A stretch of DNA of 62,987 nucleotides, filler included, from Sluysia triapertura (taxonomy: Eukaryota): the NCBI GenBank assembly GCA_046118255.1. It is 5 parts of 5 records of this genome, joined end to end, with 100 filler letters (N's around TTAATTAATTAA, not from the genome) between each part and the next. Parts side by side here need not be neighbours in the genome. Positions count along the whole stretch, not along the records: positions 24,168 to 34,976 come from JBJNIA010193161.1; 4 more parts are not named here. One strand, 5' to 3'. The first letter of the stretch is position 1; each line of letters begins with the position of its first letter. The position numbers were made by a program, and so were the translations under genes. Positions 1 to 62,987 of this stretch are shown one piece after another. The notes beneath the pieces were generated by a model, which had not been told where the DNA came from, searched no databases, and was given only the letters and a program-made list of their open reading frames with translations.

Positions 1-879
1 ACGTTTAAAATGAGAAAATTGATGCAAATGTATTAAAACAAATTTATTATGCAAAATTCTCACTGAACGTTCCATTCACACCAATACTTATAAATATACA
101 TCTTATTCAACATAACATAATACAACTGACTTCCCAATTACAAACATTGCATCTTTAAAATCAACTTGTAGTACACCCTTAATACACTATTCACAAAATC
201 TCGTTTATCAATCAAAAGAGCAGAGTTAGATAACAATACGAAAGATTCGATGGAATAATTTGAAAGATTCAAGAAATAATTTGAACACATTTCCTCATTA
301 CCCATTCACCAATTCAGATGAAAAATTAATAATTAGAAATCAAGATTGAAAAATAGGATATTCAATTTAGAAGAACCTAACCATATAAACGATACTTCTA
401 AGTTTTCAGAACCTTACGATATTTTAAAGAATTAAAGAAATAAAATAAAATAAATAAGAATATGAAATAAAATTTTTCTATTTGTTTTTGCATTTAGTTT
501 AATATATAATTTAAAACTATAATAATAATATAAATTTTAAGCAACAACAATAATAACAATTTATATTAACGAAATAAATCATTAAGTAATTATTATATGA
601 GTTATACTATTTCACCATCACGGATGCCAAACAAATGATGTGTATGCCAGTACACATAACATTGGCTATTAGAAATAAAAAAATTTTATTCCTAATTTTA
701 ATTATGTAAGATTTTATAAAGCATGGTTTTTAATTGATTGATTTTTATCTTTTGGGAGCTAATTAATAACCAGAACAGCGGTACATCTGGAAACAAGATG
801 AATGAAAATACACTATAGAATAAAGATATATTCAAAAACCAAAGCGGAGTGTCATCCTCTGATAGCCGAAAAACACTTC

Positions 880-1600
880 TTAGTGATGTGACACTGCATA
901 TGGTAGCTCGTAACTCCTTGGGAAACGAAGTTCAGTTAAAAACAAGTAATTTTAAGTTTGAAGACTTTTTAAAAGGACTTGATTATAATTAAAAATAAAT
1001 AAAACGCAATCTAAAAATGTTATCCTTGTTAAAATAATTGGTATCAATCGGAAAATAGATTATAAACGTATTATTTTCGATTCTGAATTCAGTCAACATA
1101 AGCCAACAAATAAACTCATTGGAAATAATGCTATAACGAATCGGAACAAACATCCTGAAGACGATGATGATTTTGATGGAGAGCATAGATTTTGAGCAGC
1201 AAATTCTATATTAACTATTAATGCAACAGCAGATTCTAAATCGTCATTTTCTAGAAATTCTTCTGGATATGTCCTCCGTAAAGCTCCAATCAAACAATAT
1301 AGTGGCGGTAGATCATTCAGTTCCTATAAATTCTGCTAAAGTTACTCATTCAAGTACTATTACGTTTGCTATTGCAAGTGATACAATTACAAAATCTGGT
1401 AATGAAACTATTGATATTAACAGTAACAGTATTTTCCAAGCGTATTAGATTAAATTTCAACGCTCCCGCATTCCTACCAAAAATTCACCTGTCCATGATG
1501 AAATTTTGACAATAACGCCGACGGTTTCACAGTCAATTCAGCAACAGCACATCCAACAATCTCAATATTTTATACAATCCCGCAATGTTCTATTCAGTGC
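880..1600 (+). pseudogene. Degenerate ataxin-2/Pbp1-like fragment (Lsm-like segment and PAM2 motif)
   Basis: ~885-990 reads DVTLHMVARNSLGNEVQLKTSNFKFEDFLKGL*, resembling the ataxin-2 Lsm start. ~1449-1479 reads LNFNAPAFLP (PAM2 consensus LNxNAxEFxP) followed by a Q-rich stretch. Stops and frameshifts are present. Confidence 0.4.
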
Positions 1601-2399
1601 CTTTTAAAAAAGTAATGATATTTTATTTAATTTTTACAAATGCTATTTTACTTTTTTTATTAATAAAGCTATTGATGATTATTTGGTAGGGCAAGTTATT
1701 CCCCATCTTATATAAATTTACAGTTAAACTTAAATTTTATGGACCTTAAGTCCATTTATATAGTTTTAACACGTTACAGGTGGGAGTCGTATTAGTATCG
1801 TTTGCAACCACATTGCGCAATCCATGCGCCATTTTACATTTGTATTTAGTATGTTTTGTGGTTTGAAGCTGTTCGGTTATTCAAATTCTACTTACAGTAA
1901 ATATTATCCCCCGCCTTTAATGTGTTAACTGTCAATTCATTCACGAAATTTAGTATCTGTATAAAGGAGATTAAAACGTTAGGTCTAAATCAGACCAAAT
2001 TTAATGAATCTGCGAGTTTGAGATTTCTTATGTAACAAAGTTTTAACCCTCTATGGGCCGAATTTTGTTTCTTAAATAAAAAGAAATTTATTTGTTTTGA
2101 CATTTCATGTCGATGGTGCTGCCAACCATAATCAATATTGTTATTGGTAATTTCGAAGGTATTATATAATTAAGACGTATACATCATCTTGTGAAAACTA
2201 AAATTATTTGTTAACATGTGGATATATTACGATTAAAAAAAATCGATTATTTACCAAAGTGCAGTACTTATGAAAGTAAATCTGTTCAGAATATGGTTAA
2301 GTCTGAATAAAATTCGCTGCAAATCAACCTAAACTATCACTTCTGTTTGTAGACCCGTCAATTTCAATAAAGTATTGAAAAATAACAATCAAGGCGCAA

Positions 2400-3000
2400 A
2401 GGAATAATATTATACTATTGGACAGAATTTTACCAAATCAAACATTTAAACTGACTTAAACTTTATCAGATATAATCCCGTTAGATTACCATTATTGAAA
2501 TATTTGGCTTATATTATCTCGGAACAAGACATTATCTTGCTAGTTTATAAAATAAAAAGCAAAAAATAAAACGAAGTGAATATTAATTAAATTCGGTTTC
2601 ATTTCAAAATAAAACTGTTTTATAAATATTGGGTTGCTGATTGGAAAATTTATTAATACGGATAAAGTAAAACTAACGGTGCATTCATTGGTAACTATTA
2701 ATACTAATCAATACGAAAGTTGCAATTAATACTGATTCAACCATCATAAAATATAATAACCTTATGAAAGTCCAGAATATCTCTTGGAGATAAAAATTTG
2801 GAAATCAAATAACTTTAAGAAAACATTTTAATCAAAATACACAGCGATACATTACATGCCATTATATGCTACATGAGAATACTGCAAAATTATAAACTAT
2901 TTAAAAATAACTAACATGAAATTTTTTCTATTTTAAAATATTGACGCATTCTAAGTGCTTTTGAGTACTTATTTCATAGTAGATATTAGCGCTGTATAAA
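2400..3000 (+). mobile_element. Decayed 3' end of an L2/CR1-like LINE
   Basis: gaaagtccagaatatctc..aaaaatttggaaa and gcttttgagta.ttattt match the copies at ~37800-38250 (-) and ~48760-49100 (+). Confidence 0.5.
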
Positions 3001-3681
3001 TTAGTATTAGTATTTTATTATATTAATTTTCGATTTCATTACATATTCTTAATCTGTAATCAGGTGACTTTTGACATACCACAACTCGCATATTATTTAA
3101 CTACGCATGGGTCCTTACTCGAACCTATGTAATTCATATGTAAGTGATTATATACAAGTGACTATTAACCCCTAAACGTGCACGCTAGAGTTAATCTGGC
3201 ACTAAACTGCACACACTTGAGATAATTCGAACGGGGTCGTTTTATTGATATTTATCATTTTTTAAATAAATACTCTTAGTATTATTATTTCCGTTGAAAA
3301 AGTATAAATGAATATCTTTACTGATAAAATCAGCAATTTGAAAATAAAAGTCGATCTATGTACAAGATTGAAATATTCAGCTCTTACCCACAATGTATAT
3401 CAAAATCCGAAAGTACAATTAAAATTGTGATTGTTCTTGTATTTTTTGCCAAAATAAGGTGCTAAAATGTGTTTTCTTGAATAAAAAATTGATTTTGTCG
3501 TTTTTTTTCAAAAAAATGTGTTAAGGGCTTAAAATATTAATATAGAATTCAGATCAAGCTTGTTAATTTTGAATATGGCATATGAAATAAACATGTGATA
3601 TTTTATATTGAATTAATAACAAATTTTACCAAAGGTTAAAAAGCAAAGGTGTTAAAAACAAGATAAATAAAAATAACCAAC

Positions 3682-3840
3682 TGGTTCATTTGGTCGATGA
3701 ACTAAATCGGTCAAAGGCACCTGTGATTCATCACTGAAAATAAGCCACGCAGCACTATCTCCAACCCATGCTGTAAAAATAGTAGAATCCGAGATGGCAC
3801 ATATAGTACAAGTAGTACCAGCTTTCCACCTCTATAGTAA

Positions 3841-3906
<66 letters not shown>

Positions 3907-5162
3907 TTCGCTTCAATAAAGATAATCTAATATCAATAAGACAATGATATCAATTTAAAATTAGTTGTACATAATAGGATAAATTCCATATATTCATGTA
4001 AAACGAACTGTAGAATGAATAAACAAATTCAAAATAAATTGCAACATTAAAAATTTTAGAATTTATAATTATTTATCTAATAACGTTTTAATGTATATTT
4101 AAAAACTTAATTGAATATATTTCGGGTAATTTTTAGGCACGTATTATTTTTTATTACCTTGTTCACTCTTGCTTTTATTTTATTTCTTGTATTTAAATAT
4201 TATCTCTTAAAATATCAATATAACATAAATCTCATTCTGATATTATTTATTTCAGATTCGCCTTTATTATTACGGATGGAAATGACTTAAAAAGAATAAT
4301 CTTTTTCATTATGATTTCACGAAATGAATCCATTTATCAAAAAAATGATAATTAAACGCAAATGGATATATTCAATAAATTAAAACCATGCTTGAAAGAC
4401 TTTCATTTGAGCATCTATGATTTATAAAGTAAGCTTGACATATGGGTTAAGATATCTAATTTCTTTTACCTAAGCCATTCCTTTGTGGAAACAGTTTGAT
4501 GCTTAATAGATTTTCGAGCCAAACTCAATATATTCCTTAATTACTTGATATTTTGACACTATCATGAGAACAGGAATCGTTATAAGCATAGTGAATGGCA
4601 ACGACATGCACGTTAACCAAGACTTCCATTACCCTAGAATAAAAGTATGATGTTTTAAGTGCGTGTTACTTCCAAAAAAGATATTTGAAAAACCAATTCT
4701 TAGGAGCGATGTGAATGGTTAAAATTTTAAATTATTTTTTAATTGTTTATTCATGCATAAATAACATTTAAATTCTCATAAGTATGTAAACTTACGATGA
4801 TTGCTTTGATATTCGCAAAACATCAATCTAAATCTTGCCATAATTTGAATTGCAGAATCGCGTTATTTTGAAGTTTTTTAAAAATAGTGTTGATTTCTAA
4901 AACTTAGATTTGATTTGATAAAAATGCAATTTCGACTGCAATGTTGAAAGAATTTATTCTATAAGTGTTTATATAAACACGTTGAACAAGTTATATACTA
5001 GAGAAAAATTTTCTGTCAAGTTTTAGTAATTTTTTGCAAATAAAAACAAGAATGTATTGCTCATAAAAATATGTTTTAAAGGTATTTTTAAAAAATTGTA
5101 CAATGTGTGATCATTAAATGTACACAATACTCAGTTTAAAATCCTTATAAGTCCTGTTTAAA

Positions 5163-5202
<40 letters not shown>

Positions 5203-8027
5203 TTTATTATAATAATTATAAATTTTGAACACTAACATAGCGATTTCTGCAGCCATTTAATTTCGTATTGAGCAAATAAAATGTTTGTCCTAGTGCATCA
5301 ACCAGATTATAATGACCATTATGACATTGACAATATTGTACATATTGACTAAACAAATATGGTGCCAAATGATGACAGTGTTCAGATGCTTCTGGGCCAT
5401 TATGACCATCAAATAAACCAATTAAATTAATCTTTTCTAAATTATTCTTAATACCACATGTCGATTCATTCTTAATTAAACATTACAATTTTATTGCGTT
5501 AATATAAATAAAATTACATTAGCTTATTTATGCCGGATATGCTAAATATCGAACGTGATCTAGATAAATAAATATATTTGATTAATTTTCAGAGATTTAT
5601 ACTTGTTAATTTCCTATTATTGATTTGAATTGTTAAAATTAATATATTCTGTGGATGTATTTTCAATTTCCTAAAATTTTCATATGATGACAGCTAAATT
5701 TAAATGTAGATTGTTCATTTAGCCAATACTTTGGTTAAATATCAGTTAACACAAATCATGCACAACTTTAAATTCAAATTCTCAAAATCCAGTACATCCA
5801 ACATTGAGTGACAAATGAAATTTTCTAAGGTATTCATATTTATCTAGATTACAGTAAGTTAATTGGTATTTGTTTTATGATGAATGTTAGCAATGTTTCT
5901 AAAGATAAATATGCATAATTAGACGAGTTCTTTATCATGTGATATTTCAAGAAATTAATTTTGCTCAAAAATATCTCAATCGATAGTATCTTTCAGTCTT
6001 GAATGTATGATTTTGAATCAGGAAGCACTTGCAAATTAATATTTATTGATTGCTACTAATCGATTTTTTATTAATGTGATTAGTTGTAACAATCGTATAG
6101 TAATTAAAAATAATTTGTTTTATTAGTTATTTATTTATTTACCTTAAATATTATTATTTAGAAAATATTTTTGTTTTACTTTATAGTGTAATTGTGCAAT
6201 TGTTACACTATATATATTTGTTTATTATAAAATTGCAATATTTTATCGTTACATTACATTATCTTTAAAACGTTTATTTCACAAAACCTTTTACCATAAA
6301 AAGCGATTTTTATTTGTTTCTGACGGAAAAGTAATAGTATTAATTTTAATAACCTTAATGAGTCAAATTCTTGATTCTCTATACTTAGAGAAGTACTTAA
6401 CACACTAAGGTATATTTTGTAATAAAATTGTTAATATATAAACACAAATATATAATATATAAACATAGACATCATTGCTTTGATTTAATTTAACATAATT
6501 AAAAAATTTAGATACTGCTGATTTATTGATTCCAATACAACAGTGACATCACCAATTATATTCAATATTAACGAGTTATAATAAGAATCGAGTTGTCAAA
6601 TATTAAACAAATTATTCTACAAATTATAAGTACTAAATGTTTGTCAAATAATGCGTATAATTCTCCATTATTAAAGAGAACTAAATGTTTATTAAATATT
6701 TCTTCCATAATATAGCAAAATCAATTTAATGTTTATTTTGTTTTCAAAAAATAGCCATACAACTATATTGTGTTCTATATCCGCTTCAGGTATTGTTTCT
6801 GGATTCCATAATTTTTGATTTTTATATAATTTAAATTTCGATTATAATACAAATTTTGATTAAAATTTCATGAAAAACAGATTTCGTATCCAAAATAACT
6901 GAATAAAGTAATGATATTAATGCATTAGAAAAAAAGAAACACTTAGTTTTATAATTGAAAATCAATACCATTGATTACTTAAAAAGCAAGTATGGCAAAG
7001 CAATTACCTTTATCGAAAAACATAAATATTTTCCAAATTAAATTGAAAATGTATTTTTCTTAAAACAATTTGCTAGTTTACGTTTCACATATTTAAAATC
7101 TTGAAATTATTAAGCATCACTTCAATCTATAGACTCGTTTAAGAAGTCAAGAAACTTATGCGAGAATAGGTAACACTTCTGGATAAATTTGCAAAGTTTT
7201 GCAAATAAGGAATTCGTATAATGAGAATAAAAATTAGCAGAATATTTAAAGATCCAAATTAAGATGCTTTAAAATAAGTACGTATTTCGTATGTAATTTA
7301 AATAATACAGCATGTTGTAAAACTTGCTTTAAGAAATAATAAACACATGCTTGTAGTTTATAAATATATAAAATTGAACATGCAATTATATCTATAGACT
7401 GAAATAGTTTATTTGAAAATATTATTTACCAATTATATTATTTTATTTATATAATTCACATTTAATACACTTAATTGTAAACAAATAATTTTAAATATAA
7501 ATATCTTACTTTACATAAATGGGAACAATATTTAAGGGCATCAATAATACCAAATAATCTATCTTCTTGTTTATGCCTTTTATTACAAACACTTCTGGTA
7601 TGAATTGAAACGTCAAAATTTATTTCGTTAACTTCGTTATAATTACCATAATTTTTTATAAATTGAAAAAAACTCTTTTTGGTTAAATGTAATAAATCGG
7701 GATAGCTTATTTTATCTACACAATAAATAAGATAATAAAAATATTACCATCACAAATAAGATGTTTATAAAATCCAGCTTCTGCATTAATAAACTCTCTA
7801 CTTAACTGTTCACTGATGTAGTGGCATTTTTTAATGCTAAATACAATTAAAATGTAGCACATAATTTACCATAAAATACAAAGATGATTAATATATGATT
7901 GAATATATGGTACAGCACTAATAGAATCGATAGTTCTTAATACTGGTCGTAATTTAACACTACCTGAGTTATCTGATTTATCCAATTCATCAAAATAATG
8001 GATAAGATCACCTAAAACTGAACTCAT
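3682..8027 (-). CDS. PP2C/PPM family Ser/Thr phosphatase, PPM1E/PPM1F-like (5' five exons; 3' exons not found in the window)
   Basis: Phase-consistent GT-AG exons 8027-7870, 7836-7748, 7715-7510, 5446-5237, 3831-3682. They encode SIHTRSVCNKRHKQEDR (motif 1), GLFDGHNGPEASEHC, KAGTTCT, FTAWVGDS and HRPNEP. AW(V/L)GDS and HRP match PPM1E/F. Confidence 0.85.
3843..3905 (+). repeat. (TAA)n microsatellite
   Basis: About 20 perfect TAA units, immediately next to a PP2C splice acceptor. Confidence 0.95.
5164..5210 (+). repeat. (TTA)n microsatellite
   Basis: Direct reading. Confidence 0.9.
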
Positions 8028-8303
8028 CAAAAATATTGGTCTGGTGATAAATGCCGAAATAATATTATAATTTTAATTATTTAATTTAAATATATTTACT
8101 TCAGAAAATATGCAGAAATAAAAAACATAATATTGTTTTCAGAATAAGTGTCAAAAATATTTTTCATATAAATTTTAGTATTCAAATTTAAAGCGTCATA
8201 TATAATATAATATTTTAGGTCATTAAATAGGATAACTTATTAATTTCTAATAATTCAAACATCGAAGAAAAATTATTTATACAATGACTTGAATTTTAAT
8301 TAA

Positions 8304-8521
8304 CCTTTAGTGTACGAATGTTAGAAATATCTAAATTAATGGTCAAAGTAGACGAATATTCATATATCTAACATTTATAAAATTTAATTCGAAAGACATT
8401 ATTTAAAAATGTAATTTTTGCCCGAGCAGTTAATGTCTTGTGTGTTTAAGTAGGTAGCATTAGGTTTAAAAAATCGGTTTCCAGCACACTTTGCAGTTTT
8501 TATAAATTCGTATACTAAAGG
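8304..8521. mobile_element. piggyBac-type MITE with TTAA target duplication
   Basis: TTAA|CCTTTAGTGTACGAA ... TTCGTATACTAAAGG|TTAA: 15-bp TIR with 1 mismatch, no ORF. Confidence 0.85.
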
Positions 8522-8773
8522 TTAAATGTAGGGTTTTTTTGGTCAATTAAATAATTTTTGGAGTCAATTAATTAAATTATGTAAATAAGAATTTAACTGA
8601 AAATCAACTCAAAATATAAAACTAAATCAACCTATCTATTCCATAATAACTTCCCCATTATAACATGTGTTCGCGTAACCAATCATTTTCCGGTAAAAAG
8701 ATCCGCAGTGTTCACCAGGAAAATGTGGAGGTGATAGAAGATCTAAACTTACGATCGAAATGAAAAGCAAATA

Positions 8774-10160
8774 CAGTCAACCCTAATTAATCCGAACTTC
8801 AATAATCCGAAAACTTCATAGTCCGAAAAAATTTATTGTAACACAATAAAATATAAAAAAGTAATTCTGACAAGTCGAAGAAAATGTTGCTCAGTGAATT
8901 GTCTCAAATTATCAGAAGAGAATTAAACCTGGGCACAGGAATTTCTACGTTATTATAAATTTTGAAAAATGAAGAGAAATGGGATAAATAAAGAGAAAGC
9001 TCAAACACTTACTCCACATAATCTCCGAAAATTCATTCTCTACTTGAGAATTCATTGATCGAATGGATATCTCTAATGGATGTGATGAAACGTGACTGAT
9101 GAAATTATCATTACAAAAGCAAAGGAATTTGAACAAAACCTAAAAATCGATTTAATCTGAAAGTAAAAGTTCTCTATGGAGAAGCAAATTCAAAGAATGA
9201 TGTTGATGTTTCAGTCCATAAAAAATGGTTGAAAAATTGGCAGGAATTGACCCAGAATTTATACTTAATTTAGATGAAACTGGACTTTTTTTCAAGCACT
9301 TCCTACAAAACCATTGAATCAAGTGAATAAAAAGGCATAAAACAATCTAAAGTTAGAATAACCATAGCTTTATTTTTAGATGCTAGTGGATCAATTAAAA
9401 TTACACCCTTTGTTATTGAACATAGCAAGAAACCAAGATGTTTTAAACTATTTAATGTTGCAAGATACTGTAATTACCACACAAATTCGAAATCATGGAT
9501 GATCACCGATTTGTTTAATTGTTTTATGCAGCATCTTGATGATGAACTGAGAAAATACAAAAAGAAATTTTATCTTGATAACGTTCCAAGACATAGGTTG
9601 AAGAAATGTTTTCAGAACATTGAAGTTATAATGCTTCCGAAGAACTCAGCTACTCATTTTCAACCCATGGATCCAGATAATAATAAATTACAGAAAAAGT
9701 TAGTAGTTGATTACATGAACTCACATGATCAAACAAAAGCCTTTGTTGTTAATCTTAAGAAAACTATATTCACAGTCCATGAAGCTTGGGAAGATGTGAA
9801 AGGAAGATACCATCAGAGAAATTGCGATTATTCCAGGTCTTCACGGACCGTATACTTGTCATCAGATCCTGTTCTTGAGAGACACAAGAATGAGCTTGAC
9901 CAAATAATGGTTGAAGAGGATGTGATTCAAACAGAAGGTCATTGATGATGATGAAATAATTGCTGTGTCCAGAAGAATACACTGTTGAATATGTTGTTAC
10001 TTAGTGCTGAAGATGGTTAGGTCAATGACAGTTACAACATAAGTCCAAGCAATTTATTCAATGCAATTGAAATTGTCATCAAAGCAAGTTCTACTTCAAA
10101 CAGCTACACTCTAAACAATGATACAGTAAAACATTTAAAAGAAGTGATGTGGTTTTTATA
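8774..10160 (+). mobile_element. pogo/Tigger (DDE_1) DNA transposon remnant, frameshifted
   Basis: TA|CAGTCAACCC..TAATCCG left end. Transposase motifs NLDETGLFF, KQSKVRITIAL, PFVIEHSKKPRCFK, NSKSWMITDLF, LDN, LPKNSATHFQPMD. No right TIR recognised. Confidence 0.88.
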
Positions 10161-11152
10161 TTAAAAAAACTCTTTTACAAATAATTTCTTATCACCTATA
10201 GAGATGGCTTACGTCTGACCGAAGGTGGTCTAAAGGATTTTTTAATATGTCCAAAAGAACGCTAACTAAGATTGTCAATTAAAACGTTACCTTTCGCCTT
10301 ATCAAATCAATGTCGAGGGAACCTAACAATTAATGTGTCATCCTATATCTACTCAATCGAGTTAAATTCTAACAAACCTTAAATTATCGTTAAATTGAAC
10401 TAGCCAGATTATGGTCTAGTTTTATAAATCAATTAAGCTAGCTTGGTATGGGCTAGCGTATTTAATAAAATATTTTATATATTTTAGACTTTAAACTAGC
10501 CTTATTAAGGTCTAGTGAATCTATTGAGTGATTTTATATATATCAACAGAAAAATAATTCAATAATACAGAACGATCTATTAACTCACAAAAAGTAATAA
10601 TATTTTTTGTTATAATACAACTCAAATAATGGTAAAAATATTTGCAAAATTTTAATTATAATAACATTATTAATTTTATAATTACTTTGTAATTGTACGC
10701 AATTATTTTTAATGATTAAGTTAAGCAAGCCTAATTAAGGTCTTGCACATATAAAAATAGTTTGAGTATATTTTAAACTTTCCTTAGGTCTAGGGAAATC
10801 ACACAAAATTCATCACACTTCATCACATAAAAACACTTCACATGTACACAGATTATTAAACAAACTACTAAACTCATTCAAAAAAAACATAATCATTGCA
10901 CATGATTATCATGAACTACCGCTATTATTATTGCAACTCAAATCGTTTTAAATTTATATAATAATTATAGTCATTGTTGTTATATAATATGATTATCAAT
11001 TAATAACTTTTATAATAGCTTTTATAACAAATTTCATAATAAATTTCATATCAACATCAACAATTCAGTATTAATAGACATAATAACTACGTTATTGTTA
11101 TCATTATTATTCTTTTATTCTTGTTATTTTAATAATACTTTCCTCTATTATT

Positions 11153-11832
11153 GATTCCGCCAATGAACTGATTAGTTCTAAATTGATTCATTTAACCACT
11201 ACAGCAATATCAATTAAAAAATGGCGAAGACACATAATACCATTAGTAAGTGGCTTTTTGTTATTTTTAATACCAATTTTTGTTTGTTATTAAAATTATT
11301 GTCACTTTATTTTGGACTTTTGGTTATTTACAATCATGTGTTCATTTGAGTAAGTCTTGTGTAACTTATCTGATTTATTTGGACAATGCTCGTGTAAGTC
11401 GCGGAAATGAAGGATTATTACCATTCACCAAAATGTTTGACAGTGATGATTTTGTATTGATACTTAATTGTATTGTTCAACTATTAGAAATAAGCATCGC
11501 AGTGGCTTTAATTATTTTATTGATCATGAGAATAATTAGTGGACATTTCAATTTAGTATCTATTCTTTTATTGATAGTACATTTTTATTTCAATGTTTTT
11601 GAACGGATAACAATTGGTTGGCAACAATTTAAACATCGAAAAATGATTACTCATCAAATAGAGCACTTGTGGACTGTTAATACAAATTTATCTGATGATG
11701 TATTTGCAATTTGTTTTAATGAATTAAAAGAAGAAAGTAAAGGAGTGGTAAAACGAACAGTTTGTAATCATTATTTTTATCAAATATGTACAAACAATTA
11801 ATCAGTGCTTTGTTTGCTCTTTTTGTAACCCA
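11153..11832 (+). pseudogene. RNF139(TRC8)/RNF145 E3 ligase C-terminal fragment (last TM helices and RING-H2), disrupted
   Basis: KKWRRHIIPL, IVHFYFNVFERITIGWQQFKHRK, DDVFAICF..TVCNHYFYQIC..CSFCN. The first RING Cys is replaced by Phe and a His by Tyr; there are frameshifts and stops and no N-terminal half. Confidence 0.8.
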
Positions 11833-12133
11833 ATAATTTGTAAAAATAATAATAAAAACATTATTAAAAATAATAATTATAATAATAATTAAAAAATTGA
11901 TATAGCCAAAAAAAATCAATAAAATTTATGATTGAATTCATGTTTTAAGATTATGTTAGTTAAGTTAGTAGTAATTATTCTCGTAATCAAATACGATATG
12001 GGTAGTAAATTTTTAAACCTTTATGAATCGGTGTCATTTTTGAATAAATGTAATATAGCAGCAAATTCAAGAAGTATTGTATCGTGTTGTGAAGTTATAT
12101 GTAATCCATTCGAAAATTATTATAATGATGATG

Positions 12134-12233
12134 NNNNNNNNNNNNNNNNNNNNNNNNNNNNNNNNNNNNNNNNNNNNTTAATTAATTAANNNNNNNNNNN
12201 NNNNNNNNNNNNNNNNNNNNNNNNNNNNNNNNN
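12134..12233. other. Assembly gap with artificial six-frame-stop linker TTAATTAATTAA
   Basis: 100-nt N block with a central linker; identical blocks at 24068-24167, 34977-35076 and 51820-51919. A plain N gap lies at 40387-40528. Confidence 0.97.
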
Positions 12234-13409
12234 GAGCACTTCTCGACCTAATTCATTTTCTAAAACTTAATTTTCATTGATTCGATTCTAAGTAGATAAA
12301 CAACGCTTCATATAAGTGTTTTCTTATATTTTCTAAATCGACAGTATTGAAGTGGTTTCTGGAATGATCAGAATCATTGCACGTAGTTTCAAGAGTATGA
12401 CTATTTCCAATATCGAATTCTTTCCACAAAAATGACTCTTTAGAACGTCATATTTTAAATTGACAACCATTAAATGAAAATATATCACATTAGCGTTCCA
12501 AAAGTGTAATTTTGTTTTTCAATTTGGTTTGTCGGCTTAATTCCACTATCAGTTGATTGGTCTCTTATTGAATGTAGGGGATTGTTGGACTTCGAATTAA
12601 TCATACTGCTACCAATTAACGATTCTGAGACATTAACGATGTTGTATTTTCTTTAGAAACGCATCGAGCCATAATTGTTCTCTTCAATAATTGACATAAT
12701 TATGCATGCTGTAATTAAGATACACATTGATAATTTGTACACCAAAATACGATAATTTGGAATGATTAATTTTGATAATTTCAAAATAGTATTACTTTTT
12801 AATATAAAACATTTTCTTGATGAAATACATTTTTGTCCTGATTATTAGGTTTTGTTTTTTCGACATATACCTTTTCAGATACACACATACTTAAATATAT
12901 ACATAAATATATACAAGTTCAGACGAACAAAAGAAAAAGAAAAGTTGATGATAAAGATAAAAGAAGTAATAAAGATAACGATGTTATTATTATATTTTAA
13001 CATGATGATTTGGTGATATTATGATGTTTTTAGAAAAGTTATTATATGACAATAATCATAATAATAATTATATATTTTAATACGATTTGATTTATAAAAA
13101 CAATAGCTATAGTTCATGATAATTATGTTCAATGATTACGTTTTTTGAATGAGTCAAGTAGTTTATTTAATGTTTTGTGTATGTATGAGATGTTTTTATG
13201 TGATTAAGTGTGATGAATTTTATGTGTTTTCCCTACAATAAGATTATTGTTTTACTACGTATCTTGAAAAAATCTTTATAATCAATATTTAATTCAATCG
13301 AGTTATATTAATTATTTTTTTTAATTGATTAATAAAAGACAGTCAGTATTTATTTAAAACTTTTAATTATGACCTTATTGAGTTTTTATTCGTTATTTTA
13401 ACATTTTGA

Positions 13410-13935
13410 AAGGATCTATTTAAACTAGATAGATAAACTTTGAATTAAAGGTTTTGTTTAAATGTGACCAAAATAAATTATTTATTTTCGAACAAAATTT
13501 AAAATCTTTTAGTTAATAACTTATATTTTCAATTTATTCCTTGATCAGAATTATAAAATGTATCATTTACAAAAATCTTAACAAATTATTACTACAGGTT
13601 CTGTTAGAACTTTGATAAAATAACATTACGAACTTTGCTTTTTAAACGTTTTATTTAAATAGAAGCCTTAATAAAATGACTGTTAAAATTCTCTTAAACT
13701 TAAAGACTATTGAAATTTTGGTTCTATTTTATTAAAGAATTAAAGTAAATTATTGAACAAAAAATTTTAAACAGGTTCTCTTTTATAAGAACCCTAGCAA
13801 ATTCAAATTTTGGTTCCATTTAACAGAGAACCACAATAAACTCAGTATAAATTTCTGGTTTCATTAAATTAGAAACCATATTAAATTAAGCTTAAAATTT
13901 TAAGATTATTTGTTAGGTTTATATCGGAAAACCTT
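13410..13935. repeat. Array of short imperfect palindromes GGTTCY-N~10-RGAACC
   Basis: Units at ~13450, 13597, 13719, 13774, 13812, 13857 and 13916. Confidence 0.6.
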
Positions 13936-14837
13936 TATAATATTGAAAGATGCAAAGTTGAATAAGTAACGAAGCACTTTCTCAAGAGTTAAAATAATAT
14001 ATTAAATAGATCTCCATTGGTTATAAATTATTTTTCTAAAAATCCTACGGTTTAGCCGTAACAGGTAAGACTAGGATCGTAGGTGGACTCATTAATATTG
14101 AGCATTTTATTGTAAATCTTATTTCAACAATATTATGTAATCTTTTAAATTTAATTTGTAAATCATTTTATAAATGTTTGTTTGTAATATTTATGTATAT
14201 TTTGCAACGGCTTCTTTTAGAGGAAACCAGCTGAAAACTATTAAATCGTAACTATTCATCTTCTATCTCTGTTCCCATGCAGTCGTAAGTTTTAACTTGT
14301 AAGGGATTCCCTTCGATGAACGTTGAGTCAAAATCCTACTTAAAATCTTAGATTTACCAACAAAGAATTAATCCTATAAAATGACACTAAAATTAAAAAA
14401 ATTAATGTTAAATTAGCATTGTTATATATATTAATTTATACTCTGCTCGTTGTTAAAAGTTTAAGTTCATTTTTGTAAATAAATTTTAAGGAATTGTTTG
14501 TCGTTTATTACTTGAAGAGATAACCATTGTAGAAGTTAATAATTAGAGAAATTAGTAGTTCCGTGTAAAGTTCATTTTGACAAATGAAGAGGAAAAATAA
14601 CGTCTTTTTCACGCAGACTTTCCAGTTTTTTTCAGTATAAAACCTGTAGCTGTATCTTCTGCATGATATAAATCTCAGACTATATCCGTAATTTATTAAA
14701 TTCATACGTGTTGGGAAAAAACCAACATTTCCTATTCAATTTCAGTCACTTATTCAAATTACAAAAATATGTACTAAAAAACTTTAGACATCATAATGTG
14801 ATTCAAAATAACAAATCACTTAATTTTAAAAAAAACT

Positions 14838-14968
14838 TGTTGAGATACGATTAAAAATTAAAATGAACTGACCGTGGATCGAACTCGGGGCCTCTACCTG
14901 CGCAGTTCGATGTTCTACCACTGGGCTATCAGCCCTATCATGGTACTTTAGGCCTTTTAACACCAACA
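14838..14968 (-). repeat. tRNA-containing mini-element, copy 1 (degenerate)
   Basis: Minus strand GGGCTGATAGCCCAGTGGTAGAAC...GAGTTCGATCC..GGTCAGTTCA, with the shared flank ggtactttaggcctttta. Confidence 0.75.
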
Positions 14969-15429
14969 ACAATAATATATAATATTTAAAATATTTATTT
15001 AATATTTATTTGACTTATACATTAAATAACAAAGAAATTTTAGAAAACATTTTAATCGACAAAAGAGTAAAAATATATCAAAATAGTTTGATAAGGAAAT
15101 TAATGCACAGTCTTGAATTTTACAAAAACTTGATTATTCTATGCTTTTTTATGAAAGTTTATCCCATAATATAACGATATTACGCACTTTAGTATAAAAA
15201 ACATGAAAACAGGGAGTTTTGGTGAATTTTCTTTAATCTTTAAAATGTACATGTAGAAAGAGTTTGTAAACTCAAAAAAGTTATCTAAATAAAACAAACA
15301 TTATCAGCTAAATTTGTTTATAACATTTTAATGTTTAAATTTTTGTTAGTTCGGGTAGGAAAAGGTTAATTTAGTTTAGATTTTTATGTTTAATTTTAAA
15401 ATATTAAAATATTTTAATGTTCGAAATAC

Positions 15430-16040
15430 GTATGGCATCAGCAGTCAAAAGCTTAATAATTATTCATCTATTTTTGTACATCTAAAATGTGGTAATTTCA
15501 AGATGGGATGATTCATCAACTGTTAGGAATTTTTCAGAGATCTTTATAACATATCAAATATAACTTTCATTTGATATCAAACCATGTATTTCTAGAAGGA
15601 TAAACTTTCTTGAGCGAAAAAAATGATTAAAAAATTAGAAAAACACTCAATTAGTATAAATTTTTTTACTATAGTCTGGATCTTTCTCTTTCAATACATA
15701 ATTCCTTTAAAATATATGGAATTCGGTAAATATTATGGACTTAAGATTTAATTAGAAAGGTTTTTGGAATGTTTGGTAGCAAAGAGAAATACTGAGAAGA
15801 AAATCATTTAGCTTGAGTGGTGCACATTTTTCTTCATTCATTTACGTATTTCCCCTTACAAAAAGCCTCAAAAAAGTTTGTATTGTACAGAATGGAATTA
15901 AAAAAGAAAATAAAGAAGATTAGATATATGTATAATGAATGTAATGTTGGGTTATGTTGTGCAAGATAATTGTTAAAGTGGTTGTTTTTTTAATATGCGT
16001 GAATCCTTTACGATATTAGACTTAATCACTTAAGGGCTAA
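15430..16040 (+). mobile_element. Probable piggyBac 3'-end remnant
   Basis: Degenerate Cys-rich tail (RYMYNECNVGLCC) followed by an AAGGG-ctaa terminus-like sequence. Confidence 0.4.
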
Positions 16041-19000
16041 TACGTAAGTGACGTATAAAATAGTTATTTGGAGTTTTTATAAAGAGAACTAATGTAACGA
16101 TGTCAGATGTTTATTTTCTGTCCTATTGCAATGATAGGTTATAACTATATAATTTGCGTCAGATCTCAGAAGAGGAATATGCAATTGTTAGATTTTAATA
16201 TTACAACATTTAAATATCAAATATATTGGGGTAATTTTATGGCCACGGTAATAATAAATAATTCATAGAATAAGTAAGTAAAATATATTGACAATTTTAA
16301 ATACAATAAAATATGTTACAATATAATATTGATGTAATATTTATATGGAATTTGCAAAAATTATACTTTTAGTAATAATTCTGTCTTAATTCAATTTAGA
16401 TACAATTTGCACCAGCCCTTTAAATGGTCGAAGGAAAAATTATAAATGCTTTTAAGTAGATTTTTCGTCAATTAAAATTACACAATTTAAAATAAAATCG
16501 ACTAACGGAACTATTTATCAATTGGCATCTCGAAAAGTAATTGCGAATTAAAAATTTGTATTGTTGGCACTGCTATTAGTATTGCTATACTGTTGCGGTT
16601 GTCTGCCGTTGTTATACTGTTATGGTTGAGAATTTATGCATTTTTGATATTGCTTATATACAAAAATTTATGAAGGTCATATTTAGTTTATTATAACAAA
16701 ATTATTTTAAAAATGAAATTAATTAAATAGTTTGTAAATAGTTCCGTTTATTTTAATTTAGGATTGTACTTAAAATTTTTATATAAAATATACTAATTAT
16801 ATTTAAGATTTAATAAAAATATGCTAACATAAAATATAATAAATTGTTCCAATTATATTATTCAAATTATTCCAGTAAAATTAATATAAAATTATTCAAT
16901 ATAATGATTGTTTATTTACAATGTACAATGTTCAATGTTTGTTTATTTATTTTAATGATGATTGTTTCACTATATATCATAAGAAAAAACTGTTAGATGA
17001 CACTTTTGATATCTTGAAAAAATTGATTTTTAGAAAAAGCCTGCCCTAAAAGGATTTTAATAAGATGTAAATTTTAAAATAACTGCAAAATAGAAAAATC
17101 GTAAATAATAATGCGTAACCTAAACTAAAGCTTGCAAAAATAAGATTTAAGATAATATTTTAAAAATAAATTAAATACTTAAAATATTAATAAATTAATT
17201 TATTAATCATAAACTAAAAAATTAAATGTAACTTATTGGATTTCGTGTTAGCATATCCTTAATAAGAAGCATCTATCGGAAGGACTCCAAAATATTTCAG
17301 TAATCAAAGAAAATACACTTGAAAATGTATCATACGTAATTAACAAAAGGAAAATCTACGAATAAATGTTATTATAAAATCTATAATAAATGTTATTATA
17401 TGAATGAAAAACGAATGCTAGCGAATGCTAGCATACATCTGTAATACAAACTAAAAAGGCGAGTATGAATAAATTATATGCACACTACACAATCAAAATC
17501 TGCTTATTCAAAGATAAAAAAGAACTAAGGAATATTATTTAGAAAATGATCTAACCCAAGTAATACAATTAAGCTGCAGCTAAGATGTTACTGCAAAGAA
17601 ACATCTAAAAGTAAATTCTGGTTTAGTTTTCATTTAATTACAATTAAAATTCTTCATCACATATTTATCAATGATCACTGTAACGTATACCAAATATAAG
17701 ATGAATGTTAAAGTTCGCAACATGGCAGTCTTCATGTAAGTTTTTCAAGTTGCCTAATGAGATCGCTTCAAGATCATTTAAATCCATTAGGTTTATCACC
17801 GAAATACAAGATTTACTTCCTAGTTATTAACTATTTTCTTATAATAACCATTTCCTTTTGTTTATGGACCTTTTTCTGTATTTCCTAGACATTCTATATG
17901 CTATTATAATTGTTGACAAAGAAGATAAATGAATAAATGAAAATAATATTACAGAATAAAAGTACGATAGTGAGTTCATCTAGACTCATGGATCTAGACC
18001 GTTGGATTTTAAAGAAATAACATTATAAAGTTATTAGGGGTGAATGTCCAATTGGATTAAAGTTATTGTGCCAACAAATTGGATTAAATTTGAGGCACAG
18101 TTTGGTTGTTGCCAAATTTTATGCATTATTTTAGATCACAAAATTAGTAACACAATTTCAATTGGCCATTTTTACGTTACGGAACAATTTCTCCATTCAG
18201 CAGACAATAATTGATTCACAATTCAAAATCATTTTTAAAAATCTGTAACTTCATAACAATTGACTAATTATTTATGATATGTGTAACAATATATGTAACA
18301 ATATTCATAACATATTCATTTGATACTTATTTAAATGATTATTTAACTAATTTTAGTACATTATTATTGATTTTTCATATTTGTTTATATTTTATCATTA
18401 ATTTGGAATTTTAAAAGGTCAGATTAAAACAACAATAAATATGTTAACAAAAATGTGTTAACACAAAATAAAAAATTTTTATAAATCTTAATTTCTGTTA
18501 GAGAATCAATTATATTTGTTTCAATTTTGTTCAAAACATTCCACGGATCACATTAGGTTAATTTTTCATAAGGTAAGATATTCCTTGAATATCACAAGAA
18601 AAATCTAGTAAAAATCATTGTTTTTTAATTTGGATCCTATAAAGATCCGTAGGAAAATATTTCATAAATTCCGATTGTAAATAAACTAATTACATTTAGT
18701 TTTGTGTAAATTTTTATACTTATTATATTGTAACATATTATTCACGATAATTTTATCAATAAATTGTTAAATTGTTATTTAACTTTCCTTATTATAGTTT
18801 TAAAATCCTAAAATCAATTGATTAAAAAGTTTTCACACACTAGAAGTTAATTCTAGTTAGAAAATCCATTTTTTCTGATTCCACATAGCGGAATCCACGT
18901 AACCTTATAATTTAAATTTGATACATTTGATATATAATTAAATTTCTAAAACATTTACCTCCAGAATTTAAGGTGATAGGTAAAATCTCTATAATTTAAA

Positions 19001-20449
19001 ATCAAGCATCTTTTCTTACGTTAAAATCTAACGGCTGGCCCTCGCTGGTAAGTCCACGTTGGTGAACTCACGTTAATTTTAATTCGTTTTATTCTTTAAC
19101 AATAATTTCTAACAAATCGTAATGATGAAATTATAATCATTTTAATTTTATCAGCAACATTTTACTGTTAATCCAACTTTAAAGATACCTTTTATATTGA
19201 AAATAATGATGAACTCAAAACATACTCTTGACAATGGTCCTAATAAAGATTGTTCAATTGAGATTAATGTAAACGACGCAATGAAATTTATGTTAACAAT
19301 CAGTACTAATTTCTGAAGCAGAAGTATTACAGAATAAATTCAAAAGTACCTATTCATTTCTTACACTATGGTCATGAACTTGACAATCACAATGGCTTAG
19401 TGCGACCAATATCACTCAATTTAGAGTCACCGCATGAACCAATAAAACATATTCATTCAAATGGTAATAATTACAATACAAAAATATTAAGAATAACCAT
19501 AACAGTAATGGAAAATGATTATTATTATTATAAGTTATCATCAAGATTAGATACATTAATTTTCATAATTAATCATTTTCATTTTAGCGATGAGGTTCCA
19601 TACCTTATAGATGCTGGCAGAAATTTTAGATTCGATTTGACAAAATCAGTTACGAAATTTAGAATAAAATTTGATATCACTGACTTGCTTGATCTCCGAT
19701 TTTTAAAGAAAAATTTAACTTCATCTAAAAAAATGATGAAGATCCTAATTCTATCTAAACTTGTGATGAGATTATTATATTATATTAAATCTAATAAAAG
19801 TTTTTATAACAGGTTCGATGTCATTAATGCATTTGCGTTGTTAGTTTATCAAGGACCTTTAAATCTTAAATTTAATTTAAAGTCAAATATATTAGTAAGA
19901 TATATTAATATCTTCCAACACATTGTCATGATCCTTATAGATGTAATGTTTAAAGATCAATGTCATACTACTAAAACCACCGGCTTCTCAAACAACTAAT
20001 GGGCACGATATGTTACACTTATTTCATTGACAACGTATCGAATCAAGACTCTTAACGTTAGATATACAGATTTAATTTATGTACGATTTTTTTATTTTTT
20101 TTCTTATTTACTTGTAGACAATATTGATTCGTATATTAGTCAATGTAAAGCCCTGTCTGAGATATATTCAGCGACATGTCAATATTTTATGTTTACTAAA
20201 ATTTTAACATTAAACTTTTCAGTTATTATTTCATTAAATTTCAACTTCAATATATGTTGTTTACATTATCTTTTTTATTCGATTTTGAGTAAACATTACG
20301 TAAGCTATACAAATTATGAAAGAAATTTCAATAATTGTTTCTTAAATGTTAATAATTATAATTTTCACATTTTAAATAAAAGTAAACGATTTTATCACGA
20401 ATTAACATCAAGTACATCCTATTCTAATATTTTAACACCAAATAATTAA

Positions 20450-23400
20450 AATATCGTATTACCAAAAATATTTCGTCATACACTAATTTGTTAAACTGAA
20501 TTTCCAGATTGTTGTATTAACTTTCTTCACAACAATCTTTACATAGGAATTTACACATAGTGTTTTATGGAAACATTAAAAATCACCCTTATATCCTGCA
20601 AACCAATTTCACAATCATTATACCAATTTTTTAAATCTTGTTTTAAATTATCCGAATATCTTTTCTTAATGTAGATAGTCTTTGTAACCGATAAATGTCC
20701 TAATATTTCATTATGATATTCATATAAAATATTATCTTTCTGGTAAAACGATTAATAATTTCCCTTTTTTAAGATTTTAAAATATCATTTTGCGTGAGGT
20801 AATCTGGATTTTTCTTTGATTTTTGAATAATTTTTATCGTGTCTAATAATCTTCACCTTTTTATCTTTTTAAAGTTCCGTTACTAATGAATTTTTTCAAA
20901 TTGTGCTCCGAGAGTTACCAAAGCATCTGCTTTTTGTCTAATCTAGACTTTCCTTGACTATATTTTATTTTAAAGTCTAACCCTTGCAATAAAAAAGACC
21001 ATCTTATTAAGTGACTTGACGTATCCTTACACATCATAAGCCATTGCAATAGACGTTGATCTGTGAATAAATATATTTTTCTTGATTATATATAATGATG
21101 ATATTGTTTAATCACAGCAAATGCTAAAGCTTCTTTTTCAATGACTGAGTAATTGATTTCGTGCTGTTTAAGTGTTCTAAGAAATAACAATCCTTTTTAT
21201 CCTCATTTTCTTTTTCTCCTAATACTACAACTATCGTATAACCACTATTATGTGTCATAATAATAAAGGGAAAATTCTTATCTAGAAATCTTAAAATAGG
21301 ATAAGATATTAACTTTTGCTTCAGTTTTGAATGCTTCCTGTTGTTTCTTTCAAACGAATTTTCTATCATTTTTATCAATAAATGCTTGAAAAATTTTCTA
21401 TAATATCCTGTTAATAATCCTAACACTTACTTTATTAGGAATCTGAAAATCTATGATTTTTTATAATTTAAGTGATCTGGTTGAATTTCTATAGCTGAGA
21501 CAATATAACCTAAAAATGATACACTAGAATTAGCCCATTCACATTTAGATAATTCGATTTTTAGTCCTGAGAAATCCAATTGTTGCAATATTTGCTTTAT
21601 ATCGTTTAAATATTGTTCAACAGTTTTTGAATATATTAATTTCATCAATATATACCATAGCATGATTCACACACCATTGAAACATAGCAGGTTCTCGAAT
21701 AATCCATTATAAGTTATAAATGCTGTTTTTTATTTATCATTTACAGCAATTTGTATTTTCCAGTATTCTTTCTGTAAATCATTTGATGTAAAATATCTAA
21801 CCTTTTTGCCTATTCGTCGTTATGGAAAATTATCCTTTTTCTTGATGACATTAAGCTGTCCGTAATCTACACAAAAGCTAAATTTATCATCTTCCCTCTT
21901 AACCAATGAGAAAAACTGTTCCATAACACATTATTATCTTTCATTTGTTTAATTTGATTTTGAACTCCTTCTCGTAAAGCATAGATTAATCTATAAGGTT
22001 TCTCTTTAATTATGGTATTATCGTCTAAAAGAATGTAATGTTTAATTTACTAAAAAGTTTCTTTAACTATTCTTATTCATCGATAAATAATCTAAGCAAT
22101 GGTATTACTTATTTCATTTATTTTTTTCATTTTGTAAATATATTTCTATACATTAAAATGTGTATGTAATAGTGTACCTCTACATAATGTCACATTATTA
22201 TTTGAATAATTAGCCATTCACAATGGCATTTTACCGCAATAACATTTGTCAAAAAGTATAATCGTTTTAAACTAGAATTAGAACAATTTTAACAATGCTC
22301 ATAAAATTTATGACTAAAACTACGTTTTTTAAACATTATTATTAAATCTGTAAAGGATATAATGTGTCATTAATATCTTATTGTTACAGATTTTCGAATA
22401 ATCTCGAATCAAGAAATATTTCTAACAAATGACTTATAAAAGTTCTCTTCCAAGAAATTAATACAGCAGAAACTTTAATATATCAGTACCTTTATTTTAT
22501 TGCAGTCACAATTGCATTTTTTTGTAGAATGGGAACATGAAAAATATTCAAATGTTTATATTTTATTTTAAAAAAATTGAAACTGCTTAAAAGAAGTTTT
22601 AAATGAATAATGTCTTAAATAAGTTTTGTTATTAAAATTTACTTTTATCAATTTGTAATTAAGATTGAATGCTAAAAATGAAATAATAATACTAATAAAA
22701 TGAAAAATATGAGAAGCAATGAAGTTAAAGGTGTTAAGCGAAATTTCATTTAGTTTATTGTTATTTTTAATTTTTAAATACAAATTTAATGATTTTTGAT
22801 GTCATAAGTGCTTTAAATGTTATAAAAGTATGATTTTTCGAGTAGTGTGATGTATTAAAATTGTGTGTGATTATGTTGGTCACCACAGTAATGTAATAAT
22901 AAAAATTTAAGGACAAAACTTGTAGGCAAATGACGTAGGTTTATGAATAAACAAAGGAATGAAACACACATTACAGTCTTAGGTAATTCAAAGCTACATT
23001 ACGCCTCAATAATACCTACTTTACTCTTATCCTATAAGCTGTAACTTCTACGTATACTTCAGCTTTAGTTAAAAACTCAACACTATAATTGTCTCACTTA
23101 TATCATTGTCACTTTAGTGATAATGATTTAATATTTTGTATTAAAGGAATACTATGGAATACCCTTTTGATTTTGCTGAACTATTTGAAAATACTTTACT
23201 AGTTAATGATAATGTAAACAATGTGCTAAACTACTGGCATAATCTATCCATAAATTTATTTGGCCAAAATCCAAATCATAATATTTGGAATCTGAAACAA
23301 AAAAGTAACATCAAAAGTTGCTTCAAAATGTAAATTACAAGTATCAGCTATAGAAACAATATCAAAAAAGAGAAGATTAAATCAGGAAGTTGTAAGTCAT

Positions 23401-25437
23401 GTTAAAAAGTGCCCATTTAAATGCAGTAGAGTAAACAGTTCTATTAAATCCAATTACGAAAATTTCGTCATTGTCGTTAACACGTTCAATGTCAAGCGGT
23501 TCAATTGTGACCGGCGCAGCCAAGATTATTAGAAACACATAATTCGAGTAAATTTTGTAAATTCTGTTTTGAATATTATTTCATCAAAATATGCAATACA
23601 TACTGAGAAATTCATTTTAGGCAGTCGGGCAAGCCATATAAAATTAGCGTTGCATTCCACGTGTTAAAAGGTCTTAGATGCGCCCGCCATTAAAAATTGA
23701 AGCAATCATAAAACAACCACAACCAAATACCTCAATGCAAACATTGACACGAATAAATTAAATTATTAAAAACAACAATTCTAAAGAAAAAAGGATCTAA
23801 ACACTCATTAACAAAATCTCCAATAAAAAGCAAAATGTTTCCTTAACTGAGTGGAAAAAGTCAACACTGAAATGATATTAATAAAAATGATCATGTTAAT
23901 AATTACAATTATAATTATTTGTCAAATAATAAGGCCATGCATTAAAACTTATTCTAATTTAAAAAATCCCACAAAAAATAATTATTTAAGGTTTAAAAAT
24001 TTTATGAGAATGAAATTTGGTAAAAAAAAGTAAAAGAAATTATTGTCACAGTTTGTAGCATTATATANNNNNNNNNNNNNNNNNNNNNNNNNNNNNNNNN
24101 NNNNNNNNNNNTTAATTAATTAANNNNNNNNNNNNNNNNNNNNNNNNNNNNNNNNNNNNNNNNNNNNAATATTAAAACTTACCTTTCTTGATGGAGTTGG
24201 TCCCCTTAAATCCTACTTAAATCTTGATTAAAAGTGTCTGATTTTAATTTACTACAGTTTCGTGCGTAGTGTCCCTTCCTACTGCAGTTATGACAGGCAA
24301 TCTCTCCTTCTACGTTAGTTTTAGTTTTATTATCATATTTATGATTTCTTACTGGGCTCTTATTTCTATTTGTAAATTCTTCCTTATTCGGCCACCTTAG
24401 TGGATGTCTTTGCTCAAATTCTCTTGATTCATTGTAATTTCTTGCAAATCCTCTTGCTGTTCCTCTTCCTTGATTATAATCATTTCTTGTTGAGTTAAAA
24501 CTATTTCTCCTATAATTATTACTTCTAAAATTACTATTATTATTATTATTATCTGAAAAAGAGTTATCTTTAAACGTATCATCTCTTAAATTATATCCTG
24601 GACTTCCATCTCTCTTATCATCGTCGCTTACGTTGTTTCTTGCTTCCTTCTTAGATCTCTCTAATATTTTGACTATCGCCTTAAATGAATGATTGTCTAT
24701 TAAATTAACGTAAATAATTAACTCCGGACGAAGTCCGCTTTTAAATTTATCTTATTAGAGTCATTTCCTTCTATCCTCCGAAATCTTAGCTCGAGCTACT
24801 AAACTCTTGAGCGCACACGCACATTCGTATACAGTTTCGAGAGGTTTTTGTTTTCGGATATTCAGCATTCGTGTATAATATTTGCATATGTCGTCCAAAG
24901 CAATTTCTTCCGTGAAAGTGTTAACAAAAGTTCTCCAATTAGTTTTCTTACTACTGCCTACCTCCTTATATGTTTGAATAGCAACACCCGTAAGATAATT
25001 TTGGATTCTCTTAGTTTTCTCTAATTCTGACCAGCCATTAGCCTCTGTTATGCTGTCGTACTCAAAAACAATCGCGCAAATCCTCTTCGGCTCCGTTAAG
25101 CTTACGCATTTCTGGAAATACTACAGCAGGTTTCATATTTTGTGAAAACTGTTTCATGTATTCCTTAAATTCGTTCATCGGTACAGTCATTTTAATGTCT
25201 TCTAACACGACTTTTATTTCTTGTAATGGAAAGCTAATATTATCACTGTAATCTTCTTTAATCTCTATTTCAGAATCGTCTATGTTTAAAAAGTGTTTCT
25301 TAAAAATTCACTTATTACTTATATCAGTTACACTTAAATTACCGTTTAAAATGCTTATCTCTACTTACTTTCTTACTTAATACTAATAAACTTAAATATC
25401 AATAAATACCTCACGTTAGTCCCAATTCGCGTGCCCA
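20450..25437 (-). mobile_element. Ty3/Gypsy LTR retrotransposon, decayed (gag, RT, RNase H, integrase N-terminus), interrupted by unrelated DNA and a gap
   Basis: Gag FKSGLRPE and the CCHC knuckle CHNCSRKGHYARNC (~24250-24296). RT FCVDYGQLN and KCEWANSSVSFLGYIV. RNase H LISYPILRF..FII and KADAL. Integrase HNEILGHL..KT. Possible degenerate tRNA-Lys-like PBS TGGGCACGCGAATTGGGAC at 25437-25419. Confidence 0.9.
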
Positions 25438-25737
25438 AATTTTTCTTGGTGTTTTTCTTAATCTAAAAACCTAACCTACAGCAAAATAATTAATTATTCT
25501 GGGTCCCGTTTAAGTATACGACTTAATAATGGCGTACCTGTAAAATTAAGTGAAAACAATTATCAAAATTAATCGTACAAAAAAATACTTTGCCTGAACT
25601 TAAAAATAATGGGCAAAATCGTCGTTTATGTCAATTAACAATAAATAACTCAAAAACTAATTAAGACGAACGCTAGCTTATGGAATCTCTAAATTAATAT
25701 AAAAAATCAAATAAATAATGGTGGTATAAAAACGTAT

Positions 25738-25905
25738 TGTTAGACTTCGTAAAATGGACTGACCGGGTATCGAACCCGGGACCTTCGATGCGCAGGATGC
25801 GCAGTGCGAATGCTCTACCATTGAGCTATCAGCCCCGTCCAACAATTTCATTTTTAATATATTCAATTATACTACTTGGCACTTTTTAGGCCTTTTACCC
25901 CAGCA
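25738..25905 (-). repeat. tRNA-containing mini-element, copy 2 (best preserved; tRNA-like part 25835-25755)
   Basis: GGGCTGA/TCAGTCC acceptor stem with a G3.U70 pair, A box TAGCTCAATGG, B box GGTTCGATACC, then TTTT. The anticodon arm is disturbed by a TGCGCATC duplication, so it is probably not a functional tRNA. Confidence 0.8.
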
Positions 25906-26386
25906 TTACCTTTGCAATTAATATATTAGCATGGCGTTAGAAATGACTGAACTTTTCGTCCTATTTACGTATTCATTCACAAAAATTTGGTAAATGTTTC
26001 TAAAATATTGGTGTATAAATGTGAGGCACATTTTCTATTGCACCATTTTTTATTGCATGTTTCATATTCAACATGATAAAACAATACTAATTTTACCAAA
26101 ATTCGGCGGGATATATTTTAATTAAGTATCCCTTTTCTTTGATTTTGAATAATGAAACATTAAGACTTAGAGAGATTTAATTCATAAATTTAAAAACGTC
26201 GAACTTCTCCTCTAACGACAGAGACGTGTTAAATTCACAATTTCACAAATAACGAATTTTACGAATAATTTCAAAGTGAATAAGAATCATTTATTGTTGA
26301 TAAACAAACTAATTTTATAGTTTGACCAACTTATTTTCTTTCGAAGTATCTAACATTTATTACATAACAATGTGAGATAATTTCAG

Positions 26387-29300
26387 ATACAAAGCAATTA
26401 CCAGCCCCTGGGAAGCGGAAAAGGATTGGAAATGATCAAGAATGCAAGCAGTCAAAACATCGTTTTCGCTGCTTCTGACAAGCCTCTTTCTGATGATACA
26501 TACTTGTCGTATCCAGATCTTCAGATGTTTCCCACATTAGCAGGAGCCGTTATAGTAAGCTACAATATACCCGGAGTCAGGAATCTCTCTATGCGAGGCG
26601 AGGTTTTGGCAAAGATATTCATGGGTCACGTTAATTACTGGAACGACCCATTGATAAAGCAGGATAACAAGCACGTGCAACTACCTGCAGAGCCCATTAT
26701 GGTGCTAGTTCGCGAGGACGACAGTGGCACGACCTACATCTTTTCAGGAGCACTAAGCGCATTTAGTGCCGACTTCTCTTCAAAATATGGAACATTTTCT
26801 TCGAGTTCCAAGTGGAATCAATCTATGATAAAGTACAAAGGCTACACTACGACTATAATTGCAGGCCTCAATCGAGCCGTGAAGTACTCAATTAGTTACT
26901 TGTCGCAGTCCGAAGTGACAATGTTTAACCTTACTGAGCTGGGTATCATCAACAAGTTCGGCAATGTGGTTTATTCAAGTCTCCAGACTATCCAGGCCGC
27001 CATGAACATTTCTTCGAAGAACTTCAATTCCAGATTCAACATCAACCTCATAAACTCGGACAATCCAATTGCATATCCCATGGCATCTTTTACGTACATA
27101 ATAATTTATTTGACCTCGTTCCCGAAGTGCGATCAAATGATTGAAATGTATCGCTTTATAGAATGGTTCATCAGTGACCCCGCCGCGGATCCCAGCGTAA
27201 TCAAGCACAACATGGTGCCTCTAAGTTCTCAAATAAAATCTTTGATCAAGTTCAATATTCTCGATAAAATGCGATGTCTTAAAAACTCCGAATCGCTATT
27301 TGTATATTTGCTAGTTGAAAAACAAAAAAAAGAAGAGATGTCCAAGGGACTTTCCACTGATTTGATACTGAAAATTATCATCCCCACAATATCCATTGCT
27401 TTTCTGCTAATGGGGATAAGTGGGTCCGTCATGTTCTATAAACAACGAAAAGATATTATCAACAATGTATGGAGAATCCCTTACGAGAAAATGGAATCGA
27501 ACATGTCTCAATCAAACATCATCAGAGTCACATCACACGTATCTGTGCATTCCAACAAAGACGAGAACATCTTGGATGCACTCTTGAAGACTTACAAAAG
27601 CCAAAGCGTCTTACTGAGCAACACTTACATCCGGAATGTGGGCAAGGTCCATCTGAGCTGGAAACATCGAGCAGATCTCATCAAGTTCAGAAGTTTTAGT
27701 CACGTCAATATAACAATGTTCTTCGGGATCACCATATACGACAACTTTTATTGGAATGTGTCAGAGAGTTGTGCCAAGGGCAGCTTATACATCATCTTGC
27801 ACAAATCTGGAGTCACCTTGGACGATTCGGTGAAGTTTTCATTGGCTATCGACTTAGCGAATGGCTTAGAGTATTTACATAAACAACAAGTGGTGCACGG
27901 ACACCTGTCGTCTCACTGTTGCTACTTGGACAAAAAGTGGAACGTGAAGGTCGGAGACTGGAATCTCAACTTGTTCTACGAAGCGACCAAAACGATAAAG
28001 CGCGGTCATGTGAAAGACGAAAGGCATGCAACATTCAAGAATAACGTAGGCGTAGAGCCAAGCACCTTTGACGGCACAGACTTGACAATGCACATTTTCG
28101 ACAGATATAGATTGTGGCAAGCGCCGGAGATCATATTGTTCGACAAATATCTAGAGTTGTCGGACACCACCAGCGATATTTACAGTTACGGAGTGATTCT
28201 AATTGAGATTTGGAACAGAGAAGCTCCATTCAGTGACGAAATCGGCGACAGCTTCAAGACAGAGCTACTGTACCACAACATTGCAACCCACAAACGACTC
28301 CCCGATATTAGAGATTCCATTCCAACTTCTGTTAAGAGTCTGGCTCAATCCTGCATCAACGTGAACCCACCTTTGCGACCTACTGCTTCGGCTGTTCGGA
28401 AGTTAATAAAGACTGCGAATCCGAGCAAAAAGAGCATGCTAGACTGCATGATTGATGCGCTCGATTCTTACATCGTAAATCTCGAAGAGATGGTGCAGGC
28501 TAGGACCCAAGAACTCAATGAATCTCAAGACAAGATGAAGGGATTGCTGTTACAGATGTTGCCCGCCTCCGTTGTGGAGAAGCTGGCTAACAAAGAGCCG
28601 GTCGTTCCTGATTCGTACGAAAGCGTGTCCCTGTACTTTTCTGATATCTGCGGATTCACGAAGAAGTCGTCTAGTTGCACCCCCATGCAGGTAGGACTCA
28701 ATGAAATATGACCATAGTATTTCATCACATTGCGGCAGGGTTTCCCACGTAAAAACCGAGATTAGGAAATAGTGATTGGTTGTTCATATTTTATTTACAC
28801 TGTAAATACATTCATTATATACGACTAAATTGTTTAATCTTTAGGCAGCTGCGGATCCATGGACTCAGCATTAACTCTTCTGTCCAGCTCGGCGAATCCA
28901 GTCAACCGGGCCGGGCTAGCGATCATGTACAAATTCCACATAGTTTCTGTGTTTTCCGTAACGTCGCGATTTTTGGTTCTGATTGGCAATGCTGTTATTT
29001 CTGACAGTGGAACTTGAGGCGGTTCTTTAGAAACCTGACGGCACATAATGCACGTTACCAGATCCTCCTCACCTTTCTTCTTCTTTTTTCTTTTATCGAC
29101 TTTTTTGCCCTTATTTTTTTTATTTGTTTCTGCAATAACTTTTATTTCTTTTGTCATAATTTTCATCTTTATATTGCTATTCATTCCCAAATAATCGCCG
29201 TACCCGCAATAAACGCAGAATTTAGTGCCACAGAAGCGACATCTGCGACTGTCAGCATATGTGAAACAAACTGCAGGATTCCAGACACACATTACATCAT

Positions 29301-30296
29301 AATTTAATCAATTTTATTTTTATTTTATAACAGCTTGATAATTTAAAATTAAAAATGTATTTGAAAGACCAATTCTTGAACAATTCAATCTAAATTTGAC
29401 TTTATGGTTCCCCCTTTATACATTATGTTTCATTCCTGAAAATAAATATGGAAAATAATTGTCTCGTGACATTAAAAATGTCTATTTTATAATTTAAAGA
29501 AAATAAAAGAAAAAACAAGATAATAATTCAATAAAGAACCAAGAAATATTCTCACTTTTTTAGAGGTTGTCAATTTCGGATTTGAAATTAAATGTGAAAG
29601 AATGCATTGAAGTGAGAAGACGTTCTTCGATATCTGAAGGAATTACATATTTCTAGTTAAGATGAAGATGCCATATTGCAAGAAATAAAGTGTTGCCAAT
29701 AAATTGCATTATTAGTTTTGTTGAGTTCATTGCACAGATTGAAGATAATGTATTTTGGAGCTCTCTATTCGGCTTCGATAATTTTTTCAAGGATGGAGAG
29801 TGTAGAGGCAGTAACGATGAATTTTATAGAAATATTTTTTAATATTTGTAGTTTAAACTTTATCAAAATTGTATAAAATTACAGTTCCTAGTAGCTACAT
29901 CAAAATTAGTTCATATTCACTAAATAAAATGTTTAATTGCTCTACTCAATTCAGGTTGTAAACATGCTCAACAAACTCTACTCTTTGTTTGACAGTATTT
30001 GCGAGAGGCTGGACGTGTACAAAGTGGAAACTATAGGTAAGTAGAAGTAGTATGATTCATTATTGCTCTCTTCTTTCACACACACCATCTATTTCAGGAG
30101 ATGCTTACTTTGTGACATCAGGACTGCCTATTCGAAATGGAACTCGCCATCTTACGGAAATAGCGGAGTTTGCCTTAGAAATACGTGAATCTGTAGGTCT
30201 GTATGAGATGCCTCACAATCGCGAGAAAATAGCTATTCGTATTGGCCTTCATACAGGTCCTGTAGTTGCTGGTGTCGTCGGAGTAAAAATGCCTCG
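26387..30296 (+). CDS. Receptor-type guanylyl cyclase with extracellular PstS-like (periplasmic phosphate-binding) domain; partial at both ends
   Basis: Exons 26387-28690, 29955-30036, 30098-30296 with GT-AG and consistent phase. PstS motifs [36 protein letters not shown]. One TM helix. Kinase-homology domain ([22 protein letters not shown]). Coiled coil [17 protein letters not shown]. Cyclase [39 protein letters not shown]. Confidence 0.93.
28834..29292 (-). CDS. Cys-rich small protein (putative zinc-binding, Lys-rich linker) nested antisense in the cyclase intron
   Basis: 152-aa ATG-to-stop ORF, GC-richer than flanking intron DNA. It has CRFC, CVYC and CIMC pairs and a [11 protein letters not shown] stretch, and lies entirely within intron 28691-29954. 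Confidence 0.65.
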   Translation of the reverse strand: MCVWNPAVCFTYADSRRCRFCGTKFCVYCGYGDYLGMNSNIKMKIMTKEIKVIAETNKKNKGKKVDKRKKKKKGEEDLVTCIMCRQVSKEPPQVPLSEITALPIRTKNRDVTENTETMWNLYMIASPARLTGFAELDRRVNAESMDPQLPKD

Positions 30297-31778
30297 GTTA
30301 GTAAAAGAGATAAAAAAGAAAACCGAATCAAAATAAATTGGGAACTTTATAAAATAAATTATGAAATTGTCAGATTTTGTTACTGTAAAATTAAAAATTT
30401 TAAAATTTTTAGAGTTTCCGAGACCTAGATAAATGTTTAAGATATTTGAGTGAAGTATTTGAAATATTTAAAATACTCATCAGATACAATCATTGTTACT
30501 AATATTATAAGATGAATTTGAATTGTTAAAAATTAACATAATGAAGTAGAAAAAGGATCTCTAGCGGTGAAGGTGAAATCATCTATTACCACTTTATTGC
30601 TTTATAAAGTGCTAAACAACTTAACACAACACAACTTAAAACCTTTAAGCATAAAGAAAGATTAAGTCTAAAAAAAGATTAATTAATTAAAATCTTAATT
30701 TTAATTTAATGAAGAACATTTATGTCTTTGTGAATAATGTTTGAATGCGAAATGATGTCAAAGTTGAGACTGTGCGTGCTTTCCTTAATATCTTCGATAA
30801 AAATGTGGAGTGGTGGCTCAGTTCAAGACATCAAATGTTACTACCGAAACATCACATTATAAACCTAGAACTCAAAACATGGGTAACAAAATTCCCAATC
30901 TAAATCACATATTCCTGGATCATTTAATAGTTATTTATGCATCCTGTATCTCACAACTTTTAGAATTACTTAGTTCTTAATATTGCGGGAGAATTTTCTT
31001 ATGCATATGTTAAAAGTCCGGGATGAAATGCGTAGTATTTTCTTTGAGGAGGGAAACAATGAAAATGGTTATAATTAACACTAATTGTTATGTAATGCGT
31101 AATTTTGATCAAAAAATTTTTTATTTTCACTGATTACTGCACAAATAAATGCGTAAAGTATACTAAACAACAAAGCATCTTCGAATTATCGATAGAAAAC
31201 AAAAAAGCGCTATCGCGCTGCGCCGGACTCAAACGGTTAATGCAGATGGTCTGCAGACTCAAACGAATTATATTTTCTACAAAATTAAATTTATATTGCA
31301 TCATAATTCATTAAATTCACGTCATATAATTATATAACATCATCTCACCAAATTCATAAACAGATACAGTAATTAAAATTCAAATACTAAGTAGAAGAAG
31401 AATCAGTAATGAAGCAAAGTCATGCTGCAACTTGCAGACGCCAAACAAATCTTTAATCATAATGATACGTTAAAAGATCATCAAATGGTTCTCCACACAT
31501 CGTGTACTTTGAACATTTATTATCTCAACTTTTACAATCAATAATTCACGTTATTCATTAAACCATTTAATAATAACGGTATTCGACAAATTTTCTAGAT
31601 CACTTACAGAATTAAAAATTTAATATTTCGCAGAACCTAATTCATTTTTCAGGAAGAAATAACAGAAAATATCCGCCTGTAGAATTTTCAGAAGGTCCCT
31701 GTTCCTGCAAGATTGTATGAATTATAGAACGAAAAATAAGTTATTTTTAATTAAAGATATGAGAATTACAATAACCTA

Positions 31779-31847
<69 letters not shown>
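31779..31847. repeat. Palindromic microsatellite (AAT)n(TTA)n
   Basis: About 12 AAT units abut about 10 TTA units, centre near 31816. Confidence 0.9.
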
Positions 31848-33880
31848 GAAAACTCATAACGAAACAATATTATGCAAAATCATTACGGTTTTGTATTGCC
31901 ATTGTTGTAAAGAGTAATTTATATATATTCTAGTTGTAATCTTGTGATAATATAAAGAATATATCGATATTTTGAATTATTTAGGTATTGAATTAAAATT
32001 TGATAATTTGGGAAAATAAAAGTATTAAAAGACACAACAGTTTCTAAGCCAATGAAATGCTAATTCGCCTCACCAGTGCCAAACCGTATTTTATTGGAGC
32101 AAATATACAAACTTGCTGACAAAACATTTACACGATGCCCTTAGTGATTATAATTAAAGCAGTGTTTGCTTATGAAGTGTTTCTTTATTAATGGTCGGTT
32201 GGTCTCTAAACATAGTGAATTAGAGGATGCTAAAGAATTTAGATTAAACGATCTATCACTCGATGAAATACCTCAGCTTAAAATATAAGTAGAATAGAAG
32301 TTTTAGTTGTCTTTAATCATGATATTCTAGTTGAACCTAATTTGAAAATATTAGATAAATTAATTGAGCTTAAAGAAGTTACCGAATAAATAATTTGATT
32401 AGACATTGTCACAGAATTGTTTTCGAAAGATATTAAAGGTAATAATTCAGTTTAAAGTTATAATTAGTATAAAAGGCTTAATTGGAACATGTCTTAGAGA
32501 ACAATACATTTTCGTCAGAGATCCAGACGTCTTCAAACTTGATGTCCAGACTTACTGTGGTACTACTCAGAGATCCAAATAAACTCGTAATCTTTTCAGA
32601 ATCTACATGATATTCTTAGTAAGTTTCTTACACATGATTTTTATCATTTTATTGGTAGCGCATTTATGATTTTATTGAGAAATTGGGGATTTTTGCTTTT
32701 TGAGAAGATCTTAGCTCCATTAATATTATTAAAATCATGCACCACGCACTTAGAAAGAATAATTTTACAAAAACTATAAATAAAATCAATAATAAGCTCA
32801 TGATATCAAAGAATATTCATATGATTTGTGTAAAAGAATGTTTAATTGTAAAACTCAAAATTGATTGGATGAGAAAGTATAAAAGAAGTACTTTTAAAAT
32901 TGTTAATACAGCAACAAAAAAGACAATTATGAAGAAAGTAATTTTTTATTTTATTATTATTTTAAGTTAAAAATTTTAATTATTTTATTTTGTTCATTGT
33001 AAATTCCTAGTTTTTGAAGATTTATTTTAATTCATTTCATATTTAGTTTGTGTTTAGTTGTAATTGTAGATTATTAGTGTTCTCTTAATTTCATTGTAAT
33101 TATGTGACTGTTGGTTATAATATTTATGTGGAATATTTGACTTTTATTCGTAATAATTAATATTTGGAGAGTTAATTTATATTCATTGTAATACTTGCTA
33201 AATTGTATTATTCGAATGTATTTGGGACTAAATCTAATTTTGTTTTTTAAGTTTTGAATTTAAATTTAATTTAAATTTATGCATTATCGTAACAATAAGT
33301 ATTGTTGCAATGATTGTTAAATTTTGATTTTATTATTTTGAATTAGATAGGAATTTGTTTGTCGCGAAACTCATTATTTTGCAGTAATTTCTGAGTGATA
33401 ATAATTTGGATACTCGACGGAAATGAATATTAAATATTAAAATGTGCCGCATTAAAACCGACTCTAGAAAATAAACATCTTCATTAAGCATTCAGATTAA
33501 TTATGACAAATTTCCAATTATCTAAATACTATGTAAACAATCTCATTTTTGTTATGAAATGACAAACAGCATTGCTGCAATATTTCGATTCAATTTTATA
33601 TTTATTTAGCATTTGACTAATTTTATTTTTGATTAATTTTTTGGTTTGGTGTTTAAATTTATTTGTAATTTGGGTACTAACATTTATATATAATGCATTA
33701 TATTTGTATTATATTTTAGTAATTTTTATTGATTTATTGATTTGTAATTGAATGATTATTGATTGTACATTGAGTTATAACTGATTTCGATATTGTGATA
33801 AAGTTAAATATTCTTAGATTAGACTTGTTTAATTTTGTTGTAGAATCGTATTCATTAATTTAATATTAATAATAATAAAA

Positions 33881-34041
33881 TGTTAGTCCTCAATAAATGG
33901 ACTGACCGGGTTTCAAACCGGGACCTCTCTCTTCACAAATTTGCAGTTCGATGCTCTGATCACTGAACTATTAGCTTTGTCTAACAATTTTATTTTATAC
34001 TGTCATTGTTCTAAGTGGCACTTTAGGCCTCTACTTCAACA
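33881..34041 (-). repeat. tRNA-containing mini-element, copy 3
   Basis: tgttag..aaatggactgaccggg..gggacct..gcagttcgatgctc..aacaattt..tggcactttaggcct..caaca aligns with copies 1 and 2. Confidence 0.75.
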
Positions 34042-35076
34042 ATAATAGAATAATAATAATAATATAGTTTGTTCATTATGTCCTTATTTAAATATTTAAA
34101 AATAATCAGGTAATGTTTCTTTAATCACACTCATTCTTCAGTCCGAACAATCTGTACGAGTGGAACTGAAATTAGTCTACATTTATTTGACAAGCAAATT
34201 TGTCTTTCGCATTACCAAAATAATTTTTATTTAGTAATCATGTTTCAGTTAATGGCTATTTCTACTTTTAAACATATCCATTCGATAAGTCAACAAATCT
34301 TTCCGTCAATACGTTGAAATAGTTTTTATCCTCAAATATTTTAATTTGTACACTTATGTTAAAATTGCATGTATTTGAACTTTTTCTGTTAAAGTTTTCT
34401 TGATCAATAATTTCCCCCATTTTATTAGAATTATGAATTGTCTTCACGAACCGTCAGTCGGCATAGTTTATGGTCTATGTTAGGATGGTATCTGATCCTC
34501 TTCGATCCATAGACTTTCGTTCTTGATCAGTGAAAACATACTTGGCAAATACTTTCGCAGTTGTTGGTCTACTAGAAATCTTTCTTCTTTCAGTGTACGT
34601 AAGCCCATGACTGTTTCTTTTATCATTACTTCAGTTCCGAATACCAACAAAATAGAATCAAAGTCCTATTCCATTATTGCATGCAACGTTATAAATCTAC
34701 TTTAAGCACTCTAATATTTTCACCAGTACATATCCGTGAAAGACATATACAGTGTACACAATTGGTAACGCTGCAACTGCTGGAGAGGTCCCAAAAATGA
34801 ACATCCCACAGAAACTCACCCTAAATTCGACTACGAGCTTTATAACTGCAACAACTTTAATATACGCTTTTGGAGCTTCTGGCACCAGACTTGTCCTCAA
34901 TAAGGTGTTTACACTGTCCTCATTTCAATTATGATACTCATAGAGTTCATATTGCTATTTATCTTCACAACCTCGCNNNNNNNNNNNNNNNNNNNNNNNN
35001 NNNNNNNNNNNNNNNNNNNNTTAATTAATTAANNNNNNNNNNNNNNNNNNNNNNNNNNNNNNNNNNNNNNNNNNNN

Positions 35077-35236
35077 GATGAATTCCGATGTTGCGTACAA
35101 GATTAGTAAAGCAGGTAATCAGATAGATGTTAAGCAGTATCTGGACAGTGCGATGAATTCCGATGTTGCGTGCAGAATTAGTAAAGCAGGTAATCAGATA
35201 GATGTTAAGCGAGATCTGGACAATGCGACAAATTCC
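35077..35236 (+). repeat. 75-bp (25-aa) coding tandem repeat abutting a gap
   Basis: MNSDVAYKISKAGNQIDVKQYLDSA / MNSDVACRISKAGNQIDVKRDLDNA. Confidence 0.9.
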
Positions 35237-35739
35237 CAAGATGATGATTGTGTCACGTCGATGCATTTGCTCAGTCCATGTTTGGTGCGGGCGCCACATG
35301 GCCATTTTGGAGTTGAGAATCAAGAAAAGACATACAGTTCCAGAAACAGAATTTCAACCAATATGAAGATGATGCAATTACGGACACCTACCAAGACCAT
35401 TAGTCCCAATGATGCTTCAGTAAATTATTCCAAATATCACCATGATACGTTTCATCTGAATGCTAATGTGAGAAGTGCACTAGAACCAGCAAAGCAGAAA
35501 TTATTTAGATTAGCCATCAAGTCACTCGTCGTTTATAAAAGTAATGAATTTTATTCACTATACATATTTATAAATAATTACATTATTATTTATCATTATA
35601 ATTACAGGTTTTTGAATAATGAACCACTAGACGCGAGAAAGGAGAACCTAACGAAAGACGGCTATAACTACATTTTAAAATTTTTAGATTTTGTAAATAT
35701 AAAATCCAGTTTTCACATTTTGTATTTTGTTATTCGTGT

Positions 35740-36169
35740 AGGAGAAAAAAATAACGAAAGATCTTATAAATTAATTGTTGAATTGTTTTCATTTAATAAA
35801 AACCTTATATTTACAATGGAACGTACAAAATCTTTAATCGGTTATTCCGATTCAGACCCAAATCGTGTATTTGATTTAATACTCGACATAATGGAACTGC
35901 GCCTAGAATATTCGCAGAAAATCTTTGATTTATTTGATTATCTTAAAGCTGATAAACAAGGTACATGCGACTTAATTGAACGTATACCAATTTTAGGTTT
36001 CCCACCTGAACCTATTTATAAGTTAATCATTATTTTCATTAAGAATAGAATAATAAAACTTAATAACATCTGTAAATATTTACTGTCAAGTGATCAAGAG
36101 GTTGAGAAAAATCACAATAGTATTTTAATACAATTTAAAGCCCTCACTACAAGCTTGGCCTTATTATAA
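35740..36169 (+). pseudogene. THOC2: THO complex subunit 2 N-terminal fragment, truncated
   Basis: KLIVELF..TKSLIGYSDSDPNRVFDLILDIME..ILGF..IYKL..L..YL matches the THOC2 signature KSLIGxFxLDPNRVLDxIL. It stops after about 140 aa, whereas THOC2 is far longer. Confidence 0.75.
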
Positions 36170-37799
36170 TTTATTTATTCATGAGCATTCATTTCTATTT
36201 GCTTGCGTTTGTTAGTATCCATCCTAATAAAAACATGTTTTTCATTCCATTTAATGAGCAACCTCGTTTATTTACTAATATGTTTTCAATATGTCACTTG
36301 TTTTAAATTAAGGTTTGAGTCTCTTAAACCGATTTTGAGTACACCATGAACGTTAAAACTTTTAAGCTGTTTCATTTGAAATTTAGTTTGATTTATTTTA
36401 AATTATAAATTATTTTTCTCAAACTATAATAACAATATATAAATTTTTATATAATCCCTTTTTGAAAATGAGTAGCCTCAAAGCTTTTTATAATAATTTA
36501 ATCACTCATAAAATCCAATTGTACAGTTAAATACATAACTATAGCAGGATCATCAAAAGAAACAAGATAATTCGATTAAAAATACCAGAAATAAGTAATA
36601 AGTAGTATTTACCATTAAATAACTTCTTTTAATTATAAATATATTCAGATTATTAAATGAACAAAATTTAGATAATTATTAGAGTAATTAGAGTTTTACA
36701 GACTCAGCTATAGGTCAGTAATTAGCGATATGATAATTAGAACTTTAACATATAAGCAAAGTAACACAACATGTAGTTAACTTCGTTTGGGGGATTACTA
36801 AAAATTCATCATTGTATTTGAATAGGCAATTCAACATCAACAATAAAATAACCAATCAATTTTTATTGACATACTCAGCATCATTTAAGTAATTATTATA
36901 GCGTTATTTTTGAAAATATTTAAATAGCTTTTTTAAAATATTATTTAAACAAAATTTTAAAAAATGTTATAATTTTAATATATATACAAATAATATGGAA
37001 CTAAATTTTTAAAAATGGCATTTTTTAAAAGCAATATAAATAATTTAGCATTGTAAACGTTCCGTTTTTTTTAATTTATATCTCATGGGATATATTTATG
37101 CATAATATGAGCGAATTAAACACAATTTGAATGATTATTGAATTGTATTAAGTATGTCAGTTTTAGTTGTACGCAGTTTGTACATTAATAATATTAGCAG
37201 TGTTTGTTCTATTAAATCGATGACCAGTAATCGAAGTATTTTCATGATGGTTTTATCGATATTGTTCATTCAAAAATAATGATTTAAAATTTGTCATTAT
37301 ACAACATAGAATTGTTTATTAATATTATTTTCTAATTGTATTACACATTAAATGAGTGGTTCTAATTTTAAAAAAGTTAAAGAAACATTTAAGAAATTAA
37401 CCAAAGAATATTTAGAAGAAGAAAGCACTTCGAAATTAAATGAAGGTGAAAATAAAGTTGGTTAGTCATTTTTTTGTAATTGTAGCTTTGTAATCTCGAT
37501 TTTTAAAACTTATTTACTTTATTTCATTTGATGCTTTTTTGTTTCAAAAATAAAATTTAAAAAATTTTGACTAAATTTTAAATTTTAAAAATTTTAGGTG
37601 TACCATAATTTAAATGAGTTTCCAAAGTGGGTACAAGCTTAGATGTATAAGAACCAACATGCAATTGATTATAAATCGGCAACTTAATTTAATAATATTA
37701 AATAATAATATTAATATTATTAATAATATTAATATTAATAATATTAATTTATATTGCACTCATACCTACTGCAAAATAAGTAATCACAAACGTTTAAAA

Positions 37800-38250
37800 T
37801 AAACCATTCACTAAAGCAGAAAGAACTTTGATTTTTTCTTAACTATTTCATAATCTTCCAGCAATTTGTCATTCTCTGGTAGCTGGTGGTATATTTTTGA
37901 AACATATAACCTATCACCTGTGGATTCTGTATAAATTATTGTCTCGATGAAATATTCATCTTTAGTTTCCAAATTTTTTATTATTTTTTAGAGATATTCA
38001 GGACTTCCTTAATGTAAGTATTTATAAATTATTGCCATTATTTTGAATTCTATTCTTGCTTTTATTGGTACCAATGTAAATTCTTAAGATAAGGTGTTAC
38101 ACGAGATCTTCTAACTTGGAGAATTAGTCTTGCTGCTTGATTAATTATTAATTGTAATTTTTTCACTTCTCTATATGAAAGTGAGTGCAATATACCATTG
38201 TAAAAATTTATTTTATTATCAATGAATGAACAATAAGTTTAGCTGTTTCT
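37800..38250 (-). mobile_element. L2/CR1-like LINE ORF2 C-terminal remnant
   Basis: Broken minus-strand reading QLIINQAARLILQVRRSRVTP..LHW..PIKARIEFKIMAIIYKYLH*GSPEYL. Confidence 0.8.
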
Positions 38251-38760
38251 TTATTATTAAATTTTCGAATATTTGATATTTTCTTTAAATTTACACTTTT
38301 TAACAATACAATTAATATTTTCTTCTATGTTCATTTCGTACTTTTAGTATCTTACGACCTAAAATTAACTTTGTTTCATTTACATTTATCTAATGAAGTT
38401 AATTAATAAATTAACAAAACAAAAACGTTGATGAAAAATATTCGTTTTAAAGCAATTTTATGTAAAGTTATATTTATGTAATCATGTCTATACGAAATAA
38501 GTATTTTTTAACAAAATATCATTACCATGCAACGCATTATGTTAAACGTTATTAAAAACGTTATTTTATTGTACCAAGTTTATATCTAAATTTAAAATTA
38601 TTTGTAAATGTACTTAATTTAAAATATTACAAATTTTTTCATAAAGTTTAATATTTTAAATAAATATTTTACATTAAACATTGATTAGTCTCAAATGAAA
38701 TTATTTTAAGCATTAAAATATAAGAAATTAGTATAGCTCTAATAATTGAAGTATTATTAA

Positions 38761-38942
38761 CTCGTTCGCTACTAGCCGGCACATATATGTGCCAGTTATT
38801 TTTTGCTAATTTAAGTAGGCATGTTAGGTTCTGTTGTTTTTTATATATAAGTAATTTCTATTTCAATTAGTGTTGTATTATCCCCAAAAAGGTTCTGGTC
38901 TGTGGGGTAGGTTTTTCAAAATATACCCTGGTAGCGAACGAG
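38761..38942. mobile_element. piggyBac-type MITE with TTAA target duplication
   Basis: TTAA|CTCGTTCGCTAC ... GTAGCGAACGAG|TTAA: perfect 12-bp TIR, with internal palindrome GGCACATATATGTGCC. Confidence 0.9.
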
Positions 38943-38949
38943 TTAATTT

Positions 38950-39900
38950 CGGTTTCCTTAAATAAAAAGAACACAAATAAAATGCAAGTTTATCGTAAAA
39001 ATTAAAAATTACTTCAAATCTAAGTTCATCAACATAGCTGCAAGTTACGCTATTGTCCAAATCTTGGGTTTGAAATTTGCTGATTTGTAGAATCGATCCT
39101 GTTCTTTTGCAAAGACGTAAGCAGACCACAAAGGCGTTCTAAAAGTGCACCACCAACCACGTTGGGTACACCATTGTAGCTTATCTCCAAAACGTTATGA
39201 AAATAGTGGCAAGATGTGCCAAATTTGTCTACTTGGGACGGACACTGTGCCATACATTTCTGCATACGAACGGTACGATATGGATTTACAATAATACCCT
39301 TTGTAGGTTAACTCGATTGTTGCATCATATGTCGGTATTTGACTTATCCTTTGAAAATCGTATGCATTTTCTTCAAGCATAACAGGTGACAAACTAAAAC
39401 TAAGTCTTTTAGAAACATAATTAATGATAAATTCAAATAGGTTGATTTTATTAGTCTCATGATAAAAACGTTGTACTTCATTATCATTGTTGGATTTTAC
39501 ATTTGAAGTGTTTTGACTATACGTATAATTATTAAATATTGTCTTGAAGTTAACGTGTTCATAATTTTGATGATATACTTGTAATGAAATAACATTTTCG
39601 AATGACATTGATGAAATTTTATCTTAAGAGTTAGGTTGGAGCAATTTTGTTTTTGATACGGTAGAACATATTCAAGAACAAATCTACTGATTACAACATT
39701 ATGAGACATATGCGAACGATGTTGCCTTAATTCTTTGTACCAATTATTTAGAATTTTATGTGATATTTTTGGTGTAACATATAATAATTGAAAACATTCT
39801 TGACTGGCATCAATTTTTCTGATCATTTCTTTCACTTCAGTAACTGATCGATTTTGTAACATCATTTTTATTGAAGAAGTTGACTCGTGAACGTAAATGT
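38950..39900 (-). pseudogene. Unidentified frameshifted coding-like segment
   Basis: Overlapping ORFs 39865-39497, 39608-39195 and 39265-39050 chain across frame changes; no family recognised. Confidence 0.35.
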
Positions 39901-41807
39901 ATCAACTTTTAGCTTTATTAAACATTTTAATGCTTTTCGTAATTCTTCATATTCTTCATCAGCATTATTGGATTCGTTTAATTTTTCTTTACTCAATTTC
40001 GTTTACTCTTTAAACATTTTATAATACTAAATGGGAATATATATTATATCTGGATAATAATAAGATTGACTAAATGACTAAAATTGCTTTTTTGTCAAAT
40101 AAAACTTTCTAATTTTTACTGTTTTTTAATCTTTTGTCTGTGTTGAACAAATTATGTAGTAAAATCAATAATGATTGGGCGTCCAATAAAAATACAAATC
40201 CAACCAAACTAAAAGAATGGGTTTTACACAAAATAATTGCTGATTGTGTTTTGTACATAGTAACTGTATATGTGTTTGAATTGACTGTCCATGATGACAG
40301 TATAATGTGCATTGAAAGTTATACAGTTAAAACATGTCATTTAATGACAGGTATATAATTAAAAATTTTGTGTTAAATAATAATGANNNNNNNNNNNNNN
40401 NNNNNNNNNNNNNNNNNNNNNNNNNNNNNNNNNNNNNNNNNNNNNNNNNNNNNNNNNNNNNNNNNNNNNNNNNNNNNNNNNNNNNNNNNNNNNNNNNNNN
40501 NNNNNNNNNNNNNNNNNNNNNNNNNNNNAAATTCTTCTTTACCTTACACGATTTTTTGAATAACAAAGAAATAATTATACAAAAACGCGTGAATTTCTTT
40601 AATTTCTTTTCTTTTCTTTAAAAGTTTCGGTGATGACGAAGAAAAGAAATGTGAAAAGGACTAATAAAAGAATGTTTAAAGGAAATAATACATAACTAAA
40701 GATATTAAAGAAATTCCATTTTGATTGCAGCATTTAAAATGATTTTGAAATGTGAACTTAATTTTTTTCAATAATGTTAGTGATTGAGTGTTGAATGATT
40801 GTGAACTTGAAATGTTTTGGATTTAAAAAAATTTGTACGTTTGAATAAGATTTTAATATTATGAACTTTGAATTTAAAATGTTTGAAAGTATTGACAATT
40901 TTAAAGAATCCTAAAAAATGAATTATTAAATATTCTGAAGAGTGATTTCTATGTGTAATGTTAAATTAAAATTTTAAGAGGTTGGCCACCAGAGAAACTA
41001 TTATATGAAATCATATCGACTTCCACAGGTGTAGGATAAGATTAATTAAAACGTAGAGCGAGAAATAATAAATTACATTGTGAAAAATTAGCACCGAAAT
41101 TGTTAATATCAATTCTAGTTTTCCTTGCCAGCCAAACAAGTAGAAGTTAATATATTTTCAGATAACACATACGTACTGAATGACTTAAGTGACTGAAATT
41201 AAACTTAATAAAATTTTATCAGAAATATGTTAACTTCAAAAATTGTTTTCTTTTGTTGTAATTTGTAAAGGGACCCAGAAAATCATCGTTATAGGTTTCC
41301 GAAACCTTAATATTAACACCAATAATCTAAACAATTCCCATTTGAAACAAAATAGGAGAACCCATAAACTGTATTATAATAAGGTAATTCGCTAAATACT
41401 TAAGCAATTTTTTGATTTCAAGAACATTCTTCTTCATTACAGTTTTTTGAACATAAAATACATGATAGTCATGGGTCAGTATCACATCTTATGATGAATG
41501 CGTTTGTCTAAACAACATCGTTTGTGTTTCGATTCTTCAAAAGTATCCTTAATCTATCAAAATATTATTAAGAAAATACAGATAAACTTAATAAAGTCCT
41601 AAATATAAATGATATTTTCTATTTTCTAATGTTTATTGTTTTTATAAGCTATAAAATAAATATGAACATACATATTTATAAACAGTTATATTTACATTTA
41701 TTAAATATAAATTAATTTAAATTATAAATATAGATTAATAAGCTATTCAATATATTTGTATAACTTACCAATTTTATTAATTTTTTATATACACTATATT
41801 CACTAAC

Positions 41808-44800
41808 CGATAATATGTTCCGAAGAAATTAAGCGGTGTATTTAATTGAATTATGTAAGTACAGTAGAGCACAAAATCTCCGACAGTAAAATGTTCATTT
41901 ATCACGATATAATGTGCGCATAAAAGTGCACCGCCCATAAACCCAACATTTATAATTAAATTTTGAACGAAATTCAATAAATTCAAAGAAGTTTGAGTTA
42001 ACCAATCCGATTTCTGATATTGAACAATAGCATCGCGATATGATTTTACTTCGTAATTTTCAGCCCCATAATACTTTACTGTTTCGAAATTTAACAAACT
42101 GTCCACTGCTCTTGCATTTTTTGCATTATCTAGTAGATTCATTTTCCTGAAGAAAAATGAAAATTAATTGATATCACAAATATTTTAAAGTTAATGTACA
42201 AGGTCTTAATAAACTCATAAAAAGTAATGTAAACATATATAATTTTTTGTTTCCAGTAACACAATTATAAATTGAGGTTTAAGAAAATAACTATTTAGAA
42301 GTGCTTTAATCATTTTATTTTATTGCCATGAAGATGAAACAAAAAAGTAAGCTATAAGCTGACGATTTTAGTGGCGAGGACATGAAAAATGATTGATAAT
42401 GACATGGGAGAGAGTGCTGAAATTTTAAGATGAGCTTTTTCAACAAATTCCAATTCGTAGAAAGAAAGCATAGTACCTCTATCCTTTTATCTAAAAAAGA
42501 TATTCTAAAAAGTAAAAATAAATATAAATGATAAACAAGGGTGCCTTTTCTACGCAAAATTACTACTAGGAATATAATAAAATCGATACCTGGATCAAAA
42601 GGTAAAGAAAGAATAGTTAGTAATTCTCCATAAGCTTGGGTTTTATGTTCTGACAATGAAATATTAAATAAAATTGCAACTTATACGCACCAAGAAATTG
42701 TGCTGAGTAATTATTTGCAGAGAATTTCTTGATTAAAAGATATAACAATTATCGAACTCAAGGAATACATTGGCTTATTATATATTACATAAAAGTGGAA
42801 TTTCTATGAAGTTTCCGAGGTTGCAACATTTACTGTGGTATAATGCCTCTTAAAATATTTGAACGTATAAGAAATTGCTTATGATTTGATGACCGTTTAA
42901 GAAGAGAGGCTTGCAAAATTACAGATCCATTCACTCATAAAAGATCACTATGGAAACAATTTTTATTCAACACTGCGAGAACTATTAAAGAGTGTCTTGT
43001 GAATACACAATTGATAAACAACTATTAGGTTTCCGGAGCAAATGTAAGTTTAGAATGTATTATTCCCAACAAACCGGACAAATATGGAATTAAATTGGTG
43101 CTTATGTGCAATTCAAATTCATATTATCTTGTTTCTCGTATTCCATACATTGGAAAGACAATCGAAGTTAATCAACGTAACCAATTCTACAATAACTGTG
43201 GACAATTGGTTTATATCAGTATCACTTGTATCAAAAATGCTTAAGAAATATAATTCGACTATAGTTGGTACGCTGAGATATAATAAGCGAGAAACTCCGT
43301 AACAGTTACTGATAGCTAAAAAATCGTTCGGAGTTGTCTATCTTCCTTTGTAACACACACGATAAAATTCAGCTTACTGGTTTTGTAACTAAAACAGGAA
43401 AAACTGTCCTTATTTTATCAAGCACACATGATCGCTAAAACTAAAAAACTAGAGCTTATACAATACTGCAACTCGATAAATAAAAAATTGATATATTTGA
43501 TCAACTATGCAAAAACTACTCCATTAGTCAAAGTACCCGAAGATGGTCTTCGACAGTATTTTATGGACTACTGGTGCAGAACGAAATACCGCAAATTGTA
43601 TCGAAAACATTACCAGACAAGATTACCTGTTAGAATTAAGATTTTCTCTTATCGAACTATTAAAATATACCAAGTTAATTTGTAAGACACTGCAATATTA
43701 TTTGCAATAATTGTAAAAAATTAATTTCATAATTTTCATGAAATATGTAATTTTTATACTATATCAAATGTCATCTACATGTCTTTACTGGGGTTTTTTT
43801 AGATGGCATCTCTTAAATAAATTAACTAAATAAATTAAATAAGTAAACTAAATAATCAACACGATAAAAAATTCTTTCTTCATACTGATATTTATAAATG
43901 ATTCTTACTGTTTGCTGTGATATGCAGCTTAAATGAAATTTTTAATGTTCGTGTTAATAAATATTTTTTTTAAATAGTGATATTACTGGCACATACCTTG
44001 TACAGCAACTGTAGCTGTTTAAAATATACTCGGAACTTTTTGAATTAGTAATAATTAACATGATTCAACTTTATTACTAAATTATTTTGTTTATCGTGTT
44101 TTTTATTTTACTGTTCATGGATTGGTTTATTTATAAAAATACATTTTATAATAGTTATATTTTAAATCAATTTCTAATAATATAATAAATAGCCTTCGAT
44201 ATTTCGTGCGCCATTCTGTTATTACAACTGTAGCCAATAAATATAATATCATAGTTCCCATGACTAGTAATGCAAAAAATCCATTGAAAGCAGATGCAAA
44301 ATAAACAGTACCGATGATAATATCGGCAATTGTAGGAGCAATGTTAAATAGGACATAACTGAGAAGAGATTGTAAAGATTCCGTACCGCGGTCCATTATT
44401 CGAAGAACTTCGCCAGTTTTTTTAGAAAGATGCCATTTTAAGCTCAACGAATGCAAGTGAGCAAATAAATTAACACCCATTCGGCGACTACTGTATTGTT
44501 GAACTGTTATCCATAATTGTGCACGAATGCCATTTAGAATACCTTAAAAAGTAATTTTTACGTCAAATAATAATTAAAAACAAGGATATTTGTAATATTA
44601 ATTTTTGACGGTATTAATAATTGTGGTGGCTCAATTTATAAACTTATAATTTTATAATACAAGTCACACCAGAACACGCAAAATCATTTCATTTAAACAT
44701 ATCACGATTCTTTCCACTATTCATAATCTTTCTGCTCTTATACATTTCTATATCATTTTATATTCTTATTAATACATTCTACTGTACTGCTTTTATAATC

Positions 44801-47800
44801 TCATATTTCAGAACCTTTAAAATATGCATTTAAAGTTATCTTGAAATTGTTAGAGCATATCAGTTTCGGTTATTTCATTTTAATAAGTAATCAAAATTTA
44901 TGCTAATTTTAATATACTAAATTCTAACATTAATTTACATTGTAAAATATACTGTATTTTTATGAAAAGTTATGATTTCAATATGTTTATCACTAGTAAT
45001 ATAAATGAAGAAAACAATTATTGCTCTTTATGTTTCTCTACAGATAATTTGAATTGAGTAATAACAAATCAGGAATACCATGTATTGTTAAATGAATGGG
45101 AAGGCCTATAGACTGTCGAGAATATACATTTATGTATAACAGTTTATCTTATAAATATTCAAACACTATCAATTTTAAACATATTATTAAGAGAAGCGCT
45201 GTATATTATCGTAACTCAGTATCTCAAGTCGGTAAATTTTTCAATCAAATTATCCAATCAAATTTCCCAACCGATAATTGCTCTTTCAAAGAGTGAAATA
45301 TTGAATTTTATCGATAAGAAATGCTTCTCATAAAATAAACGAAGATACTGATAAACAAAAGAGCTTAAAAATAAAATGAAGTTAGCTACAGAATGTATAA
45401 ATTTCAAAATTACATTTTAAAAATAATATTAATTGATAAACAAAGTTGTGGACAAATTTTGTCATTTCAGTTGCTAAGCGAAGAAATTCGTGATCCAAAT
45501 TACTCAAATTACTCATGCAAGTTTCATTGTAACAGCTTATAGTAACCAACCATGGTATCTCTGATGTCATAGTCCTCGCCTTTTCAACTTCCTCATATGT
45601 AAACGATTAGTATACATTTTGTATTTCGTTTTTTGATAAAATATTTAGACATGATGCTTTTTATTTTAGTAAGAACTTAGATTGTTTAAATTTTTATGTT
45701 AATTATTGCAGAGTTGATCATGTTCCGGAAATTTTAAATTTAACATCACTGGCTTAAAAAAGAAATTCATGAGTAATTATAAATTAAATAGAATCTTTAA
45801 ATTAATCATATTGTTATAATGTATTAATGTTAAATGATTTTGGTAAGATAAAGTATTAAATAATTGGAAATATTAAATAATTTGTACAAATGGTTATTAT
45901 TATTATTCAAAAATGGTTATTAAAACGTATTAGTTTAAATTATATTACTAAAAATTATTATTATTATTTGTAAATTATTATATAGTAGTGGCTCTGTTTT
46001 ATTTTACGCAGATCTTGCTAGTCGTGGTCTTGATGTACCACATATTAACTGGTATATTCAATTCGATGTGCCAATACATATGAATATATTTATATAGTAG
46101 GGCGTACGGCCAGAGCTGGTAAGTCTAGTAATTCAATGCTTTTCGTTCGTTTACCACACGATGAGAACTCTATCAATTACCTTCATGACTGTCGAGAAAT
46201 AATTATTTCGGTTGCGATTTATTAGAAAAATTCTAATCACCAATTGAAGATACATTCCAGTCGAAGTCGTGACTTGTTGGTTTTTTGTTACACTCATTTT
46301 TATTATTTGTTATTGGACCAAACATGACGATTTAAATTACATATTTTGTTTTTTCTGCTGCATAAGTGTAGCTTTAAAGTTTTCAATGAAAATTTTGTAA
46401 ATTGCAATTTTCAAATGAATTTTACGTTAAACAATATAATCAAGGACCTTAATGTTGGGATGGTTTTGGTTGGAATAAAGTTATTAAAATAGTAAATCCA
46501 AACTTGTTACAATTAAATAACTTTATAATCTCTTTAGACTTATTAAATTTTAATTGTACTTGAAAAATATATTGAATAGAAATGTTATCTTTATGAATAA
46601 AATTACTTTCTAAATTTTTAATTAACAAAAAATTGGAAAAATAACAGCTAAAACTATTTATTAAAGACACATCTAGAGTTTGGGATAAAAATTATTTTTT
46701 TCTTGAATACACCTCCAAATCCTAAAAGAATATGAATCGTATAAATATGTAATTGATAAAAATAAATTAAATTAAAACTTAGCATTACGTTCAGGTCCTG
46801 CAAAGTCTTGAAGTGTACTATTAATGAGCCAAAGTCCGATACCAAGACGCTGATTCTGAAAATATGATCATTAAGTTCGAATGGTGAGCTAAAGAGATTA
46901 TTAGTTTCAAAAATATCATGACTGTAGATATAGTCCTCGACATATCTGGAACACTTTCCGCTTTGTGTTTTTGCATAAATACAAGCCGCATTTATAATAT
47001 CGAGATCGAAGATAAATTTAGGAGTTTTTATGTGATAACATCTTGTCAACGTAATGTTTTGAGTTTACTGCATTTGAACTAACTCTAGACATATCTTTTG
47101 TTGCTTGAGCAACTTTACTTGTGATAAAAAGTGAATCGACGTCGATAAGAAAATGTAAATGATTGTATTTTGTGGTTAATAAAATTTTCAACAAAATATG
47201 ATCCAAGATTTGATATTTAAATAACATAGTTTCAATAATTGGTACATCATGATTGAATAGTTTTAAAATTTGAATAAAATTCATCATTGCAGTATTAACC
47301 GTTAAATATCCTCTACCGGAAGCCATACGCATCATTCTTGCGTCTAAAATAAATTTTGATATAAATTGTTCTAAAATTGTAGCATGCACTTGAAGCTCAT
47401 TGATGGTTATTCCAAAATCAATAAATAATGGCGAATGTCGATAAGGATGACTTTGTATAAAGTATTTTCGATTAATTCATAATATAACTCCAACACCTTT
47501 ATCAAATTTGGTATATTTTGGATCTTTTTGATACTTCACAATTGTTACATATTATGAAAATACAATATAGAAGGAAAAAGTTAAATGCAAAATGTATTCA
47601 ACTGAAATTGATTTTCTTAATTAATGTCCGTAAAATAAAACTGTTCAATTTTTATTAATTATTAGGCTAATGAATCTTTTATTTTTTTTGTGCTATGCTT
47701 TTTTATTACTAACTTTTTAAAACATCTAAATCAGTTTAGCTTAATTTTCTTGTGATCAACATAGTGTGATCCAATAAAGTCATTTTAATTGGATGATTAT

Positions 47801-50730
47801 TATATGCAAGTAGATATACACACTTTAGAATTAATATAAACATGTATGCAGAGCCTGTTGATTGGTCACTCAATCAAAATGCAACATCATAATTGAATTT
47901 GACTGAGTGTCCAATCACAAATACAATGCCGATATGGAATTTCAATTTGTACAATGTCACCACTAAACTTATAACTGGCAAAAATGATAATTAAAAATGG
48001 TGACAAGTAATTATAATTTGGTTAGATAGGTAGTTACTATGATTGTTTTAGTTTTATCTACTATTGATAAAAGTAATTATAATGGTGAGTAAAATAAAAT
48101 AATAAAATTGATAAATAATTAAAAACATAAATTCTGTATTTCTTTTATTGTAAATATGAACTTTCTTTTGCTTTATTTACTATTTGCTTAACATATTAAA
48201 ATTTCTTAAAAATAATTGAAATTAAAATTCTTTTAGCTTAATACCTCTGAGAAAAGTTATTTCTAGTTCTATTCTTTGTTGATTATATGGATAATTCATT
48301 TCTTTCTTCGAATGGTTCTGAAATATTGGTTATTACAAGGATATAAGTTTTGGAAGAGTTAATAAGAAATGTTTGAAAGTGATCGATACGAAAATGTTTA
48401 AGGAATGTTGTTTCGATTGCAATGTCTAAAATGGTTTCAATAGTATTAGGGATTGAATGGTGAGGATTATGAATTTGAATTGTTTTAAATTGTTTTGAAG
48501 ATGTTTGTTCGTTAATTTAGTATGCGATTGTGATTCTAATGTTATAAAATATGAAAAGGTTTAGATGTAAGAGTATTTAAAATGATATGAAATTTTATGT
48601 TTGACATGTTTGATGGTATTAAGCATTGTGAAATGTTGTGAAGAATGGTTTTGTTATGTCAAAAATAAAATAAAATTAGTTAAAGTAATAGGTTGGCTCT
48701 TTCTAAATTAAATATTTATATTTCTCTAAATTTTTGTCATTCCATTAATATAAATAAAACAACTGCCCATCGGCCATCACAACTAGAATTCAAATCAATG
48801 ACAGTAATTTATAAATGCATACAGTACGGAAGTCCTGAATATCTTTTAGAAATAATAAAAATTTGGAAACCAAGATGAATTTTTCATCTATACAGAATCC
48901 GTAGTGATAACAAACTAGTTGATAGATTATGTACAGTTTGTTTCAAACCAGCTACCAGAGAATGTCAAATTACTGGAAGATTATGAAATATTTAAGAAAA
49001 ATGCAACGTTATTTCTGTTTCAGAAATATGAATGATTTACTTTAAGCGCTTTTGAGTATTTATTTTGCAGTAGACACGTGGGCAATATAAATCTTATATT
49101 TCTTATTTCTAATAAAATAGCACCAAATTGAGTTGACAAGATATTTTTCATGTCATTTGAACTTGTAAATTACATATTCTAAAAAGTACATTTCGTATGT
49201 TTCATCTTTCACAAATGAATTGATTAGATTATCTAATTCTCTAGCTAATGTACCCGTATCGGGCTGTGATATACCGAACAATTTAGTATTGTTTTATCAA
49301 CTTGCATGATACGAAAGTAATATTTATATTTATATTCAAATTTTTTAGTGAGAAGCATGGGCAGAAAAATTTCCTACTGCATACGTGCCACTTTTATTTT
49401 TGAAAGATGCCGTTGTTGTAGATAGTTGTTGATGTTTGAAGAAGTGAAAATCATGTGATATAAGTTGTTTAGTTGCATAATCGTAGAAATGTGTTTGGGT
49501 TTTAATTATTGTATATGAATTGTTGATACGTTTTGATTGTTATATTATTGTGGAGTTGAACTTACCATACATGTAGAAACAAACGAATGGCCATCCTTAT
49601 TGAATATTCAAGTAAAATGCACTCACAAAAATATAAAAAATAATAACCTCCACTTCCAAATCCGATTCCTTGTAAAATTCGTAAGCCTGTAAAAATAAGC
49701 ACCAAATCCCATCGGAAAACTAAACCGGATGCACTAGCATTAATTTTATTCACTTTAATCAAAAGTGCTCCCAACAACGATGATTGTGAATATGTATTAT
49801 AAAGACTTGCGTTTGGATGTTTAGAAGATACCGTCAAACTATCCACAACGTATTTGTACGTTATCGGTATATAAAGATTTGCAATTCGACCCAATATTAA
49901 CAAGAAAATGCACAAAATTATCTAAATTTAATAATGTATAAATCGGTTAGAAATATTTTAAACCTTAAATTGCAAAAAGTAACTTTCCTTCGGCCAAGTA
50001 GCATCAAAAACCACTTGAAATTTAATTTTCCATTTGTCCCATGTAGATTCTTCATTTGCTGATATTTCTTCTTCTCCAATTATATTAACCGATGATAATC
50101 TCTCAAAACGATGTGCAAGTTTTAATCCTGGAGAATTTAATCCAATTATAATAATGAAAAAAGATAATGAATATCGAATGCCCCAAATTATCAGTTCAAT
50201 TATATCAGATTTACTAAATAAAAATTAATCAAAAAAATTATACAATAGGCAAACTTTCTATTTAACCACCACCAACAAGGACTTTCCAAACTTGATAATG
50301 GTAAATTCAACTGCACAAATTTTAACAACCAAAACCCATTAAGAGCAAAACTATGCCTGTTACTTTTTGAGAATTTTCTTTCTTGACAAATAAAAATAAC
50401 TGCGAAACTTTCTGATAATACATTATTTATAAACATCAAAATCATATAGCCAAAAATTGTTTTTTCATATAAGTAAACACCTTGAAAAACCAACCGCACT
50501 ATATTCGTTAAAACTAAAAGTATCATAAATAAAAGTTGAAAACTATAAAAAATTGATTTGATTCTCGTAGCATGACATTCCCTTTTATTTAAAAAATACA
50601 ATATTGGTACACCTGTCAATAACAAATAACCTAAACAAACAGACGAAGATACTGTCTCTAAAAAACATTGACTTATACCACCTTTAACCCAAATTTTATG
50701 AAGAGATTCATTTTGAGAACAGTAAAACAT
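41808..50730 (-). CDS. ABCB6: ABC transporter subfamily B member 6 (HMT1-like); TMD0 and ABC membrane domain, NBD exons not found
   Basis: Exons 50730-50255, 50213-49964, 49921-49648, 44542-44194, 42146-41808. Motifs MFYC..WVKGGISQCF, LWITVQQYSSR, HLHSLSLKWHLSKKTGEVLRIMDRGT, TEWRTKYRR, AVDSLLNFETVKYY, PLNFFGTYYR. Confidence 0.95.
42650..43760 (+). mobile_element. piggyBac (PGBD-like) transposase remnant inside an ABCB6 intron
   Basis: TIDKQLLGFRSKCKFRMY/IPNKPDKYGIK, ITVDNWFISVSL, TIVGTLRYNKRETP; several frameshifts and stops. Confidence 0.88.
46011..46200 (+). pseudogene. DEAD-box RNA helicase C-terminal fragment (motifs V-VI), frameshifted
   Basis: DLASRGLDVPHINWYIQFDVP..(frameshift, HR lost)..VGRTARAGKS. 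It is isolated within an ABCB6 intron on the opposite strand. Confidence 0.8.
46650..47540 (-). pseudogene. Unidentified frameshifted coding-like segment in an ABCB6 intron
   Basis: ORFs 47389-47018 and 47049-46654 overlap in different frames; upstream there is an in-frame stop. No family recognised. Confidence 0.35.
48760..49100 (+). mobile_element. L2/CR1-like LINE 3' remnant
   Basis: LEFKSMTVIYKCIQYGSPEYLLEII; nucleotide match to 37800-38010 (ccagctaccagagaatg.caaatt.ctggaagattatgaaata). Confidence 0.75.
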
Positions 50731-52349
50731 TATTTAATAAATAATGAATAAATAAATAAATAATTCGCCAAAATAAATTAAATGAAATTAATAAACACAA
50801 AGTAAAATATATTTTTTATAATTTTTGTTTTTAATACTGATTGCATAAATTCTAAAACGATAAAATCATATATAAATAACAAATGGTTGAATTTTAAAAT
50901 TATTTTAATGAATTTATTTTAAGTAATAGCCAAATAAAACAATTAAATAGTAACTGACAACAATAACATAACTTTATATTATAAAACAAAAAAATTAAAA
51001 TTTTTTAGTAAATTGCTTTTATTTCAAACTAAAGTTCTGTATGTTACACTAAATTATATATTTCATTAAATGTATAATTTAAAAATGAAAACGGTAGAGC
51101 AAATAATGTTCACTGTTTTACTTGCAAATCTAAACTTTATTGCAAATTAGATAAACACAGAATCTAGCAAATTACATAAACTCAATTTATTAAATAAATT
51201 AAGAAAAATATTATTTGATATGTTTCATATTGCAATTATTAAATACTATTTGAAATTATTTGAATGGTCGTGTTGCTAGTATAGCTTCTGATAAGAATGT
51301 TTAAATTTTAATTATACGGAACGGAATGATTGCATATTGTTAATATAATAATAATTACTATTGTGCCAGGGCTGCAACCTAGAAGCAATGTAATAATATT
51401 AATATATACAAATAATAATAATCTAATGGTAAAATAACTAATTAAATTAAAACATAATAATAAATATTTTATTTTTTATAACAAAGAAGAATCTTTATAT
51501 TAAATTAGTAAAACACTAAAAAAAGTATAAAAAACCTAACTTGACATTTAATTTGCATATATAATTCTTTTTTAAATTTTATATTGTAATTCTTTTATTT
51601 AGAAAATAAATTCAAAAATACAAATACATAAAGCACAATGACATATTCATACACTAAAATAATCACAAATATAACACCATTTTATAATGTCATAGATAAT
51701 TTTGTGGTAATAGTACTGTAGTGTGCAACTCATACATAAATTCCTTATACAGTCTGCCACAAACTTTCACCACACATTATACCAACATATAATAATATAA
51801 TTAAAATAAAATATTTCTTNNNNNNNNNNNNNNNNNNNNNNNNNNNNNNNNNNNNNNNNNNNNTTAATTAATTAANNNNNNNNNNNNNNNNNNNNNNNNN
51901 NNNNNNNNNNNNNNNNNNNTGAGTTGTTGAGATATTATAAATGTGGAGTGTTGTTTATGATGATTGAGTTTATGTAGTTCAATAGTAAGAAGTGTGATTG
52001 TTTTGGAAATTATATTTTAGTGAAATTTTGAGTTATGGATATTAAGTTTAATATTTTAATAAATTTTAAGTTGTGAGCTTTGACCACTACACAACTCCAA
52101 GGTGTTCTTCGGTTTGAAAATGATTATTAACATTTAGTTGTTCAGTATTCTTGCTCTAAAAATATTTAATTATATTTATTATCATATTTCAGATATTTTA
52201 TATCATTTTTTTCTTGTATGTATTAAATTTTCTTACATTCTAACCTACTTTCTATGCACTAACTGGGTAATCCCAGCATTTTCTACTTTTTGCTATTTGT
52301 AATATAATATATACTGCACTGACATTCTGTAATCGATATTAAATTTATT

Positions 52350-53600
52350 GCCTTAATCCTTTATTAATTTTTCATAATTTTCGAAAACATCAATAAATAT
52401 TCAACATTATATATTTGACTTATACAGTTTTAAAGTCTTAAAATCTAACAATTTATTTATCAAAACGATTATATTTTTAATAGATTCTGTTGAAGAAGAT
52501 TGAACATAAACTACAAAAACTAATATTGCTTAAATAGCAGATCTCTAACTAACACTTCATTAAAATAAAAATCGAAATTAATCTCTCTCTAAGACGGAAC
52601 TCCAGCATTGCGTTGCAATTAAGTAATATAATTTACTTAGTTATAAACTCATAAACTCTATCGTATTCTCTTTGAAAAGCCGATTCTAGAATAGGGTCGT
52701 AAAATCATTTACTTTCTTATTCTTTTTAATTAGAATCTTATATAAACTAAGTATGCTAATCTCGTAAAAGCGAAAATTTAATTAATTGCCAAAACCTTTA
52801 GCTTTATAAATCTACTACTTAAATCATAGTTTTTTCCCCTCATTGTAAGAATTAATTTTTAAACTCGATTAATATTGATGAATTTATTAAATATCCACTC
52901 TTATCACGATTTCAGCTAATAAAGTAAAATTATTATTAAAGCTAAAAGACCTTTATGTATTTTTCTTTTAAGTCAAATTAATAATAATTATTCTTATTAT
53001 TTTAAATACTACGGACGAGCCCTTAATTACGTAAGTGGAGACACACCTTTAAAATAATTCATTATTGCGTGCAGATACCTTCAATATAAAATACACACTT
53101 ACCAATAAATGAATTTTTTATTGTGAGTTCGCCTACAGTCCTAGACTTGCGAGTGAGGGCTAGTTTGTAGATTGTAAGATTTTAAAATAACTTATCACTC
53201 AAACCTAAGATAGGGAATATACTATAGTTATCTCCAATTAATGAGAAATAGTTGACTTACAAATTTTAGTAAAATAGTTTAATTTCGCTTTAAAGCGAGG
53301 TTAGTTTCCAATTAAAAAGAACCTATAAGATAAATGAATATACAACGAATTCTAGAATCGGCTTTAGAAATAAAATCGATATAAGTTAATAACCGATATA
53401 AGCTATATAAGTTAATAATTTATTGGGCATAATTATTGTCTACTAAACTTCCTCTAAAAAAGCGAAATTAATCTTAAAATTTTTCTTTGATCATGTAATC
53501 ATTATACTTTTATAACGATATAAAATCGGTTATTGACTAAGAAACGATTGAAATTATAAACTTTGCAATTATGAAAATTAATAACTATCTTGATTTAAAA
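52350..53600. repeat. Diverged long inverted repeat (fold-back element)
   Basis: 52661-52785 (aaagccgattctagaat..ttctttttaattagaa..ctcgtaaaagcgaaa) mirrors 53280-53385; weaker matches extend outward. Confidence 0.6.
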
Positions 53601-55214
53601 CGAACAATTAATCTATCAGTTAGTATTTTAATTCGTAAGAGAATTATTATTATTTATTGCTTGAATTATTATTACATTAGTAATTATTATAATATTATTT
53701 ATTATTATTGATGATTTATCGCCAGCTAATCGTAATTTTATGATAAAATGTAGCACAAAAAGCATAATATAGCGCGTAAAATGTGACTTGATAATATGAC
53801 ATCATGACACTTAAATTTATAATTGTATTACGTCGTTATTATTACATTATATTATTATTATTGTACTTATTGTTTTACAATTATTATTTTTATATATAAT
53901 AATAATATTATTATTTTAAGAAGATTATTACTCTTTAGATTTTTATTTTTTTAAAATTATTTTAGAGATTTATACCTTGATAGAAAGACAGAGAAGATAA
54001 TTTAAGTAAACTTATACGTCATCAGAATACAAGGGAAAAAGGAAAGAAACTGCCATTTATATTTTTGGGCATATCTTAAACATTAATTTTTTGACAATAT
54101 TTAAGCCTTTACTGCGCCGCATCAAGCAATAGCACAGCGGAACTTTATAACTTTATAACTGTAGTCATAAAGCGATCCGATGAAGTGATACTGGAATATC
54201 TAGTTTCAATTGGACGTATAGTAAACTCACGAAATTTAGTCTAATTATAAGAATAAATTATAATTATAAAGAATTATTTCTATTTTATACTAAAATAAGT
54301 ATTGAAAAAAGTTCCTATATGAGGTTCAAATTATTGAAAATAAACTGTATTTTATTTTACAGGCAAAAATAAGAATTGTAGAAGTACACATCTACATAAG
54401 TCAAATTTCTATTCAGTATCAAAAGTAATCAAGTTAGAAAACTAATATTGTTACCTCAACAATATTACATTTTAGAAGTTCGTTTTTTGTAAGTTTTACT
54501 GTGCAAATTCTGTGAGGAGGTTAAAATGAAACATTTGAAATTTTAAATTTGGTATGGAAAATAGGCAGAGAGCTTCAAATTACAAGAAGTTCAATTTACA
54601 GAATGATAATTATTTCGTTCTAAACCAAGAAAAATATGTTTTTAAATTTTATTCTTGCTAATATTGTTCTAAAACAAAATAAATAATTCTTATTGTAAAA
54701 TTTTTATATTCGTTTATTGTTTTTTGAGTATGGACAGTACACCCGTAATTAAAGGGTTAAAAAGTTCATAATATGAATTTTAAATTTATATTTAAATTTT
54801 TAGTTACTATAGTTTTTTTTGCATTAATAAAGTGTAAAAGAATATATTTTAAATGTATTTTAAGATAATTTAAAATGCTGTGGTTGCGTAATAACATGAA
54901 TTCAGCACAATTTTTTATTAAGTTGTTATAAGTAATGTTTAGATTCTAAATTTTTAAATTTCTAAAATTTATTGTAAATTATTAATATATACAGTTATAG
55001 TTATTTAATTTTGATTACCCTTAAATAAATCAATCTTTGCATAACATTTCTATTATGTTTATTTGAATCAAATTTATCAATTTTTTGTCTTATTTTTTAA
55101 ATGCAGAGTTAAAAATTTTTAAATTTGAATATACCCATTAAAAATTTAATTAATTTTTTTATTACATTCTATTATATCTGCAACAATTTCTGATTTATAT
55201 ATACATATATAGTC

Positions 55215-56171
55215 ATGCAGACTCCTATGTCACTAAAAATGTCTGCTACTTGGGATAACGAAAAGTCTTCATCCAGTAATGTTCCAAGGTAAGCTTTGGT
55301 TTTTGGTTAATTTATAAAATATTTAGAATTTGTAACCTCAGTATTACTCAAGTTTTGTTTGATAAAATATTTGAAGAAAAACTGGAAAATAATCAACATT
55401 TTTTTGTTACGGTACGTATGAGAGATAATAGTCGTCGTGTGTTACGATCTCCAGAACTGGCTTTTCCTAATAAAATACCTGGATTTGTTAATTTAAATTT
55501 TAATTGCACTATTCAATATTCGCATGCATTGAAACGAGATTCTTCTAATTTATTACAGTTGCTTATTCAAAGACGTAAGAAATATAAAAAGAAATCCGTT
55601 AATTTCGGATACAAAACCTTGGCTTATTGTACTATTGATTTAGCCCAAGTATATTAAATTATGTTTTAATTGGTTGCTAGGTACTACAACGTAAAATTGA
55701 AAATAGAATGTTAGATTTATATGAAGATCCAAAATTATTTTCAAATGCTGTTGGAAGAATTGAGGTTCAGTCATTAACTTCAACCCCAGCAGAAAAAGTA
55801 ATGCTCTGTGAAAGAAGAAAAGGTTAGGCTGTTTAATGCAATATAATATCTGATAATAGAATTTTATGAAGAGGATGACGAAGGTTTGCCAGATCAGTTC
55901 AGTGAACCAGATGATTCAGATCATGGGGAAGATAGTGACTTTGATCCAAATTGTACTGAATTTGCAGAATCACGACAAAAGAAAATTATGAAAGCGATGG
56001 CTGTTGGGGTTAGAATTAATTGTTAATTATTAAATCAATATAAATGTAAGTTCAATATCTCTGATAATTTCTATATGTGGAAAGGAAATATTCGAATTTC
56101 ATATATTACAGGTAAATAGTAATTCTAGTCATCGAAGGTCATCATCACCTTCTGCATCTCTACCTGAATGG
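55215..56171 (+). CDS. PACS: Phosphofurin acidic cluster sorting protein (PACS-1/2 family), N-terminal exons
   Basis: Exons 55215-55288, 55327-55648, 55681-55822, 55860-~56008 and probably 56112-56171. Motifs MSATWDNEKSSSSNVPR, RVLRSPE, IQYSHALKRDSSNLLQLLIQRRKKYK..GYKTLA..IDLAQVLQ, then an acidic cluster. Confidence 0.92.
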
Positions 56172-57121
56172 GTAAGAAATATTTGCTTAAATATGTATTG
56201 AGATATTGTGAACAGAATCAGCATTGACATTTATTTTATTTGAATTTTATTAATTAAAAATATTATTGACCTTTGTTCTAAAGTGTTCTAAATAGAACCC
56301 TATAAACATGACCTAATATTTAAATTATGCTTTTCAGTTATAAGTTTTCCCATTTAATCAAAGCGTGCTTATTTCAATAGTTTATTTTTCGTACTATTAT
56401 TGTTTTTAATATCAAAAGGTCTGTGTAAAACAATTAATGGTACTTTAAAATAATTTATTTTCATATAAATAATTAAAAATATTCATTTATCAAAAATTTA
56501 ATATAATAATTAAAATTATACTTTTAAACCCGAATAAGTTTTTTTTCGTGTCAAGGTAGTATCTAAAAACAGACTCATTAAAATTTACATAATATTAGTA
56601 ATAACAGCAATAATTCTCAATAATTACGCAATGTGTGACTTAATGCGCAGTATGTGTTTTCACACTTTTAGTCAATATAAATGTTTGACGTCAAAGTATT
56701 ATTATAATTACATAGATAAAAATTAAATATCTGACAATGTAGATCATTATAAAAACCAATAATGTTTTATAAACCAAGAAATCGTAGCTATACTGTTCAA
56801 GCATAAACATATATTTTGAGGTAATAAAAATGGGAACATATTTAAGTTGTATTTATGTACAATGTATAATAGACGTGTATTTATTAAATATTGTTTTGTT
56901 TAGTTAAAAGATTGTAAGAAAACTTGAGTGAATATGAAACAACTGTTTTTATAATTAGAATGAATCCATTATTTGCAGAAAAACAAAATTATATAAATAA
57001 TTTGTATAAAGTTTCAATTTATAAGCTTGCATTGATAACAATCAAAATGCTTCATATTGTATTCCAATTGCATGTAATAATGCGATGAGACAATCTTTTT
57101 TATATTGCGGATTTAATAAAT

Positions 57122-57396
57122 TATATTGTGAATGTAAAAACTTTAATCTTAAAATAAAATAAGAGTAAATCTCAATGATATATGACTGATGTGAACTCAT
57201 TAGTAGGACTATTAGTTACCAATAATAAAATTTTAATAGGTGTCTGAATACAATATGTATTGCATTTTCAGACACTTACTCATAACTAATGGTCCTAGTA
57301 ATGAGTTCATATCAGTCATGTATCATTGAGATTTATTCTTATTTTATTTTAAGATTTTTACCATTGTATTTATGGTTTTTACCATTCACACAATAA
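57122..57396. repeat. Near-perfect hairpin/fold-back (MITE-like)
   Basis: Arms 57145-57218 and 57283-57356 are reverse complements with few mismatches; nested stem gtgtctgaa..ttcagacac. Confidence 0.9.
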
Positions 57397-59015
57397 AATT
57401 TATTTTATCATTATTAAGTTGTCTTATCACATTTATTAATTTCATTGGTTATTAATTATAATAAATGTAAAATGTTAACTTTAACAATATTGTGTTTTAG
57501 ATGCAATAAGTGTGAAAAGTTCTAATTAAAAATACACATAATTACTAACAACTATTTTTGTTTTCTAACATTAAAAAATTTAAATGACTCATGACTGTTT
57601 TGCACGCAAAATTAAAAGTATAGCATTTAGGAAAACCTTAAAAAGTACAAAGATAGAAGTTTTATAATTTAAGTAAATAATAAATTGAGAAATGTTTAAA
57701 TTTATTTTAATAAAATGCTTTGATTTTTGTATAAGAACAAAGTTATTCTATAGTTACGGAAGTTATTCATGAAAATAATGACTCCGTTCGATTGAAGGAG
57801 CATATTACTTAAAATATTTAATTTTCGAACACACATGTTGTATAATAATAACCGGATTTATCATGTAATTAATGTTTAGTAATGTAGCAAGTCTGAATTT
57901 GTTGTAATTTTAATATTTTAAAGTAATTTAATAGAATTAGGATAAAATTAGAATTTTAAAGTGATATGATTATTTTGAATTTTAAAAGTCAAAGTTCATC
58001 TATTATAATACAAAATAATTATAATTATAATACAAAATAATAATAACAATAATAATTTATTGTTTTAAAATTAACAGTTTTTATACGATAAAAAATTAAA
58101 ATAGAAATTAGAAGGTAATAAAGTCATTCTTTCATATTACAAGTGAATAGAAGTCATGTATAGAATTATTAATAAATTTTAATCTATTTAATGTATTTTA
58201 TTATTATGAATTATTAATTTGAGTTGTTTCAAATAGTTTATAACTTTATGCTTTATAACTTTCCTTTTCTTTACGAAAAGTATTCAACTTTCAATTCAAT
58301 TACAAATATCCTATAAACATTACAACCTTGCTACATCTTACACACACACGATAACAACTAAAATAAAATATAAATATATCTAAATTAATTATTAATCATA
58401 CTAGTATTACGTTTAATCCGCCGATATCGCCTCTCTCATCTGCATTGACATCGTATTATTGCACATCTTCCTTTTATATTATTACTTATTACTTTTGAAA
58501 TGGTGAAATATTGGCCCACACTACCAATCAATAAACTGATTATTTGTTCTATCAATTCTTTATGAATTAGAAATATTTATTTCGATATTGTAATAATAAT
58601 AATTATTATTTATCAAATTTTATAATACTAAGAAAAAGAGCAATTATGATTTGTTTGCTGTAAAACTGTATTAAATAAGTAATATGATTGTATAAATTTT
58701 CAATGTTTGTAGTTTTACGTCTAAACTATTTCAATGAACAGCCGAATCATAGTCAAATAATTTTGAATTTTTTTGGTTTAAATAATAAGAGAAATTCAAA
58801 TTAGTATACTAAAAATTTTTACTTCCACATCGAATAAAGTTTAAATTTTTTCGAAAAGAAATAATGAAACCAAAGTGAAATCAAAGCTTATACAAATGAA
58901 AGAACAAATCGATCATACAAAATCCAAGGTTGATTATAGAAAAAAGTGACATGAACGCCATAAAGACACTGATTTAATGACAGAATCGAATTTATGCAAC
59001 GCATTAACTATTCAG

Positions 59016-59200
59016 ATAAGTGTGCATCACGAATCCTTCAGTATGATCAATGTTATACCTCATTTTGTTTTCCATTTCCAACAGATTTGGGCAATATGTG
59101 CCTGCGAAAATTCAAAAGCAATCAGCAATTTGTTACGAGAACCAATATGCGTGAACTGAGACTGTACGAGCTTGCGATTATGTATCACTGTGGAACCGGT
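59016..59200 (+). CDS. Possible downstream PACS C-terminal-domain exon
   Basis: ttcag acceptor at 59015. CASRILQYDQCYTSF and QFVTRTNMRELRLYELAIMY weakly resemble PACS C-terminal blocks. Confidence 0.3.
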
Positions 59201-61078
59201 CATATCATGATTGCTGATTTAGAAATTATAAGTTATACTTTTTTAATTTTTAGTTTTCTCACTCCAGAAATTCGAATTTTGGTTTTGTTTATGGAAGTAC
59301 ATAACCTCAGCATATATATGTGTGTGATAAAGTTTTATTTTAAATTTAACTTGAATTTTGTTTTAAATCTAAATTTGAATAATGTGAAAGGCCTTAAGCC
59401 TATTTATAATGTTTGGCAACTGCTGAATTTGAATAATAAAAAGGATCTTAAGTCCATGTTTAATAGATTCATTTTTGATAATAAAATTTTAAAAGTTAGC
59501 ACGGGCCTTAAGCCCAAATTTCATAATGTTATTTATAATACTGATCTTATATAATGGTTTATATTTCAAACGCCCAAATTTAACCCGGCCATTTCAAACG
59601 TAACAGTAACACTGATTAGTTCAAAGTAGCATATAAATATTTACAAAAGATAAAAAAATTGTTTACAATAAAAATGCTAGAATAGGCATGTAGAAAAGTT
59701 ATGTGTATGTTTGTTAATTTAAATGCCACATTATAAGTACGCTGTTTAACAAACAATAGTAATTTAACTCATGCAATTTATATCGTGAATTAAAATTTAA
59801 TTTTAGATTGATTTAATAATTAAAAACGTTATGCCAGATTAATTAAATTTAGTTATTTATTAAAGGAGCCTTTTCAAGAATCTATTTACTTCAAATATGA
59901 CGTTGCTATTCCTTTTGGAATACATTATACTTGCACATCATTATGATAAATCAATTTCATTCTACTATTTTTTCTTATCGTTTAATATATATTGTATGGC
60001 AAATTTTATATAGTTAACTAATTAATTCTGTGTTATAATAATTTGGCAAATTTTGTCTATAGATTATTTTATATTCTGTTACAATATTTCTTTGGCCATG
60101 ATATATTTCACATATTTATTTATATGTGAAAAAAAACTATGCTGGTTTTTGCTAGTACTCAAATATTCATTTTAATAAAACCATACGTTTTTCGTTCTTC
60201 CAATGTTATCGTGTGATTCATAATTTTGTCGTTTTTACAAAATACCTGTTTTTTATAATTTATTCGTAATAATTCTGTTTCATAGAAGTAGAGTACTTAT
60301 TAAAGTATCTCGTTATATAATATATGTTTGATAGATTTTAATATTAATTAAATGTTAATGTATCAATTTTTTATGTAGTAAATTATTTGTATCAGTTTTT
60401 CAAACTTAAGGCGTAAAGAGTAGAAGTGAATGTAAATGTATTATTTTCGAACCATGTTTGATATTAAATAGATTTTTATATATTATACATAATTGAAAAT
60501 CTATGAAGTCAAAATTTATATTTATCGGTAATAAAAACAGTCGTACATTAAATGAAATGAATCAAAATTAATTTTAGGTGGTAAATGCTAGACGTGAAAT
60601 CAAAATTGTGGAATGTAGGATGCAATGCGCATCAAAAAAGAACATTGAAAAAATGTTATAAAGTAATGTCAAAACGTTCAAATCAAATTTGAAGTAAAAA
60701 TCAAATAATACAAAAATTATATTTATTAATATAATACAGATTTTAATCATGTTTTATTATACTTAATTCCATCAAAACAAGTGAACGTTACAATTGAATC
60801 AATCGATAAGAATACGTTGTTAATTAAAAAGATTGTGTACAACACGTTGCACTTGTTACTAATACTGGCAAGAACAAAATTAAAAATCATATTGGTAATC
60901 GACAAATACGTGCAATTTGGGGAAATACTAAATATATCTTGGGGATAATACAAATCCGTAAACATAAATAAATACATTTTAACATATTACAGTTGATATA
61001 GAATAGAATGTTAAAATAAAGTAAGAGATGGGTTATGTACTATCTACGCTTAAAAAATATACAACCTGTTCTCAGAGA

Positions 61079-61080
<2 letters not shown>

Positions 61081-61129
<49 letters not shown>

Positions 61130-61132
61130 TTA
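61081..61132 (+). repeat. (TTA)n/(TTTA)n microsatellite
   Basis: Direct reading. Confidence 0.9.
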
Positions 61133-62439
61133 TATTCACTATTATTATCAAATTTAATATTTTTGATTATAATACAAATGATTTAAATCTGATAATATTT
61201 ATAATTAATAAAAATAATAATGCATTTTCAAAGTAAAACTGATTTAATCTGTATTTCATGTTATTAAAATTAATAATATGTATATCGTGTTATTTTTACA
61301 TATATAAAAATTCGTTTTATGTATTCTTTTGTACTGTTTACGATTTTTTATTTTGTTTCTCTTTAATATCGAAAATATATGCATATTTAATTATTATAAA
61401 CTGTGGAGTTCATTTTTTAAATTTTAACAGTAAATGTTTTAAATAAGTAATATAAACTATTTTAAATTTCCGATAAAATTTGTCTGCAATTTAATCATTA
61501 ATTTTATTTTTTTCGATATATATGCATATTGACATTGCTGATTCTGTGTAATTATTGTCTGTTGTAAAGGTGATAAATTTAAGTTTTGTAATTTGTATGC
61601 TTAATTTTTTGTTTTTTATTCATATTATTTGCACTTTTTGATATTTCTAATATGTTTAGCTTTAAGTTATGTTTGCATTAGAATGTATTCAATGAAAAAC
61701 TTAGATGATGTAAGATAGAAAGAAACAGTGAAAATATGAAACCTGTAATTGTGGAATCGAAGTTGAAGTCGTAACAAAAATTAATTAAAAATTGTTCAAC
61801 TTGAATCTACTGGTTGATTTTTATAAAGTAAATACAACTTTGATAGTACAGCTTACGTAATAAGTATTTTGTTTATTGATATTTAATATAATTAACAATA
61901 TTAAATCAATAATTTCCATTAAATAACTGTAACAAACATTAACACAAACATTTCTATTTTAATATAAAACAATTTTCAGTAATTATATTTTCGTACAACT
62001 ATTTCCTGAATATTTATATTCTATATTGCCATAACAATTTTGGAATAAATGATTGTGTTTTCATATATAATTTTTGTAATAATAAAAATTGAAACTTTTT
62101 GAAAGAATAATACAATAATTTCTACAAAATTTAATAGAATGTCATCCAGTGACGGCATTCGAGTAGACCCTTCTGATTATAATGTAAAACTAGGAACTCA
62201 TTAAAAATAGGAAATTTTGGTCAAATGCTGGAAACATTGAATTGATAAAAATAAATCGAAAAATAGTTAGGTTTGTTAGCTTAATAAATGTTTCATTTGT
62301 TGATCATTATTTTGTTTTCTTATTGAAACTACCACAGATATTAGGGTGGGTTGAAAATAAAATTTTGTCATGGAACTCAGGAAAACTTTGCGTTTGAATG
62401 TGAAATGAAAAAAAATTATAAAGAAATTATTTCTGGACA

Positions 62440-62987
62440 CTTGCAAGTGCCCCATTTTTAATTTAGAAAATACTCGCTTTAATTGTATTGATAACCACAG
62501 TAGACACACCTAACGTAAATCAATATTGTTTGCAAATATAAACAGTCAAGCAATGATAATTACACACAGAATATATGTACGTACTTTACTGCCAACATTT
62601 GCATTTGTGCTGTCACAGCCTATTGCTAAGATACTATCACTTGCATCTTGCTCTCTAATTACAGTTATAATACTGGTACCAATATCAATACTTTTGCCTG
62701 ATAAAGGCATCACATGTGTGAGATGGCTACGACCTGGTTCTTCAACATAATTATCTTCAACAGTAGTGTCACCATACCTGTGATAGCTTTTGGTGACTGT
62801 CTCATATCACATTGCAAAACCTTTTTTAACTTCAACCTCTCACAAGGTTGTCTATCACAAAGCTCTGATTCTGTTTGGTTATGAATCCAACATCGATAAG
62901 TACTGCTGCGGCTCTGTCTGATATACCATATCTGTCTGCTTCTTTTGCAAAATTTGGAAGGGATATTCGCATCTGACTTTCAGCTAC
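62440..62987 (-). mobile_element. hAT-superfamily (hATm-like) transposase remnant, running off the window end
   Basis: LPNFAKEADRYGISDRAAAVL, VEEPGRSHLTHVMPLSGKS, LAIGCDSTNANVG, VCLL; stops and deletions. Confidence 0.7.

Follow-up and report, generated by a model that had tools for sequence, protein, structure and literature searches.

Receptor guanylyl cyclases of animals (for the definition see PMC1435932), such as NPR1/GC-A, GC-C, the nematode GCY proteins and the sea-urchin speract receptor, share an order of transmembrane (TM) helix, kinase-homology domain, coiled coil and class III cyclase, and normally carry an ectodomain of the ANF_receptor type, that is, type I. The D-type PstS proteins, represented by E. 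coli PBP, Xanthomonas PhoX and M. tuberculosis PstS1, have in common a type II fold, their phosphate contacts and a selectivity Asp, the mark of a pocket selective for phosphate over arsenate and sulfate (PMC5381212, PMC13614923). The detection of extracellular phosphate in mammals is stated to be unknown (PMC10104895), and phosphate sensing in metazoans is treated as unresolved (PMC3280997). Here we describe a gene of Sluysia triapertura in which the domain order behind the membrane is that of the animal receptors, whereas the ectodomain has the type II fold, the contacts and the Asp of PstS.

The window is a stretch of 62,987 nucleotides, filler included, made up of five parts of assembly GCA_046118255.1, and the analysed piece occupies its positions 24168-34976 (JBJNIA010193161.1, 10.8 kb). 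The piece is AT-rich, animal-like DNA with a single long frame of higher GC, and retroelement debris flanks the gene. The frame, exon A (26387..28690; all features reported here are on the + strand), is an internal exon with an acceptor AG at 26385-26386 and a donor GT at 28691. Its 2304 bases (768 codons) are free of stops, have a GC3 of 0.55 vs about 0.28 GC in the flanks, and encode most of the ectodomain, the TM helix, a pseudokinase, a coiled coil and the start of the cyclase. The cyclase continues in exon B (29955..30036, AG...GTAAGT) and exon C (30098..30296, AG...GTTAGT), both matching Guanylate_cyc; the exons were searched one by one. On the Owenia protein P0014, exon A covers residues 78-865, exon B 866-892 and exon C 894-959, with the split codon corresponding to Gly893. 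As the three exons are residue-adjacent on this protein, their phases and borders appear to be right, and since a single Owenia exon spans residues 130-1010, including the stretch that matches exons A-C, the inferred splicing should yield an unbroken protein. This mapping and the Pfam matches bear out the initial annotation, which had read a PstS-like domain, a TM helix, a pseudokinase, a coiled coil and a cyclase from one spliced frame. The three cyclase introns of this gene are absent in Owenia. An intron after the PDLQM motif is common to the relatives and absent here, and because of this shared intron many gene models of the relatives lack the first exon.

One Logan contig (run X1, which may be the source run) spans 25900-30687 with zero differences and flat depth. 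In a second run, X2, the stretch is present solely as short, identical pieces at low depth, probably carry-over, and our sequencing-run search found no RNA run containing the stretch. Exon C ends in a split Arg codon, and the YCLFG exon that should follow falls outside the piece. Searches of 24168-34976 by motif, tblastn and profile detected neither the first exon, encoding the signal peptide and the GAGASFP loop, nor the last catalytic exon or exons; the N-terminal profile hit its positive control at 2e-14, and the C-terminal profile had no such control. Outside the piece together with these end exons are the first-shell positions T10 and F11 (2/8) and the catalytic Cys, Asn and Arg (3/7). 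In complete relatives a hydrophobic leader precedes GAGASFP.

The ectodomain as seen here (26387..27277, residues 1-297) is without the first strand and helix, and contains a Cys248/Cys297 pair and five N-glycosylation sequons. PBP_like_2 of Pfam matches exon A residues 3-264 at 1.3e-17, and the NCBIfam PstS profile TIGR00975 matches at 1.2e-52, with 179 bits vs an equivalog cut-off of 205 for this truncated ectodomain. Among proteins of solved structure, PstS sequences come closest (1e-29, 25-29% identity). With the AlphaFold model of the ectodomain (pLDDT 93.7) as query, the top 20 of Foldseek were phosphate-binding proteins only (TM 0.80-0.90; PstS 0.85-0.90), and the model superposes on PstS with Z 36.3 and an rmsd of 1.8 Å, vs a Z of about 11 or less for binders of sulfate, tungstate and molybdate. 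The Pfam search of the exons gave zero matches to ANF_receptor (PF01094, type I PBP). An ANF-type ectodomain is rejected, as the exons have no ANF match and the ectodomain model matches PstS; the model shows the PstS fold that had been claimed from the sequence.

Residues S10, D31, R109, D111, S113, G114 and T115 align to S38, D56, R135, D137, S139, G140 and T141 of E. coli PBP, the phosphate contacts of that protein, and the placing of the pocket on LGSGKG, ASDKPL and REDDSGT in the initial annotation agrees with this alignment. The phosphate-contact list of PhoX agrees with the E. coli set (PMC5439949). Ser10 (26414..26416) is Ser in 27 of the 28 animal rows that cover the position. Asp31 (26477..26479), the equivalent of the D56 selectivity Asp, is conserved in animals (27/27), and in PstS a D56-type Asp discriminates against sulfate by about five orders (PMC5381212). 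R109-x-D111-x-S113-G114-T115 lies at 26711..26731. All six first-shell positions visible in this copy are canonical, and so is D137. Across 79 animal ectodomains with a mean identity of about 40% and a median column conservation of 0.52, the Arg of R135 is found in every row, G140 in 78, S139 in 73, D137 in 71 (and Glu in five more) and T141 in 67 (Ser in a further 11), while complete members carry the GAGASFP loop with Ser-Phe at the T10/F11 positions. Such conservation of the PstS contacts across 79 relatives gives real support for a putative phosphate-shaped pocket. As many as 42 of the 337 columns of the animal alignment are conserved at 90% or more, and since many of these are non-pocket columns, conservation is not unique to the pocket.

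Behind the ectodomain, a single TM helix (27362..27439, residues 326-351) is followed by KQRK and by a kinase-homology domain (27584..28420; PK_Tyr_Ser-Thr 7e-25), a pseudokinase in which HRD reads HGH, DFG reads DWN and the beta-3 lysine is absent. Among solved proteins, the intracellular part is closest to NPR1 (7e-37) and GC-C (6e-29), and active kinases rank behind these (1e-17). A coiled-coil dimerisation helix at 28454..28585 aligns to NPR1 and has a weak match to the HNOBA tail (residues 702-733, 0.038). The cyclase starts at 28607..28690 with the first metal-binding Asp753 at 28643-28645; the second metal Asp is in exon C at 30100-30102, and the GTP-specifying Glu, already pointed out in KVETIGD, is indeed seen in exon B at 30027-30029. 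The motifs SDICG, KVETI and G-DAY are present along with the start of the MPR arginine, and the four of seven catalytic residues visible in this copy are intact. The YCLFG Cys and the transition-state Asn and Arg are kept in Owenia, Lineus, Priapulus and six further relatives. The succession of ectodomain, one TM helix, kinase-homology domain, coiled coil and cyclase is the domain order of a receptor guanylyl cyclase.

By sequence comparison the gene is a member of a wide protostome family, found in molluscs, annelids, nemerteans, Priapulus and a tardigrade. More than 20 named animals share the PBP_like_2-kinase-cyclase architecture, including gastropods, chitons, bivalves, Owenia, Lineus, Tubulanus and Priapulus, with two or three paralogues in several species; from the tardigrade comes the stretch of ectodomain, TM helix and kinase, and from Helobdella a part of an ectodomain. 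No deuterostome, insect, nematode or cnidarian member is named among the matches listed, many of which carry no species name, and the range given is a lower bound. A survey of Metazoa for this architecture had been proposed, and the family was found; what had not been foreseen is that the gene would be one protostome member among others that are mostly cyclase-dead. All seven cyclase residues are kept in 9 of 45 animal members, and 36 are without the full set, two of these merely through truncation. Most paralogues are thus catalytically dead, unlike the known animal receptor guanylyl cyclases. Members with a dead cyclase retain the pocket (S38 21/21, D56 20/20, R135 34/34), and probably either pair with active subunits or pass on a signal by way of the pseudokinase. 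Owenia P0014 and the L007 gene combine the complete pocket with the full set of seven catalytic residues.

Unlike the PstS of a Pst transporter, the domain is here fused to a TM-kinase-cyclase part, lies in an intron-bearing gene, carries glycosylation sequons and is changed at N177 and G179; no ORF of a Pst permease or ATPase was found in 24168-34976. Trees were made with FastTree and, on a subset, with a quick IQ-TREE run; the labels 'other eukaryote' and 'prokaryote' were on unnamed rows assigned from architecture. The animal ectodomains form one clade (FastTree 99; IQ-TREE SH-aLRT 95), and the nearest non-animal branch (support 89) is a PstS-TM-cyclase of the jakobid Andalucia, P0102, which has a PstS-like ectodomain with a kept pocket as here, but no pseudokinase and a different cyclase type. 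Both lie among class C GPCRs that bear a PstS domain and further eukaryotic receptors, while prokaryotic PstS stands by itself (support of the prokaryote-only group 69). The PstS-7tm_3 proteins of Plasmodiophora and Heterosigma also keep the pocket, with a GPCR output instead, and a chytrid class C GPCR with PBP_like_2, Spizellomyces SPPG_06488, has been noted in passing (PMC3251606). As protists carry the PstS domain on both cyclases and class C GPCRs, it seems that the domain already serves as a receptor ectodomain there. The trees are most simply read as the single replacement of ANF, on a receptor guanylyl cyclase, by an old PstS-like sensor domain of eukaryotes, no later than in the protostome ancestor; the domain may instead have reached the protostome stem by an ancient transfer.

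The analysis above shows the fold and architecture, pocket residues that are kept, a pseudokinase, four of the seven cyclase residues and the spread of the family. Beyond this, we suggest by analogy that phosphate closes the ectodomain and thereby changes the cGMP output of the receptor, a reading to which we would give a probability of roughly 0.55. Inorganic phosphate would bind in the cleft and the two lobes would close, with the D56 equivalent rejecting sulfate as in PstS. In a dimer, as in NPR1 and GC-C, closure could then be relayed from the juxtamembrane helix, pinned by the conserved Cys pair, through the membrane to the pseudokinase, and onward along the coiled coil to a head-to-tail cyclase pair, altering its output of cGMP. 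In body fluids a high-affinity pocket would stay saturated, hence the likeliest job is the sensing of phosphate in the surroundings, the food or the gut lumen, or else a tuned-down reading of internal levels. Seawater contains about 28 mM sulfate vs micromolar phosphate, and such an excess fits the retention of the selectivity Asp. Further, we speculate, at even odds, that the members of an ancient protostome family use their PstS flytrap to sense extracellular inorganic phosphate directly, with cGMP as the readout and active subunits acting jointly with cyclase-dead ones. If so, these would be the first dedicated ligand-gated phosphate receptors of animals, and the sensing set would extend to the PstS-bearing GPCRs and cyclases of protists.

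The pocket could also bind phosphate or a phosphoryl group while the signal is something else, be it an ester, pyrophosphate, a nucleotide, or a peptide or protein held between the ectodomains with phosphate as a constitutive cofactor. We regard this as unlikely, even if known receptor guanylyl cyclases are mostly peptide-gated (PMC1435932) and the paralogue expansion suggests more than one ligand. It would account for an N177 loop that is variable in animals (N 41, T 17, S 7 and I 7 of 79) and fixed in prokaryotes (Asn in 95/98), and for animal-specific conserved residues distant from the pocket (R68 23/23, E335 75 and R338 73, in Owenia numbering). These residues may however equally well form a dimer or signalling surface, and the GASFP loop and D56 are unchanged, which in PstS wall a buried site where only the bare anion fits (PMC5381212). 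Distinctly unlikely, too, is the case of a family that senses phosphate with this copy detuned or non-binding, serving as a low-affinity sensor or as the catalytic half of a pair whose binding member is a cyclase-dead paralogue; dead cyclases with the pocket kept are the majority. The residues T155 and I157 of this copy (26849..26857) depart from the GNxG loop of PstS at two second-shell positions, Thr155 at N177, where an Asn of this type is a direct phosphate contact in PhoX (PMC5439949), and Ile157 at the near-invariant G179. The latter is unique among the 79 animal rows, 75 of which have Gly, as do 98/98 prokaryotic rows, and the YSIGY motif reads YSISY in this copy. Its closest relative, P0074 (43-45% identity), likewise departs there, with Thr. 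Bordering the site, T155 and I157, which count against the main reading too, may lower the affinity or hinder closure, but the six visible first-shell positions and D137 are all canonical, which is unexpected after a loss of binding on a branch of 0.47-1.0 changes per site.

That the locus is a pseudogene or a fragment without first and last exons seems very improbable. The end exons are absent from the 2.2 kb upstream and 4.7 kb downstream, the flanks hold the retroelement debris and an RNA holder was not found in the runs searched; on the other hand, 2304 open bases, canonical in-phase splice sites, intact visible catalytic residues and a high GC3 speak against it, and the piece of 10.8 kb is to be compared with introns of 2-7 kb in the Priapulus orthologue. 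Hardly credible is a fusion arising from assembly chimerism, contamination or a recent transfer of bacterial pstS into this genome, to which the bacterial origin of the best solved ectodomain matches might point. Chimera and contamination are refuted by a fusion that lies within one exon of one contig at flat depth and by the same architecture in the named animals, and recent transfer is rejected on a tree in which the animal ectodomains are one clade among eukaryotic receptors, apart from prokaryotic PstS; one animal clade beside the PstS-receptors of protists makes contamination and recent bacterial transfer unlikely.

The reading of a receptor that turns extracellular phosphate into cGMP makes the family a directly testable candidate, with a known binding fold, known mutations (D56N, R135A) and an easily measured output, and its predicted function offers a natural single-chain phosphate-to-cGMP converter. 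In molluscs and worms it might be relevant to feeding, to settlement and to the mineralisation of shells or tubes, and it would leave phosphate sensing in vertebrates unexplained, as no deuterostome member is named among the matches listed. No published account of the PstS-receptor guanylyl cyclase architecture was found in the full texts searched, which take in a minority of subscription journals, and an oyster kinome paper does not mention the PstS-type ectodomain; the claim that no functionally characterised animal receptor of this kind is known still stands after this search, and none of the refuting outcomes listed with it was seen where a check could be made. The family is apparently undescribed, though its sequences are already public under automatic names such as 'atrial natriuretic peptide receptor-like', 'ANP receptor-like', 'speract receptor' and 'gcy-like'. 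Such names derive from the intracellular part alone, and recognition of the family corrects a systematic mis-annotation. The same domain set is also found in a mollusc-rich cluster of the ESM Atlas.

Among the prokaryotic proteins collected, the PstS group P0218-P0262 was 35-43% identical to the ectodomain of the Owenia reference homologue, and those of its members that carry names come from Chloroflexi. Judged by sequence, this group is the closest prokaryotic kin of the eukaryotic PstS-like domain. The same Cys pair as in the animal ectodomain was present in 43 of the 98 prokaryotic rows of the alignment.

PstS-like ectodomains with retained pockets were also found on further eukaryotic proteins (P0002, P0027, P0032, P0049-P0062, P0069, P0092, P0102, P0113, P0133, P0149, P0167, P0178 and P0198), from protists where names are given. 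Their partners were class C GPCRs, cyclases, TRP-like membrane domains and, in one case each, a phosphodiesterase, a glutaminase and a PARP, and we suggest these proteins as a wider group of candidate eukaryotic phosphate receptors. Within the animal family itself, the alignment showed a degenerate cyclase in about four fifths of the members, with pocket and pseudokinase retained; such a share of pseudo-cyclases is unusually high.

The first cyclase intron holds an antisense ORF of 152 aa (28834-29292, minus strand) with a Cys cluster, a lysine run and a read depth close to single-copy. A Pfam search of this ORF gave no match and the Atlas leads were RING, PHD and FYVE fingers, all below 0.9; the ORF may represent a nested exon or the remnant of a transposon.

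The gene is surrounded by retroelement debris. At 24209-25307 (minus strand), an LTR retrotransposon has left broken gag-like frames in three pieces, which terminate in a CCHC zinc knuckle (Pfam zf-CCHC, 1.7e-4). Short open stretches at 34271-34924 (minus strand) look like decayed retroelement pol, for which a Pfam search of these frames gave no support. ARAGORN detected a tRNA-like element, tRNA-Arg(GCG), at 25755-25835 (minus strand), and with a further copy at 33895-34030 (75% identity over 144 bases) it probably represents a tRNA-derived SINE. Summed contig depth revealed a very high-copy repeat at 30500-31235, reaching about 190,000 against 20, which was present in the sequencing run X2 as well. 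At 31779-31847, (AAT)13 runs straight into (ATT)11, forming a palindromic microsatellite.
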